DNA of 64,000 nt from an uncultured bacterium (GCA_937951895.1 CALFER010000079.1:4050-68049); one strand, 5' to 3'. Positions 1-64,000 are shown, numbered from the stretch's first letter. The notes: a model not told the origin generated them from the sequence alone. A program made the numbers and translations.

Positions 1-653
1 TGAACAACGATCACGCCCTGTCGATCACGGAAGCGGTTCCCAGCAGGCAGTATCTGAACATGCCGGTATTATGGAACAACATCATCTACAAACCGACTCA
101 GGGGACGGAATGCGCGGTCTATCTGACGGACGTCGATCGATGTCGCATGCGATCCGGAAACACACTATATGACTGCGATGAGAAGTGGTTGTCGGAAACG
201 GACGGGAGTCTGCAGTCGATCGGAGACATTCCGGATGATGATCCCGCGTTTGCGTCCGTGTCGCAGGGCAACTACAAACTGAGTAGCGTGTCGCCGTGCA
301 TCAATGCGGGGATCACGACACTGGATCCCGGAATCGTGTCGGAAGGGGAGTACTCGGATTATCATCTGCTCGATGCGGGATATCATTTTTCGAATGTATC
401 GAATGCGATGGGAGCGATCACGAATCTGACGTCGAATGGACTGCAGTTGAACTGGAGCGCTCCAACAGGATACATCGTACATGGATATCTGATCATCTGG
501 GAAGACGCATCGGGCTTCATTTACGGGAGCGATCGAACGGCGTTCACGTCCTGTTCGATCTCGGGAGATCTGACCGGGTTGGGCTTATGGTTCGGTGTGT
601 CGGCGTTCTCTTCCAGCGGGCAGTTCGGACAACCCGTGTTCATCCAAATGTGA
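1..653 (+). CDS. 5'-truncated secreted protein: end of a parallel beta-helix region, SPCINAG...DAGYH motif, C-terminal Fn3-like module
   Basis: Frame is open from position 3 (NNDHALSITEAV...) through the ATG at 60, so the gene starts before the window. Same C-terminal layout as the next gene. Confidence 0.7.
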   Translation, partial: NNDHALSITEAVPSRQYLNMPVLWNNIIYKPTQGTECAVYLTDVDRCRMRSGNTLYDCDEKWLSETDGSLQSIGDIPDDDPAFASVSQGNYKLSSVSPCINAGITTLDPGIVSEGEYSDYHLLDAGYHFSNVSNAMGAITNLTSNGLQLNWSAPTGYIVHGYLIIWEDASGFIYGSDRTAFTSCSISGDLTGLGLWFGVSAFSSSGQFGQPVFIQM

Positions 654-666
654 AAGGAAACAAACG

Positions 667-2625
667 ATGAGAAATGCAATCATTTTCTCCACGCTGGTTG
701 CTATTACGTGCAACGCGATAGCGATAAATATACATGTGTGTCAAGAATGTTTGGAGACTCCGCAGTATAAGACGATCAATGCGGCATTGGCTGCGGCGAA
801 TTCTGGCGATACACTGAAAGTGCATTGGGAAGGCGAGGAATACTCAACTTACTCAGAACATGTTGTGATCCAAAAAAACGTCACACTGACATCTGATTGG
901 ACGCCTTCATCCGATCCGGATGAGCGTCCGATGGTCTGCTACGAGTTGACGGTCGGTAATGAAGAGGAGATCATCCGTGTCGACGTATCGGATGTGACGA
1001 TCAGCAATCTTCGGATTCAAAGCAGTATTGGTTTGACTCCATCAACAGGCGATGAGCTGAACATGACATGCGATGCAGGAATCTATATGAAGAGCGGGAA
1101 CGGTACGATTTCGAATTGCCGGATCACACGATGCCGTGTCGGCATTCTGCTTGAAAGCACCATCGCTCCGTATCTCAACAACGTGATCGATTCATGTGAG
1201 ATTGGAGTCGTGACGACGGATCGCTGGCGCGCTCCGGATCAATCGTTCGTGCACGATGGCAACTTTTTTGGAATCGTACAGATCGACCCGGTGCGAACGG
1301 CAGCGACCTATCCCGTTGGTGTGTATCAACCGGACCGGATCACGAACTGCACGATCGCACGGAATCGATTCTATGGGATCGTGCTTCGGGGCGGGACGAT
1401 GGCGCATGTGGAAAACAACCGGATCGTGTGGAATGGAACGGATGCAACCATCGAGAATTCAAATCATTATGGCGACGGCGGGATACTGTGTCTGTTTACA
1501 AGCGCCGAGATGGCCCAAACGGACGTCGAGGTGCAGTCTCCGATGATTCTGTCCAATACGATCTACGGCAACGACGGCTACCAGGTCTGCGTCATCACAG
1601 ATGATCCGGGTCGGGAACCGCGATCGATTGCCAATGCACCGGTACTCATGAGCAACATCATCGGACCGGACACGATGAACTATCCGACGGGTACCCCGTC
1701 TTCGGCACCGAACTGGCTGGTCAGTTGCACGAGCGAGTCCACGAACGCAGCCTCGACACCTCAGCATGGATCGGCGCCGATCATGGCCTTCAACAATCTG
1801 TATCGTCCCGGAGCGACAGGGCCCGACACGACGTATTTCGCTCACCCCGGAAACCCGACACCGACACGGACACCGACATCGGGTACACCAACATCGCCGC
1901 CGAGTCCGACGGCGACACCCTCTCCGACGGGCACGTTGTATACCCCCTCTTATTCATGGACGCCGACCCCGGGGCCCGGTACGCCGGGTCATGGCACGCG
2001 AACCCCGGCCCCAGCCTATACCGCCAGACCGACCTTCACGCCCACTCCAACCGGCACGCCGCCAACCCCGACGGCCGGGCCGTATCGGATTGACGCGGCG
2101 ACCTGGAGCATCCACAACACCTTCGGCGACCCGAAGTTTGTCGGCGGCGATACGATCGAAGACTTCGACTTTCATCTGAAGGATCCGGTCTTTCAGATGA
2201 CACCGACTCCGAACGATTCCCGATCGGTTGCCTATGATTCCGGAGGATTCCGGCTCAATCCGGGACACACCCAGAGCAATGCGTCACCGGATATCGGGCA
2301 AGTGGACATCGGTGCGCATTATCCGTCCATAGTACCTGCAGTAACGGATCTGTCCTGTCGATATGAGAGTGGCACCTGGGCAGTCCAATGGACGAATCCC
2401 GATCGATATCCGGATAACGCGTTGTATTCGGATTTTGCGGGTATTGCATTTTACTTTGGTCAATCCCCGCCTCGGTCCGTCACGATACTCAGTCAACTCT
2501 ACCTGGATCCATGCTCGGAATATGTTTTTACCTCCCATCCATCGGGAGCCAACCGATTTGGAGTGGCGACGTACAACGCAAGCGGCAGTCTATCGGCAAT
2601 CGTCTGGCAGGAACTCTGCAACTGA
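667..2625 (+). CDS. Secreted right-handed parallel beta-helix (pectin-lyase-like/NosD-type) protein with Pro/Thr linker and C-terminal Fn3-like module
   Basis: ATG 667 follows a purine-rich GAAAGGAAA stretch; signal peptide MRNAIIFSTLVAITCNAIA; TINAALAAANSGDT start, repeated I.NC.I..N..G turns, TPTP linker, DIGAHY motif. Confidence 0.75.
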   Translation: MRNAIIFSTLVAITCNAIAINIHVCQECLETPQYKTINAALAAANSGDTLKVHWEGEEYSTYSEHVVIQKNVTLTSDWTPSSDPDERPMVCYELTVGNEEEIIRVDVSDVTISNLRIQSSIGLTPSTGDELNMTCDAGIYMKSGNGTISNCRITRCRVGILLESTIAPYLNNVIDSCEIGVVTTDRWRAPDQSFVHDGNFFGIVQIDPVRTAATYPVGVYQPDRITNCTIARNRFYGIVLRGGTMAHVENNRIVWNGTDATIENSNHYGDGGILCLFTSAEMAQTDVEVQSPMILSNTIYGNDGYQVCVITDDPGREPRSIANAPVLMSNIIGPDTMNYPTGTPSSAPNWLVSCTSESTNAASTPQHGSAPIMAFNNLYRPGATGPDTTYFAHPGNPTPTRTPTSGTPTSPPSPTATPSPTGTLYTPSYSWTPTPGPGTPGHGTRTPAPAYTARPTFTPTPTGTPPTPTAGPYRIDAATWSIHNTFGDPKFVGGDTIEDFDFHLKDPVFQMTPTPNDSRSVAYDSGGFRLNPGHTQSNASPDIGQVDIGAHYPSIVPAVTDLSCRYESGTWAVQWTNPDRYPDNALYSDFAGIAFYFGQSPPRSVTILSQLYLDPCSEYVFTSHPSGANRFGVATYNASGSLSAIVWQELCN

Positions 2626-2629
2626 AGGT

Positions 2630-2694
2630 ATAGCGGCAGGCCTCCGTGCCTGCCGGCAAGGAAGCGGGTCTGTACTCTAGTACGGCCTCCGTGC
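2630..2694 (+). repeat. REP-like element, left copy; inverted relative to 3225-3289
   Basis: ATAG followed by the 8-bp stem CGGCAGGC-ctccgt-GCCTGCCG; 59/65 nt identical to the reverse complement of 3225-3289 (manual alignment). Confidence 0.85.
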
Positions 2695-2834
2695 GTGGAA
2701 CAGCGCGTGCACACTCCGAGTCGGTGCCAACTCATCCCGTTCGGGGTGACCGGGAGGTCCGAACCGGGATCGAAGAGCAGGAACGAATCGGAGCGTTGTG
2801 AGGACCGACCAGTCGAAGCCCGGGACGGTATAAA

Positions 2835-2870
2835 CCCGTTCGATCCTTCGACAGGCTCAGGATGAACGGG
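2835..2870. repeat. Hairpin repeat of the CCTTCGACAGGCTCAGG-type intergenic class
   Basis: cccgttc-g-atcct-tcgacaggctc-aggat-gaacggg forms an interrupted stem; it resembles a widespread intergenic palindrome (from recall). Confidence 0.55.
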
Positions 2871-3040
2871 TATCGGATGAACGGTTCAACCGTATCCTCC
2901 CCGCGAAAACGGAACCCACGTCCGGACATACGAGTTGTCATCCCCGCGAAAACGCAACTACCAGTATGGGCGATCCTTGTGATCGCCCCACCTACGAGTT
3001 GTCATTCCCATACTTCGACCCGTCGAACACAGCAGCCGCC

Positions 3041-3098
3041 GGCGTCCCTGCCGGCGGGCCGTGCGAATTATAACCTCCTGGCGTCCCTGCCGGCGGGC
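3041..3098. repeat. Two direct copies of GGCGTCCCTGCCGGCGGGC (3041-3059, 3080-3098)
   Basis: Exact 19-nt copies 39 nt apart; the first lies in the hairpin ccgccggc-gtccct-gccggcgg. Confidence 0.8.
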
Positions 3099-3125
3099 AA
3101 TGCGTATTAGAACCTGCTATGTATG

Positions 3126-3289
3126 TGCCGGCGGGCACGGAGGCCGTATCAGAGCACAAACCCGTTTCTTTGCCGGCGGGCACGGAGGCCGTATCAGAGT
3201 ACAGACCCGTTTCTTTGCCGGCGGGCACGGAGGCCGTATCAGAGTACAGACCCGTTTCTTTGCCGGCGGGCACGGAGGCCCGCCGCTAT
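3126..3289 (-). repeat. Tandem array of a 45-bp unit (3 full copies plus a partial one) ending in a complete REP-like hairpin
   Basis: Unit TGCCGGCGGGCACGGAGGCCGTATCAGAGTACAGACCCGTTTCTT starts at 3126, 3171, 3216 and (partially) 3261; no unique spacers. Confidence 0.9.
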
Positions 3290-3613
3290 CTAATCTCCCG
3301 TCCAGCCGTAGACGTTCAGATTGATCCGGCCATTTGCATCAAACCGGATCCCCTCCCCTTCGAGACGCTCACGCTGCTCGTCGGCTCCGAGCTGCAGACT
3401 GATCTCGCCCCGGCGGTTCACGATCCGATACCAGGGAACATCCAGTCCTTCCGGAAGTGCCGCAAGCGCATACCCGATCATCCGGGCCGAACAGCCCCCC
3501 ACCCGTTCCGCGATCTGCCCGTAACTCGCCACCCGCCCCCTCGGAACTTCACGGACAGCCCGATATATCCGCGCATACAGCCCCTCGGATTCCGGCACGT
3601 TCCCCTGTTTCAT
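3290..3613 (-). CDS. atl: Alkyltransferase-like (ATL/MGMT family) DNA-binding protein
   Basis: VPRGRVASYGQIA...ARMIGYAL...VPWYRIVN: Trp replaces the Cys of the MGMT PCHR motif. ATG 3613 overlaps the upstream stop (ATGA). Confidence 0.85.
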   Translation of the reverse strand: MKQGNVPESEGLYARIYRAVREVPRGRVASYGQIAERVGGCSARMIGYALAALPEGLDVPWYRIVNRRGEISLQLGADEQRERLEGEGIRFDANGRINLNVYGWTGD

Positions 3614-5202
3614 GATACTTTTCCGAAACGTCTGGATATCAGGATCGCGAGCGATATGAAAGCGAGTAGTACGACCAATCCCGTGGGTGACGTCGCAGGC
3701 ACGTCGAGCGATGGCGTTGGCGTCGGTGTCGGCCCCATGAAACAACCGCTCAGTTCGAGATCAAAGCTGAGATCCGAACTGGTGGGGTCGTTCTGATGCA
3801 CCTCAACGGCAATCACATTGTCGCCGTCCACGAGCAACCCCATCGGAAGATCCCGATCGAACCACATCGCCTCGAATTCATCTCCGACAGAGATACATCC
3901 CGGAGTTGTCGGATCGATGAGCGTGGCAGGCATGTTCGACCGGAAGACCTCCGTTCCATTGATAGACACAACCGCCCCATCGTCGCGGATCAGCGCAAGC
4001 GTCAATCCGGTAAACAGGGACGCGTCCTCGATCGTGAAGTGATGCCGGAACCAGGTTGTCATATATTTGTTTCCCGGATCCGGACCGTATCCGATCACTG
4101 TCGATTCATCGCCGTCTCCGTAGCCGAGTTGAGCGGGTCCGGATAGCCACGAAGAGTCGTCAAACGTGGGATTTGTCCAGGATGTGCCGGGATCGACGCC
4201 CGTGTCGAGGTACTTCCAGGCAGCGCCTGATTCACACAGAGGAACGGATGCGCACGGAGGTGTCGGGGTCGGGACAGGGCCTCCGGCGAGATACCCCGAG
4301 TCGGCCATGCCGTACGGACCGCCGTGACCGTCATCCCGATAGGTTTCATACGTCACCATCGGACCGTTCACGTGGATCATGACGAATGTGCTGCGAGCGA
4401 CCGAATCGCCCAGCCCCCGCGAGTGTCCCGCGTCGATCTGCCAGATCCCGTACAACTGCTCTGCACTGTAGCAATGCGTGTGGCCGGTGAGATATGCCAC
4501 GACATTGTATTCCTGGAGCAACGCCCAGAACCGGTCGCGATTCTCGATATGGTCCCACTGATCCAGACTGTCTCCGGAGTGGCGGAGTGCGCCGCAATCC
4601 TGATCCCTTTGCACATAGGCCGGCTCATGACCGATCACGAAGATCAGTTCCCGGGTCGTCGCCGCGAGATCCGCCGCGAGCCAGTCGTAGAGCGCATCCG
4701 TGACGTCTCCATCCGTGCCGGTATCGCTGACCCCGTCGTAATATTCGTTGATCACCGCAAAATGGACATTCTCATGGTCGAAACTGTAACAGGTCTCGAC
4801 GGCATTCACCGGTCCCGGATTGACGATCCCGGGAAGCGCTGTCCCGCCGGGGTTGTATAGTCTGAGCCAATCCATGTCCTCGGGTGTTTCGGATTCGTGA
4901 TTGCCGACAACGGGATACCACGGATAGAGCGATCCGATGTATTGTTCGATGGTCCACTTCACGTTCACCGGGGGATCGATGTCGCCGGGACTGATCATGA
5001 ATGCGCCTGCGCCGAGAGCGCTGATCGCTTCGCACGCACCGCGGTAAAACTGGGTCGTATCGTACGTATCGGGTCCCGCATAATTCCTCATGTCAGCCGT
5101 CACGGCAAAACTGAACGGTGCTCGTGCTGCAGAAACGCCTGAACCTGCCATACACAACAGCGCAACCCCAATCACTCCAAATCCGAATTTTCCCGATTTC
5201 AT
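3610..5202 (-). CDS. Secreted calcineurin-like metallophosphoesterase with a beta-sandwich domain and IPTL-CTERM-like tail
   Basis: Signal peptide; motifs ADMR, GDID, VGNHE, GH, GHTH; WKYLDTG domain; ends VPATSPTGLVVLLAFISLAILISRR. Confidence 0.8.
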   Translation of the reverse strand: MKSGKFGFGVIGVALLCMAGSGVSAARAPFSFAVTADMRNYAGPDTYDTTQFYRGACEAISALGAGAFMISPGDIDPPVNVKWTIEQYIGSLYPWYPVVGNHESETPEDMDWLRLYNPGGTALPGIVNPGPVNAVETCYSFDHENVHFAVINEYYDGVSDTGTDGDVTDALYDWLAADLAATTRELIFVIGHEPAYVQRDQDCGALRHSGDSLDQWDHIENRDRFWALLQEYNVVAYLTGHTHCYSAEQLYGIWQIDAGHSRGLGDSVARSTFVMIHVNGPMVTYETYRDDGHGGPYGMADSGYLAGGPVPTPTPPCASVPLCESGAAWKYLDTGVDPGTSWTNPTFDDSSWLSGPAQLGYGDGDESTVIGYGPDPGNKYMTTWFRHHFTIEDASLFTGLTLALIRDDGAVVSINGTEVFRSNMPATLIDPTTPGCISVGDEFEAMWFDRDLPMGLLVDGDNVIAVEVHQNDPTSSDLSFDLELSGCFMGPTPTPTPSLDVPATSPTGLVVLLAFISLAILISRRFGKVS

Positions 5203-5390
5203 GTTCCTGCTTCCTCCTCCCTTGAGTCTGAACTTTCATTATAATCAATTCGGGGGTTCGATACGAACAACTCCCGGGGTTAAACGTAAATCCGGCAGCC
5301 GCCGACCTGCACGGAAATCGTCCTCGGAGACATCCTTTGTTCCAGAGGGCGGGGATGAAACGATTTTTCTCTGCCGCCGGGGAGGTCATC

Positions 5391-7562
5391 ATGAGAAATC
5401 CTTTCTTTCTGTCTGTTGTCTTCATTCTGACGGTTTGCCTGTGCAACTCCCGGTCAGAGTGGACCTGGCTCAACCCGCTGCCCCAGGGGAACGACATCCG
5501 GACCATTCACGGATTCAATGATCATCTCGTCGCGGCAGGAGGTTGCGGGTCCGTGATCGAATGGAACGGGTCGACATGGAGTCACCGGGATCTGCCCGGC
5601 AACCATGCAATCCGGTCGCTGTGGTGCGCGAGTGCCACTGAGTGGTGGGCGGCGACGGAAAAGGCGTCCGTATGGCGGTTCGACGGCAGCACGTGGACTC
5701 AGGTCGTGTTCCCGTATCCGGAAGCCGACATCAACTCGATCTGGGCAGCAGGGGACGGAAGCGTTTGGATGGGCGGTCGACTTCCTTCCGGTTGGCCGGG
5801 GTCACCCGGTATCGCGTTTCATTTCTCGGGGTCTGACTGGACAGTCCACTCGATCGACAACACATACACCATCCATCAAATATGGGGACTGGATACCTCG
5901 CACGTCTATGCCGCGGGTGAAGAGGGCGTGATCAGCATGTTTGACGGACATTCATGGGTCTCGATGCCGACAGGGACCAATCTCTGGCTGCACGGTATCT
6001 GGGGACAATCCCCCATCGATCTGTACACCGCCGGGTTCAATGACGATGGCGAAGCTGGCATTCTGCACTGGGACGGTGTTGCATGGAACGCTGTGCTCGA
6101 GGAAACTTTCAGCTCACTCCAGTTCATTTCCGTCTCCGGTATTCCCGGGACCGGCATGGCTGCCATTTCCCGAAACACAGTCTACACGTACAACGGTTCG
6201 ACTCTCGACACGGTCACGCTGATGAGTAACTTAAACACGATTTGGGGATCCCCCGACGGTTTCGTCACAGGAGGCCCCGACGGGTTTCTCGCATCCGATT
6301 TTTCCGACGAATGGATCGACCTGTCATCCCGTGTCTGTAGTTGGGTCGGGTCGATCGTGACGGGCGACAGCGCCGACATGCTGTTCGGAAGCCTGAACGG
6401 GACGCTCATCCATTGGAACGGAACGAATCTCACATCGATCGATACCGGCATGAATCGCGACATTCTGGACATGTGGGGGACATCGACGACGAATGCCTGG
6501 CTTTTGACGGATATCGGGCGACCAGCCATATACACATGGGACGGAGATCAGGCAGTCCGAAGCTATCAGGGTGATCCACAGGAAGACCTGACCTGCCTGA
6601 CGGGGAATGCATCCGGAGCTGTTTTTGCAGGCGGCGCTTTATACGGCGGACCGGATCCGATCGCTGCTCTGCATCGATGGAATGGCTCGGAATGGAGCAC
6701 GATCGATGCCGCATCCTTCTCGATGATTCTCGATATCTGCAGTCCCGCCCCGGACCAATTGTTTGTGATCGCCCGCTCCAGTGACTCGAACTGCTATCTC
6801 GCTCACTGGTCGGGTGGATCCTGGTCAAGTTGGTTGCTCGAAGATGTCGATCATGCTTATTCGATATGGGGATCCTCCGTGTCCGATGTTTTTATCGGAA
6901 CCGACCATTCCGGGATTTATCATTTCGATGGAACCGCTGTAACAGCCATGCATCCGGGTACGATGGACGATGTGTCATTCAGAATGTTGTCGGGATTCGG
7001 ACCGGATGCCGTGTTCGCTTCGGGTGAAACTCAAACCGGAACCGCCGTGTTGCTCTTCTGGGACGGCACACGATGGTCGGAATGCTCGGGACCCACGGAA
7101 AAACGGATCCTTTCGGTCGGAGGATCGTATCCGGATCATGTTTTTCTGGCGGGGGAATCCGGTGTGATCCTGACTGGATCAAATTCTGTCCCCCCCTATG
7201 ATCACGGCGCCTATCTCGAACTCAACGCGACATTCTTCCGTCCGAACGATCCGTTCACCTGCGCCGTCCGGGCGGTCAACGGCGGCTCGGAACGCACCCT
7301 GGATGCCATCTTGTATGTGGTTCTGGATATCGGCACGGGAGACTATTATTTCTGGCCATCCTGGGCGCACTACCCGCCTTCGATCGACAGCAATCTACTC
7401 AATCTGGCTCCCGGTGAGACCGACCACTTCATTCTCTTCGATTTCATCTGGCCCGAAACCGGAGCGTCCATGAGCAATCTCCGATTCTGGACCATCATGA
7501 CTTCACAGGAGGGGAACCCGATCGGCGACATCGATTGGGTCGAATGGGGATTCGGATTATGA
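5391..7562 (+). CDS. Secreted beta-propeller repeat protein (WTWLNPLPQGN start, W.G..W repeats) with the recurrent C-terminal domain
   Basis: GGAGGT RBS before ATG 5391; signal peptide; repeated IWG....YAAG..G units; C-terminal YYFWPSW...FIWP...LRFW...EWGFG. Confidence 0.75.
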   Translation: MRNPFFLSVVFILTVCLCNSRSEWTWLNPLPQGNDIRTIHGFNDHLVAAGGCGSVIEWNGSTWSHRDLPGNHAIRSLWCASATEWWAATEKASVWRFDGSTWTQVVFPYPEADINSIWAAGDGSVWMGGRLPSGWPGSPGIAFHFSGSDWTVHSIDNTYTIHQIWGLDTSHVYAAGEEGVISMFDGHSWVSMPTGTNLWLHGIWGQSPIDLYTAGFNDDGEAGILHWDGVAWNAVLEETFSSLQFISVSGIPGTGMAAISRNTVYTYNGSTLDTVTLMSNLNTIWGSPDGFVTGGPDGFLASDFSDEWIDLSSRVCSWVGSIVTGDSADMLFGSLNGTLIHWNGTNLTSIDTGMNRDILDMWGTSTTNAWLLTDIGRPAIYTWDGDQAVRSYQGDPQEDLTCLTGNASGAVFAGGALYGGPDPIAALHRWNGSEWSTIDAASFSMILDICSPAPDQLFVIARSSDSNCYLAHWSGGSWSSWLLEDVDHAYSIWGSSVSDVFIGTDHSGIYHFDGTAVTAMHPGTMDDVSFRMLSGFGPDAVFASGETQTGTAVLLFWDGTRWSECSGPTEKRILSVGGSYPDHVFLAGESGVILTGSNSVPPYDHGAYLELNATFFRPNDPFTCAVRAVNGGSERTLDAILYVVLDIGTGDYYFWPSWAHYPPSIDSNLLNLAPGETDHFILFDFIWPETGASMSNLRFWTIMTSQEGNPIGDIDWVEWGFGL

Positions 7563-9796
7563 AACGCCACCTGTCGTCCATCCTGCGTTTTCTCCTCATC
7601 CTCACCGCGCTGGCCTGCCTGGGGGGCTGTGTGCCGGACGCGCTCGGAGGAATCGCCCACGCGATGGAAACCGTCACCCGGATCACGACATGGACCGATG
7701 GCAACGCCGTGCGCGACATCGAATTCGTTTCCGATCACGAAATCTGGACCGCAACCAGCGGCGGGCTCGTTCGCTGGAATCCCCTCGACCGATCGTTCAC
7801 GCACTTCACCACTCAAACCGGTCTGCCCGACAACTGGTTTCACTGCATGACCCGCTCACCCGGCGGCACGCTGTGGTTCGGATCGCGCTTTGGCGGACTG
7901 GTTTCCTGCGACGGCGAGGTATGGTCGGTTCTGACCACCTCAAGCGGCATGCCCGAAAACGAAGTCACCGCACTCGCCGCCGACGCTTCCGGACGCATCT
8001 ACGCCGGGTTCGGCGCCGCCTTCGGCAACGGACTGGGAATCTGGGACGGCAGTTCCTGGACACTCCTGACCACCGCCGACGGTCTGCTCGGGAATCGCAT
8101 CAACACTCTGTACTTCGAACCCGACATCGGCGTCTGGGTCGGCACCGGCAGCGGGTTGAACCTGATCGAAAACGACGCGGTCACGGCATCCTATACAACA
8201 TCCGACGGTCTGGCGCACAACCTCGTCCATTCGATCACCGCCGACCCTCAGCATAATCTCTGGATCGGCACCGACGCCGGCCTGACTCTCAAGCACAGCA
8301 ATCTCTGGACCTCTTTTTCCGGTGAGGGGTTGCCCGACGACCATATCCGTGCCGTCGCCGTCGATTCGGACAGTGTCGTCTGGGTCGGCACGGACGCCGG
8401 CATCGCGTACCGTCGAAACGGCGCCTGGCATGCGCTGACCCCCGAGCAGAACCTGTCGGGCTGGCGCGCGACGGCACTGGCGGCTGCCTCCGATGGATCC
8501 ATGTTCTGCGGAACGGATGACGGCGGTCTGCAGCATCTGGTCGAGGGGGTCGCGGCGGATATCCATACGGTTCCGGGATGGCTGAAGGGCAATGAGGTGC
8601 GGTCGATGACCTATCGGGACGACCGGCTCTGGTACTGCACCGCGAGCGGCTCCATCGGGTGGTTCGACGGCGCGCAATCCACCGTCTGGCAACTCGGCGA
8701 TCCGCGCAATCCGCCCCTCATCCGGGGCTTCGACTGGGATGATTCCGGCGTTCTGTGGGCCGGCACGTACGGACAGGGTGCGTTCCGATTCGAAAACGAC
8801 ACATGGACACCGTTCGGTATCGAAGAGGGATTGCCGTCACTGAAGATCATGGATGTAATCCGCGATTCGGACGGATCGATCTGGTTTCTGACGTTCGGGG
8901 GCGGTGCTGCGAACTGGAATGGGGTGGATTGGCGCTATATCGACACCTCCAATGGACTGCCGTCGAACATTGTCTATCGTGTGGAGACGGACTGCTTCAA
9001 TCATGTGTGGTTCTGCACCGACGCCGGGGTCACGCGATGGGACGGCGCATCATGGCACTCGTGGTTCGAATCCGACGGGCTGGTCTTCCATCGCGTCTAC
9101 GATCTCGAACAGGACCAGCACGGCGTCATGTGGTTCGGGGCCTGCAAGGGAATGTCGCGGTTCGACGGACGATCGTTCAGGAATTACTATGTCGAGGATG
9201 GGTTGCCGCATTACCGGGTGCGACGGATCCTGAGCCGTCCGCATGGCGCTGCATGGCTCGCGACCGGCGCGGGCATCAGTTTCTTCGACGGCGTCGCCTT
9301 CCACAACCTGTCACCTGTTGATGGACTGTCCGGCTGGGAAACACTCTCACTGGTCGCCGCCGGCCCCTCGACCCTGTATACCTGCGCGGAAGGCGGAATC
9401 AGCCGCATCGACCTGGAATCGACGACCGATTGTCCCCTGCTCGATGTCACCCTTTCCATGCCCGCCACCCTTCTCGAATCCGGCATCGTCTGCAGTTGCA
9501 CAGCCCGGATCTGCAATCCCCTCGGAACAGATCTCGTGCAATACCCCCTCTGCGTCCTGCTCGAACTCAACGGCGCCTACTACTTCGCCCCGGAATTCAA
9601 CCTCAGTTTCGACAGTTATCTCGATCAGTTGCCCGCTATTCCGCCCGGAATGACATCGATCCCCGTCATCCCCCCCCTCCTCTGGCCGGACGGCATCGAT
9701 CCTTTCCACGGAGCAGTCTGGCTGGCCGCTATCCTCTCACCCGATCTCTCGAGTCTCGTCACTGACATCGCGCTGCTCGAATTCGGCTGGAACTGA
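7559..9796 (+). CDS. Exported two-component-regulator-propeller (Reg_prop-type) repeat protein with the recurrent C-terminal domain
   Basis: ATG 7559 overlaps the previous stop; possible lipobox LACLGGC; many T...GL..N.V...D..G.LW.GT..GL repeats; C-terminal YYFAP...LLWP...EFGW. Confidence 0.8.
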   Translation: MKRHLSSILRFLLILTALACLGGCVPDALGGIAHAMETVTRITTWTDGNAVRDIEFVSDHEIWTATSGGLVRWNPLDRSFTHFTTQTGLPDNWFHCMTRSPGGTLWFGSRFGGLVSCDGEVWSVLTTSSGMPENEVTALAADASGRIYAGFGAAFGNGLGIWDGSSWTLLTTADGLLGNRINTLYFEPDIGVWVGTGSGLNLIENDAVTASYTTSDGLAHNLVHSITADPQHNLWIGTDAGLTLKHSNLWTSFSGEGLPDDHIRAVAVDSDSVVWVGTDAGIAYRRNGAWHALTPEQNLSGWRATALAAASDGSMFCGTDDGGLQHLVEGVAADIHTVPGWLKGNEVRSMTYRDDRLWYCTASGSIGWFDGAQSTVWQLGDPRNPPLIRGFDWDDSGVLWAGTYGQGAFRFENDTWTPFGIEEGLPSLKIMDVIRDSDGSIWFLTFGGGAANWNGVDWRYIDTSNGLPSNIVYRVETDCFNHVWFCTDAGVTRWDGASWHSWFESDGLVFHRVYDLEQDQHGVMWFGACKGMSRFDGRSFRNYYVEDGLPHYRVRRILSRPHGAAWLATGAGISFFDGVAFHNLSPVDGLSGWETLSLVAAGPSTLYTCAEGGISRIDLESTTDCPLLDVTLSMPATLLESGIVCSCTARICNPLGTDLVQYPLCVLLELNGAYYFAPEFNLSFDSYLDQLPAIPPGMTSIPVIPPLLWPDGIDPFHGAVWLAAILSPDLSSLVTDIALLEFGWN

Positions 9797-11134
9797 ACAC
9801 GGATTTTGTCGGCGGTGTTTGAGGTCTGAGGCGAAGGCCTGATACTCCGCACCGCTCCACCCGCCATGCCTATAAACGGACAGGATCTTGTTGGTGAGGA
9901 GCATGTCGGCATCCGACCGGTATCCGAGCTGACCGAGCCGAACGTCACCCAGCGGCGTGCCGGGAATCGGGCTGAACTGGGCGAGATACGGTCTGATGCC
10001 GATCGACAGGAGTTGCGTGCAGGCGCGATCGAGCCATTCCAGGCGTTGATCGGGAAGCCCTGCAATCACGTAACACGACAGCGCAGCCGCTTCATATCCT
10101 GCCCGGATGAGGTGTTCAGCGGCACGGGAATAGGCCTGGAGAGCGCTGTCGTCGAGTCCTCGCGGACCGAGTCTCCGATCGAGATGATGCAGGCTCAGCC
10201 GGGGCTGTTCGAAACCCGCCGTGCGCATCAGGCATGCGATCTCCTCCGTGACGGAAGCGATACCGAGCGCGTTCGGTGTGTGCCAGGTCATGTGTTCAGC
10301 GCGTTCACACAGCATCCGCAGAAACTGTTTGAAGTGTTCGAGACCCTCCCGGGTGCCGCAGCCCAGGTCATCATCGTATAGAGCGAAATGCCGGAAACCG
10401 TGAACCCGGATCAGATGATCGATCTCGCGGGATATCACCTCGACCCGGCGAACCTGCCGGGCGTGACTCATCGCCGAGGCCACGCAGTAATCGCATCGGT
10501 GCATGCATCCCCGGCTGGTCATGATGGGCGCATATCCGATCGGTCCGGCGAGCTCCCAGGCGGGAGTAATCTCCGTTACATCCGCGCGGAACTCCCCCCC
10601 GGCGTGCTCCCGGACCCATCGGAAGAATATCTCGTCGGCTTCTCCGGGGAAAATCCGTGCCTGCGGCAGCAGACGGGTGAGGTGATCCGGGGCGATCGTC
10701 GCGTGAATGCCTCCGAGGGCAATCGGGAGGGGCCCGAAACGCTCCGTCAGCATGTCCATCAGCGCGATGAGCGGCCCGTACCAATAGGTCATGCCGGTCG
10801 TGACGAGTACGGCATCGGGCCGTTCCATTTCATTCAGGCGATCGCGAATGGCCTCGTCGGACAGCCCGAATCGTCGATAATGGCGAGGGATTCCGGAAAA
10901 CGGATCCGGTTTCCCGATGCGGACGGCCCGGAACGGGTGTAGCAGACGTTTGTCGGTGTCCGGGGTGCCGGTGATCGGGAGAGTGCTTCGGAGGCAATCC
11001 AGGTAGTGGACATCGAATCCGGCCTGCATGAGACGGCGGGCGATCACGAGGAATCCGAGCGGTTGGGCGAAGTGGTCGAACGCGGAGAAATCTTCGATCC
11101 ATGGACGAATCATGAGGATGCTTTTTCGCGACAT
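9737..11134 (-). CDS. B12-binding radical SAM protein
   Basis: N-terminal cobalamin-binding-like domain (QPLGFL, PDAVLVTTGMTYWY, LGGIHAT); TSRGCMHRCDYC CxxxCxxC motif; overlaps the convergent gene by 60 nt. Confidence 0.85.
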   Translation of the reverse strand: MSRKSILMIRPWIEDFSAFDHFAQPLGFLVIARRLMQAGFDVHYLDCLRSTLPITGTPDTDKRLLHPFRAVRIGKPDPFSGIPRHYRRFGLSDEAIRDRLNEMERPDAVLVTTGMTYWYGPLIALMDMLTERFGPLPIALGGIHATIAPDHLTRLLPQARIFPGEADEIFFRWVREHAGGEFRADVTEITPAWELAGPIGYAPIMTSRGCMHRCDYCVASAMSHARQVRRVEVISREIDHLIRVHGFRHFALYDDDLGCGTREGLEHFKQFLRMLCERAEHMTWHTPNALGIASVTEEIACLMRTAGFEQPRLSLHHLDRRLGPRGLDDSALQAYSRAAEHLIRAGYEAAALSCYVIAGLPDQRLEWLDRACTQLLSIGIRPYLAQFSPIPGTPLGDVRLGQLGYRSDADMLLTNKILSVYRHGGWSGAEYQAFASDLKHRRQNPCSVPAEFEQRDVSDETREIG

Positions 11135-11262
11135 CGTTCCTCCGGAACCGGTTTTCGCAGTTTGCCCGGGACGGGTGCAGGCAAACCGAAGTTTGCGCTG
11201 TGCAGGGAATTGTCGTTTATTATGAAAATAAGGTAAAGTGTGAATGTCGTGGGAGGAATTCT

Positions 11263-13551
11263 ATGGCCGGAGAAAAAGTCATTGTCGTTGACACAAACGA
11301 AAAGGTCTCGATTCAACTCGCGGATGCCCTGAACAAGGTCGGATTCGATGCGTCCACGATTCAATGGGCCGAGGAAGCGCAGGCGTTGGTCCAGATGGGC
11401 GGCGTCGACGCGGTGGTGCTCCGGACGAAACTGGGCGGCATGACCGGTTTTGCCTTTACTCAGGCACTCCGCAAGAACCCGAATCTCGCGATCCGCCCCA
11501 TCGTGATTCTGTACGGCAAGGACGATCAGGAATCGAAAGTGCAGGCATTCAAATCCGGCGCGGACGATTATCTCGTGCTGCCCTTCCCTCTACCCGAACT
11601 CATTTACCGCCTCGATGTCCGCCTCCGCAAGACGATCCAGGACAGCGGCTCGGGAGGATCGGGGGACCTGATCGAGGATTCCTCCACCGGTGAAATGGCG
11701 ATCCCGGCATCGTTCCCCGATCAGGGTTCCGTCGTATCGCGGTCACTCCCCATGATTCTCGGAATCGTCTCGGCACGGAACATGACGGGATCCTTGCGAC
11801 TGACACAGAAGGGCGTTATCCGCACCTTGTTTTTCGACGAGGGACGGCTGCGCGGTGTCCGATCGTCGAAACGCGGCGAATCGTTCAGCGTGTTTGCTCT
11901 GTGGCGGGGTGGGCTGGGCGGAACTGAGAAACAGAAGTACAGGGCGCTGGCGAAATCGGCCCAGGACCGGGTCGCCGCGGATTGGCTGATCAAGAACGGG
12001 GGACTCCGCCCGGATTGTGTCAATGGCCTCGCGGTTCGACACCTCATCCGATCGCTTGAAAAAGCCGTCCGGATGATGCACGCGGATTTCGACTGGACGG
12101 CGAAGGACGATCCGGCAGGCGTTCTGCTGATTGAATCACCGGGACTGTCCCTGATCCATACCCTCGCCGGGATTTATCGCTCGATGTGGTTCGCTCCGAA
12201 ATACAGCGTTTTTCTACCGAAGCCGACGGTCTGCGTCTATCCCACGACGCGACTGGGGAAAATCGCCGATACGCTCCGGTTGACATCGCGTGAGGAGTCT
12301 TTTCTGGGATTGCTGGCGCGCGGCAGGACCATCGGTGAGATGCTGGACGAAGGGCACCGCATCATTCCGTATGCCGAGCAACTCGTTCATCTCTGCCTGA
12401 GTTTCGACGTGTTCAAAACCGGAGACAAACGGCTGCTCAGCCGGAAAGAGCAGGATGCCGTGGCCATTGCGGTTGAACGCAAGGCATCGGATATCCGGGA
12501 TATCTCGAGCATTGAAAGCGAATCACTCGCGGACCCGAGAGACGAGGATCTCCCGCCGCCGCCCCGGAAAACCGCGCTACCTCCACCGCCGCCACCGCCC
12601 CCCAGAACCGATCCGAAACCGGACAACAAAGTTTCGATGCGCCCTGAACCGCGCCCCGAGATCCGTCCGGAACCGAAGCCGGAACCGAGAGTTGAACCGC
12701 ACGCTCCGGGCGAAGACACGCATCCCGGCGTGATCGTCGCGCAATCGTCGAGCGTGCCTCCGGCGCCTCCTTCTGCTCCGCTCGCACGACTGCCTCTGAT
12801 CAATGTTCAGGGCCCCTCTTCCTTCGAATTTTCCACGGGCGATCTCGCGTCGGGCAACCTGTCTGAAAAGCATGTCGCATTACCGTATGCGCGGATCTTC
12901 GAGGACAAGCTGACGGGAATTCTGAATATCCGGATCGCGGAATACGAATCGAAGTTGTTTTTCAAGCGGGGGCATCTATTGTTTGCGCGCACGGACGACC
13001 CGAAGATGCGCGTCGACCAGATCATGGTGGATCTCGGAATGATCACCGCCGCCCAGCGCGAACGGGTTCAGGAAGCGATTGAAGAACTCGGCAAGATGCG
13101 TTCCGGCACGATCATTTTCAAACGCCAGATCGTCAACATGGTCCAACTCTCGGAAGCCCTTCACCATCAGATCGGTCTGATTCTCAAGACCGTCTTCACC
13201 GCATCGGACGGGACCTTTGCGTTCACAGAGGGGGCGTTGCCTGAGGAAGAGCACATTCCGATGGATCTGCAGACCGCCGTCATCCTGCTCGACAACCTGC
13301 GTGCAATCGACGATCCGTCCGTGCTCATCGACATCCTCCCCGATCTCTCGGTCACACTCGGTCAATCCAGTCGCAGCCGTGAATTGATGCAGCAGATTCG
13401 TCTGGGGCCCAATGTCACACAGATTTTCGACAAATTCCGGCATGGTGTCACGGGGCGTGAGGCTTTTGTCGGTTCCGATATTTCTCTCCGGGAATTCAAA
13501 TCGGTCCTGTGCGGCCTGATTCTTCTCGGGTTGTTGTACCGGATCAAATAG
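11263..13551 (+). CDS. Pseudo-receiver domain plus two DUF4388/PatA_N-like domains separated by a Pro-rich linker
   Basis: GGAGG RBS before ATG 11263; REC fold with GADDYL; two GxL.L.....LFF..G.L..A segments typical of DUF4388. Confidence 0.7.
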   Translation: MAGEKVIVVDTNEKVSIQLADALNKVGFDASTIQWAEEAQALVQMGGVDAVVLRTKLGGMTGFAFTQALRKNPNLAIRPIVILYGKDDQESKVQAFKSGADDYLVLPFPLPELIYRLDVRLRKTIQDSGSGGSGDLIEDSSTGEMAIPASFPDQGSVVSRSLPMILGIVSARNMTGSLRLTQKGVIRTLFFDEGRLRGVRSSKRGESFSVFALWRGGLGGTEKQKYRALAKSAQDRVAADWLIKNGGLRPDCVNGLAVRHLIRSLEKAVRMMHADFDWTAKDDPAGVLLIESPGLSLIHTLAGIYRSMWFAPKYSVFLPKPTVCVYPTTRLGKIADTLRLTSREESFLGLLARGRTIGEMLDEGHRIIPYAEQLVHLCLSFDVFKTGDKRLLSRKEQDAVAIAVERKASDIRDISSIESESLADPRDEDLPPPPRKTALPPPPPPPPRTDPKPDNKVSMRPEPRPEIRPEPKPEPRVEPHAPGEDTHPGVIVAQSSSVPPAPPSAPLARLPLINVQGPSSFEFSTGDLASGNLSEKHVALPYARIFEDKLTGILNIRIAEYESKLFFKRGHLLFARTDDPKMRVDQIMVDLGMITAAQRERVQEAIEELGKMRSGTIIFKRQIVNMVQLSEALHHQIGLILKTVFTASDGTFAFTEGALPEEEHIPMDLQTAVILLDNLRAIDDPSVLIDILPDLSVTLGQSSRSRELMQQIRLGPNVTQIFDKFRHGVTGREAFVGSDISLREFKSVLCGLILLGLLYRIK

Positions 13552-13566
13552 AACAGGGAAAGCAGC

Positions 13567-15075
13567 ATGATCATGAACAGGGCCGCCGGCATTCTGATGC
13601 ACCCGACATCACTTCCGGGTTCCCGTTCCACCGGATGCCTCGGAGCCGCCGCCGATCGATTCCTGGATTTTCTTTGCCGCGCCGGTCAATCGCTCTGGCA
13701 GATCCTGCCGCTCGGACCCACCGGATACGGCGATTCCCCCTACTCAGGCTACTCGGCATTCGCGGGAAACCATCTCCTGATCGATCTCGATCTGCTTCAA
13801 GCCGATGGATTGCTGACGTGTTCGGATATTCCCGCGCGCACCTGCGCCTCGTTTCGTGAATTGGAGGAGGTTAGTCTTGCCCCCCTGATGAAGGCTTGCA
13901 GGGCGTTCGGCCATGGAGGCGGGTGGCAATCGACAGAGTATGAAACCTTCGAGAATGCGCATGTCGTCTGGTTGCCGGATTATACGCTCTTTCGCGCCAT
14001 CAAGGCATCGCAGGGCGGACGCGCCTGGTATGATTGGCCGAACGATCTTCGCAATCGCCACCTCAAAACGATTGAATCGACGAGACGTGACCTGAAGGAA
14101 GCCGTCGATTTCCACCGGTTTCTCCAGTTCCAGTTTTCGAAACAGTGGTCGCGACTGCGTCGGGCCGCACGAGAAAAAGGCATTCGCATCATCGGCGACA
14201 TGCCGATTTTTGTGGCGGAGGATTCGGCGGATGTCTGGGCCCATCCCGATCTCTTCGATCTGACTGATTCGGGCCGTCCCGCTCATATCGCGGGAGTCCC
14301 TCCGGATTACTTCAGCCGGACCGGTCAGCGTTGGGGAAATCCGCTCTACCGCTGGGACAGGCTGGCCCGGGACGGCTACTCATGGTGGATGGATCGTTTC
14401 CGCGTGTTGCTCGGCCTGGTGGATATCATCCGGGTGGATCATTTTCGGGGTTTCGATCAGTACTGGTCGATTCCGGCATCGGACAGGACGGCGCAGAACG
14501 GACACTGGGAACCGGGACCGGGTGCGGATTTCTTCTCCCGTGCCGTGACCGTGCTTCCCGACCTGCCGCTCATCGCCGAGGATCTCGGGGTCATCACTCC
14601 CGACGTGACGGCTTTACGGGATCGGTTTGCGTTTCCCGGCATGAAGATTCTGCAGTTCGCATTCGGTTCGGGCCCGGGAAACGACTATCTGCCCCATAAT
14701 TACTCCTCCCCGCGATGTGTCGTGTACACCGGAACGCACGACAACGACACGATCCGGGGCTGGTATCGATCCCTGAGACCGAAGCGCTCCAGTGCGCGGC
14801 GAGCCGTCAATCCCTGTTTTGCGCACCTCACGGAGTATCTTGCGGGCACGCATCGAACGATTCACTGGGATCTGATCGACCTGGCGATGAGCAGTGTGGC
14901 GGCATGGGCGATCGTGCCGGCACAGGATATCATGGGACTCGGTTCGGAGGCTCGCATGAACCTTCCGGGAAGAGCCGCGGGAAACTGGACATGGCATCTC
15001 GATTCCCTCGACGAACTCGACTTGCACTCGGACCACCTGCTGAGTGTCACCGGGCGGTACAACAGGAGGCCGTGA
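13567..15075 (+). CDS. malQ: 4-alpha-glucanotransferase (amylomaltase, GH77)
   Basis: RAAGILMHPTSLP, WQILPLGP, SPYS, GDMPIFVA.DSADVW, RVDHFRGF, IAEDLG, YTGTHDNDT. Confidence 0.95.
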   Translation: MIMNRAAGILMHPTSLPGSRSTGCLGAAADRFLDFLCRAGQSLWQILPLGPTGYGDSPYSGYSAFAGNHLLIDLDLLQADGLLTCSDIPARTCASFRELEEVSLAPLMKACRAFGHGGGWQSTEYETFENAHVVWLPDYTLFRAIKASQGGRAWYDWPNDLRNRHLKTIESTRRDLKEAVDFHRFLQFQFSKQWSRLRRAAREKGIRIIGDMPIFVAEDSADVWAHPDLFDLTDSGRPAHIAGVPPDYFSRTGQRWGNPLYRWDRLARDGYSWWMDRFRVLLGLVDIIRVDHFRGFDQYWSIPASDRTAQNGHWEPGPGADFFSRAVTVLPDLPLIAEDLGVITPDVTALRDRFAFPGMKILQFAFGSGPGNDYLPHNYSSPRCVVYTGTHDNDTIRGWYRSLRPKRSSARRAVNPCFAHLTEYLAGTHRTIHWDLIDLAMSSVAAWAIVPAQDIMGLGSEARMNLPGRAAGNWTWHLDSLDELDLHSDHLLSVTGRYNRRP

Positions 15076-15458
15076 TGGAGCAGAAACGACGCTGTATCTT
15101 TTGTGAACCGGACGCGACACGGCTGATCGCTTCGGATCCCCTCGCGTACGCCATCCGGGATGTGTTTCCGGTATCGTTGGGGCATACGCTCATTATCCCG
15201 AGACGGCATGTGGCCGGGTTGTTCGATGCGACGGATGAGGAACTGAAGGCCATTTTCAGGTTGCTCCGGATCTGCCGTGATGAACTCATGCAGGCCTATA
15301 CGCCGGACGGGTACAACGTCGGTGTGAATATCGGAAAGTCGGCGGGGCAGACAATTTTTCACCTGCACGTCCATCTGATTCCCAGATATTCGAGTGACTG
15401 TGCGGATCCGACAGGAGGAGTTCGGAACGTGATTCCCGGGAGTGGACCGTACCGGTGA
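15075..15458 (+). CDS. HIT family hydrolase
   Basis: CIFC start, FPVSLGHTLIIP, HLHVHLIPR triad; ATG overlaps the malQ stop (TGATG). Confidence 0.92.
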   Translation: MEQKRRCIFCEPDATRLIASDPLAYAIRDVFPVSLGHTLIIPRRHVAGLFDATDEELKAIFRLLRICRDELMQAYTPDGYNVGVNIGKSAGQTIFHLHVHLIPRYSSDCADPTGGVRNVIPGSGPYR

Positions 15459-15533
15459 TCGTTGTGTCGATGACGGGCGGAAAATGATCGGAGTGGATTT
15501 CAAAAGTGCGGACGGATCGGGTATGATAAGACC

Positions 15534-17096
15534 ATGACACTGGCAGGACAGTTTGCGGCATTTGGTCGCGTGTTCGAGAGCAGCGAGCCGATCACGACGG
15601 CGACGCAGAAGGCGCAGGAGATTCACGCCGGGAAAGTCGTCGAGTGGCTGGATCTGACCACACGTCTGATGGAAGCGCCCCGGACGATGGCCAAGGAAGT
15701 CCAGTTCGCTCTGTCGGACGCGCTCGTGAGCACCCGTGCCCTGTATGCCCAGGGAGACGACATCTCGGCATGGCTCGGGCAATGCCGCATCGCCAAAGCC
15801 GCCGAGAAAGTTGCGCCGGGTTCCATTGCCGCACAGCATCTCGCCGCGGCGGCGCGCATGAGCGCCTATCTGTATCGCCTGGATGACGCCGAAAAGTATC
15901 TCCGGCGCATGTACCGCCAGATGACCCGCCCCGAACCTCCGATCGCGACGCAGTACTGGTCCCTCAAAGGCCTTCTGCTCAACATGAATCGACGTTTCAA
16001 GGATGCCATCCCCAATTTTCAGCTCGCCCTCGAGTATCTCCAGCAAACATCCCCGCGCGAAGCCAAATACTGGCTGAGCAACAACCGCGAAGACGTAATC
16101 GCGAACCGGATGCTCCATATTGCGGACTGCTGGCTGAACCTGGGTTGGGATGCGGTCGGCGACGAACGGTTGGAATGTGCGGCGCAGGCCCGGAGAATCA
16201 TCGAGCGTGCGGTGAAGCTTCCGAAACTCGCCGTGGAGCAGTATCTGGCGGGTCTGAATGTGGTCGAACTCAATATCCTCGAAGGCCGGTTCGACGAAGC
16301 GCGGCAGGGAATCGACTATCTGCTCCACCATCAGACGAACTCCCAGAAAGCGGCCGTGCTCCGTCCCGCCGCGTATTTCATGCTGGCCCGACTGGCGGAT
16401 ATCGAAGACGACCATAACGCGATGATCGGACATCTCTCGCGAGCGCTCGCCGAATCCATGGTCTTCCCGAACGCGCTTCAGGAGTTGACCATCGTCGAGG
16501 GTGCAATCGAGTTGATGAAACGTCATTCTTCGGACCGCCAGCGTCTCGCACCCCTGATGGAAGCCATGGTCGTCATGCTCGAAGCCAAGGATTGGTACAC
16601 CGGCCGGGATCACTCGAAATCCGTCGTTCGATATACGCTGACCCTGTGGGACAACTGGCATGGTCGGGTGGATGATCCGGGAATCCGGGATGACCTGTAT
16701 TGGGCGGGCTATCTCCACGATATCGGCAAACTGAGGCTCCCCCGCAGTCTGCTCAACAAGATCGCCCCGCTGTGCGATACGGAATGGACGATGATCCGGC
16801 AGCATCCCACTCACGGAAAGGATATTCTCGAGACGTTCGGCGTTCCCAGAATCGCTCAGTGGGTCAGCGAACATCACCAGAATGCCAGCGGAACGGGATA
16901 CCCGGGCAGCGACCCGGCGTCTCCGATGGGCCTGTGCATCACCATTTCGGACATCCTGGAAGCCGCGACCAATTCGAACCGGAAATACAAGAAACCCAAA
17001 ACCATTCCGCAGGCGTTATCGGAACTCAAGGCGAGCGGGGATCATCGTTATCCGCAGTCTCTGATCGAAACAGCTGAGCGGATGCTGACAGGTTGA
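15534..17096 (+). CDS. TPR-like helical N-terminus fused to an HD-GYP phosphohydrolase domain
   Basis: DWYTGRDHS, LHDIGK, HHQNASGTGYP, SDILEA, NRKYKK motifs in the C-terminal 180 aa. Confidence 0.8.
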   Translation: MTLAGQFAAFGRVFESSEPITTATQKAQEIHAGKVVEWLDLTTRLMEAPRTMAKEVQFALSDALVSTRALYAQGDDISAWLGQCRIAKAAEKVAPGSIAAQHLAAAARMSAYLYRLDDAEKYLRRMYRQMTRPEPPIATQYWSLKGLLLNMNRRFKDAIPNFQLALEYLQQTSPREAKYWLSNNREDVIANRMLHIADCWLNLGWDAVGDERLECAAQARRIIERAVKLPKLAVEQYLAGLNVVELNILEGRFDEARQGIDYLLHHQTNSQKAAVLRPAAYFMLARLADIEDDHNAMIGHLSRALAESMVFPNALQELTIVEGAIELMKRHSSDRQRLAPLMEAMVVMLEAKDWYTGRDHSKSVVRYTLTLWDNWHGRVDDPGIRDDLYWAGYLHDIGKLRLPRSLLNKIAPLCDTEWTMIRQHPTHGKDILETFGVPRIAQWVSEHHQNASGTGYPGSDPASPMGLCITISDILEAATNSNRKYKKPKTIPQALSELKASGDHRYPQSLIETAERMLTG

Positions 17097-17100
17097 TGCC

Positions 17101-18582
17101 ATGAATCGATCGCAGGAAGCCGATTCCGAACGCCGCCAGAAACTGCTTGAAGCCCGGAAACATGTCGAGGAAAATCCGGAGCAGGCGGCATCCTGGATTC
17201 AGCTCGGGCTTCTCCTGTCGCAGTACGGCGACAAGACCGGTGCGGTACGCGCATTCGACAAGGCCCTGACCATCGATCCCGACAACAAATACGCCCGCTC
17301 CCGCCTCGATATGCTCATGACCCATCCCGATGCCGTGAAACAGGTGTCCCGCACCTTCTCATCCACGCCTTCACGCACACACCCCTGGGTCGCCCGGACC
17401 TTCTGGATCATCGCGGCGGTCATTGTCATATCGGTCATCCTGAATGTCTTCATTTTCCAATCCACTCACTCCGTCGTCGTCACCGAAGACAACAATTCGT
17501 TTCCGGTCTTCGCCGCAGAAAACCCCTTTTTCGGCTATTCATCCATTCGCGGCAATCCGATGTATTTTCGAGCCTTTACCGGTGGCAGTTTCCACATCGC
17601 GAAACACCCCGGAGGCACTCCCGAGCTGTTCCGTCCGGATGGGCAACCCAGCCGGGACGACAAAGATAGCCAGTACTGTTTTTCGAGTGATGCGGAGTGG
17701 ATCGCTTTTGTGCGACAGCGCTCGGTCTGCGTCGCGAAACGCGATGGATCGGGATTTCGGATCATTGAAGAGGGCAGCAGTCCGCAATGGTCCCCCACCG
17801 GCAGACAGCTCGCATTCATCGGTTTCGATTCGTCTCAACCCTACAGCGCCTCGAATGCACTCATCCTCATCGATTTCTCCGCCGACAGCCGCCTGCAACT
17901 CGCCGACACGATTTCCGATTCGTTCGCCTGGTCGCCGACCGGGCAGGAAATCGCCTTCGTATCAGAACCCCATGAACGGTCTCCGATGGATGTCATCATG
18001 ATGCAGAGCACCGACGCAGAAGGGGAAGAAACCTCGGACGAAGCCGCCTACGTGACGCCCTGTCGAATCTCGGTCGTCGATGTCATGACCCGCGACATCG
18101 TGGATCTGCCCGAAACCGGCAATCTGCTTTTCCCGGCCTGGCTTCCGGACGGTCGTACGATCCTGTACTTCGTGAGCAGGTCCACCGGTACGGAAATCCA
18201 TGCCGCTGCTCCGGATGGAACGAATACTCGCACGCTCTACGGATCGGGAACCCGGTTTTCGTATCCGGGACCGATCTCCGTCAGCTCCGACGGGAAATGG
18301 TTCGTTTTCGAAGCGCTCGCTGCAGGGGATACCGAATCCGAGACGATCGAGGTACCGGATGCGTATCGGGGCTACACCGGCGCTCCGACCATGGAAACCG
18401 GCGCCATGGATTTTCAGCCCGATCTGTTTGCGGCGCGAGCGGACGGGTCCGACTGTCACCGGTTGATCAACATTCACGACACGAAATCACATCCGCAGTT
18501 TCAGCCCGGCACACACTGGGTCTATTACCACACCATCCCGCTCGGCGGCAAAGTGCAGATCTGGAAAACAAAGGTCAGGTAG
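17101..18582 (+). CDS. TPR + single TM + TolB-like (PD40) beta-propeller protein
   Basis: N-terminal TPR (AASWIQLG...AFDKALTIDP), one hydrophobic segment, repeats WSPTG/FSSD/WLPDG/SSDG. Confidence 0.75.
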   Translation: MNRSQEADSERRQKLLEARKHVEENPEQAASWIQLGLLLSQYGDKTGAVRAFDKALTIDPDNKYARSRLDMLMTHPDAVKQVSRTFSSTPSRTHPWVARTFWIIAAVIVISVILNVFIFQSTHSVVVTEDNNSFPVFAAENPFFGYSSIRGNPMYFRAFTGGSFHIAKHPGGTPELFRPDGQPSRDDKDSQYCFSSDAEWIAFVRQRSVCVAKRDGSGFRIIEEGSSPQWSPTGRQLAFIGFDSSQPYSASNALILIDFSADSRLQLADTISDSFAWSPTGQEIAFVSEPHERSPMDVIMMQSTDAEGEETSDEAAYVTPCRISVVDVMTRDIVDLPETGNLLFPAWLPDGRTILYFVSRSTGTEIHAAAPDGTNTRTLYGSGTRFSYPGPISVSSDGKWFVFEALAAGDTESETIEVPDAYRGYTGAPTMETGAMDFQPDLFAARADGSDCHRLINIHDTKSHPQFQPGTHWVYYHTIPLGGKVQIWKTKVR

Positions 18583-19579
18583 CCGGCGGGTATTGGGCGA
18601 GCGCTTTCCCGAGTTCGTCCCGGATCGAGTCCCGGAGACGTTCGGGTTCCAGCACCTCGATCGCGGACCCGAACCCGAGAGCCCATTTCTGGAGATCGAA
18701 TTCGCCTCCACAGAAGAATGCCACCTCGATCGACCCGTCCGGAAGATCCGTGAGTGTCTGGGAGGGGTGGAATGACCGCTCCCGGATGAACGGGACCATC
18801 CATGCCGCGAACCGAAATCGGCTTGCAAAGGGCTTCTGGTCGTAAATCCCGAAACTCTGATCGGCCCGGGACTGGATCGCGGAGGAGTCATGCGTCGACG
18901 CCGTTTCACCCTCGACGATCGTGATCTGTCTGAATCGTTCGACAGCCAGCGTCCAGTAGTCGCGAAATCCTCTCACGTATGCGCGGATGTAAATGCCGCC
19001 GTCATAGAAAAACAGTTTGACCGGTTCGATCTTGAGAGTCAGGAGGCGCCCGCTCTGAAATGACTGATAGTGGACCCGCAGGACCCGTCGGGTGAGAATC
19101 GATTCGGTGAAAAAGCCGATTGTCTGCCGATGCTTCCGGTAGTCTTTGGTGACTTTTTCCTGGCATTGGAACACATCGAGCAGGGAGTTGATGCCTGTCG
19201 AGACATCGGTGTGGAGTGCGAGCCGCATTTTGGTGAATGCCCGCTCGAGTTGCTCGTGAAACGGCAGTCCGGAGCGATCCGGGATGAGACTGCTGAAGAA
19301 TCGGAGCGCCAGAATGTCCTCCATCCCGAACGTGACCTGCGGCAGAGATGGTTGGTGGTCGGGTGAGATGAACCGGTACCGTTTCCGTCGGCGGTCATCG
19401 GGAACCGGTTCCGCAGTGATCGGGAAGTACAGCGACAGAATGGTCAGATGCCGCTGCACGGTCCGGTCGCTCAGGGACGTCCGCCCGGCGATCTCCCTGA
19501 CCGACAGGCCCAGGGCTGTTTCGAGAAGCTGTTTGAGTATCAGAACGGTATGTTCGAGTTGAAAACCGCGATTGTTCAT
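18575..19579 (-). CDS. WYL-domain transcriptional regulator (wHTH-WYL-WCX)
   Basis: HTH LSVREIAGRTSLSDRTVQRHL; Y.S...R.L.IEP..L.FYDGGIYIRAY...LAVERF; WCX-like WALGFGSAIEVLEPERLR. Confidence 0.9.
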   Translation of the reverse strand: MNNRGFQLEHTVLILKQLLETALGLSVREIAGRTSLSDRTVQRHLTILSLYFPITAEPVPDDRRRKRYRFISPDHQPSLPQVTFGMEDILALRFFSSLIPDRSGLPFHEQLERAFTKMRLALHTDVSTGINSLLDVFQCQEKVTKDYRKHRQTIGFFTESILTRRVLRVHYQSFQSGRLLTLKIEPVKLFFYDGGIYIRAYVRGFRDYWTLAVERFRQITIVEGETASTHDSSAIQSRADQSFGIYDQKPFASRFRFAAWMVPFIRERSFHPSQTLTDLPDGSIEVAFFCGGEFDLQKWALGFGSAIEVLEPERLRDSIRDELGKALAQYPPAT

Positions 19580-19616
19580 CGATCCGCCATTTCCTTCCTT
19601 GAAAAAAATGTGTCAT

Positions 19617-19632
19617 GTCGCGAATCCGCGAC
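19617..19632. promoter_or_regulatory. Palindrome GTCGCG-aatc-CGCGAC in the divergent WYL/ClpP-like intergenic region; candidate operator
   Basis: Perfect 6-bp inverted repeat with a 4-nt spacer in a 102-bp intergenic region. Confidence 0.4.
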
Positions 19633-19681
19633 CAGCGATGACGCGATTCCTTGTTCGAATCATAGCAGGGAGGGTTACGGC

Positions 19682-20263
19682 ATGTATAGTCATTCAGCGG
19701 AACACATGGACAGCCTCGAAACGTACGGTGTGATCGGTCTGTGGGGGGTGCTCACGGAAGAAGCCGCCGCGAACATCGCCGAGTCGATCGTGCGGATCAA
19801 CCGAAAGCGGTGTCACGACTGCATTCAGATGATCATCTCCTCACCCGGCGGATCGCTCATGGGCGCGTTCGGGATCGTCGACCTGATCGACTGGTCGAAA
19901 CTGCCCGTCTTCACGACCGGTCTCGGGCTGGTCGCTTCGGCCGCCCTGACCATCTTCAGTTCGGGTGCCTCGGGACATCGCGTGCTCCTGCCCAACACAT
20001 CGGTCCTCTCACACCGGTTCTCAACCACCATCTCCGGAAACCACGCCCAGATTCTCGCGGATCGAAAGCACCAGGACATTCTCCACGATCGTCTGGTACG
20101 CCATGTCATCGCGCATTCGAAACTGAAGACCTGCGAACAGGTGGAAGCACTTGTTCTGCGGGAAGTCGACACGTGGCTGACGGCGGAGGAAGCGGTCGAG
20201 ATGGGGTTTGCCGATGAGGTGTACGGCACTGCCGGGCAGAAAGGAGAGCTGCACGATGAGTGA
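19682..20263 (+). CDS. ClpP-like (S14) serine protease, divergent paralogue
   Basis: GGGAGG RBS before ATG 19682; SSPGGS, GLVASAA (catalytic Ser), SHRF (His), DTWLTAEEAVEMGFADEV (Asp). Confidence 0.88.
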   Translation: MYSHSAEHMDSLETYGVIGLWGVLTEEAAANIAESIVRINRKRCHDCIQMIISSPGGSLMGAFGIVDLIDWSKLPVFTTGLGLVASAALTIFSSGASGHRVLLPNTSVLSHRFSTTISGNHAQILADRKHQDILHDRLVRHVIAHSKLKTCEQVEALVLREVDTWLTAEEAVEMGFADEVYGTAGQKGELHDE

Positions 20264-21848
20264 TGGTGAAATCCGGTATCAGCTCGAGTATCCCCAGACA
20301 AAACTCAATCAGGTCATTCTGCCGGACGAGATGATCCGGCGGACGATGAACCTGATCGATCAGTACGATTCCATGATCGATGCCCGCACACGTCTCGGGC
20401 TTCCCGACGCGATCGATTATGGCCGGGCGACGGTCATTCTGTTTGAAGGCCCATCCGGAGCCGGGAAAACGATGTTTGCCCGCGCCATCAGCAACCATCT
20501 GCAGAAACCGCTCGTAACACCCCGACTCTCACAGAGCGGCAGCTCGGGTACGGGCGTGCTGCATGCGACGGAGAGCATCGAAAGCTTCTTCGCGGAAGTC
20601 GAGCGTCGGGGAGGGATCGCGTTGATTGACGAATGCGAGGAACTCTGCTCGATCGAAAGCGCGCATACGAGTGACTTTCTCAGAGCGGTCGAGAAACATG
20701 AAATCATCGTGCTGATGACCACCTCGCACGGCAATCTGATCGATCCGGCCATGGAGCGGAGAATCTCGCTGAGACTGACGTTCAGTTTTCCGTCGGCGGC
20801 TGAACGTGAAGCGATCTGGAAGAGCATGATCACGCCGAACATCCGCATGTCGGATGACCTGGATTTTCATATCGTTTCGAAGCTCTATCCCACGACCGGC
20901 GGCAAGATCAAAAACGCTTTCATGTATGCGCTCAACCTGGCCATTCAAAGGGATCCGGAGCATGTCGTTCTGTCGATGAGCGACATCGAGGAAGCCTTTG
21001 CGGCAACGGAGCTCTGCCCTTGGACCGAACGCGGCGTGCGCCGTCTGATCAAACTCGATCATCGCTGGCCGTCGTTCGTCTCGTCCGAACGCGTCCGGTT
21101 GAAAGCGGACGAGCTCGCGGAAAAAATCCGGAGATGGCCGGAGATCGTCGGGCGCGTGATACCGGAGCGCGGGATGGAACCTCACGGCCCGAAAATTCTC
21201 GTCACAGGACGAAACCGCGAAACCTCGCTGCGCGTCGCCTGCTATCTCGCCGCCAGCCTCAGCCCCGTCGCCTGCACGATCAACATCGCATCGATCCGGG
21301 AACAGTTCGGGCGGTTCGGATTCGATCTGTACAGCGGTCAGATCGACACGCTGCTGACCAACCACCGAGCGGCCGGAAATCCGGTGCTGGTAGAAGCATC
21401 TGAACTGCTGCTCGGCAAACAGCTCCCGCCCCCATCCGACTCCGGAGCGTTTGAACTCACCTTGCTCAGAATCCTGCTCGAACATCCCCACACCGTCATC
21501 TTCGTCTCGTCGCTCCCGCGCCGGCTCATCTCCGATCAACTGGCCGGACTGACCGACGTCATCGATGTGGATATTCAAGACACGGAGGATACGGCCATGT
21601 TCTGGAGCGGGATTCTCGATCATGCCCGGATCACATATGACCGCGAACTGCCGGAAACTCTCGCGCGGCAATTCGATTTCAAGCTCGATGACATCCGCCG
21701 GATCGTGCTCGAAATCCTGTGGCACCGCCCGAATCTCCTCACGGGAGAACCGATGACCGAGCAGGATGTCCGCGATGTGCTGACGGGGTTTCTGTCGCGG
21801 GATCGTCTCCGCAGCGAGATTCTATTTACGAAGATCGATCGGCCCTGA
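20256..21848 (+). CDS. AAA+ ATPase with one intact and one degenerate AAA module
   Basis: AAAGGAG RBS; ATG 20256 overlaps the protease end; Walker A GPSGAGKT, Walker B IALIDE, Arg finger MERRI; the second module has GRNRETS in place of Walker A. Confidence 0.85.
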   Translation: MSDGEIRYQLEYPQTKLNQVILPDEMIRRTMNLIDQYDSMIDARTRLGLPDAIDYGRATVILFEGPSGAGKTMFARAISNHLQKPLVTPRLSQSGSSGTGVLHATESIESFFAEVERRGGIALIDECEELCSIESAHTSDFLRAVEKHEIIVLMTTSHGNLIDPAMERRISLRLTFSFPSAAEREAIWKSMITPNIRMSDDLDFHIVSKLYPTTGGKIKNAFMYALNLAIQRDPEHVVLSMSDIEEAFAATELCPWTERGVRRLIKLDHRWPSFVSSERVRLKADELAEKIRRWPEIVGRVIPERGMEPHGPKILVTGRNRETSLRVACYLAASLSPVACTINIASIREQFGRFGFDLYSGQIDTLLTNHRAAGNPVLVEASELLLGKQLPPPSDSGAFELTLLRILLEHPHTVIFVSSLPRRLISDQLAGLTDVIDVDIQDTEDTAMFWSGILDHARITYDRELPETLARQFDFKLDDIRRIVLEILWHRPNLLTGEPMTEQDVRDVLTGFLSRDRLRSEILFTKIDRP

Positions 21849-21896
21849 GGCCCGCATCGCTGGATTTCCGACGCCGGATCGATTAGGGTAACCGGG

Positions 21897-22595
21897 ATGA
21901 AATCGCTCCCGACCCGCAACCGGGCTGCGCTGATCCCGGCCCTGCTTCTTCCCGGCTTCGCCTCGCTGTTCTATTTCATTCTCATTCCGGAATCCTCCGC
22001 CGCCCGAATCATCTATGGCACGACAAAACTGTTCACGCTGCTCTGGCCCATTCTCGCAATCCGTTTCCTGCTCGCACCCGCATCCATTCCCCGCCTGAAA
22101 TCCTCCTGGAAGGGTGACCGCCGCGATGTCCTCGCGGGAATGACCGCGGGCGTGCTCATGGCCCTGACCATCCTCGCCGCCTTCCTGTCTCCCGCCGGCA
22201 GCCCCGTAATCGGAGCAACCGATCTGATCCGCCGCAAAGCCGCGCTCCTGGGCATGCTCGACGCATACATCCCCACCGCTCTCGTCATGTCGCTGATCCA
22301 TTCAGCCGTCGAGGAATACTACTGGCGATGGTTCGTATTCGAATGCGCTCGCAGTCAGATGCCGACACGAGCCGCACATCTGATCGCCGGGCTGGCGTTC
22401 GCGTTCCACCATATCGTCGTCACGATCGTCTACTTCGGCCCGGTCTTCGGACTCCTCTTCGGCCTTGCGGTCGGCTTCGCCGGAATGATCTGGAGCGTCA
22501 TGTACCAGTTGAGGGGATCGCTGATCTCCCCCTGGATCGCCCATGTATGCTGTGACCTGGCCATCTTCGCGATCGGGTACCATCTGATAGTCTGA
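21897..22595 (+). CDS. CPBP (CAAX/Abi) intramembrane glutamic protease
   Basis: Multiple TM segments; EEYYWR, FAFHH, AHVCCD motifs. Confidence 0.88.
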   Translation: MKSLPTRNRAALIPALLLPGFASLFYFILIPESSAARIIYGTTKLFTLLWPILAIRFLLAPASIPRLKSSWKGDRRDVLAGMTAGVLMALTILAAFLSPAGSPVIGATDLIRRKAALLGMLDAYIPTALVMSLIHSAVEEYYWRWFVFECARSQMPTRAAHLIAGLAFAFHHIVVTIVYFGPVFGLLFGLAVGFAGMIWSVMYQLRGSLISPWIAHVCCDLAIFAIGYHLIV

Positions 22596-22617
22596 CCGCA
22601 CCGGATGGATGTCGGTG

Positions 22618-24387
22618 TCAGCGATACTCCCAGGGAATCGCCTGCACGGTTCCGAACAGATCGAATGTGCCGCGCGTGAACGAAGCACCGTAAAAGTACA
22701 ATCCGGACGCAGATCCCGTGCCGGACGGCCAGTCGAACTCCAGAACCGTTTCCTCGGCGGATTCCAGCGCTCCGAGATCATAGGATTTGTTCCCCAGACC
22801 CTGCGCAATCGGAATCCAGTCCGGCCAGCTCCAGAAATTGCCATAGACATCGAGAAGGATGTAGGCGTCCAGTTCGATCCGGGTCGATGTCGAATTGCCG
22901 AGTGTCATGTGGAGGAAAAAGCGATCACCGGCGGCGAGGATCGGATCGTCGAGCATCAGGGTGAGGCCGTCGGAGGGGACCGTCGGAGGCGGAGTGGGTG
23001 TCGGCGAAGGAGGCAGGGTGAACGTCGGGGATGGTTCGGGCGTGTCGGTCGGCCGCATGGTCGCAGTCGGTGTGCGGGTCGCGGATGGAGTCGGCGTCGG
23101 TGTTCGGGTCGGAGTGATCGTCGGCGGGGGAGCGGTCGCAGTCGGTGTTCGAGTCGGAGTCTCTGTCGGAACCGGTGTGTGTGTTCGTGTCGGGGAGGAC
23201 GTCGGTGTATGGGTTGCGGTGAATGTGGGTGTCGGTGTTCGGCTCGGCGTCATGGTCGGCGGAGGCGGAGTCGGAGTTACCGTGGGCGTACCGGTCGGCG
23301 TATCGGTCGGGATCGGTGACGAGGTTGGAGATGCGGACGAAGTCGGCGACACAGTCGCCGACGGAGTTTCAGTCGGGGGGGGTGTGAGAGACGGCGTGAA
23401 CGTCGGTGACGGAGTGAACGACGAGATCGGTTCGGTGGATTTGAACACCGAGCCATTCGGGTAGGCCCCGGCCATCAGATAATGATCGGATGTCTCGATC
23501 AGCGATGTGACATACACCGCTCCGGAAAGTTGAGCGGTATTGATCCAGGTATCGCCGTGATCGGTCGACCGGAAGACATCTCCGACTGACCCGGTTGCGG
23601 CATACAAGGCTCCGTCGCTCCCCTCCAGCAGTTTGAAGAGGATATCCGCCCCCGACAGAGAGCCTCCGGTCATCCATGTCTGACCCGAATCGGTCGATTT
23701 GAAGACCACCGCATCCGGATTCGTCGCGGCATACAGCGCGCCGTCAGATCCCATGAGGAGATCGCGGACCTCCTCGGCATCCGTCAGTTCCGATGCGACA
23801 GACCAACTTGCGCCGGAATCGGTCGAGTGATGCACGTCCCCGTTGGGACCGCTCCCGGTAAAAAAGACCCCCGGAGATGGCTCGATCATGCAGAAAACAT
23901 TTTCAGCCGCGGGAAGCTGCATGGGAGGTGATATCCACTGGGGTGGTGCGAGCGACAGGTCGTATGCGTAGATGTTTCCGCCGGATCCGGTCGTCGCATA
24001 GATTCGGTTGTCGGTCCCCCGGAGCAGTTCGTAGATGGTTGTCCCGACTGTTCCGCCCGTGTAGAGCCACAAAGTGCCCGAGTTGGTGCTGCGATAGACG
24101 TCGGCGCCGGAATTGATCCCGGCGTACAGGATGTTGTTGTGCTCGATGATGCTCATCGCCTCGATCGCACCGGCGATGTTGCCCGTGTTTGACCAGGCTG
24201 CGCCGCCGTCGGTCGACTTGAAGACATCGCCATTGGGCGAGGTTCCCGCAAAAACAGTTCCGGCTGGATTCTGGTAGATGGAGTACACCCATCCGGCATT
24301 CAGAAGATCACCGGTCTCGGCCCAATCCCAGGCATCGGCCTCCAGGGGGAGCAGGAGGATCAACAAAGCGATCGTCAACGTTTTCAT
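22618..24387 (-). CDS. Secreted BNR/Asp-box beta-propeller protein with long Pro/Thr linker and the recurrent C-terminal domain
   Basis: Signal peptide; repeats VFKSTDGG..W / YRSTNSG..W; about 120 aa of TPT; C-terminal [12 protein letters not shown]...FDWP...GLYFYGA...WEY. Confidence 0.8.
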
Positions 24388-24507
24388 AGAGCCGTCCTTC
24401 CGGATCGAAAAAGACGCCGGATCAGAGCCGGCGCGTCAGGAAATCATATTACGGCTTTGCCTGATGAGCTGCAAGCGACCGCCGGAACGGGCGGCAGGCA
24501 GGATCGC

Positions 24508-25383
24508 TCAGTGAAGAGGATCGGGGTAACTGATCGCCTGCTCGAACAGAAAAGGTGCGACGGACTGGAGTTGCACCCAGCCCACGCTCAGGTTGTATTT
24601 CCCGTTTTTCTCGACGAACTTGCCGACCAATCGGGTCAACTCGGCGAGCATGCGCCATTTCATCTTCAGGCTCTTCAGATCAGACGCCGGTTTGAACAAC
24701 TGATGCACACCGATCAGAAAGCCCTCGGGAGCCGTTTTGAGGGACTGGATACTTTCGTCGAGGTGATGGGAGAGATTCAGAAACTGACCGTTAACCAGAA
24801 AAATGATTTCATAGAGATTTTCAAGCGCACAGGAAATCTCATGGTGAAAGTAAAAAATATTCTGTTCATCCCGGATCTCGGCCAGATCTTCCACTACCGA
24901 TGTCGTTTCAGCGAAGATCTGGGGAATCACCATTTCCTGATACTCTTTCGGCATCGGATTGATTCGGCTTTTCCATGCTTCGAGCTGCTTCCGGGGATCC
25001 CAGAGAATTTTGCCCTCAAAGAGCGATGCGACGAGCATCGTGCTTTCGAGATGGCGCCTTTTCTCGATCGAACTGATCCGATCGCAGATCGTGTCCTGGC
25101 TGACGTGCCAGACCCTGAATCGAGCGCCGTTTTTGTGAAATGCATCCGTATCGATCGGATTGTTGATGCAGGTCAGTTCCGAACCCATGTCTGCCATGTC
25201 GCGCACGACGCGAATGCGAGTCGACACATCGGGAACGTCCAGACACACCATCATCAGATCGATATCCGATGCCGCCGTGGCATTGCCACGTGCTCGGGAT
25301 CCGATCAGCATGGCGCTTCGGAACTCGGGGATCCGCTGATATCCCCGGATAACTTCGGAAATTTGTTTCTCGAGCTGATTCAC
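24508..25383 (-). CDS. Pol-beta-superfamily nucleotidyltransferase with helical C-terminal domain
   Basis: GTG 25383 after GGGAGG; IGSRARG...SDIDL signature. Confidence 0.75.
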   Translation of the reverse strand: MNQLEKQISEVIRGYQRIPEFRSAMLIGSRARGNATAASDIDLMMVCLDVPDVSTRIRVVRDMADMGSELTCINNPIDTDAFHKNGARFRVWHVSQDTICDRISSIEKRRHLESTMLVASLFEGKILWDPRKQLEAWKSRINPMPKEYQEMVIPQIFAETTSVVEDLAEIRDEQNIFYFHHEISCALENLYEIIFLVNGQFLNLSHHLDESIQSLKTAPEGFLIGVHQLFKPASDLKSLKMKWRMLAELTRLVGKFVEKNGKYNLSVGWVQLQSVAPFLFEQAISYPDPLH

Positions 25384-25487
25384 CCGGCATCCTCCCGTCC
25401 CGTCAAACACACGAACGGTCGTTCAAAAGCGTGAGTTTTATATCGGAAAACGGAGATGAATGCAATCGGAATTGTCAGGGAGGACAA

Positions 25488-26327
25488 TCAGAAGGGCAGG
25501 ACATATTCGAGTCCGACATTGACCGCACTCGAAACATCCACTCCGACGAAATCCTCGATGTCCGCCTGATCGGTATCGCCTTTCCACGCTGAAGCCATCA
25601 ACGTATAATCCAATGTCACTCTCAGGTTCTTGATCACTTCGAACGTGAATTCCGGTTTGAGCCGGAGTGAAACTGCATCTTGTTTGGCTGTGCCTTCATT
25701 GCTGTCATGGCTTTCAGGGTCGAACAGTGTGCGATCGTATCGCCAGTCATAATCGGCATCGCGGAAATAGCTCAACCCGAGGCAGAAGCGGAACTGGAAT
25801 CGCTCGCCACCAACGAAGTTCAACTCACCGTCCAGCCCCGTCTTCAACTTGCCTTTTGCGTGCGCGTTCTCTGCGATTTCAGTGATCACGCCATCTTCGG
25901 ATTTTTCAAGATACCCGTCTGAGAAATCGAGTTGGAAGGTGCGGATTCCGAATCGGATGTTGAAGTTGGGTCCCGATGTCAGGCGGATGAAGACATCCAG
26001 CACCTCACGTTCAACCGTGACCTTTCCCTCGATGTGCTTTCCCTCATCACCCGACCAGTCACCGGTGAAATCGTTTTCCATCTTTCCGTATCCGACACCG
26101 AAGGAAAACACATCGGCGGTACCGAAGCGCATCTCCATGCTGATCGCCGGATTGAAGAACGTCGTTTCGATATCCGCCGTAACATCTCTGACGGTAAAGG
26201 ATCCGAGAGTGACGCCGTTGGCCACATCGAACAAGAGACTCGTCGCACCTGTCGGCAGGGACAAAAGCACCAGCGCTCCAATCGCAGCCAACCCTCTCAC
26301 TGCCATCCTCCAAGCTTGTGTTTGCAT
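25488..26327 (-). CDS. Predicted outer-membrane beta-barrel protein
   Basis: Signal peptide; alternating-hydrophobic strands (FSFGVGYG, FNIRFGIR, LRVTLDY); ends VGLEYVLPF with terminal Phe. Confidence 0.55.
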   Translation of the reverse strand: MQTQAWRMAVRGLAAIGALVLLSLPTGATSLLFDVANGVTLGSFTVRDVTADIETTFFNPAISMEMRFGTADVFSFGVGYGKMENDFTGDWSGDEGKHIEGKVTVEREVLDVFIRLTSGPNFNIRFGIRTFQLDFSDGYLEKSEDGVITEIAENAHAKGKLKTGLDGELNFVGGERFQFRFCLGLSYFRDADYDWRYDRTLFDPESHDSNEGTAKQDAVSLRLKPEFTFEVIKNLRVTLDYTLMASAWKGDTDQADIEDFVGVDVSSAVNVGLEYVLPF

Positions 26328-26353
26328 GTCAATCCCTCCTCACAAGGTCGATT

Positions 26354-27385
26354 CTACTGATTCCTGTTGATGATATCCATCGTGCGCCATTCCGGATTCT
26401 GTTCGATCGGCAGCGGGCCGGTCTGATCGGTCAGAAAATAGTTGCCTCTCCCGTCAGTGAAAGCGCGTTTGTACGCCGGCATCCAGTATTCCTTCCCCGA
26501 CTGAGGATCGCGGGTTTCCATCTGATCCGTGAGCACCTTGTAGACTTCGGTCTGCATGTCACTCCGCGCCTGACTCCGATTCCGGTTGATCTCGTTGTCC
26601 ACCTGGTTCAGATAGCGAATCGTATCGTTGTACTGCTGTCCTCGCGCCGCGATGGCCGCGGACGCTTTCTGGACCCACACCGGGTCGAGTCGAAAGGATC
26701 GCAGGCAGAGTTCCATTGTGCGTTCGTCTTCGTGCCAGCGGTCTTTGGGGGCGACAAGGCCGAAGCATCCCACGGTGGTCCAGATCAGCCCCTGCATGTC
26801 ATAGATGATCGCATAGATGCGTCCGTACGACGGAACCCCGTTGATCACCGCCTCGAAATTCACATACCCGCACTCCGATCGTGTGGCAACCGCAGGAACC
26901 CATGCCCGCAACTCTGGTGAGGGGTATGCCGGCCCCAGGATGCGCGCGCTTTGAAACTCCTGAGCCGACAACTGTCCGAGCACGATGATCCGGACATAGT
27001 CAGCAACCCCCATATACGGATACTGCCAGCACCCGTTCAGGACCTGGCCGGGCTGAATGTTCAGAATCCCCATGCTGCTCTGATTCGTCACGGCGGGATC
27101 CTGAAAATTGAACCGGGGATACCAGCCGAAGAACGACCGACCATCCGGGCTCGTGACCCGGAATCGGATGTTGGTCTCCACCAGATCGACGACATTCCAA
27201 TCCACGCCGCTCGGAATCATCCCGCCATCCGCCCGCCATCCGCCCGGAATCAGCAGTGTGAACGCGCCCTGATACTGCTCGCGATACGCGCTCAGGGTGA
27301 TGCCATCCGGCACAGGAGCCGGCATCTGGCCCAGAACGGGATCCATTCCCATGAGTCCCACGATCATCCAGAGCCATTTTTTCAT
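26354..27385 (-). CDS. Exported hypothetical protein
   Basis: ATG 27385 overlaps the upstream stop (ATGA); signal peptide [11 protein letters not shown]; no family recognised. Confidence 0.65.
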
Positions 27386-30300
27386 TGTCCCCACCCGAAC
27401 TCCCATGAATCCATCCCGCCGAACAACTCGGACATCCCGGCGTTCGTCATGGCAGCATACCAGAGAATCCCGTCGGCGGAACCTGAAATCTGCGGCCAAT
27501 TGAATACAGGCAATATCACCATTTCCTCGCGTCCTTGATGGAGATCGATCACATACCGGTCAAATGACGTGTAACCGGGGGCGAAGAAATAACTTCCGTA
27601 GACATCCAGCAGCACAAACAACGGCACATCGGAATAGGTCTCATCGGAGGGATTGCACAGGAAAACGGAGCATCCGCAGGGATCCCCCTCCCGGAAGAAA
27701 TGCGCCGGCATCCACAATTCGACACCCAGTTCACCGCAAGCGGGTGTTTCGGTCGGAAGCACGGTCGGTGTGTGTGACGGTTCGGCCGTGGCGGTCGGTT
27801 GGGATGTCGGTGTCATCGACGGTGTCGGCGATCGTGTGGGAGATGGAGTGGATGTGGGTGATGGCGTAAGTGTCGGGGTTCGGGTCGGAGTTGCAGTGGG
27901 TGGCACGGGGGTGGAGGTGGGGGTCGGAGTTCGCGACGGGGTCGGGGTGGGTGTCCGGCTCGGTGTCTGAGTCGGTGTCCGCGTCGGGGTCGCGGTCGCC
28001 GTCGATGTCGGGGTCGGCGGATTGAGAAGCGTCGGATAGTGATATCCGATGTCCACAATACCCACGTCGGGAATCTCGTCGATCCGCGTCGTGAATTCAT
28101 CGAGACACTTCGGGACGATCGTCATACAGATCGAATCAGCGGGCTCGCTACCCGCATCGATGCATGGGCTGAGGGCACGGGCGGTCACATCCAGATAGTA
28201 ATCGCCGTCGGGACCGGAAACGAAATGCGGATCGAGATCGATGTTGCTGTAGCCGGCGCCGGACCATCCTCCCTGGACATCGCTGTATGCGACCGTGATC
28301 GAGCCGGTCCCGGACGATACGCCGAGCACATTCCCCCAGAGAATCGCGTTCAGGATGATCGGTGAACCGGTCAGATTGAGTGCGTAACCTCCGTTATTGG
28401 CAACAGTGATATTGACCAGGGTCGCGATGGTCGATTCGATTCCGTTTCCTCCGTTATTGACCGAAGCGACATTCTGCATCCAGACATCCGCGGTAGTATT
28501 CAGCGCAATGCCGGCTCCGCTGCAATTCGCAACCAGCGTGTTCTCGATTCGAATCTCCTCGGATAGGATCTGATCCAGTCCCTTTGCCGCCGAATGGTCG
28601 AACACGCAATCCGACATCGGCATTGAATGCCCGTAATTCATCACCATCGGATTTCCCGATGCGCCACCGTATCGGATCCTGACTGAGCGAAATTCAGACT
28701 CCTCGCTCGATGAATCACTCAGCACATAGGCCCAATCGCCCGGAGCCGGTGTCGTGGCATTGCCGTCGTTCCAGGTGTCTCCGCCGATTGAATCGTCCTT
28801 CCACGAGGTTATGGAAATCGGCGCGGATGGGTTGCCGATCGCCGACAGATTGCCCAGATTGGTGATCGCACCGCTTTGCATCTTCAGGACGATTCCCGGA
28901 TCGATGGTGAGGGAACTGCCGGAGTCGATGGCAAACCCGGTGGATGCAAATGCAAAGTCGTTGGTCGCGCTCAGATTCCCTGAAATACTGGTCTGCGGCA
29001 GCAGTATGGCATCGATCGCGTTACCGGCTCCTGCGTTGTTTTCGACAGTGCCAAACCCTCGAATCGGATAGCTTCCGCATTGATGGATCTGGTTTCCGGA
29101 AATGATGTTGAGGGGATAAAACACCGTCACGTCGATCCCTGCGCCGATTGTATATGCGATCTGGTTGTTCGAGATTGTGCATGGTGAGAACGTCGAAACG
29201 AGCAACCCCGGTCCACCGGAATACTCGATGATCGAATGCTGGAAGGATGGCGCTACATTCCCCAACAGCACGGATGGGTTTCCGAACGCACCATTGTACC
29301 GGAAAATCCCGTAATCGATGCTCCCGACCCCTCCCGATCCGTAACTCAGCGTGTTCCAATCTCCTGAGGCAGGCGTTGTCGCACTTCCGTCGTGATAGGT
29401 ATCACCCGCGTAATCATCATCCTTCCATGATGTAAACACGATTGGATCGGATGAAGTGCCTGCAATCGACATGGTTCCATCGACCTGAATACTGCCGGAT
29501 TCCATCTTGACGACGACCCCCGGTTCAATGATCATCGTATCCCCGATATTGATGTGGAATCCTTGAGCGGCATAGACATGATCAGCGGGCAGAGTGCCAT
29601 CTATGTCTGTGTTCGGGAGCAGGATTGCGTCGATCGCATTGTCATGCAGGTCGTTTCCGGACAGATTGCCGAAGCCGCGGATCGGATAACTGCCGCAATG
29701 ATGGATGTCATTGTTCTGTATGAGTGTATCCGACAGATAACCGGATATGAACAGACCGCTGCCTCCGATGTGTGCGATTGTGTTGTTGCTGATGTTTCCG
29801 GGGTTCACCAGGGCGAGTTGAACGGCGTTGTTGGCGCAATACTCGATGACACAGTTCTGCATATCGGCCTGAGGACAGGCCAACACAACGGCAGTATTTC
29901 CGTACGCGCCGGCATATCGGACGGTGCAGCTGTTCAGAGTGTTCGGCTGGCTGCCTCCGAAACTGAGATACGACCAGTCACCCGCAGCCGGCGATGTCGA
30001 CGTTCCGTCGTGGTATGTGTCACCGCCCGCAGTGTCATCCTTCCATGATGTAAACACGACTGGATGCCCGGTCGTTCCGGATGTCGACAGCACGCCGCTG
30101 ACCGAAACACTCGCGCCGTTTTCCATTTTAATCACCGCATCCGGGAGTAACTCCAATGTGTCATCCGCCGCGACGCTGAATCCCTGCGTCACAAAAACGA
30201 AGGAGTTCGATGGGTCGATCGTCCCGCTCACATTCGTGTTCGGAATCAGGATCCCATCGATTGCGTTGCCGCTGCCGGTATTGTTCACGATCTCACCGAA

Positions 30301-31566
30301 ACCACGGATCGGATAACTCGCACAGTTCGATATCTGGCAATCTTCGATGACTGTATCGGGATGAAAAGTCGTCAGTGTGATTCCAGAGCTGCCCACATTC
30401 GATATGATGGTGTTGCGGATCACCGATGCCAGCGTGCCGCTTGAGTAAATACCGTAAGACCCGCAGTGTTCGATCGTCGAATTCGTCACGATGGCCGGAA
30501 TTGCCTCAAAAAGCACGGCGATGTTCATTCCATACGCACCGGCGTATCGTACGATGCAATGATTCAGATCCGAATCGACCGAAGTCGATGCGAGGGTGAT
30601 CCCCACCCAGTCACCCGGCCACGGCTGGGTACCCGAGCCATTGTGCCAGGTATCACCGCCATAGGTATCATCGTGAATCGACGTGAACACAATGGGATGT
30701 GCCGTCTCACCCTGCATGGTCATCGTTCCCGACACGGTGATTCCCGACGTGCTCTTGATGACAACTCCGGGTTCGATCGCGAGCGTATCTCCGGAAGCGA
30801 CGCTGAACCCGCTTCCCACATTCAAAAACACGAAATCATTCGACGCAGACATGACTCCCTCGATCGCCCCCTGAGGCAACACGATCCCCTCCACCGCATT
30901 GTTGTTCCCCGTGTTGTTCACGATATTGCCGAAGCCGACGATCGGGTATCCGTTGCAATTCTGGAAATCATTACCCACGATGGATGTGCCGGGAACATAG
31001 TGTTGGAAGTAAACGGCATCGTATCCGGTATTCGAAAATGAATTGTAATCGATCGTCGAAGGGGCGATTTCACCGGTGACGAGAATGGCACGGTGCAGGA
31101 GGTGATTGAACGAGCTGTTTGTGACGGTGACCGGCACACTCAACGTTCGCAGCGCGGCTTCGTTCCCCTGACCGGCATACTCGATGATGCAGTGATCGAA
31201 CACCGAGCCCGTTGACGACCCGTTCAACTGAATATTGACCCAGTCCCCGGCGGATGGACTGCCCTGATTCGACGTGAAGGTGATTGGAAGAAGTTCCGTT
31301 CCCGCCGCCGATAGCGTTCCGTTGATGACGAGTTGATGAAAAGCGCTCAGCCTGACCTGGACGCCGGGATCGATGGTCAGAGTGACACCGGCATTGACTG
31401 TCACTGTCGTGGTCGTGACATACGGACTTCCCATCAGAGTCCAGGTTGTGTCAACCGTGATGCTTCCACCGACCGGAGTTTCCGCCAGTGCGGGTTGAAG
31501 GACTCCGGACAAAATTCCACCCAGGACACACAACACCAATGCGATGTTGGTCGGCATCCCCCTCAT
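27382..31566 (-). CDS. Giant secreted parallel beta-helix repeat protein (about 1390 aa) with Pro/Thr linker and the recurrent C-terminal domain
   Basis: GGAGGAGG RBS before ATG 31566; repeated modules IVFTS..DD..GGDT...G....GDW; SPCIDAG...DIGYHY; C-terminal [12 protein letters not shown]...FNWP...WEFGW. Confidence 0.85.
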
Positions 31567-31810
31567 AAAACCTCCTCCTGATACCATACCGTCCAGGTAA
31601 TCGATCCGACAGGTTCAATCTGTGATTGACGGGTTCCCCACTCCCCTGCAGTCTAAACAAGTCAGGATTTTCGGTCAATAGAACATATCTATCGAAGCAC
31701 GGAGAAGCTTGAACGGAAGTTCCGGCGGTTCACGGGTTTATTTTTTGCCTGTTTTCGAATAGACTCCCTGCAGTATTCAAAGCAGGATACTGGAAAGCCG
31801 CAGGAACCTT

Positions 31811-33523
31811 ATGACAGGCAGATCGACTCGACATCTTCCCGATATCTGGCTCAAGGCATCGGTTCTGGGCAGTTTATGGGCCTCCAACGAGATCCTTCTG
31901 GGCAGTTTTCTTCATAATCTCAGAATCCCCTTCTCCGGAGCGTTTCTCGCCGCCGTCGGTGTCGCGATCCTGATCGGAGGTCGCCATATGTGGCCGGTCC
32001 GGGGTCTCTTCTGGCGTGCCGGCCTGATCTGCGCGGCTGTGAAATCGATCTCCCCGTCAGCCGTGATTCTCGGCCCCATGGTCGGAATCACTGCCGAAAG
32101 CCTGCTGCTGGAAGCCGTCATCCGTCTCGTCGGCGCCAGAACTCTCGGCTTCGCCCTCGGTGGAGCGCTCGCGGTCTCCTGGAGTCTCTTTCAGCAGATT
32201 TCCACGTACATACTGACATTCGGGATCGATATCGTCGATCTCTATTCGGGCCTCTACATGATGCTGGCCCGGGGTCTGAACATCCCTCGGATCGCTCCGA
32301 TGGATCTGATCTCGCTGCTTCTGATTCTCCATGCCGCACTCGGTCTGCTCGCCGCTGTTTCCGCGATCGCGATCGGTCGCCGGGCGATCCGGTTCATCGA
32401 TACGACTCCGGCGATCTCGCGCCTGACCGGACTCGATCCCGATCGCCGCAACATGCTCCGGATCAACGATTCCACCCAGTCTTTTTCCCTGTCTCTGCTC
32501 GGCGCCAACATCGCCGTCATCGCGTTCGGTCTCTGGCTTCTCGATCGACAGCCATTGCTCGCAGGTCTCGCTGTCCTGATTATCTACGCATTCTTCAACG
32601 CGGCTCGGTATCGAAACGCTTTCCGTCGCATGTCGCGCCCCGGTTTCTGGATCAGCCTCGCACTCGTCCTGATCAGCTCCGGTTTTCTGCTCGGCGCCGC
32701 CCGTCTCGATGACCATTCCGGTTGGGAAGCGGGTTTTCGGATGACCGTCCGTGCGATTCTGATCGTGATCGGGTTTTCCGCTCTGAGTGTCGAACTGCGC
32801 AATCCGAAACTCGTCACCTGGTTCGCCCGCCGGCGTCTCCAGGCATTTCCGGAAGCGCTCAGTGTCGCATTCGACGCGCTCCCGGCACTCGCATCCCTTG
32901 CCCCCTCCGCCGATCAGTTCATCCGGCGACCGCTCCACGCGCTGCCCGCCATGCTCCGACATGCCGACACATGGGTTCAGGCGCGGCAATCCCGCCGGAA
33001 CCGGGTCGTGTTCGTGACCGGACGGACGAGTCAGGGGAAAAGCATCATGACGCAACGGATCGTCGAGAATCTCCGGGAACGCGGCGCCCGTGTGGCCGGC
33101 ATCGCCGCGCCCGGCATCTGGCGCGAAGGCGTCCGCGAAGGCTTCGACATCATCGACCTGACTACCTCGGAGCGCACTCCGCTTTGCCGCCGCGATCCAG
33201 CTGTCTCGGACCCCCTCACCCTGCCATATATCTTTCTGGATGAGGGGATCCATGCCGGCCGAAAAGCGCTCGAAAACGATTCGGTGCGGGACGCCGATGT
33301 CGTGATCGTCGATGAAGTCGGGTTTCTGGAACTGGAAGGTAAACTCTGGGCCGAATCGCTCGACCGCCTGGTCCGCGAGTATAACGGCCCGATGATCTGG
33401 GTCGTGCGCCGAAATTTCGTGAAACAGGCCGCCTCGAAGTGGCTCAAATCCGAACCCCTCGTCTATGACGTCGAATCGGCTGACGCGGAATCGATCGCAC
33501 GCGAGGTCTACCCGAATCGGTGA
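31811..33523 (+). CDS. Polytopic membrane protein (ECF-component-like) fused to a C-terminal NTPase_1/THEP1-type P-loop domain
   Basis: About 10 TM segments; C-terminal VTGRTSQGKS Walker A, GFDIIDL, VVIVDEVGFLEL.G Walker B. Confidence 0.7.
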   Translation: MTGRSTRHLPDIWLKASVLGSLWASNEILLGSFLHNLRIPFSGAFLAAVGVAILIGGRHMWPVRGLFWRAGLICAAVKSISPSAVILGPMVGITAESLLLEAVIRLVGARTLGFALGGALAVSWSLFQQISTYILTFGIDIVDLYSGLYMMLARGLNIPRIAPMDLISLLLILHAALGLLAAVSAIAIGRRAIRFIDTTPAISRLTGLDPDRRNMLRINDSTQSFSLSLLGANIAVIAFGLWLLDRQPLLAGLAVLIIYAFFNAARYRNAFRRMSRPGFWISLALVLISSGFLLGAARLDDHSGWEAGFRMTVRAILIVIGFSALSVELRNPKLVTWFARRRLQAFPEALSVAFDALPALASLAPSADQFIRRPLHALPAMLRHADTWVQARQSRRNRVVFVTGRTSQGKSIMTQRIVENLRERGARVAGIAAPGIWREGVREGFDIIDLTTSERTPLCRRDPAVSDPLTLPYIFLDEGIHAGRKALENDSVRDADVVIVDEVGFLELEGKLWAESLDRLVREYNGPMIWVVRRNFVKQAASKWLKSEPLVYDVESADAESIAREVYPNR

Positions 33524-33550
33524 TTCACCCTTTTCGGTCACGAGGTGATG

Positions 33551-35233
33551 ATGACAACGATTGACACCTGTTCGTCCGGAACCGGCTCCCGGTTATGCAT
33601 GATTCTGTCCGTTTTTCTTGCGTGCGCACCCTGCACGGCCCAGCAGATCAACGGACGCGACGTCATACTCGATGGTGAAGGAAAACTCCTGTCATGGATC
33701 AACCCGAATCCCTCCATCGCCTACATCGGAATCATCGATCTCGCGCTTGAATTCATCCGGACGGATGTCCAATCCGAACACGGCTACCCGAACTATTTCT
33801 GCAGACCCTCCTATCAGCGCGCCGAACCGCATGAGGGCACCGACTGGTTTTCGAACCCGTCGGATGTGCTGTCCGGATTCATTCACAGTTACATCGATGA
33901 TTACTATGCATTCACTGGCGATGCGTCGCTCAATGATGATGTCATTCTGTTCGCGGACTACATGATCGAACAGGGGAGCACGCCGATCGGCACAGGGTGG
34001 GCCTGGCAGGGCTGCCCGTATCCGCAGGATTTCGGAGGCGTGCTGCCCCCCCGATCGTCGGATCGGGAAGGAATGATCGCGCCACACCTGACGGGGAAAC
34101 TCGGGCGCTATTATACCTGGCTGTACCGGTTTACCGAAGACACCCGGTTTCTGACGGCTGCGATCCGTTGCGCGGACGCCCTGGTTGCCAACGTTCGAGC
34201 CGGCACCCAACTTCAATCACCCTGGCCGTACCGCGTCATGCCCGAGACGAACCTTGTGTATCAGAACTGTGACTACTGCGCGGATGTGATCGACCCGATC
34301 GAACTTTTCGATGAACTGATCGATCTGGGACACGATCCCGGCGGTATGTATACGTCGGTGCGACATGCCGTATGGACGTGGCTGTTTTCATCCGATGGAC
34401 CGGTTGTGACGGGAAACTGGGGCAACTTCTTCGAGGACGCCAATTATCGATTCGCCAATCACTGTCAGATCAACACGGGCGAAACAGCCCGCTACTGTCT
34501 CGAAAACCCCGACAAGGATCCCGACTGGCAATCCCACGCACAAACGCTCATCACGCAGCAGGAATCGATCTACGGGGAAATCCAGTACGGCGCGATGGTG
34601 ATGAACGAGCAGATCGACTGGTATTACCCGATGATCAGCCATACCGCTCGATACGCATCGATCTGTGCGCTCTATTACGAAATGACCGGCGATGCCGTGT
34701 ATCGTGAAAAAGCCTATCGCGGCTACAACTGGAGCACCTACGGGAGTTGCCCGGAAAAGGCCCGTGTTCTGGTCGAAACGATCACGGTTCCCCCGACGAC
34801 ATCCGGCTGGTATACGGACTGCCACGGCGATTTCCTTCAGCACATCTTCGCGGGTCTGGCATCCGTGCCGGACTGGGCGCCGGATAACGAAAGTCACCTG
34901 CTCCGATCGACGTCGATCGTGCAGACCATCACGTACGAACCGGATTCCATCACCTATCGCACGTTTGACGCGGACTCGAAGGAAGTGTTCAGAATCGTCG
35001 ACAAACCATTCTCGGTTACAGTCGACGGCATCCCTCTCGCGGAACGGACGGATCTGACCGAACCGGGCTGGACCTGGGAATCGAACAAGGGTTCCGGAGT
35101 CTGCCGGATCTGGCATACGACCGGCCGCAACATTGCGATCGAGCATCTTGCGCTGCCCGCGTTCGATCCCGTTGGCATCGCATCGATTCTGATCGTTCTC
35201 TCCGTGTTGCTGCTGCGTTCGCGGCGCCGCTGA
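33551..35233 (+). CDS. Secreted protein (possibly an alpha/alpha-barrel enzyme) with IPTL-CTERM-like tail
   Basis: Signal-like MILSVFLACAPCTA; Trp/Tyr-rich helical core; ends LPAFDPVGIASILIVLSVLLLRSRRR. Start is uncertain (33545-33551). Confidence 0.6.
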   Translation: MTTIDTCSSGTGSRLCMILSVFLACAPCTAQQINGRDVILDGEGKLLSWINPNPSIAYIGIIDLALEFIRTDVQSEHGYPNYFCRPSYQRAEPHEGTDWFSNPSDVLSGFIHSYIDDYYAFTGDASLNDDVILFADYMIEQGSTPIGTGWAWQGCPYPQDFGGVLPPRSSDREGMIAPHLTGKLGRYYTWLYRFTEDTRFLTAAIRCADALVANVRAGTQLQSPWPYRVMPETNLVYQNCDYCADVIDPIELFDELIDLGHDPGGMYTSVRHAVWTWLFSSDGPVVTGNWGNFFEDANYRFANHCQINTGETARYCLENPDKDPDWQSHAQTLITQQESIYGEIQYGAMVMNEQIDWYYPMISHTARYASICALYYEMTGDAVYREKAYRGYNWSTYGSCPEKARVLVETITVPPTTSGWYTDCHGDFLQHIFAGLASVPDWAPDNESHLLRSTSIVQTITYEPDSITYRTFDADSKEVFRIVDKPFSVTVDGIPLAERTDLTEPGWTWESNKGSGVCRIWHTTGRNIAIEHLALPAFDPVGIASILIVLSVLLLRSRRR

Positions 35234-35321
35234 CTCAACGATCCCGACGCGATCGAATCAGGGACACGAATCGACGATTATAAAGGACGGTGGGTTCATA
35301 TTCATCCTCTCTCGACGTCCG

Positions 35322-35777
35322 TCAGTCGTGAGTCGCGTGCGGTAGAGCGTCGGCTCCGAGACCCTGGTCGATTCCTTTCATCTTGTACAGTTTAATTGCA
35401 ATTATTCCTGAGAATAATATGAAGTCGTTATCAGTAGTGAAAATTTCAAACTGCCTCCGGTTGGCGACTGCACAAATTAAAAAATCCGTATTTGAACCCT
35501 GAATTCCAATCCGTCTGCAAACATTGAAATATCGGGCGGCTTCTTCATAATCCGCGGCTGAAATCGGTTCATCCGGAAACGCAGACAATCGTTTCTTCAA
35601 ACGGTCGAATTGGCTTCCACTCCGGATTCCCGAAAGCAGTTCTTGCCGGACAGGTCCTATCATCACGACTCTGTGATCCGCAATCAAACTTTCCAGTTCG
35701 CGCCTGATGGCTATGGAGATTTCTTTCGTTCGTCGAAGCGCCAGAGACCAGATGCTTGTATCGACAAGAACTTTCAA
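35322..35777 (-). CDS. vapC: PIN-domain toxin, VapC family
   Basis: MKVLVDTSIWS, VRQELLSG, NTDFLICA, FTTDNDF. Confidence 0.9.
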   Translation of the reverse strand: MKVLVDTSIWSLALRRTKEISIAIRRELESLIADHRVVMIGPVRQELLSGIRSGSQFDRLKKRLSAFPDEPISAADYEEAARYFNVCRRIGIQGSNTDFLICAVANRRQFEIFTTDNDFILFSGIIAIKLYKMKGIDQGLGADALPHATHD

Positions 35778-35989
35778 GATTTCGACCTTTGCTGCTTATA
35801 ATCATAGTCCGGATCATATTCGATGGAACCGAATAGAAGAAAGATTTTTTCCTGTTCAAGCCTGTCGATATACTCCTGCAATGCTTTTGTGACTGCCTCT
35901 CTTTTTGTCCGGTGTCTGCCGAGTCTTTGAGCTTTGATAATCAGCTTGTCATCAATTTGGAGATTCGTCGCCACAATCATCACCTCCAC
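35774..35989 (-). CDS. vapB: VapB-type antitoxin
   Basis: ATNLQIDDKLI...TKREAVTKALQEY RHH-like pattern; 4-nt overlap upstream of the PIN gene. Confidence 0.85.
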   Translation of the reverse strand: MEVMIVATNLQIDDKLIIKAQRLGRHRTKREAVTKALQEYIDRLEQEKIFLLFGSIEYDPDYDYKQQRSKS

Positions 35990-36113
35990 ACACTATTCTA
36001 CACATCAAGATGTGTGAAATCAAGTTCTGCTGAAAAGAATCGAATGTCAGCCATCACGCGTTGGGGAAACCGTGCCGAAGGCACAGGGATTCGCTGCGCC
36101 GGACAGTTCGGGA

Positions 36114-36557
36114 TCATTCCTTATTCATGTGCAGAGCGATACAATTGCCCTCCGAGTCTTCAAACTCCGCTACAAAACCGTAGTCTCCAGTGTCCGTTTT
36201 TGGGTAAATCAACTTACCTCCCGCACCAATCGCGTTTTTAAGCGTGGAATCAATGTCTGTCGTTGAAAAGTAAACCCGGGTTCCCTTCAGCGACGGTTGA
36301 TAACTCTCGCCTTTTGCGAGGGCTCCGGTAGCACCCTCGCCCCCGATCTGATATGGAAATAGCGCCATATCATTGCCATCGATGTTCTGCCTTTCAAAGG
36401 TGACGCCAAATGTCCGGGAGTAAAAAGCGACTGCTCGATCCATATCTCGGACCGGAATTTCAAAATAGAATACGGGATTTTTCATATGATCTTTCTGTGA
36501 GAGGGAGGCACAACCAGCCACAAGGATCAACAAGCTGGCGGCGACGATGGCTTTCAA
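36114..36557 (-). CDS. VOC/glyoxalase family protein with lipoprotein signal
   Basis: TTG start; lipobox LVAGC; YFEIPVRDMDRAVAFY...F, AEFEDSEGNCIAL. Confidence 0.85.
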   Translation of the reverse strand: MKAIVAASLLILVAGCASLSQKDHMKNPVFYFEIPVRDMDRAVAFYSRTFGVTFERQNIDGNDMALFPYQIGGEGATGALAKGESYQPSLKGTRVYFSTTDIDSTLKNAIGAGGKLIYPKTDTGDYGFVAEFEDSEGNCIALHMNKE

Positions 36558-36565
36558 GGGTTATA

Positions 36566-38446
36566 TCAAGGTCCATACCCCCATTCGACCATTGCATGAT
36601 TGCCGCGAATCGCCGTCATATCCTCGTTCAGCATCGCTCCCCAGAACCGTAATCCGGTCACGGTTTCCGATCCGGTTTCCGGCCAGTCGAACGGAGGCAG
36701 GATCGTGAGTTCCGTGCTGCCGGTCGGGACCACCTCATACGAAAAATCGACTGTCGCCGGATCGGCCGGATCGAACATCTGCCATCCCGGCCAGAACCAG
36801 TAGCTTCCCTGGATATCCAGGAAAACGAACGTCGGCACATCGGTGAGCCCCTCATCCGGATTGTCCAGATACGCCGTCACGAAAAAGGATTCCCCGGGAT
36901 GCGCCATCGCGGGCAGATCCAGCCGAACGCCCATAACGAGAGGTGGTTCGGTGGGGGCCGATGTCGGAGTCATGCTCGGGGTAAAGGTCGGAACGGGAGG
37001 AACCGTCGCCGTCGGCTCGACGGTCGGAGACGGCGAAGGGGTCGGTGTCTGGAACACGTTGCCGAACGATCCGTCGGGATTGATGTTCTGCCCGTAGACA
37101 TCACCGTCATCCGAACGATGATCGTCCCAGATGAACAGGGCCGGACCCCAGATCGACAGCGCGGATTCGTGGAACAGTTTGTCGGAGTTCACCGTGGACG
37201 CGCCGACAATCTGCGGAGTCCACACGAAACTGCCCTCGGCATCGATTCGTGTCGCAAACAGGTGGAACACACCGGCGGACACCTCGGACATGTAACTGAC
37301 CAGCGCATCACCCTCCATCGATAACACATTCAACTGCTGCTCGTTCTGCGAATCGACGGCCGTGAGACTCTTGCCCGCATCAGTCCACATTCTCTGACCG
37401 GTCGACGAGATCTTCTGCCCGTAAATGCCCCACGCGCTCTGATTGAAGTTTTCCTCGACCCAGAACGTCAGCACATCCTGTGTCGCAGGCAGAAAAATCG
37501 CAACGGGATTGACGCGCTGATACGGATCGCTCGTCGATACAGCGACACCGTTGTGCCCGAATGCCTCGATTCCGGCACTCGTCAGCCGCTGCACATAACA
37601 CTGCAGGAGGGATTGCGAGGTGTCGTACCACGAGAACAGCGCACCGCCCGCACCATCCGTCGCAAAGTCCGGGAAATTCCCGAACTGAAGCGATCCGGTA
37701 TCGAAGACGACCACGGGATTCGATCCCCACACCGCGTCGCCGTCCGCGTTGATTTTCTGGGCATAGAGATGTTTGCTTCCGGTAAACGTCAGGTATTGAA
37801 CGAACGACGCGATGACTGTTCCATCTTCACTCTCACCCATATCCGAAACCATCAGGGTGCCGCCATTCGGATCGGTCACGATCAACGGAGTCGTCCATTG
37901 CGGCGTTCCACTGATGTCCAGACGCTGGAAAACAGAGGTGTCTTCGTCAATCCAGCCGGCGACGAAGCTGCCGTCGGGCATGGCCGCTGCCTCCGGCTTG
38001 GCAAAGTAGTTCGTGCCGGATGTGAGTTGAATGCCGTTCCCCCAGGGCAGCGATCCATCCGGCAGGACCAGATTGGCGACGACCTGGTCCGAACCGGTCG
38101 CATCCGACATGTATGCCAGAAACACCTGGTTGTCGGCATTCCGGGCCAGTGCGTAGTCCATGACGGATGAGTAGTTCAGATTGCCGACGAGAATTCCGTT
38201 GGGTGCCCAGACTTCGTTGCCTTCAAAGTCAAGCCGTTGAAGGCGGACATCGTAGCCTGAGCCCGAATCATACCAACTGACGAAGCAGCCTCCGTCGGTC
38301 GACGGCACGATGTGCGGGACCGTCTGAGCCCCGCTCCCGTCCGCAATCATCATGTTCACGGCAGGATCCGTCGACCATGCGGCCATCAGGTGTCCGTTCG
38401 CAAAGCACAGAGTCAGCGCGAGAAACCCGGTGAATAAACGTTGCAT
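36566..38446 (-). CDS. Secreted repeat protein (DG.GG..VSW / YAQ.I...G...W repeats) with Pro/Thr linker and the recurrent C-terminal domain
   Basis: ATG 38446 with signal peptide; C-terminal FLDIQGSYWFWPGW...FDWP...GLRFWGAM...EWGYGP. Confidence 0.75.
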   Translation of the reverse strand: MQRLFTGFLALTLCFANGHLMAAWSTDPAVNMMIADGSGAQTVPHIVPSTDGGCFVSWYDSGSGYDVRLQRLDFEGNEVWAPNGILVGNLNYSSVMDYALARNADNQVFLAYMSDATGSDQVVANLVLPDGSLPWGNGIQLTSGTNYFAKPEAAAMPDGSFVAGWIDEDTSVFQRLDISGTPQWTTPLIVTDPNGGTLMVSDMGESEDGTVIASFVQYLTFTGSKHLYAQKINADGDAVWGSNPVVVFDTGSLQFGNFPDFATDGAGGALFSWYDTSQSLLQCYVQRLTSAGIEAFGHNGVAVSTSDPYQRVNPVAIFLPATQDVLTFWVEENFNQSAWGIYGQKISSTGQRMWTDAGKSLTAVDSQNEQQLNVLSMEGDALVSYMSEVSAGVFHLFATRIDAEGSFVWTPQIVGASTVNSDKLFHESALSIWGPALFIWDDHRSDDGDVYGQNINPDGSFGNVFQTPTPSPSPTVEPTATVPPVPTFTPSMTPTSAPTEPPLVMGVRLDLPAMAHPGESFFVTAYLDNPDEGLTDVPTFVFLDIQGSYWFWPGWQMFDPADPATVDFSYEVVPTGSTELTILPPFDWPETGSETVTGLRFWGAMLNEDMTAIRGNHAMVEWGYGP

Positions 38447-38541
38447 ACTTTTACCCTCCCCATCTCTGAGGCTACCGGAAGCGGGGAGTTTCGGCAAGGT
38501 CCATTGCCGAATTTCAAGCGCTGAGGAAACTCGTCAGCCGC

Positions 38542-41500
38542 TCATTCGTATCCGAATTCCACCATGTCGATGTCTCCCAGAAGGGTCGCTGTCCCGGACG
38601 CCAGCGCCCCGACCCAGAACCGAAGTCCGGACGCACTGCCATCCACCGTCGGCCAGACGAAATTGAACACATTCTCCTCCGTCAGCCCCGCGGGAGGCGT
38701 TCTCATGCCGTAATCCAGAGTCTGCGTCCACGAGGGCCAGAACCAGTAACTGCCATATACATCGAGCAGAATGAAGACATCCGCACTGATGCCTCCGGAG
38801 CTGATGAGTCGCAGATCGAGATTGAATGTGTCTCCGGCATGAAACATGACGCCGTTCAGATCCAGATCGGGCGTCAGGTAAGCCGTCCCGGATCCCCAGG
38901 AAACAGTGACGGATCGAATGACCGGACTGCCCTGCTGAGCCGGATCGGCGGTCAGACGCGCACGCCAGCGCAGATCGGACCCGGGCGATGCGAACGAAAG
39001 CGGCATGCCGGGCGTCACGCCGTACCAGTTGAAGCCTCCGTCCGGAGATACTGCCCAGGACACGGCTCCGCCATTGAGCGTCACATCGGCATCCGTGATC
39101 ACGGCCCATCGAACCGCGTCGGCACCGTTGAGTTTCGCCGAGACTCCTGAACCGGAATCCGAATAATACGGCCGCGGATCGATCAGCGGATTATCCGACG
39201 GGAACACCCGGGCACCCGACCCGTCCAGCGCCTGATAATACGGAACAGGAATGTTGTCCGCAGAGATATGATCGAAAAGGATCACCGTAGAGTCATCAGC
39301 AGGACAGATCAGATCCCGGATCGTCACGGCATTGCCCGACGTCAGCGCATTGACCCGAGGCTCGCTCCAGTCGAACACTCCTCCCGTGATACGCTGGGCC
39401 CAGATGCCGAACTCGGTCCCGACGCGCCCCGACCAGGCGGCCACGAGACTCAGCGGAGGCAGAAACGCGACACGGGTGCCGTAACAGGTCTCCACCGGCC
39501 CGCCCATCAGTACGGGAGATGAGGGAAGGGAATAATTGATCGATTGCGCATAGATGCTGTTCGATCCGGCCACGGAAGTCGAATAGGTGACATACGCCAG
39601 CGAGCCGTAGACCATCAGATCCGGATTGCGTTTGCTCACGCCGTCATCCGGATCGACTCTCACGTTCGGGAAAGCGACTGAACCATCCGACAGCACCCGG
39701 GTATAATAAACGTGATACCCGCTGACATGATCGTCCACCCACAATACTCCCGCGGAGCCGTCCGCAAATACCTCGAGCCGGATGTCGTCGTACGTCGTCA
39801 GGGAGGTATCACTGATCTTGATATCAGCCGGGAAAACACGAGCACCGGGACTGGTCACCACCTGATAGTAAATGCCGCGATCCGGATCACGCAGATCCGC
39901 CCAGGCCACGGCGGCTCTCCCGAGCGAATCGATACCGATATCGAACGTGTACGTGGCATATCCGGCCAGATCGCTGATCCGGAAGGAATCTCCGATCGGT
40001 GTCCAATCCGGATTGAACCATTGCCCTCTCATGATTGCCGGAACGGTGGGCCAGCCATCCGAATCGACCCATACCACGACCCGCTTGCCATCCGGCGCTT
40101 GCGCGGCCGTTGCCTGGCTGTAGGGTGTTTCCGCGAGAAACTCGTCATGCGCACCGATGCGGGTCGCGGGATCGCTGAACGATCGGCTGAACGTATCGAA
40201 CGCGCCATTGCGGGTATCCATCCAGGTCACGGAAAAACCGCCGCCATCCTCACTTCCCTTGATGAACGAGGCGTTGCCGGCCGTTGTGTCGCCGGGCATG
40301 TTGACGAATTCTCTCGCCCGATCCCAGACGGCCCCTCCGTCATCCGTCAACGCCATGGCCACCGTCTTGAGCAGAAACAGTTCCTGACCGTGTTGTGCCA
40401 CAGCCATGACTCCGGTGCCGATCGAGTACACGAGTTGAAACGCCCGGAGAGCCATCCAGTCGACACTCGAGAAATCAACCGCTTCAGGTTGAGAAGCCGG
40501 AAAATTGCCCATGAAGTCGATCAGCCGCGTGTAGGGTGCCCAGTTCCCCTCGAACGGCGATCCCATCCCGACCAGAACCCCTGACGGCGTGATCGCGATC
40601 GCGCTGTTGTCGATGCGCTCATCCATGCTCCAGACGACGCGATCCGACAGCCAGAGCGCATTTCCGTTGAAATCGCGATACATGATCTCGACCGATTCGA
40701 GCGGATATACATTCTCCTTGTAGGAAATGAACAGACCGAAACCCTCCAGAAGCGCGATCAGAGGACTCCGCTGCTCATTGAGAGTCTCCACCGGAACAGC
40801 CACCCCGTTGATCCAGGAAGGCGCACCCGAACTGTCGATCCGGGTCATCAGAATATCGGAGTTCTCCTCCCAGACCACGAACGATCGACCCGCGGTATCG
40901 ACCGCGACCTTCGGAGTCCGCTCCTGGGTCGCTCCGCCGGGCTGAACCGGAACATCGGCAGACGACCAGATCCGATTGCCGTCCACATCGAGTTTCTGGG
41001 CGAAAATCCGCTGATCCCCAAGACGCGAATCCTCCCAGACGATGACGACAGACTCGAGCGGACCGGCGGCGATATCGCAGGCACCCTTGTTCTCGAGACT
41101 CATGTTCTGATTGACCACAACAGGCATCGCCCACTGTTCGCTCCCGCTCGAGTCGAACCGGTGCGCATAGATCCGATTGCCCGGGTTTCCAACCGCCCAG
41201 GCCAGCGCAATGTCCATCCCGGACACGGCGATCGCACTCCCGGCAATGTAATCGGTCGACGTCGCCACACGCTTCATCTCGGGCCATTCGGGCCGAGCGT
41301 TCCCGTCATACCTCTGAAGATACAGGGAGTACATTCCACCGCTGAGCGCCTCATATAGTGCGATGAAACCTCCGGAGGGATACGAAACGGTCTGAACGAG
41401 TTTCGGGGTCAGAGCGGATTCCGTTCTGTACAAAGAAAGCGACTGACTGAACACGTTCCAGTCGGCGGATGTGAGTGCCGGATCATTATGCGAGTAATCC

Positions 41501-41586
41501 GAAAATGTTTCGGTGTAGGTCGCCGCGGATGCGGAGGCGGCGAGCAGGATTGCGATCAATGTACTGTATAGACTGTGTTTCCACAT
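38542..41586 (-). CDS. Large secreted repeat protein (I.AQ..D..G...W repeats) with the recurrent C-terminal domain
   Basis: AAGGAG RBS before ATG 41586; signal peptide; C-terminal [14 protein letters not shown]...FVWP...GLRFWVGA...EFGYE. Confidence 0.78.
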   Translation of the reverse strand: MWKHSLYSTLIAILLAASASAATYTETFSDYSHNDPALTSADWNVFSQSLSLYRTESALTPKLVQTVSYPSGGFIALYEALSGGMYSLYLQRYDGNARPEWPEMKRVATSTDYIAGSAIAVSGMDIALAWAVGNPGNRIYAHRFDSSGSEQWAMPVVVNQNMSLENKGACDIAAGPLESVVIVWEDSRLGDQRIFAQKLDVDGNRIWSSADVPVQPGGATQERTPKVAVDTAGRSFVVWEENSDILMTRIDSSGAPSWINGVAVPVETLNEQRSPLIALLEGFGLFISYKENVYPLESVEIMYRDFNGNALWLSDRVVWSMDERIDNSAIAITPSGVLVGMGSPFEGNWAPYTRLIDFMGNFPASQPEAVDFSSVDWMALRAFQLVYSIGTGVMAVAQHGQELFLLKTVAMALTDDGGAVWDRAREFVNMPGDTTAGNASFIKGSEDGGGFSVTWMDTRNGAFDTFSRSFSDPATRIGAHDEFLAETPYSQATAAQAPDGKRVVVWVDSDGWPTVPAIMRGQWFNPDWTPIGDSFRISDLAGYATYTFDIGIDSLGRAAVAWADLRDPDRGIYYQVVTSPGARVFPADIKISDTSLTTYDDIRLEVFADGSAGVLWVDDHVSGYHVYYTRVLSDGSVAFPNVRVDPDDGVSKRNPDLMVYGSLAYVTYSTSVAGSNSIYAQSINYSLPSSPVLMGGPVETCYGTRVAFLPPLSLVAAWSGRVGTEFGIWAQRITGGVFDWSEPRVNALTSGNAVTIRDLICPADDSTVILFDHISADNIPVPYYQALDGSGARVFPSDNPLIDPRPYYSDSGSGVSAKLNGADAVRWAVITDADVTLNGGAVSWAVSPDGGFNWYGVTPGMPLSFASPGSDLRWRARLTADPAQQGSPVIRSVTVSWGSGTAYLTPDLDLNGVMFHAGDTFNLDLRLISSGGISADVFILLDVYGSYWFWPSWTQTLDYGMRTPPAGLTEENVFNFVWPTVDGSASGLRFWVGALASGTATLLGDIDMVEFGYE

Positions 41587-41746
41587 GGTGAAGACTCCTT
41601 TCAGGGCAGCGTCCGGGACGCAATTCCAGACAATTATTATCAAGTATAATCGGAGCGCGGATCGATGTCAAGCTCGCATAAAGATAGAGAATTTTCTTTA
41701 CGCCGCACGACCGGACCTTGTATGTTTGTTCGAGGCGGCACGACGG

Positions 41747-44230
41747 ATGATCAGTTCCATTGTTCGAAATGCATTTCTTTCCATGGCGGCATCGCCGCTT
41801 GTTCCGACTGCGCTTGCGTGTTCCGACGCGTTGAAGCGGAGGCGTCTCGGGAGATTTTTCCTGGTCCTGTTTCCGGGACTTTTCTTTTTGGGCCTCGAGA
41901 TCGTCGTTGCCTTTTTCATTCCGATCCACTGGACGCATCTCTGGATCACGCTCGCGGTGATTTCGCTCGGTCATGGAACGCTCACCTCGCTTCTGATGCC
42001 AAACGATGCGGCTTCCTCCCGGTCGGACACTCCTCCATGGACGATTTGGCCTGCCTGGGTGCTGTTTACCATCGTTCTGCTGGCGCCATTCGCTTTGCTC
42101 ATCAGCCTTCTGGTGAATCCGAACGGTTTCCTGTTGATGTTCAAACCGGGGTATTTCCGCTGGTCTCTGGCCCTCAACTTACTCATCGGCATCCCGTTCG
42201 GTATCTTCTTCGGCGCGATCGCCATCCGGACGTCACCGGAGAGGAACTCGAAGCGGTTGTTCATGTTCTGTGCGGCGGTATCCGTGATGATTCTGGTCTT
42301 TTCAGTCGGGATTTTCCTGATGATCATGATGGAGGAGTCGATCGGCAACGACGGGGGTGCACTTCAGTCTCAGATGGCCCTTTACAAATATCTGATCGGC
42401 GTTGAGATCGGAGTTCTTTTCGTGCTGTCACCCCTTGCATGCATCGTGATTCTCATGAGGAGTCTTCGACTGAAATCGTTGTTGAATCGCGCGGTCTTCT
42501 GTCTGCTTCTGGTGTTCTGTGTGTTCACGCAAATGATGATTCTCGACAATGAATTCGTGTTCATGGTCCGAGAAAAAAACGCCAATCGGAGTCTTGGTGA
42601 AAAAAACTGGAGCGATGCGTGCAGAATCTATCGTTTCCTTGAAACGCGGAGCCCGAAAAATGTTCGAATGCCGGGAACGCTGATCAACTGGTCCGTGGCG
42701 GCGCTGCTGTCCGGAAATCAGGCAGACTGGTCACATATCCTGGACGCATCGACCCGGATACCGGATAATTACATCGAATCCGGCGCCAATTATGCTCTCA
42801 GGGAGATGGCGGCCCGAGCAGCCCCGATTCGTTCGAGCACCTTGATCGATCTCGATCCGGTAAACCCTGAACCCTATCTGGACAGCAACTGGTGCGCATT
42901 CCTGAGTGTCGCCCGGAAAATGACCGGCATGCCGAGTGAGTCTCAGTTGAAGTACCGCCTGAAACTGCTTTCACCGGTCGTCGACGAGATCCAGGTCGCT
43001 CCGTTGAGTAATCTGTCTGATCTCAGGATCGCCGCAACCGCATACGATCTCGAACCCGTTCTGATCCATCCTTCTGACATACCGGCAGCGATTGAGCGAG
43101 GGATTCCGGTTCTGGTCTGTGAATCGAGTCGGAATGGAAATCTTTTCTGGAACATCATCATCGGCGCTGAACCGTCGACGAATACCCTCATCTTCTTCTC
43201 GACAGAGTTCTACAGTCTGGTCGACAGTGCGGAACTGAAGCAGGAGGGGGTAGAGGCCCTGATTACAGGTGATTCGGATCAGATCGATTCGGACAGGAGC
43301 GATGCATTCTGGAAACTGATCAGTATCGACTATCTGCCGTCGCTCGAAACGCGTCTCGATCGGGATTTCGGGTGGGCACTGATCCTTTTGCCCGCAGGGG
43401 ATCCGATGCCGGACGGACTGACTCCGATTGCGAAGGATCGACTTTTCGACATCGACCGTGCGCGATCGGCCTGCCTGAACCGGCAATTCACAGACATGCT
43501 CGGGGTGCTGGATCGTTACCCGGACGAAGCCTGGTCGAAGGCCTTGCGGATCATGTCGGCGTATATCACCCGGCCGCTGTTCACGGACATTGTATTTCCA
43601 TCCGAAGAACGGGATCGGTTGCTGGCGGAGTGCGCGCGCCCGGAATTCATTGAAGCGATGGATTCATGGTCTTTACTGATGCTGACATCGCTGATTCCCG
43701 ACACCATTCCTCTCGATAGCCGGACGGCGCTGGTCGTTTTCAGACGGTTATCCGATCTCGAACCAACCTACTCGTCGTATTTTCAGAAGTACATCGAGAC
43801 GGCCGTGTTGCTGGGAGATGAACCGGAAGCGGTTCATGCCGCCCGTCATTATCTGAAAACCTCGCTGCACGATGGCGAAAGCCTGATCCAGTTACTCGGA
43901 GAACTCGTCCGGCTGCCCTGCTCCACACCCGAAATGAAATCCCTTCTGTCCTCTCTGATCGATCATTTCCCTCTCATCATCGGCGATCCGGATTCCACCG
44001 GATTCCGGATGACACGTCATTTCGGGCAGTATTCCGCTGCCCGTGCCCGTCTTTCGGATTCTCAGGAGCAGCGTCTGAAGTGGTGGACGTGTGCCGTCGA
44101 GGCTGATCCGGACAATGCAACCTATCTGAAAGAACTCCGGATCGTAACGCTCGAACGCACCCCGGGCGCGGACGTGACGTCACTCGATCTTCGGATCGAC
44201 ACGTTTTCACTTCCGGAGAAATCGTTATGA
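41747..44230 (+). CDS. Multi-TM membrane protein with degenerate C39-like peptidase domain and TPR-like region
   Basis: About 7 N-terminal TM segments; a segment parallel to the next gene's peptidase domain (AIERGIPVLV...IIIG) without the catalytic His. Start chosen at ATG 41747. Confidence 0.6.
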   Translation: MISSIVRNAFLSMAASPLVPTALACSDALKRRRLGRFFLVLFPGLFFLGLEIVVAFFIPIHWTHLWITLAVISLGHGTLTSLLMPNDAASSRSDTPPWTIWPAWVLFTIVLLAPFALLISLLVNPNGFLLMFKPGYFRWSLALNLLIGIPFGIFFGAIAIRTSPERNSKRLFMFCAAVSVMILVFSVGIFLMIMMEESIGNDGGALQSQMALYKYLIGVEIGVLFVLSPLACIVILMRSLRLKSLLNRAVFCLLLVFCVFTQMMILDNEFVFMVREKNANRSLGEKNWSDACRIYRFLETRSPKNVRMPGTLINWSVAALLSGNQADWSHILDASTRIPDNYIESGANYALREMAARAAPIRSSTLIDLDPVNPEPYLDSNWCAFLSVARKMTGMPSESQLKYRLKLLSPVVDEIQVAPLSNLSDLRIAATAYDLEPVLIHPSDIPAAIERGIPVLVCESSRNGNLFWNIIIGAEPSTNTLIFFSTEFYSLVDSAELKQEGVEALITGDSDQIDSDRSDAFWKLISIDYLPSLETRLDRDFGWALILLPAGDPMPDGLTPIAKDRLFDIDRARSACLNRQFTDMLGVLDRYPDEAWSKALRIMSAYITRPLFTDIVFPSEERDRLLAECARPEFIEAMDSWSLLMLTSLIPDTIPLDSRTALVVFRRLSDLEPTYSSYFQKYIETAVLLGDEPEAVHAARHYLKTSLHDGESLIQLLGELVRLPCSTPEMKSLLSSLIDHFPLIIGDPDSTGFRMTRHFGQYSAARARLSDSQEQRLKWWTCAVEADPDNATYLKELRIVTLERTPGADVTSLDLRIDTFSLPEKSL

Positions 44231-46659
44231 AGCGTTCGATTCACCCGGTCGGATTGATATTCCTGGGGCTGTTCGCGACGCCGGTCGCGGTCGCATGGAT
44301 GATTGACCGGGAACGCCTCAGAATCGCTGATCCGGGGCGCAGATATCGCCTGTTCCCGTGGATCTCCCTGCTTTGCGCCGCTCTGTTTCTGACGCTGACC
44401 ATCATCCCGATCAAGTGGAGTTACGCCGCCTGGATCTGGAGCGGCACCGTGCTTCTCCTGTCGATCATCCTGGCACTGACCGCGTACATGCGGAATCCGG
44501 ACGAAGAAAAAGCCGAACCGAACAAGGGCTGGGCGATCCAGACTCTCGCGGCTGTTCCTTTCGTTCTCTTTCCGGCATTCGCCGTCGGCATCTTCTGCAT
44601 GATCGTAACGAACACCCTGATGAATCGTTTCTTTGTGCGATTCCCGATCTTCGCGGCCTCGCCTGACGACGTCGCAATGATGATGGTCGATTCGGTCTGG
44701 ACGGCTCTCTGGTGTCTTGTTTTCATCGGCATCTCTCTGCGGAGGGGTTTTCTGCGAAACGATTCCGAGATGGGTGTTGCGCTGGCGGCCTGGCTGTATG
44801 TGCTCATTTTGAAGAGCGTTCTCGCCGACCGGCTCCTGAAAATACTCGGGTCTCTCGCGATCGGCATTCAGACGGATCTCGCATTCTCTGATTTGATGCG
44901 GGTCGTTCTGATCTTTGCCTTTTCGCTTGCCCTTCCGTTTCTCGCGGCTTATCTGGCCTGGAACCCCGGTCGAACGCTTCGCAAACACGTTCTCGTGACG
45001 GCGGTCTGCCTGCTTGCCTCGCTGTCCGGCTGCATGTCGCTCGGTGTGATCTCGTGGGTGGAATGTGCTGCCGGTAAGTCGATCGAACGATCCGGCGAAC
45101 CCGTCCGGGCCATGAAATGGTATGGCCGCAGCCTGATCCGGCGCTCCAACCCGGAACTTGTCACCTACCTGCAGTACCGCATCGGGTTGCTCAGCTACAA
45201 AGCAGGGCAGACGGATCGGGCGATTGCGTCATTCAGGATGATCCAGACGATGAACAACGAAAACCCGGATCTTGTCGTCGCCGCCGGAAACCACCTCAAC
45301 CGGTTGCTTGAACATGCTGCCGGTGATCGTGTTGTGCTTCCGGGTGTTGAAACACGGACGGAATTCTGCCCATCGTATTGCGCGCCGAACACGCTGTCGC
45401 TGGTGTTCCATTACTGGGACATCGACAAGCGGGCGACCGAGATCGGTTCGGAGATCGCGTTGTTCTTCCAGGGATCTGCGATCACGGATATCGTTGAATA
45501 CTGCAATCGACTCGGATTCCGGCATATCATGATCCCGTTCATGGACGATTCGGATATCCGCACAATCCTGGCTGCGGGAATTCCGGTGACGGCCTATATC
45601 CCGGGACATGTTCTGGCGATATTCGGGTACGACGAGCGGCTCCGGACGTATATCGTCTACGATACGGCCTCGTGGGACATCTGGGAGGATCATCCGGCTG
45701 ACGATTTCATGATGCAGTGGAGCAAAACCAACTATACCGGAGCGATCATTGCGCCGGTCGATGCATCCCCTGAGATCAATGCGGTGTGTGGCCGGTATGA
45801 AACGCCTGCATCGAAAGCCGCCTGGTACGGGACGCTTGCGGTCTCGACGGACAATCACTGGGAAACCCGAGATTACTGGAAGGGGGCCTTCCGTGCGGAT
45901 CCGACGTATTTTCCGGCTTATTGCGCATTGGCCCGCGATGATCCCTCCCATGATTCCTCGTTCCGTTCCGTGTCGATCGAGCGGGGCATTGAAGCGGTTC
46001 AGGAACTGTATCGACGCGACCACTTCTGCAACTGGTTGTCGGTCATTGAGTTCATGGTGTTTTTGTTTCAGCAGCAGCACTATGCCGACCTGATCGACAT
46101 TGCGCGCGACATCCGATCGCTGAACGTCGAACCGGTTGATCCCGAGGATAAGCGACACCTTCAGGACATTCAGAATCTCGCCGGAATTGCATCCTATTCC
46201 ATCGGCGACTCGCTCACGGCCTTCCGTCTGATCGATCCGGAGAATCGTTCTTTTTCCGGTCTGAGTGCGCTCGTATCGGCAAAAGCGCAGATCGCTTCCG
46301 GGCAGCCTGAGAAAGCGATCTCGTCACTTGATATCGCGATCCGGTTCGGGTCCGGCGACATTGCCCGGGAGGCGATCGAGCAACTTGAGACGCTGGATTG
46401 GGCCATCGATTCCGGAGCGATTTTAGGGGGTTTCGAGGTCTATCTGAGGCGCTGGCCGCTGGACGTTCGTCGCCAGATCCGGTTCGCCGGGATGTGTCTG
46501 GACATTGAAAACCGCGGCGGAAAGAGTCAGGAAGGCCGGATGGTTCAGGCCCGGGTAGCGCTCTTGACCGCGCGGGCTCTCGCCCAACATGATCCGCTGT
46601 TGCAGTCCGTCATCGCCTCACTGGAGAACCGCCTCGGCATGGAAACCGATTCGCAGTAG
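44227..46659 (+). CDS. Multi-TM membrane protein with TPR and C39-like cysteine peptidase domain
   Basis: ATGA overlap with the upstream gene; SYCAPNTLSLVFHYW (Cys), GIPVTAYIPGHVLAIFGYD (His), VYDT (Asp). Confidence 0.78.
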   Translation: MKRSIHPVGLIFLGLFATPVAVAWMIDRERLRIADPGRRYRLFPWISLLCAALFLTLTIIPIKWSYAAWIWSGTVLLLSIILALTAYMRNPDEEKAEPNKGWAIQTLAAVPFVLFPAFAVGIFCMIVTNTLMNRFFVRFPIFAASPDDVAMMMVDSVWTALWCLVFIGISLRRGFLRNDSEMGVALAAWLYVLILKSVLADRLLKILGSLAIGIQTDLAFSDLMRVVLIFAFSLALPFLAAYLAWNPGRTLRKHVLVTAVCLLASLSGCMSLGVISWVECAAGKSIERSGEPVRAMKWYGRSLIRRSNPELVTYLQYRIGLLSYKAGQTDRAIASFRMIQTMNNENPDLVVAAGNHLNRLLEHAAGDRVVLPGVETRTEFCPSYCAPNTLSLVFHYWDIDKRATEIGSEIALFFQGSAITDIVEYCNRLGFRHIMIPFMDDSDIRTILAAGIPVTAYIPGHVLAIFGYDERLRTYIVYDTASWDIWEDHPADDFMMQWSKTNYTGAIIAPVDASPEINAVCGRYETPASKAAWYGTLAVSTDNHWETRDYWKGAFRADPTYFPAYCALARDDPSHDSSFRSVSIERGIEAVQELYRRDHFCNWLSVIEFMVFLFQQQHYADLIDIARDIRSLNVEPVDPEDKRHLQDIQNLAGIASYSIGDSLTAFRLIDPENRSFSGLSALVSAKAQIASGQPEKAISSLDIAIRFGSGDIAREAIEQLETLDWAIDSGAILGGFEVYLRRWPLDVRRQIRFAGMCLDIENRGGKSQEGRMVQARVALLTARALAQHDPLLQSVIASLENRLGMETDSQ

Positions 46660-46695
46660 AGTTCGCTGCCGGGGACGCGTCCGGGTCACGCAGGA

Positions 46696-47622
46696 TCAGA
46701 ACCGCTTCACATAGGCGTGACAATAGGGCATGGCACCTTTGTTTTCGTAGTAATCCTGATGGTAATCCTCGGCGGGCCAGAACGTCCCGGCCGGCGTCAC
46801 TTTCGTGGCAATCCTGAGGCCTTTTTCCGTCAGAATTCCGATCAGCTTTTCGATTGTTGCTTTCTGTGCGTCGTCGAGACAGAACACCTCTGACCGGTAC
46901 TGCTCGCCGACATCCGGGCCCTGGCGGTTCACCTGTGTCGGATCGTGGATCTCGAAAAACAGTTTCGCCAGAGTTTCATATGTTACGATTGTCGGATCGA
47001 ATTGGATCCGGATGGCTTCTGCGTGTCCGGTCTTCTTGCCGCAGACTTCCTTGTAGGTCGGGTTATCCGTTGTCCCACCGATGTAACCGACGGTCGTATC
47101 GATGACCCCCGGAGTCTTCCTGAAATGGTATTCGACCCCCCAGAAACAACCTCCGGCGAAAATCGCTGTTTCGGTCTTTTTTTCCGCGGGTGAGGGGATG
47201 AACCGGATAGAGACGGAATTGACGCAATGCCGGGTATTTTTGTCCGTCATCTGTTCGCCGGTGAAGACGTGTCCGAGATGCCCTCCGCAGGCTGCGCAAA
47301 GAATCTCGGTGCGTCGGCCGTCCGCATCCGGGATCCGCTTGACCGCGCCGGGGATCTCATCGTCGAAACTCGGCCAGCCGCAATGGGAATCGAATTTGTC
47401 GTTGGATCGGTAGAGGGGGGTATCGCATCGGCGGCAGACGTAGGTTCCGGAGTCTTTTGTGTGGACATATTCCCCGGAAAACGGCTGTTCGGTTCCTTTG
47501 TGGAGAATCACGCGTTCCTCTTCCGGAGTCAGTGAATTGTATGGCATGGTTTGTCCTTTCGTTGTGAGGGGGATCATCGAGACGATCCAGAGAAGAATGA
47601 TAGCGGTTATCGGGCGTTTCAT
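46696..47622 (-). CDS. msrAB: Exported bifunctional methionine sulfoxide reductase (MsrB then MsrA)
   Basis: Signal peptide; HCGWPSF, HLGHVF, RHCVNS (MsrB); FAGGCFWG, GHAEAI, AEDYHQDY (MsrA). Confidence 0.95.
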   Translation of the reverse strand: MKRPITAIILLWIVSMIPLTTKGQTMPYNSLTPEEERVILHKGTEQPFSGEYVHTKDSGTYVCRRCDTPLYRSNDKFDSHCGWPSFDDEIPGAVKRIPDADGRRTEILCAACGGHLGHVFTGEQMTDKNTRHCVNSVSIRFIPSPAEKKTETAIFAGGCFWGVEYHFRKTPGVIDTTVGYIGGTTDNPTYKEVCGKKTGHAEAIRIQFDPTIVTYETLAKLFFEIHDPTQVNRQGPDVGEQYRSEVFCLDDAQKATIEKLIGILTEKGLRIATKVTPAGTFWPAEDYHQDYYENKGAMPYCHAYVKRF

Positions 47623-47780
47623 GAGCGCCTCCTTCCTGACAGTATAACAGAAATGGCAGTTGGCGAGTTCCTGCATTGTGATTCATCGGAAGATATGGCT
47701 TAATATTTAAAATGAGTACAAAACAGCCGAGTCCCCATGACTCATCCAGAACTCGTCGTCCGTGAAGCGCCAGCGGAACG

Positions 47781-47814
47781 GTCGTCGTCGTCGTTGTCGT
47801 AATCGTCGTCGTAA
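47781..47814. repeat. Imperfect (GTC/TCG)n trinucleotide tract upstream of trpS
   Basis: gtcgtcgtcgtcgttgtcgtaatcgtcgtcgtaa. Confidence 0.75.
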
Positions 47815-48001
47815 CTGAGACATCCCGTCAATTTAAAAACCATTCACCAACAATCATCAGAGAAAAACTGTGATGTATCCGAACCCGTTCTTCGATCCGT
47901 ATTTCTTTTTTCTCTCAGAACGCTCCCCCTGCCCACCCCCATCTTGCCATCACACGCCAACCCGTCTACAATCGCCCCGAACTCGTTCCCAGGAGGCTCT
48001 C

Positions 48002-49012
48002 ATGGATCCAGCAAAAAAGAATATTCTCACCGGCGATCGCCCCACCGGCCAACTCCATCTCGGCCACTACTTCGGCTCCATCAAAAACCGCGTCAAACTC
48101 CAGGACAGCTACAATACCTTCCTGCTGATCGCCGATGTTCAGGCGCTGACCGATAACTTCAAAAATCCGGACAAGGTCGCTGCCAACGTCGACGAAGTCG
48201 CCATCGACAACTTCGCCGCCGGCATCGACCCCGAAAAAGTCACCTACGTGATCCAGTCGGCAGTCCCCGCCATCGCTGAACTCACGGTTTTTTACGGCAA
48301 CTTCTGCACGCTCGCACGCCTCCAGCGCAACCCGACGGTCAAATCCGAAATCGCCGCCAAAAAAGAACTATTCTCTAAAGGCGTTACTTACGGTTTCTTC
48401 GGTTATCCGATCAGCCAGGCAGCCGACATCACCGCCTTCGACGCCAATCTCGTGCCGGTCGGCGAAGATCAGCTCCCGATGATCGAAATGACCCGCGAAA
48501 TCGTCCGGAAATTCAACCAGACCTATGATGTCGAAGCGCTGGTCGAGCCCGAAGCGTTTGTCTCGGAAGGCGCTCGCGTCCGTGGAATCGACGGCAATGC
48601 GAAGATGAGTAAAAGCCTCAATAACGCGGTCTACCTGCGCGATCCTCCCGAGGAAATCCAGCGCAAAATCATGTCGGCCTACACCGACCCCCTCAAAGCA
48701 GCCAAATCCGATCCGGGCCACCCCGAAGGTTGTATCGTCTGCGAGTATCTCGGATTGATCGACCCGGACAACCACGAACAACTCATGGCGGACTGCCGCG
48801 CAGGCAAAATGGGTTGTGTTCAGGACAAACGGAAACTCGCCACGATGCTCTCGGACTATCTCCAACCGTTCCGCGAACGCGCCCGCCCCTTCGAGGAAAA
48901 CCGGAAACGACTGCGCGAACTCCTGCTTGACGGCACACAGATGGGCCGCAAGGTCTCCAACGAGGTACTCCGGCGCGCCAAAGACGCCATGAAAATCAAT
49001 TACTTCGACTGA
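48002..49012 (+). CDS. trpS: Tryptophan--tRNA ligase
   Basis: CAGGAGG RBS; TGDRPTGQLHLGH, YPISQAADI, VPVGEDQ, KMSKS. Confidence 0.97.
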   Translation: MDPAKKNILTGDRPTGQLHLGHYFGSIKNRVKLQDSYNTFLLIADVQALTDNFKNPDKVAANVDEVAIDNFAAGIDPEKVTYVIQSAVPAIAELTVFYGNFCTLARLQRNPTVKSEIAAKKELFSKGVTYGFFGYPISQAADITAFDANLVPVGEDQLPMIEMTREIVRKFNQTYDVEALVEPEAFVSEGARVRGIDGNAKMSKSLNNAVYLRDPPEEIQRKIMSAYTDPLKAAKSDPGHPEGCIVCEYLGLIDPDNHEQLMADCRAGKMGCVQDKRKLATMLSDYLQPFRERARPFEENRKRLRELLLDGTQMGRKVSNEVLRRAKDAMKINYFD

Positions 49013-50163
49013 TGCCGCCCATTTATCTCGACTACAACGCTACCACACCGATCGAATCATCGGCGGCCGACGCCATGATCCGCTGCATCCGGACGGTCTT
49101 CGGCAACCCCTCCAGCTCGCATGAATTCGGTGACCAGGCCAGAGCGGAAATCGGTGCGGCGCGCGCTGAACTGGGACGGCTGATCGGCGCGTCCCCCCGC
49201 AGCATCATCTTCACGGGCTGCGCAACGGAAGCGAATAATCTCGCGATCCGAGGTCTGATTCCGGATTGCACGGCTCACGGCCGGCATATCATCACTTCCG
49301 CGATCGAACATCCCGCGGTTCTGGAAGTCTGCCGATACCTCGAACGCAGCGGCGCGGAACTGACGATCCTCCGGGTCGACGAAAGAGGGGTGATCGATCC
49401 GGATGATGTCCGCGCGGCGATTCGTCCCACGACACGCCTCATCACGATCATGCACGCGAACAACGAAACGGGTGTGATCCAGCCGATCGCCGAGATTGCC
49501 GGGATTGCAAGGGCACACGGGATTCCGATGCATACGGATGCCGCGCAGTCGGTCGGCAAGATTCCGGTCGACATGGAGTGTCTCGGGGTTGATCTGCTGA
49601 CGATTGCGGGGCATAAATTCGGAGCCCCGAAAGGTATCGGAGCGGTCGTGGTGCGCTCAGGATTGCCGCTCAACCGGATTCTGCACGGGGCGGGGCACGA
49701 GAACGGCCGGCGTCCCGGCACGGAAAACCTGGTCGGAATCGTCGGTCTGGGGGCCGCGAGTCGTTTCGCCCGCGAGCATCTCGGCGAAAACACGGCTCAC
49801 CTGCTCGCCATGCGGGATCAGCTCGAACAGATGATTCTCGGTGTCTGCCCCTCAGCCCGGGTCAACAGCGGTGGCGCTCCGAGACTGCCGAACACCTCGA
49901 ACATCGCGTTCCCCGGAATCGACGCGGACGATTTCATCCGGGAGACCTCCGCGATCGCCGTGTCGGCCGGAGCGGCATGCCACTCGGGAACCGTCACGCT
50001 GTCGCATGTGCTGAAAGCCATGGATGTCCCCATGCCACTCGCTCGGGGCTCGATTCGCTTCTCGACAGGTTTCCAGACAACCCCGAACGATATCCGGAAT
50101 GCCTGCATGTGCGTTTGTTCCGCGCTGAAACGGCTGGGCGTTCCGATCCGGGAGGATGAATGA
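49012..50163 (+). CDS. iscS: Cysteine desulfurase (IscS/NifS family)
   Basis: IYLDYNATTP, GNPSS.H, MHANNETG, HTDAAQSVGK, AGHKFGAPKG, SAGAACHS. Confidence 0.9.
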   Translation: MPPIYLDYNATTPIESSAADAMIRCIRTVFGNPSSSHEFGDQARAEIGAARAELGRLIGASPRSIIFTGCATEANNLAIRGLIPDCTAHGRHIITSAIEHPAVLEVCRYLERSGAELTILRVDERGVIDPDDVRAAIRPTTRLITIMHANNETGVIQPIAEIAGIARAHGIPMHTDAAQSVGKIPVDMECLGVDLLTIAGHKFGAPKGIGAVVVRSGLPLNRILHGAGHENGRRPGTENLVGIVGLGAASRFAREHLGENTAHLLAMRDQLEQMILGVCPSARVNSGGAPRLPNTSNIAFPGIDADDFIRETSAIAVSAGAACHSGTVTLSHVLKAMDVPMPLARGSIRFSTGFQTTPNDIRNACMCVCSALKRLGVPIREDE

Positions 50164-50945
50164 AAGCGACGACGTTCAACGCGAATTCGATCCGGATGCG
50201 ATTACCTCAGGTGCTGGAATGGCTCGATACGCATCGCCCTGATCTGCTCGCAATCCAGGAAACGAAAGTTCAGGACCATGAGTTTCCGAAGGCTGAATTC
50301 GAAGCGATTGGATATGCGTGCGCTTTCCGGGGCCAGAAGTCGTATAACGGGGTGGCGATCCTGAGTCTGGAGCCGCTGACGGACATCCGGTACGGGTTCG
50401 GTCCGGACGAATCCGAGAGCACCCGATTGCTTCGAGGCGTTTACCGGGGGGTGCATGTCATCAACACGTATGTACCGCAGGGCCGCGAGATCGATTCCGA
50501 GCATTATGCGGGTAAACTGGAGTGGCTGCGCCGGTTGCGGGGCATGTTTGATGCGGAGTTGACCAGTGACACACCGGCGCTCTGGATGGGCGATCTGAAC
50601 ATCGCGCCGGACCCCGAGGATGTCTATGCGCCGGAGGAACTGGAGGGGCATGTCTGCTTCAACCGGGAGTTGACGCGAGTTTTTCGTGAGGAGGTGTGCG
50701 CGTTCGGTTTCGAGGATCTCTTCAGACGGTTCAACCACGGGCCGGGACATTACACGTTTTTCGATTACCGGATTCCCGGTGCGGTCAGCCGGAAGATGGG
50801 GTGGCGGATCGATCATATTCTAGGGACACCGCCGATGGCCGCCCGGGCGATTGCGTCCCGGATCGACCTGGAACCGCGCAGGAGCAAACTCCACAAAACT
50901 TCGGATCACACGTTTTTGGTGGTCGATTTTGCCACTGGTGCCTGA
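50160..50945 (+). CDS. xth: Exodeoxyribonuclease III
   Basis: ATFNANSIR, LAIQETK, SYNGVAIL, MGDLNIA, WRIDH, SDH. Confidence 0.95.
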   Translation: MKATTFNANSIRMRLPQVLEWLDTHRPDLLAIQETKVQDHEFPKAEFEAIGYACAFRGQKSYNGVAILSLEPLTDIRYGFGPDESESTRLLRGVYRGVHVINTYVPQGREIDSEHYAGKLEWLRRLRGMFDAELTSDTPALWMGDLNIAPDPEDVYAPEELEGHVCFNRELTRVFREEVCAFGFEDLFRRFNHGPGHYTFFDYRIPGAVSRKMGWRIDHILGTPPMAARAIASRIDLEPRRSKLHKTSDHTFLVVDFATGA

Positions 50946-51436
50946 TGGCAGCCGATTCCAGCGACATCCGGATTGCGACGGCATCTGATCTGAGGTATTT
51001 CGTCGAGATTCTCTCGGAGGATCTCGATGCCGATGAACTGACCGATGCCCGCAACACGGTCACACGTGAATTTCTGGAAATCGGATCCAATCGGGACATT
51101 TATATTCTCTTTCAGGAAAGCGCGCCTCTGGCGGTCGTGCAGGTGATTCTGAATCATGCCGATGATGATCCCGATCTGGCGGATGGTCGAACGACGGCTC
51201 ACATTCATCACCTGCGCGTGCGAAAACAGCACCGGCGTCTCGGTATCGGCCGGCAATTGATGTCGGACATCGAGTCCCGTTATCGGGAACACGGATTCCG
51301 TCAACTCACGCTCGGCGTTGACAACTGGAATGATCCCGCGATCCGCTTCTACAACAGTCTCGGATACCGAGTTTTCAAGACGGAAGCCGGCCGGACTCCC
51401 GACGAGATCGTTTTTTACATGCGGAAAGAGCTTTGA
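50945..51436 (+). CDS. GNAT N-acetyltransferase
   Basis: ATG overlaps the xth stop; IHHLRVRKQHRRLGIG, AIRFYNSLGY. Confidence 0.88.
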   Translation: MAADSSDIRIATASDLRYFVEILSEDLDADELTDARNTVTREFLEIGSNRDIYILFQESAPLAVVQVILNHADDDPDLADGRTTAHIHHLRVRKQHRRLGIGRQLMSDIESRYREHGFRQLTLGVDNWNDPAIRFYNSLGYRVFKTEAGRTPDEIVFYMRKEL

Positions 51437-51445
51437 TTTTTCGCG

Positions 51446-52315
51446 TCACTTCTTGACGATCGGCACATAAATGTCCACTTCGGCTTTTTCGTCGTCGGTG
51501 AACCGCTCATCGTAATACTCGAAATCCTCCGTCCCTGCGCACTCGTATCCCGACTGAGGCAGCCAGACGCCGTAAATGAACGTGAACGTCTCGGGGATGC
51601 TCTTCTGCACCACCCCTTTCGCTGTGAATACGGCATACGTCGTCTCCGGAATCGTGCGCCCCGTCAACCCCTCCGGCACATCCGTGTCCGGCGTCACTTC
51701 CTGCGCGATCATGTAGGTGAATTCGCCGTCTTCGTTACAGTCGAAACACATGCCGTAACAGGCGTTGCCGATCCGGTTCGGAATCCGCTCCAGCGTTCCC
51801 TGACTCATGACCGTGCACCAGAACGCGGGAATTTCGCCCCCCGGCCCCATCTTGCCGTTCGTCCGGATGCTCACCCCGATGACCTTGAATGCCGGTCGCT
51901 TCACGATTTTCGGTTCCATGCGTAGTCCTCCCTGAATGAATCCCGCGTGATGCGGCTCGAACCGGATCGCGGGAAAGATGTCGAATGCGGGGCGTGCGTT
52001 TCGGAACTTCGCCGGAGTCACCCCGAACATCCGTTTGAATGCGCGTGTGAAGGAATAATGCGCGTCGTAGCCCGATTCGAGCGCGATGTCGAGCACACTT
52101 TTTCGCGTGGTGAGGAGTGTGCAGGCTGCGATCGTGAGACGCCGTTTGCGGATGTAGTCCATCACCGAGTAGCCGGTGAGTGCCGAGAATATCCGGTGGA
52201 AGTACCACAGGGACAGACAGGATCGGCGGGCGGCGTCCGAAACCGAAACGTCTTCCGTGAGATGCGATTCGATATACCGGACCGCCAGTTCGATCCGCTC
52301 GTGCAGGTCCGACAT
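51446..52315 (-). CDS. AraC-family regulator with GyrI-like effector-binding domain
   Basis: AVRYIESHL, YIRKRRL, FTRAFKRMFGVTPAKFR; C-terminal IPETTYAVF, WLPQSGY, FEYYDERF. Confidence 0.92.
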   Translation of the reverse strand: MSDLHERIELAVRYIESHLTEDVSVSDAARRSCLSLWYFHRIFSALTGYSVMDYIRKRRLTIAACTLLTTRKSVLDIALESGYDAHYSFTRAFKRMFGVTPAKFRNARPAFDIFPAIRFEPHHAGFIQGGLRMEPKIVKRPAFKVIGVSIRTNGKMGPGGEIPAFWCTVMSQGTLERIPNRIGNACYGMCFDCNEDGEFTYMIAQEVTPDTDVPEGLTGRTIPETTYAVFTAKGVVQKSIPETFTFIYGVWLPQSGYECAGTEDFEYYDERFTDDEKAEVDIYVPIVKK

Positions 52316-52478
52316 GCGCTTCCTCCTGTGCCTGAACCGTTACTTATATCAGCCTGCCCATGAATTCTCCACATTCCGTGCGATTCTTGTGCGGCCCCCG
52401 GATTTGCTTTTTTTCTCACCCCGTGGCACCCTTCCCGGCATCGTTCGGCGTCGCGGCATGCATCCCCGGAGTCACCCC

Positions 52479-53345
52479 ATGGGCTATCTCGTTCTGGTCT
52501 CCACAATCTGGGCGTTCTCGTTCGGCCTGATCAAGTCGTATCTGCCAGGTATCGACCCCTCGTTTGTCTCTTTTGTTCGCATGAGTCTTTCATGGATCGT
52601 CTTCATTCCCCTCATCCGCATCCGGAGACTTTCGATCCGCACTTGTCTGGAACTGTCGGCGATCGGAGCGCTTCAGTTCGGTCTGATGTATGTCGCCTAT
52701 ATCGCATCCTTCCAGTATCTGGCCGCCTATCAGGTCGCGCTGTTCACCATTTTCACGCCGATCTACATCGCGCTGATGCATGACGCACTCAAACGGACAT
52801 TCCACTGGCGTTATCTCGGAGCGGCTCTCTGCGCGATCCTGGCCGCCGCGCTGGTGGTTCGATCCGGTCCGGAGCGCTCGATCGACCTGACGGGATTCGC
52901 GCTGGTCCAACTGTCGAATCTCGGGTTCGCCGCCGGCCAGATCTGGTACGGATCGCTCCGGGTGAGGCGGCGGGAGGTTCGCGATCGGGATGTGTTTGCC
53001 TTGTTGTACAGCGGGGCGGCGCTGGTGACGCTGGCGGCCTGGTTACTCGGTCCGAGTCCGTCGATTCCCGAACTGACGACGGTTCAGTGGTCCGTCCTGG
53101 GATATCTCGGAGTGATCGCCTCGGGATTCTGTTTTTTTCTGTGGAATGTCGGCATGCAACGGGTCAATGCGGGGACTCTGGCGGTGATGAACAATCTGAA
53201 AATCCCTCTGGCGGTGCTCGTGTCGGTCTGCATTTTCGCCGAACCGGCATCGCTGACACGCCTCTTTTCCAGTCTCTTCCTCCTCCTCCTTGCCCTCCAT
53301 CTCACCATGCGACACACACCGGCCCCCTCCCCGTCCCCCCGATAA
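52479..53345 (+). CDS. DMT/EamA family transporter, YigM-like
   Basis: IWAFSFGL, FTIFTPIYI, LVQLSN, WNVG...NAGTLAVMNN; closely recalls E. coli YigM; about 10 TM segments. Confidence 0.85.
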   Translation: MGYLVLVSTIWAFSFGLIKSYLPGIDPSFVSFVRMSLSWIVFIPLIRIRRLSIRTCLELSAIGALQFGLMYVAYIASFQYLAAYQVALFTIFTPIYIALMHDALKRTFHWRYLGAALCAILAAALVVRSGPERSIDLTGFALVQLSNLGFAAGQIWYGSLRVRRREVRDRDVFALLYSGAALVTLAAWLLGPSPSIPELTTVQWSVLGYLGVIASGFCFFLWNVGMQRVNAGTLAVMNNLKIPLAVLVSVCIFAEPASLTRLFSSLFLLLLALHLTMRHTPAPSPSPR

Positions 53346-53560
53346 AATCTGCTATCGAGTTAAGTAAGGTGTCCCTTTAATTCCTCCAATCGGCGAAAAT
53401 CAACGGAATGGGTGGATTCAGTATGGTGTCCCTCTATTTCGTCTGGCATCACCGGACTATCTCGGCTATAGTGTTATGAGCGAGTCTGAGGTGGAACTGT
53501 CTGTGGATGCCGGTCGGCATCGCCCGAGGACTCGAAACGGATTTTTTATTGGAGGTTATC

Positions 53561-54742
53561 ATGGCATTTGAGAATTTACTGGCGACACGAACCAAAAACA
53601 TGGGTGCGAGCGCAATCCGGGAGATTCTCAAAGTCGTCTCACAACCCGGCATGATTTCTCTGGCCGGAGGCATCCCGGCTCCCGAAAGTTTCCCCATGGA
53701 GATCATCTCCGACATCACGAAAGACGTGATCGCGAAATACTCCAGCAAGGCATTCCAGTACGATCTGACGGAAGGCTTCATTCCCCTCCGCGAAGCCCTC
53801 GTGCCACTGCTCGCGTCCAAAGGCATTCATGCCTCCCCCTCCGAAATTCTCATCGGGAGCGGCTCCCAGGGCGTGCTCGACGCCATCGGCAAGATCCTCA
53901 TCACTCGCGGTGACAAGATCGCCGTCGAAGCCCCGACGTATCTCGGCGCCATCCAGGCTTTCAATCCGTATGAACCGGAATACATCCGGATGGATATGGA
54001 TGACAATGGTCTGATCCCGGAATCCCTCGAAGAGATTCTCAAGCACCACGACATCAAGTTCATCTATCTGGTACCCACCTTCCAGAACCCGACCGGCCGC
54101 ACGATCCCGCTCGACCGGCGCAAACGGATCGCCGAACTGATTCAACAGCACAACGCGCTCCTGATCGAAGACGACCCCTACAGTTCTCTGCGGTACAAAG
54201 GCTCGGAAATCCCCTCGATCAAAACACTCGCACCCGACCACGTCGTGTATCTCGGCACGCTCTCCAAAGTGCTCGCACCCGGTCTCCGGATCGGCTTCCA
54301 TGTCGCCCCCGAACTGATCCGGAAATGGCTTGTGCTGGTCAAGCAGGGCGTCGATCTCCATACGAGCACCTTCAATCAGGCGATCGCCGCGGAATACCTC
54401 TCCAACGGGCATCTCGAACGCCACCTCCCCAAAATCATCACGCTTTACAAGCCGAAACAGCAGGCCATGCTCGATGCGATGGACGAATTCTTCCCCGATA
54501 CGGTCAAATGGACACGGCCGGAAGGCGGCATGTTCGTCTGGGCGGAAGGTCCCACGGGAGCGAACATGGAGAAGCTCTATCCGAAGGCGGTCGAGCGAAA
54601 AGCGGCATTTGTTCCGGGCAAATTTTTCTACACGTATCCCGGAGAAGGACTCGCGACCATGCGGCTCAATTTCACCATGCCGAGCGCCGAGAATATCCGC
54701 AAGGCGATTCAGGTGATCGGAGATGTGATCCGGAGCGCCTGA
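53561..54742 (+). CDS. PLP-dependent class I aminotransferase (LysN/Aro8-like)
   Basis: GGAGG RBS; SAIREILK, ISLAGGIP, PTFQNPTG, EDDPY, TLSKVLAPGLRIG. Confidence 0.92.
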   Translation: MAFENLLATRTKNMGASAIREILKVVSQPGMISLAGGIPAPESFPMEIISDITKDVIAKYSSKAFQYDLTEGFIPLREALVPLLASKGIHASPSEILIGSGSQGVLDAIGKILITRGDKIAVEAPTYLGAIQAFNPYEPEYIRMDMDDNGLIPESLEEILKHHDIKFIYLVPTFQNPTGRTIPLDRRKRIAELIQQHNALLIEDDPYSSLRYKGSEIPSIKTLAPDHVVYLGTLSKVLAPGLRIGFHVAPELIRKWLVLVKQGVDLHTSTFNQAIAAEYLSNGHLERHLPKIITLYKPKQQAMLDAMDEFFPDTVKWTRPEGGMFVWAEGPTGANMEKLYPKAVERKAAFVPGKFFYTYPGEGLATMRLNFTMPSAENIRKAIQVIGDVIRSA

Positions 54743-54762
54743 GACTGTCTTTTTTCAGGTTT

Positions 54763-55152
54763 TCAATCCGAGCGGTCGATCAGGTTTCGCACCAGTTCCA
54801 GCAATTCAGGGATCGGGACGGGTTTCCCGAGAAATGCCGATGCGCCGAGTTGCGTGCAGGTCTGCTCAGTTGCCGGGCTTCCGAATCCCGTAAACACGAC
54901 GATCGGCACGCAATAGCGCATCCGGTTCAATTCCCTGAGCACGTCGATGCCGGAAAAACCGGGCATGTTCAGGTCCAGCAGCAACAGCGAATACGCGGTG
55001 GTCCGGATCTTCTCGATCGCCGCACTCCCCTCCCCGGTCGAGTCCACCCGATACCCGTTCAGTTCCAGAATCATCGACAGCGATTCGCGGATCATCTCTT
55101 CATCATCGATGATCAGTATCCGTTTCGGCTGTTCTGACGCTGTCCCGGTCAT
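54763..55152 (-). CDS. Single-domain response regulator (CheY-like)
   Basis: ILIIDDE, LLLLDLNMPG, VFTG, GKP all intact. Confidence 0.9.
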   Translation of the reverse strand: MTGTASEQPKRILIIDDEEMIRESLSMILELNGYRVDSTGEGSAAIEKIRTTAYSLLLLDLNMPGFSGIDVLRELNRMRYCVPIVVFTGFGSPATEQTCTQLGASAFLGKPVPIPELLELVRNLIDRSD

Positions 55153-56183
55153 TCGCCCTTTCCCAGAGGAAGACGGATTCTGAGTTCCGATCCTCCGGAC
55201 GAATGAGCGCTGACGGTCAGTGCGCCTCCGAGATTTCCGACGAGGCCATGCGAGATGGACAGGTCGATTTCCTGCTGCGATTCGGGAGCAGGATGCGTCG
55301 TTCGGATCGGGTGCGGGTCTTCCATTGATTCCTCGCAACCGCTTCTAAACGAGAATATCAGATCGTCCGTGTCCACTTCCACTCGAATCTCAAAGACCCC
55401 GCCCGCCGGCATCACCCGGACAACAAACAAAGTCAGGTTCAGAAACACCTGCCGGAGATGCTCGACGGAGGCATGCAGCGTCGGAAGCGATTCCGGTATC
55501 CGGACGATCAGGTCGATGCCGCGGGAGATCATCCAGGGGATGACCAGATCCCGGTAATCATGGATGAAGGCCCGGACGTCGATCGCATCCTGAGGCAGGA
55601 TCGGCTGAAGGGCCATACCGGTCAGCGATCGGACGATCCCGGCAATCCGGACCCATTCGCGTCGGATGATTCCAAGACGCTCGATTGTCAGTGGATCAGC
55701 CGTCCCGGACTCGATCAGATAGACATAATTCTTGATGATTTCAAGCGGATTGTTGATCTCGTGGGCCGTCTGCGACGCCAGTGCCATACGGGTCGCTGCC
55801 GTTTCGAGATGCCGGATCTGGTTCTGCAGATTCCGGATCGTCCGCAGATCGCGTGAAATCCCGACGGTTCCGATCATGACTCCCTCTTCGTCCCGGACCT
55901 CGGCCACCGACAGACTGATTGGAATCAGCTCGCTGCTCCGATTCCGGATGGTGGTCTCGACTCCGATGCATTTCCCCTCGGCTTCGACCTGTTTCCAGAT
56001 TCGTCCGAAATCATCGGCATTGGGATACAGCTCGACCATCGGAATCATCCGGATTTCCTCGATCGAATATCCCGTGAGAATCTCGGCGGCGCGATTGAAC
56101 AGCACGATCCGCCCGGACTGATCGATGTAGGTGATCGCATCCGGCGACGCATCATAGATGCTCTTCAGGAGCGCCCACTCCAT
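55149..56183 (-). CDS. PAS-domain histidine-kinase-like protein with degenerate ATP-binding domain
   Basis: GGGGAGG RBS before ATG 56183; PAS (FNRAAEILTGY), H-box AHEINNPL; G1 and G2 boxes absent. Confidence 0.8.
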   Translation of the reverse strand: MEWALLKSIYDASPDAITYIDQSGRIVLFNRAAEILTGYSIEEIRMIPMVELYPNADDFGRIWKQVEAEGKCIGVETTIRNRSSELIPISLSVAEVRDEEGVMIGTVGISRDLRTIRNLQNQIRHLETAATRMALASQTAHEINNPLEIIKNYVYLIESGTADPLTIERLGIIRREWVRIAGIVRSLTGMALQPILPQDAIDVRAFIHDYRDLVIPWMISRGIDLIVRIPESLPTLHASVEHLRQVFLNLTLFVVRVMPAGGVFEIRVEVDTDDLIFSFRSGCEESMEDPHPIRTTHPAPESQQEIDLSISHGLVGNLGGALTVSAHSSGGSELRIRLPLGKGE

Positions 56184-56265
56184 GAAACGGACCTCCCCGC
56201 GATTGCCTCGTGTCTGTGTCTCTTTCATTAGTCTGCCAGATCGATCGTGTTCCCGCAAGCGGTTC

Positions 56266-57045
56266 TCACAGTTGCCCCAGAAAAGACTTGACACACGCAT
56301 CGAATGCGAGGGGTTGATCGATGAACGGCCAGTGTGTCGACGGCGAAAGAATGCTGTGCGGCACTCCGGCGCTCTCGAGTAACGCAATCGAGCGATCCGT
56401 GGCGCCACCCGGTTTTCCCGCGATGTAATGAACCGGCACCGTGAGTGCCGCCATGCGTTCCGCGAGCATTTCCGGTTTCGATGCTTCCACGAGATCATAG
56501 CTGTTGCGGCGGAACTGCATCGGATCGGCGAATCGCATGCTGGCGAAGTATCCCGCCAGCGCCGGACTTTCCAGCCCCTTCTTCAGGACTCTCTGCTGTA
56601 TGCCCTCGAATCCTCGTGTTGCGAAATCCGGCCCGTCGTTCGAAACAACCTGTCCGCTGAAGGCGCAATCCCCGATCGAGATATTCCCTTCGACGTTGAT
56701 GAATCCTTTCACTCGCCGCGGGTACTTTTCACAGATGATCTGCCCGAGCACTCCTCCCATGGAATGACCGATCAGGACGACGGGATCCGGGGTGACGGAT
56801 CCGAGCCAGCGATCGAGCAAATCCGCGCAGTCATCGAGACTCAGGGGGGGGTTCGGCCAGGGACTGCGACCGTATCCCGGAAGATCCGGTGCGATCTGAC
56901 GGATCGGCAGGTGCGTTAACCGTTCCATTGTGTTCTGGAAACAGAGACTCGATTCGCCGAGTCCGTGAAGGTATAAAACGACCGGATTGCTGGCCTCCGA
57001 AGCGACTTCGCGCACCATCAGGCCATCGATATATGCATGTTTCAT
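56266..57045 (-). CDS. Alpha/beta hydrolase
   Basis: GGGAGG RBS; LYLHGLG, PDLPGYGRS, GHSMGG nucleophile elbow, HWPF. Confidence 0.88.
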   Translation of the reverse strand: MKHAYIDGLMVREVASEASNPVVLYLHGLGESSLCFQNTMERLTHLPIRQIAPDLPGYGRSPWPNPPLSLDDCADLLDRWLGSVTPDPVVLIGHSMGGVLGQIICEKYPRRVKGFINVEGNISIGDCAFSGQVVSNDGPDFATRGFEGIQQRVLKKGLESPALAGYFASMRFADPMQFRRNSYDLVEASKPEMLAERMAALTVPVHYIAGKPGGATDRSIALLESAGVPHSILSPSTHWPFIDQPLAFDACVKSFLGQL

Positions 57046-57169
57046 GGACGATCCTCCCGGATCCGGTTCATATCGCAATTTGATGCGGGATGCCAGTGAC
57101 AACAGAACCGCCAGGATTTCTGAATGAACGCCGGATGTGGTATAGTCACAGAAGCAGGAGGGGGGAATC

Positions 57170-58099
57170 ATGGCTCTGTTCCGATTCATGCTCATCGTCA
57201 GTCTGTCTCTGGGCGCGGCAGGCGCAACCGCCGCGGAAACACTCGGGCCGGTCGCCCGGTTGCTGACTTTGCCCGATGCATCCACTCCGCGATTCAGTCC
57301 CGACGGAACCGCGATCGCGTTCACGCTCTACGGCGACAGCGGCATCCGGTTGCTCGAAAACGGCACGACCCGGACGCTGACCGATGCGCCGTTTTCCGGA
57401 TGGCGGTTCGTCTGGGCTCCGGACAGCCGCTCGATCGTGTTCCGGACACGGAGCGACGACCAGTTCCGCCTCTACCGCGTCAGTATTTCGGGCGATATCG
57501 AGCCGCTCGGTCCACCCGCTGCGACGATTTCCACACCGGCGTTCTCCGGTCGCGTCGCGCAAGCGCTCGTGAGCGGCACAGCGTCGCCCATGACGATCAT
57601 CGAAGATACCTCCCACCGGGGACCCCTGTCATTCACGGCAGCGATCGACGGGATCGTGTATATCTGGACCGGAAACGCCCGACGCGCGCTGACGGACGGG
57701 ACGGAAACCTGCTTTGAACCGCTGCGGTCGCCGGACGGTCGCTGGATTCTCTATCAGAGTCTCACATCCGGACTGCATCTGGTTTCGGCGGACGGCACGC
57801 AACGCAACGCGATCGGGCCGGGCAGCGATCCTTCGTGGTCACCTGATTCGAGATCCGTTCTGTTCAGTAAAACAGACGATGACGGTCACCGGATCACCGC
57901 ATCGGATCTGTTCATCATTTCGATCGAACCATACGCACAAGCCATCCGGTTAACGAACACTCCGGATCGGATAGAACGACATCCCGACTGTTCGCCCGAC
58001 ATGCAGTCGATCGTCTTCGACTCGCAGGACGGCCTCGAACGCATGCGTCTCGACTTGAGGACGCTCATTCCGGCCACGGGCGGGGAGATCCGGCCATGA
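57170..58099 (+). CDS. Exported TolB-like (PD40) beta-propeller protein
   Basis: Signal peptide; FSPDG, WAPDS, SPDG, WSPDS, CSPD repeats. Confidence 0.82.
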   Translation: MALFRFMLIVSLSLGAAGATAAETLGPVARLLTLPDASTPRFSPDGTAIAFTLYGDSGIRLLENGTTRTLTDAPFSGWRFVWAPDSRSIVFRTRSDDQFRLYRVSISGDIEPLGPPAATISTPAFSGRVAQALVSGTASPMTIIEDTSHRGPLSFTAAIDGIVYIWTGNARRALTDGTETCFEPLRSPDGRWILYQSLTSGLHLVSADGTQRNAIGPGSDPSWSPDSRSVLFSKTDDDGHRITASDLFIISIEPYAQAIRLTNTPDRIERHPDCSPDMQSIVFDSQDGLERMRLDLRTLIPATGGEIRP

Positions 58100-60987
58100 T
58101 GACGCGCACACGCTTGTGTCTCACCACGGTGCTCGCATTCGCACTGCTGTCGTCGATTGCCGGCCCCGCTCTCGCGGATCTCAGCACGCGGATCATCGGG
58201 ATCGATCCGGGGCATGGCGGGAGCGATGCCGGGGCTGTCGGCCCGACGGGTCTCGAGGAAGCCGACATCAACCTGACGACCTCGCTCGATGCGCGCAACT
58301 ACATGCTTGCAGCCAATGCCTCGGTCTACATGACCCGCACGACGGATGTCTACGTGTCCCTGACCGCCCGCACGGATTATCTCAATTCGATCCCTGTTCA
58401 CCGGGCGATTTCGATCCATCACAACGCCTCGAGTTCCGCTTCGGCGAACTATACCGGCGTGCATGTGTATCCCGGCACCTGTCCTTCGCCCAACACCTCC
58501 GGCAATCTCGCCTATTCCGTCGTCCAGCGTCTGGATGATCACCTGAACATCGGGTTCGTATCGAGCAACTGCAGCCGGCAGGGTGTTCACGAGGATAATT
58601 TCCACATGGTCCGGGAGACCGACATGGCGGCGATCCTGACCGAGAATTCGTTCATATCGAATCCGTCCGAGGAAACCCGGCTTCGCGGCTCCGGGTATCT
58701 CGACGCAAACGGCTGGGCGATCTACGCCGGATTATGCGATCATTACGGAACCTCCGCGACGACACCGACGCCCACCCGCACACCGACCGCGGGCGGCTCG
58801 GAATACATCGTCGACAACCGCGACGCGGGATTCAGCACGACCGGCAGCAACTGGTTTTTCAGCACCTACGGCACGAACTACGGAGCGGACAAGACGGCTG
58901 CCACGGAGGGGACCGGAACGGGTGTCGCGACCTGGAGCATCACACTGCCGGCCGGCCAATATGCCGTGACGGCATGGGTCACGAACGCGGCTTACACGAC
59001 ATCGGCCTATTACACGGTGCATCACTCCGGCGGCTCCACGGCCGTCACCCGCTCACAGTACAATCCGGGAGGCGGCTGGTGCGTGAGTCTCGGGACGTTC
59101 ACCTTCAGCGGCGCGAGCAGCATCACGTTGACCGATAACACCGCCGGCGGCACGGTCGTGGCCGATGCCATCCGCTGGACACTCGTGGGTGGAGCCACCT
59201 CGACGCCCACCCGCACGCCGACACGGACCCCGACGCCGACATTCACGCCGACACCGACGCGCACCCCCACCCCTTCGCCGACGCCGACCGGCTCCTGGTC
59301 GCTCATCATCAACGACGTCGATCCCGGATTTTCGACATCGGGTCAGACCTGGTCCGTCAGCACATGGGGAACCAACTACGGCCCCGGGAACGAAAAGCAC
59401 TATCGGGAAACCGGTACGGGAACCGGTTTCGCCACCTGGGCCTCGACCTTTGCAAACGGCCAGTATCACCTGACGGCCTGGGTCACCAGCGGCGCATATA
59501 CAACGACTGCGCATTACACGATTCATCACGCGGATGGCTCGACCGATATCGTCCGAAGCCAGAACAACGCCACCGGAGGCTGGTGCGTGGATCTCGGGAC
59601 TTATACCTTCAACGGACCGGGCAGCGTGGTGCTCAATGACAATACTTCCACCTATGTGGTCGCCGACGCGATCCGCTGGGAGATGATTTCGGGCAGCACA
59701 CCGACGCCTGCGCCGACGGCGACCAGCACCCGCACGCCAACCCGCACGGCCACGCCGACGCGCACTCCGACTCCGACACCGAGTTCGACGGGCGGACCTG
59801 AATTCCGCGGAGTCTGGGTGACCCGCTGGAATTACAGTTCGGCGGCTGATGTCGAGAACATCATGATCGACGCCGCGGCCGCGCACTTCAACGCCGTTCT
59901 CTTCCAGGTGAGGGGGCGCGCGGATGCCTTCTATGATTCGGCCCTGGAGCCCTGGGCGCAGGAACTCACCGGAACGCTCGGTCAGGACCCCCTTTGGGAC
60001 CCGCTGGCCGTTGCGGTGCAGGAGGCCCATGAACGGGGTCTGGAACTGCATGCGTATGTCAACACATTCACCTGCTGGAGCGGCTCGACGCCGCCCGCCG
60101 CATGTTCCCCTCAGCATATCTACAACGCCCATCCGGAATGGCTCCAGTGCGATTCCGCCGGCGATCCCATGGAACTGAACTCGGGGTATGTCTGTGTCAG
60201 TCCGGGGAATCCAGCCGTCCACGAGCATCTCGTTGATGTCGTGATGGATATCGCTCAGAATTACGATGTGGACGGCATCCATTTCGACTACATCCGGTAT
60301 GCCGGTCCCGAGTATTCGCATGATCCGGTCAGTCTCACGCGCTTCGTGGACGAAAATCCCGACAGTTTGAGCTGGTCGGACTGGCAGCGCCGGCAGATCT
60401 CGGATTTCCTCGCGCTGGCTTACGGCGAACTGACGGCGGCCCGACCCGAACTGAAGGTTACTGCGGCGGTCTGGGGCATCTACAAGGATCTCTGGAGTTG
60501 GGGAACATCCGAGGGCTATTACGATTACTATCAGGATTCCCAGTCCTGGCTGGGTGAGGGCATCATCGACGCGATCTGCCCGATGATCTACTGGCCGCTC
60601 TACGACGGTTCGCCGCCGTATTTCGATTATCTGCTGGACGATTTCATGGATCACACGGGTGGACGTCATGTGTATGCGGGATTGAGTGCCGATTATGATA
60701 CTTTCGGTGAGATTGCAAACGAGATCGCCTATGCGCGGAGTGTCGGCGCGCCGGGTCATGTCGTCTTCGCCTACGGCACGATCGATACCTACGGCTACCA
60801 CGACGATTTTCCCGGCGGGCCCTACGCCGAGGCCGTGAGCGTGCCTGCGATGCCCTGGAAATCGTTCACTCCGACGCCGACCGTGACGCCGCCGCCGGCC
60901 GCCGTGCCGGTCTCGTCCGGCTGGAGTCTCCTGGCACTCGTCGCGCTCCTCACGGTGCTGATCATTACAAGGAGGCGTTCGATCTGA
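58096..60987 (+). CDS. Multi-enzyme surface protein: Amidase_3 + two golvesin/xanthan-lyase-CBD-like modules + GHL10 (DUF187) + IPTL-CTERM-like tail
   Basis: IDPGHGG, E, SIHHNA, LTENSF zinc-amidase motifs; two IVDN.D.GFS...VADAIRW modules; EFRGVWV, FQVRGRADAFY, DGIHFDY; tail VPVSSGWSLLALVALLTVLIITRRR. Confidence 0.85.
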   Translation: MMTRTRLCLTTVLAFALLSSIAGPALADLSTRIIGIDPGHGGSDAGAVGPTGLEEADINLTTSLDARNYMLAANASVYMTRTTDVYVSLTARTDYLNSIPVHRAISIHHNASSSASANYTGVHVYPGTCPSPNTSGNLAYSVVQRLDDHLNIGFVSSNCSRQGVHEDNFHMVRETDMAAILTENSFISNPSEETRLRGSGYLDANGWAIYAGLCDHYGTSATTPTPTRTPTAGGSEYIVDNRDAGFSTTGSNWFFSTYGTNYGADKTAATEGTGTGVATWSITLPAGQYAVTAWVTNAAYTTSAYYTVHHSGGSTAVTRSQYNPGGGWCVSLGTFTFSGASSITLTDNTAGGTVVADAIRWTLVGGATSTPTRTPTRTPTPTFTPTPTRTPTPSPTPTGSWSLIINDVDPGFSTSGQTWSVSTWGTNYGPGNEKHYRETGTGTGFATWASTFANGQYHLTAWVTSGAYTTTAHYTIHHADGSTDIVRSQNNATGGWCVDLGTYTFNGPGSVVLNDNTSTYVVADAIRWEMISGSTPTPAPTATSTRTPTRTATPTRTPTPTPSSTGGPEFRGVWVTRWNYSSAADVENIMIDAAAAHFNAVLFQVRGRADAFYDSALEPWAQELTGTLGQDPLWDPLAVAVQEAHERGLELHAYVNTFTCWSGSTPPAACSPQHIYNAHPEWLQCDSAGDPMELNSGYVCVSPGNPAVHEHLVDVVMDIAQNYDVDGIHFDYIRYAGPEYSHDPVSLTRFVDENPDSLSWSDWQRRQISDFLALAYGELTAARPELKVTAAVWGIYKDLWSWGTSEGYYDYYQDSQSWLGEGIIDAICPMIYWPLYDGSPPYFDYLLDDFMDHTGGRHVYAGLSADYDTFGEIANEIAYARSVGAPGHVVFAYGTIDTYGYHDDFPGGPYAEAVSVPAMPWKSFTPTPTVTPPPAAVPVSSGWSLLALVALLTVLIITRRRSI

Positions 60988-61071
60988 CGAACAGCGTCTG
61001 AACAAACCGGCGTGCGGCGCGTAAAGCGGATCAGGCACGGATTTTTCATCATCCGTTCCGGGAGGAACGCC

Positions 61072-63279
61072 ATGCACCGAAACAGCATCGCCATCGTCAC
61101 CATGATCATCGTCTGCCTGAGTCCGTATTCGCTGGCCGCCCCTACGCCCGGGCATCTCAGCATCTCGGAACAGGGACGCATCGCCACCCACACGTCGCCT
61201 TTCCGGATCCTCTCCCCCGGGGGTCTTCGTTCGATCTCGATCGAGCCTATCCCCGGCGCATCCGACATCCCCCTCAACCGCGTGATCATGACGGACGGAG
61301 ACGGCTTGATCCGATCATGGGATGACCTGCGCGGCAACGGGTTTCTCGTTTCGGATACCGGCGTGCTCGTCGCGATCGAGCGTCCCGACACGGATGCGGT
61401 TCCGGCGCGCCTCACGATCTTTCTGCCGGACGGCCGCGCGCATTCGATCGAACGGCTCGGGCTGCATTCCCCGGCGTTTTCGTCGGATCAGCGCGAGTTG
61501 CTCGCGCTGCATGACTCCGGGACCGACGCGATCGATCTCGATGCGCTGACCCTCCGGACGCTGCCGGTGTATTCCATGGCCGCGGCCGGTTGCGGAGGCT
61601 TCGTTGCGGGGCTCGACGGATCGAACGGAATCCGACTTGACCTGACTGACCGATCGGGGCGATGTCTGTCCCGGCACCTGGACGTCATCCCGCGCGACAT
61701 GGCGTTCAGCGAAACGGATCGGACCTTGTGGATCATGGGCGCGGATCGGATTCTGCGGATCGGGCTGACCGGCGACTCGGTCGGCACGATTCCGGTATCT
61801 CCGGGTGAGGCGTTCACGGATCTCCTGGCGCTGCGTGAGGGCATTGTCACCGGAACGAGAGCACTCGACGCCGCACCGGGACACCGAGCGCGCGACGATG
61901 GGATTCCCTGGCCGTTCACGCCGGATGAACAGCATGTCGTGGGCAATTCCTACGGCGCGTATCAGGGATTCGACCCTTACAATCCCTACATGCACCCCGG
62001 GATCGACATCCTGGTCCCGTTCGGTTCTCCGGTTTACGCTGTTCGAGACGGTGTCGTGAAGGCGATTCTGACGACCTCCGGCGATCTGCACTGGCGTGTG
62101 GCGGTTGCGGACGAGGACACGTCCGGCACGAGCGATGGGTATCTCTACGCGCATCTCGTCGAGAGTTCCATTGCGGTCCAGGTCGGCGATCATGTCTCGG
62201 CCGGGCAACATCTGGGTAACATCGTCGAGTGGGTTACCGATTTCCATCATCTCCATTTCGCCCGCATTCAGGCCGCCGGAACCACCTGGACGGGAAGCTG
62301 GAAGAACACACGCAACCCTCACCTGCTCATCCGCAACCGCACCGAATCCGAACCACCGAGCTTTCTCGATGCGCGCCCCGGTTCGTTGTTTGCCTTCTGC
62401 GGCAACCAGAGCAACACCTACCAGGCTCCCGATGCACTGACCGGCGATGTCGATATCATCGTATCGGCCTTCGATCGCGTGCTCACGCATTACGAATCGG
62501 CCGTTCAGGAACTGTGGTATTCGATTTATCCGGAAGGCAATCCGGGCGCTCCGGTGGTCGACAATCGACTTGCGGTCCGCTTCGACATGGAACTCGACAC
62601 CTATCAGAGCGGCTCGGTCAGTTCCTTCCTGGTCGATCTTCTTTATAAACAGGACACAACCTGCCAGACCTGGTTCGACTACGACGCGCGCCTCTTTTAC
62701 TATATTCTGACCAATTCAAACGGCGACGATGTCTATGACGCAGCGGATCTGACCGAAGCCTGGCATACTGCGGAACTTCCGGACGGCCGATATGTGATCG
62801 AGGTCACCGCGGTGGACACGAACGCGAACATATCGACCGCGGCCATGACCGTGACGACCGCCAACGGAAATCCTCCGGTTCAGACGCCGACACCCACTCC
62901 CTCGTTCGATCTCGGAGTCCGGATCGACATGCCGACCTTCGTCCGCCCGGGCGGTGATTTTCAGGTCCGCGGATATCTGGACAATCCTGGAGATCCGATC
63001 GGGAACGCGCTGGTATTTTTCGTGCTTCAGGTTCATGATGCATATTGGTTCTGGCCGTCCTGGATCGAGTGTCCGGCTCAGCCATGCGCCGAAGCGGACT
63101 GGGATCCCCGTCCCATCGAGACTGGTTCCACCGAGATCATCGTCGTGCCTTGGTTCGTGTGGCCTGACACGGGGTCGCAGTCGGTTCAGGGATTGCGCAT
63201 GGTTGGCGCGATGGTTTCCGGGGACGGTCTCGGGATACTGGGCACGATGGCGGACGTCGAATGGAGTTACGGTCCCTGA
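61072..63279 (+). CDS. Secreted M23-family metallopeptidase with the recurrent C-terminal domain
   Basis: GGGAGG RBS; HPGIDI, YAHL, HLHF; C-terminal YWFWPSW...FVWP...GLRMVGAM...EWSYGP. Confidence 0.85.
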   Translation: MHRNSIAIVTMIIVCLSPYSLAAPTPGHLSISEQGRIATHTSPFRILSPGGLRSISIEPIPGASDIPLNRVIMTDGDGLIRSWDDLRGNGFLVSDTGVLVAIERPDTDAVPARLTIFLPDGRAHSIERLGLHSPAFSSDQRELLALHDSGTDAIDLDALTLRTLPVYSMAAAGCGGFVAGLDGSNGIRLDLTDRSGRCLSRHLDVIPRDMAFSETDRTLWIMGADRILRIGLTGDSVGTIPVSPGEAFTDLLALREGIVTGTRALDAAPGHRARDDGIPWPFTPDEQHVVGNSYGAYQGFDPYNPYMHPGIDILVPFGSPVYAVRDGVVKAILTTSGDLHWRVAVADEDTSGTSDGYLYAHLVESSIAVQVGDHVSAGQHLGNIVEWVTDFHHLHFARIQAAGTTWTGSWKNTRNPHLLIRNRTESEPPSFLDARPGSLFAFCGNQSNTYQAPDALTGDVDIIVSAFDRVLTHYESAVQELWYSIYPEGNPGAPVVDNRLAVRFDMELDTYQSGSVSSFLVDLLYKQDTTCQTWFDYDARLFYYILTNSNGDDVYDAADLTEAWHTAELPDGRYVIEVTAVDTNANISTAAMTVTTANGNPPVQTPTPTPSFDLGVRIDMPTFVRPGGDFQVRGYLDNPGDPIGNALVFFVLQVHDAYWFWPSWIECPAQPCAEADWDPRPIETGSTEIIVVPWFVWPDTGSQSVQGLRMVGAMVSGDGLGILGTMADVEWSYGP

Positions 63280-64000
63280 TTCAGAGATGTGGTGCGGTCT
63301 TCCTGCTCCTGCTCGTTCTGCAGGCGTTCGCATACGGTCTGTCGATCCGCGACTACGGGTTCTACGCGGACGACTGGGTCTTCGCCGAACACACCTCGCT
63401 GGCCTCGGACACCGACTTTGCCTGCGCCGCTCGCTCATTCTTTTTCGACGCAACCGATCCGCGTCCGCTTCGTTGCATCGAACACGGCCTGATCGCGTTT
63501 TTGATCCGTTCTTTCGGTTTCCCCTCCGCCTACCTCCTGCAACTTGCCCTCGAAACACTCTCCGTCTTCCTGCTCTACCTGCTGCTCGCGCGTTCATTCA
63601 CGCCGCCGACCGCCCTGCTCACCTCTGTGCTCTTCCTCCTGGCCCCCCTCGACACCACACAACTCTGGCTGGCCACCTTTCACTGGCGGATCGCCTTTCT
63701 CCTCGCCTGCGCCGCCCTGCTGCTCCTCGACACCCGCATCTGGCCCGCCGCTCCCCTCCTCATCCTGATCTCGGCCAGTTTCAACGAAGGCTTCCTGGCC
63801 TGGCTCGGCATCGCCGTGGCGCTCCCCCTCCACCGGATTTCCACCCGGACGCGAATCGTGCGTCTGATCGTATCGTTCAGCATCATCGCATCGGGCTACT
63901 TCCTGTGGCGATTCGTGCTTTTCCCCGCGATCAGTCCGGATCCACGCATGGTTCGATTGATGGATTGGGATGCGTCTTCCGACCTCCTGAGACGGTTTGC
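63261..64000 (+). CDS. 3'-truncated polytopic membrane protein, GT-C-fold glycosyltransferase-like (not in the ORF track)
   Basis: Manual translation from ATG 63261 is open to the window end: MELRSLIQRCGAVFLLLLVLQAFAY...GFYADDW...RPL... followed by several TM segments. An acidic DD motif after TM1 is typical of GT-C enzymes. Confidence 0.65.
   Translation, partial: MELRSLIQRCGAVFLLLLVLQAFAYGLSIRDYGFYADDWVFAEHTSLASDTDFACAARSFFFDATDPRPLRCIEHGLIAFLIRSFGFPSAYLLQLALETLSVFLLYLLLARSFTPPTALLTSVLFLLAPLDTTQLWLATFHWRIAFLLACAALLLLDTRIWPAAPLLILISASFNEGFLAWLGIAVALPLHRISTRTRIVRLIVSFSIIASGYFLWRFVLFPAISPDPRMVRLMDWDASSDLLRRF

Follow-up and report, generated by a model that had tools for sequence, protein, structure and literature searches.

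Head-to-head with a WYL-family regulator gene, a ClpP-like peptidase gene runs into a gene for an AAA ATPase, which raises the question of what such a trio is for. The locus lies in a 64,000-nucleotide stretch of DNA from an uncultured bacterium, referred to here as the window. We infer that the trio most likely encodes a WYL-induced dedicated unfoldase-peptidase machine belonging to a new defence or stress module. The gene layout given in the original prediction, in which the WYL gene is head-to-head with the protease gene across 102 bp and the protease and ATPase genes overlap by 8 nt, was confirmed. The features are as follows.

18575-19579, minus strand: WYL-family transcription regulator of 334 aa (HTH_11 + WYL + WCX; Pfam)
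19580-19681, no strand: divergent intergenic region of 102 bp, with presumed promoters/operator (sequence reading)
19617-19632, no strand: candidate operator, 16-bp palindrome GTCGCGAATCCGCGAC (read from the sequence)
19682-20263, plus strand: ClpP-like S14 serine peptidase of 193 aa (PF00574)
19937-19939, 20012-20014 and 20168-20170, plus strand: Ser86, His111 and Asp163, the catalytic triad of the ClpP-like peptidase (alignment to solved ClpP)
20256-20263, plus strand: 8-nt overlap ATGAGTGA, protease-ATPase translational coupling (ClpP-like stop codon TGA at 20261-20263)
20256-21848, plus strand: two-module AAA ATPase of 530 aa, starting with the ATG at 20256 (PF00004)

The regulator has an N-terminal HTH, a central WYL domain and a C-terminal WCX domain, and all three Pfam matches passed their cut-offs (HTH_11, E = 1e-5; WYL, E = 9e-10; WCX, E = 5e-13). 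Over its full length, the nearest solved structures are the WYL regulators 9pfq and 8tp8 and PafC (E ~1e-10). The 102-bp divergent region probably acts as the operator; it contains a single sigma-70-like match, a weak one of minus-strand orientation, and has no Rfam match. The core of the candidate palindrome, CGCGAATCCGCG, is retained in a 93%-identical relative, which is too close for footprinting.

It is the ATG at 19682, with AGGGAGGG upstream at 19667-19674, that sets the width of this gap. Residues 7-182 of the 193-residue ClpP-like protein match the S14 family PF00574 (CLP_protease; E = 4e-28; 99 bits against a cut-off of 20.2), although an AF2 monomer model was of low confidence (pLDDT 54). 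The intact Ser-His-Asp triad that had been predicted aligns to that of solved ClpP and is conserved without exception (44/44 relatives). The CHDC motif, put forward at the same time as a notable feature, is present in 2/44 and, being lineage specific, carries no weight. The family keeps the handle region but lacks two features of housekeeping ClpP, its N-terminal axial loop and its hydrophobic pocket for IGF docking. Where E. coli ClpP has Y60, F82 and I90, the family has Q (44/44), W (44/44) and T (43/44); the fuller set Y60, Y62, F82, I90, M92, F112, L114 and L189 reads Q, I, W, T, I/L, V, T and E. The E. coli and B. subtilis sequences used in this comparison are taken to be the reference ones. 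Two identities for the protein were rejected, in line with the prediction that it would group with neither. For housekeeping ClpP, the NCBIfam models (TIGR00493/NF001368 equivalogs) gave 61.8, 85.3 and 88.8 bits against cut-offs of 308.6, 249 and 228, respectively; for a phage head-maturation protease (NF045542), the score was 58.1 bits against a cut-off of 120, and there are no phage genes nearby.

The start codon of the ATPase gene is preceded by AAGGAGA, and across 25 homologous loci the distance from the ClpP-like stop to the AAA start ranges from -20 to +21 nt. The ATPase had been described as a classical AAA enzyme rather than ClpX or ClpA, with one active and one dead module, and this description stood, in that the protein consists of two tandem classic-clade modules (type II, Cdc48/p97/Rix7-like).

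20313-21020, plus strand: module D1, active classic-clade AAA (motif columns)
20448-20471, plus strand: Walker A motif GPSGAGKT of D1
20628-20633, plus strand: Walker B motif of D1 (DE; D125 and E126)
21141-21848, plus strand: module D2, degenerate AAA duplicate, followed by the C-terminal tail (hhalign, motif tables)

Module D1 has an RR finger as well as its Walker A and B motifs, is modelled by AF2 with a pLDDT of ~80 and matches PF00004 and Rix7/p97 D1, its nearest solved relatives being Rix7 and p97/Cdc48, not ClpX/ClpA. Module D2 has no P-loop, Walker B motif or Arg finger and is a diverged duplicate of D1 (hhalign, 97.8%, E = 9e-13). Foldseek aligned ~550-600 columns to Rix7/Cdc48 across both modules, with an AF2 model of D2 that is itself of low confidence. 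The C-terminal tail carries a conserved hydrophobic-Phe motif (ILF at ~21819-21827), whose Phe (F524) does not vary in 13/13 sequences; (V/L)LFG is the tail sequence of 22/26 homologues and ILFT that of the window copy, and in the window's clade the tail covaries with the docking-pocket signature of the peptidase. The pore-loop-1 region of D1 is variable and has no conserved motif: there is an aromatic residue in many homologues, the window copy reads GTGVLH, and the ATPase lacks the canonical aromatic-hydrophobic-Gly loop, which leaves a processive translocase less well supported. Most homologues are ~750 aa long and begin with a PF22977 winged-helix domain, whereas the window ATPase is N-terminally shortened and lacks PF22977, a point that the original prediction missed.

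The predicted WYL-ClpP-AAA synteny proved to be conserved. A metagenome scan yielded 341 relatives, and the same full-length ATPase family adjoins the ClpP-like gene in 77/84 loci (44 clusters), the other 7 contigs ending within 615 nt. The pair has a WYL gene within 2.5 kb in 26 of the 34 informative clusters (divergent in 19) and none in the remaining 8. The third gene of the operon varies among loci and is often a nuclease of the DUF2779, HD, ERCC4 or PD-(D/E)XK (PDDEXK_4) type, with one weak UDG-like match; DUF2779 unites a Cas4-like nuclease and a 3'-5' exonuclease in one fusion (PMC13621843, PMC3985635). Occurrence is sporadic and mostly in uncultured lineages, a genome scan adding at least one family locus (L007) among the matches listed. 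The GC content of the clusters runs from 36 to 70%, with a median ClpP-like identity of 63%, and this patchy, GC-independent distribution points to mobility.

Around the family's loci, restriction and defence genes predominate rather than repair genes. The neighbours include GmrSD (four times), ZacA/B/C, type I R-M and McrBC-like genes, HEC-05/06/07, PDC-S05/S26, SspE and Cas10d, and a Y-family polymerase (IMS) is also among them. In PADLOC, 105 models were matched by 150 neighbours, versus 5 by a control set of 105 proteins that surround housekeeping FtsH genes, a comparison that counts models rather than proteins and draws its control loci from different taxa. The predicted defence-island enrichment held for the family but not for the window trio, which lies outside any recognisable island. 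No description of a WYL/ClpP-like/AAA system was found in the literature, as had been anticipated. We put at roughly 55% the probability that the locus is a dedicated inducible two-component ATP-dependent protease, representing a widespread, undescribed, horizontally mobile module that most likely serves in defence against phages or mobile DNA.

In such a module, the WYL regulator would bind the 102-bp divergent region and alter transcription of the protease-ATPase pair. The trigger would be a nucleic-acid or nucleotide signal received at the WYL/WCX domains, by analogy with BrxR, CapW, PafBC and DriD, the WYL regulators that offer analogues for control of this kind. The ClpP-like protein, which has the fold and triad, would assemble into a chambered Ser-His-Asp peptidase, and the AAA protein may form a Cdc48/Rix7-like double ring with one live tier and one dead tier. 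This ring could dock on the peptidase via its conserved C-terminal hydrophobic-Phe(-Gly) tail and feed or gate substrates; docking is suggested by the strict adjacency and translational coupling of the two genes and by an invariant, partner-specific surface where ClpP has its docking pocket. In most relatives, an N-terminal winged helix and a tightly linked nuclease would complete the module.

The ATPase also invites a different reading, an unlikely one in our view, in which the pair is an IetAS-type toxin-antitoxin or abortive-infection system: the ClpP-like protein would be an ungated toxic protease and the ATPase an antitoxin or cap, not a feeder, so that a trigger would free the protease and the infected cell would die. 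IetA is indeed the closest named ATPase, as the predicted likeness to IetAS implied (PADLOC, 2e-17, with only part of D1 matched; NCBIfam IteA, NF042959, 3e-17), and of the two IetAS proteins, the protease is the toxin and the ATPase its antitoxin (PMC13069673, citing Yamamoto 2009). A ClpP-like subfamily without the axial loop that gates ClpP, a noncanonical pore-loop 1 and a family context of defence islands would likewise fit. However, the IteA match reaches 62.6 bits where the cut-off is 510, the second module and tail are extras not in IetA, the protease is of another clan (S14 instead of S8), and the ClpP-like protein would have to be toxic by itself. PADLOC, from which no full match was expected, has no model for the ClpP-like protease and gave only these weak IetA-type matches for the ATPase. 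Because every curated cut-off was missed, the protease-ATPase pair is not housekeeping ClpP, a phage head protease or IetAS.

The regulator and the third genes bear on a DNA-damage response in place of immunity, which we hold to be quite improbable. Here, a WYL activator that senses ssDNA, like PafBC or DriD, would induce the unfoldase-protease, which together with the nuclease would clear protein obstacles from DNA, such as DNA-protein crosslinks or stalled complexes; eukaryotic p97/Cdc48 acting with SPRTN or the proteasome would be the parallel. The presence of PafC and of a DeoR-family WYL regulator among the closest solved relatives is consistent with this scheme, as are the winged helix that is the usual N-domain of the ATPase, third genes for DNA-processing enzymes (DUF2779, ERCC4, PDDEXK_4, HD and the weak UDG-like match), the IMS polymerase and the island-free chromosomal setting of the window trio. 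Yet it is restriction and defence genes that prevail around the family and not those for repair, the scattered distribution speaks for mobility, and the window copy has neither winged helix nor nuclease.

The window copy is a reduced but selectively maintained version of the module. Its neighbours are ordinary chromosomal genes (for GH77, HIT, HD, TPR-PD40, CPBP and beta-helix proteins), with no GC anomaly and no tRNA or integrase nearby and, in agreement with the original prediction, no tig, clpX, lon or phage head gene within ~10 kb. The trio is under purifying selection similar to that on flanking genes, with dN/dS values of 0.16 for the WYL gene (against a 94%-identical relative), 0.09 for the ClpP-like gene and 0.08 for the ATPase gene. 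One neighbour may belong to the operon.

21897-22595, plus strand: CPBP/Rce1-like intramembrane protease (PF02517, E = 6.5e-12)

This gene lies 48 nt downstream of the ATPase gene on the same strand, with no terminator-like site between them; no CPBP homologue occurs in any other family locus examined, and the gene is possibly a lineage-specific third gene of the operon.

Such ordinary surroundings, and selection resembling that on flanking genes, would fit a commonplace ClpP paralogue that has its own adaptor ATPase and is engaged in regulatory proteolysis of a host pathway, with no link to conflict or DNA damage and beside defence genes by coincidence. That explanation is very unlikely, given scores of 62-89 bits, far under every ClpP equivalog cut-off (228-309), a sporadic occurrence with no member of the family on 72,556 plasmids and one genome locus among the matches listed, variable nucleases as third genes and strong defence-gene enrichment. 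A prophage remnant, with a ClpP-related head-maturation protease and a packaging or assembly ATPase, is effectively refuted: its one support, the weak 58-bit match, is under the cut-off of 120, no capsid, portal or terminase gene lies near the window trio, 2.9 million viral contigs (IMG/VR) yielded 2 weak matches (27-28% identity) versus 341 in metagenomes, and there is no scaffold or capsid fusion, the true phage-type protein P0012 being different.

Read as a dedicated inducible protease, the locus can be set beside several known systems. IetAS (Gao_Iet), consisting of IetA and the subtilisin-like IetS, is a plasmid toxin-antitoxin pair and an anti-phage system. Both are two-gene operons of a protease and a classic-clade AAA ATPase among defence genes, IetA is the best named match of D1, and true IetAS loci were recovered by the ATPase profile scan. 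Unlike IetAS, the locus has an S14 ClpP-like protease instead of an S8 enzyme, with no IetS match, an ATPase that carries an additional dead AAA module and a C-terminal Phe tail and usually starts with a winged-helix domain, and a WYL regulator and nuclease as typical companions.

With ClpXP, ClpAP and ClpCP it shares the ClpP fold, the Ser-His-Asp triad, the handle region and an adjoining gene for a partner ATPase, and the hydrophobic-Phe-Gly motif of the ATPase tail recalls the IGF/LGF docking loops of Clp ATPases. The partner, however, is a classic-clade Cdc48/Rix7-like type II AAA protein, not an HCLR-clade Hsp100/ClpX protein, its Phe motif sits at the extreme C terminus instead of in a loop, and the peptidase is without the axial loop at its N terminus and carries Q/W/T in place of pocket residues Y60/F82/I90.

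In the actinobacterial proteasome, a classic-clade AAA protein (Mpa/ARC or the Cdc48-like Cpa) docks on the 20S particle by its C-terminal tail, and the gene neighbourhood encodes the ssDNA-sensing WYL regulators PafBC. PafC is among the closest solved relatives of the WYL regulator described here. The peptidase is nevertheless an S14 serine enzyme and not a T1 threonine enzyme, there is no Pup system, and the family occurs in uncultured lineages outside the actinobacteria, where its neighbours are those of defence islands.

Among genomic proteins, the ATPase is closest, at 26-32% identity, to the loading ATPases of extracellular contractile injection systems (eCIS; Pvc15/Afp15 type), and related proteins such as P0002 and P0003 also combine PF22977 with AAA. 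Pvc15 helps load effector proteins into the hollow injection tube of Photorhabdus (PMC11495950); delivery of proteins into a hollow assembly is the role that the two would share. The eCIS ATPases, though, lie among contractile-injection genes (eCIS_core, CIS_TMP, Pvc16) without a peptidase partner or a WYL gene, and no eCIS genes were found in the window or beside the ClpP-like pairs. Finally, in BrxR-BREX and CapW-CBASS, an HTH-WYL-WCX regulator is divergent from, or upstream of, its presumed target operon (PMC9122589, PMC9122588). The WYL gene here is likewise divergent from its presumed target operon, but the cargo sets the locus apart from everything described for those regulators: it is a protease-ATPase pair.

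The ORF listing and the reading of start sites confirmed the predicted layout of the trio, with the WYL regulator gene head-to-head with a ClpP-family protease gene and the AAA ATPase gene overlapping the latter. The features, by position in the window, are as follows.

18575-19579, minus strand: WYL regulator, 334 aa, with HTH_11, WYL and WCX domains (ORF listing and profile searches)
19580-19681: divergent spacer of 102 bp between the WYL and ClpP-like genes
19617-19632: candidate operator, a 16-bp palindrome read from the spacer sequence
19682, plus strand: convincing ATG start of the ClpP-like protein, 193 aa, 7 nt downstream of AGGGAGGG
20256, plus strand: ATG start of the AAA ATPase, 530 aa, 8 nt downstream of AAGGAGA
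Plus strand: 8-nt overlap of the protease stop codon and the ATPase gene (ATGAGTGA)
21897-22595, plus strand: CPBP/Rce1-like ("Abi"-type) intramembrane protease, 48 nt 3' of the ATPase gene

The ClpP-like protein and the ATPase start at the same residues as their homologues (P0008 and P0001) in a relative that is 93 to 94% identical. Comparison with this relative gave dN/dS values of 0.16 for the WYL gene, 0.09 for the protease gene and 0.08 for the ATPase gene, and because these lie within the range of the flanking genes, all three genes are maintained by selection. The spacer is 96% identical to that of the sole close relative and hence too similar for operator footprinting. Positions 17000 to 23000 contained no Rfam elements. 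A 398-aa ORF antisense to the ATPase gene (20529-21725, minus strand) is most likely an artefact of high GC content.

The PF00574 family matched almost the entire ClpP-like protein (E, 4e-28). Alignment to solved ClpP placed Ser86, His111 and Asp163 at the catalytic residues, and all three are kept in 44 of 44 non-redundant relatives, bearing out the Ser-His-Asp triad first read from the sequence. The CHDC motif that the original prediction had singled out as unusual is present in only 2 of the 44 sequences and is therefore without significance. When the subfamily was aligned to E. coli and B. subtilis ClpP, the N-terminal axial loop was absent. At the positions of the IGF-docking pocket, the subfamily has Q for E. 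coli Y60 (44/44), W for F82 (44/44) and T for I90 (43/44), and its main clade has V for F112 and T for L114. The resulting set of pocket residues is non-canonical yet almost invariant. An AF2 model of the protein, built from a five-sequence alignment, was of low quality (pLDDT, 54).

Module 1 of the ATPase (approximately residues 20 to 255) is an AAA domain of the classic clade, whose Walker A (GPSGAGKT), Walker B (DE) and RR finger are kept across 26 family members except for a single K-to-R change in Walker A. Module 2 (approximately residues 296 to 515) duplicates module 1 in diverged form (hhalign probability, 97.8%; E, 9e-13; 192 columns) and no longer has a P-loop, Walker B or arginine fingers, so that the protein does have one active and one dead module, as had been proposed. 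The nearest solved relatives, Rix7 and the D1 module of p97/Cdc48, likewise agree with its placement in the classical AAA clade rather than with ClpX/ClpA. In an AF2 model, D1 had a pLDDT of ~80 and D2 one of ~45 (low confidence); over ~550 to 600 columns, the model aligns with the modules that Rix7 and Cdc48 carry in tandem. Pore-loop 1 is variable (GTGVLH in the window) and lacks the canonical aromatic-hydrophobic-Gly motif. At the extreme C terminus, within the last 3 to 10 residues, 22 of 26 homologues carry a conserved hydrophobic-Phe motif, (V/L)LFG; the tail reads ILFT in the window, and its Phe is invariant in a 13-sequence alignment. Most homologues are ~750 aa long because they have an N-terminal winged-helix domain (PF22977; E, 2e-25), which is missing from the window's ATPase and from an independent 530-aa homologue (P0029).

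Scanning metagenomes with a ClpP-like subfamily profile yielded 341 confirmed relatives, and the best 80 loci of the 341 (43 to 54% identity) were kept. Together with exact protein look-ups and one Bacteroidia MAG (L007), these gave 84 loci, forming 44 clusters at 90% identity. A full-length member of the ATPase family (profile positions ~14 to 711) adjoins the ClpP-like gene in 77 of the 84, and the 7 exceptions are contigs that end no more than 615 nt past the protease gene. The ATPase gene lies downstream in every adjacent locus except one (L002), where the order is inverted, and the spacing between the protease stop and the ATPase start ranges from −20 to +21 nt. Of 34 informative clusters, 26 have a WYL/WCX regulator no farther than 2.5 kb away, in 19 of them divergently upstream, in line with the proposed synteny. 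In the inverted locus (L002, 3996-8588), two tandem WYL/WCX genes in a PafB/PafC-like arrangement precede the ATPase and ClpP-like genes, and an ArdC-like antirestriction gene on the same contig points to a mobile element. At another locus (L166, 1580-6849), the gene of a 1,529-aa protein weakly matching GHKL (HATPase_c_3) stops 2 nt short of the ClpP-like gene; this protein may be an alternative upstream component replacing the WYL regulator. On a short contig of a Syntrophaceae MAG (L023, 74-3493), a WYL regulator gene is divergent from that of a 752-aa AAA ATPase picked up by the ATPase family scan, and no ClpP-like gene intervenes.

The gene that directly follows the ATPase gene is closely linked to it at many loci (gaps of −16 to +42 nt) but variable in type: it encodes DUF2779, a small HD protein (5 clusters), ERCC4, PDDEXK_4, REase-ARP or a protein of unassigned function. 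Such pairing of a constant core with an exchangeable nuclease is typical of conflict systems. DUF2779, which occurs nearby in 11 clusters, combines a Cas4-like nuclease and an RNase-H-fold exonuclease in one fused protein (PMC13621843, PMC3985635).

The neighbourhoods of the pair are rich in defence genes. Among 150 proteins flanking it at 44 representative loci, Pfam families included GmrSD_N (four), PDDEXK_4 (three), ADP-ribosylglycohydrolase (two), ORF6N (two), ResIII/EcoEI_R_C/N6_Mtase, RtcB and a Y-family polymerase. At an E of ≤1e-10, the same proteins matched 105 PADLOC models in all, among them ZacB (twice), ZacC, REase_I, HEC-05/06/07, PDC-S05, PDC-S26, SspE, Cas10d and RtcR; the best ZacA and ZacB matches reached 3e-113 and 6e-172. 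At one locus (L001), the pair is flanked on one side by type I methylase and specificity genes and on the other by two McrBC-like genes. A first control set, drawn from ATPase-profile loci, contained genuine IetAS, Bil and Dpd loci and was replaced by FtsH-type loci, whose 105 proteins matched 5 models. The anticipated enrichment was found, at 0.70 PADLOC models per protein beside the pair versus 0.05 in the control, a crude comparison that counts models rather than proteins and in which the control taxa differ. Four loci from the ATPase-profile genome scan (L021, L030, L036 and L039, around position 6001) appear to be genuine IetAS loci, with IetS models matched among their neighbours at up to 3e-234; Bil and DpdF genes occurred in the same mixed set.

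Locus GC content spans 36 to 70% at a median ClpP-like identity between clusters of 63%, which suggests horizontal spread. The 72,556 PLSDB plasmids carried no member of the subfamily, only generic ClpP at ~30% identity, and we rejected a plasmid-borne addiction module. Metagenomes from sludge, sediment and lakes are rich in the family (~341 relatives), and the ATPase-profile scan of genome contigs gave one true instance, L007, among the matches listed. That none turned up on the plasmids sequenced so far or in phages, together with this one genome instance among the matches listed, may explain why the family has been overlooked.

The window's trio, which lacks both the nuclease and the winged-helix domain, is best seen as a domesticated or minimal family member. 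Its ordinary neighbours include a 4-alpha-glucanotransferase, HIT, an HD-domain protein, a TPR-PD40 protein and beta-helix surface proteins, and we found no compositional anomaly, integrase or, in the whole window, tRNA. There is no terminator-like site between the ATPase and CPBP genes. The CPBP gene has no homologue at any other locus, ruling it out as a conserved fourth gene, and may therefore be a lineage-specific third gene or a mere neighbour. Some 3 kb from the trio, the gene for a 300-aa Pol-beta-type nucleotidyltransferase (24508-25410, minus strand; PF18765, PF01909) weakly matches two PADLOC candidate families, PDC-S09 and PDC-M05A, and might be a small gene of toxin-antitoxin or defence-like type. 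Long Pro/Thr-rich linkers are common to two large proteins that look secreted, a BNR/sortilin-like propeller (22618-24387, minus strand) and a 1,401-aa beta-helix protein (27382-31587, minus strand), and their similar C-terminal segment (…LLDVYG…F…P…W…) suggests a common sorting or anchoring domain.

We favor, at a probability of roughly 0.55, the reading that the trio encodes a WYL-induced, dedicated unfoldase-peptidase of a conflict or defence module. By analogy with BrxR and CapW (PMC9122589, PMC9122588), and likewise with PafBC and DriD, the WYL protein would control the divergent operon upon binding a nucleic-acid-derived ligand. The ATPase would dock on the peptidase through its C-terminal Phe tail, analogously to the IGF loops of ClpX or the HbYX tails of the proteasome; in the window's clade, pocket signature and tail have changed together, a weak correlation confounded by phylogeny. 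It would then thread or gate substrates, presumably in defence or a stress response. Beyond its own family, the ATPase is closest to eCIS ATPases, one of which, Pvc15, assists in loading effectors into a hollow tube (PMC11495950). The ATPase family evidently serves different partners. In one locus (L004, 652-9159), a close full-length relative (P0002; 538 bits with the family profile) without a ClpP-like partner comes after a 1,636-aa protein with an eCIS_core domain and a kinase-like protein; RloB is close by.

An IetAS-like toxin-antitoxin logic, with the ungated peptidase as the toxin, seems unlikely; IetA/IteA is the nearest named family of the ATPase, at 63 bits versus a cut-off of 510. 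Somewhat less likely still is a PafBC-like module clearing DNA damage or DNA-protein cross-links, PafC being, with a DeoR-family WYL regulator, the closest solved relative of the window's WYL protein. We consider a private housekeeping paralogue improbable; the protease itself is not a housekeeping ClpP, as NCBIfam equivalog and subfamily models for the latter scored 62 to 89 bits versus cut-offs of 228 to 309. A prophage remnant can be dismissed almost entirely, the phage prohead/head-maturation protease model having scored 58 bits versus a cut-off of 120, with no structural genes around and just two matches to the subfamily (27 to 28% identity) on 2.9 million viral contigs.

More tentatively than the unfoldase-peptidase reading itself, we suggest that the trio may be the founding member of a new class of ATP-dependent proteases and of a new anti-phage or anti-MGE system built on it. 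A ClpP-fold peptidase would work with a classic-clade (Cdc48/IetA/eCIS-type) double-ring AAA docked by a C-terminal LFG-type tail, and a WYL sensor-regulator would induce this machine, which would degrade phage or host proteins or license the attached nuclease effector. As the original prediction had anticipated, the open full texts searched (coverage excluding subscription-only papers) contained no description of a ClpP-like/AAA/WYL module, and PADLOC v2 has no model for the protease. If the suggestion is true, phage-defence biology would gain a system based on a protease, in which the regulator and the catalytic core are clear and the nucleases swappable, and the pair would be a tractable cousin of IetAS, the mechanism of which is still unknown (PMC13069673).

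Two-component ATP-dependent proteases, protease-ATPase defence pairs and WYL-controlled operons are already known; an S14 peptidase alongside a classic type II AAA, combined with a C-terminal tail and a variable nuclease, is not. To our knowledge, every ClpP partner described so far is a member of the Hsp100/ClpX (HCLR) clade. AAA unfoldases of the classic clade are known to serve proteasomes and metalloproteases of the FtsH type. A ClpP-fold peptidase with a Cdc48/IetA-like ATPase would thus be a fourth way to build a bacterial degradation machine, and the pair would show the re-invention of docking interfaces.
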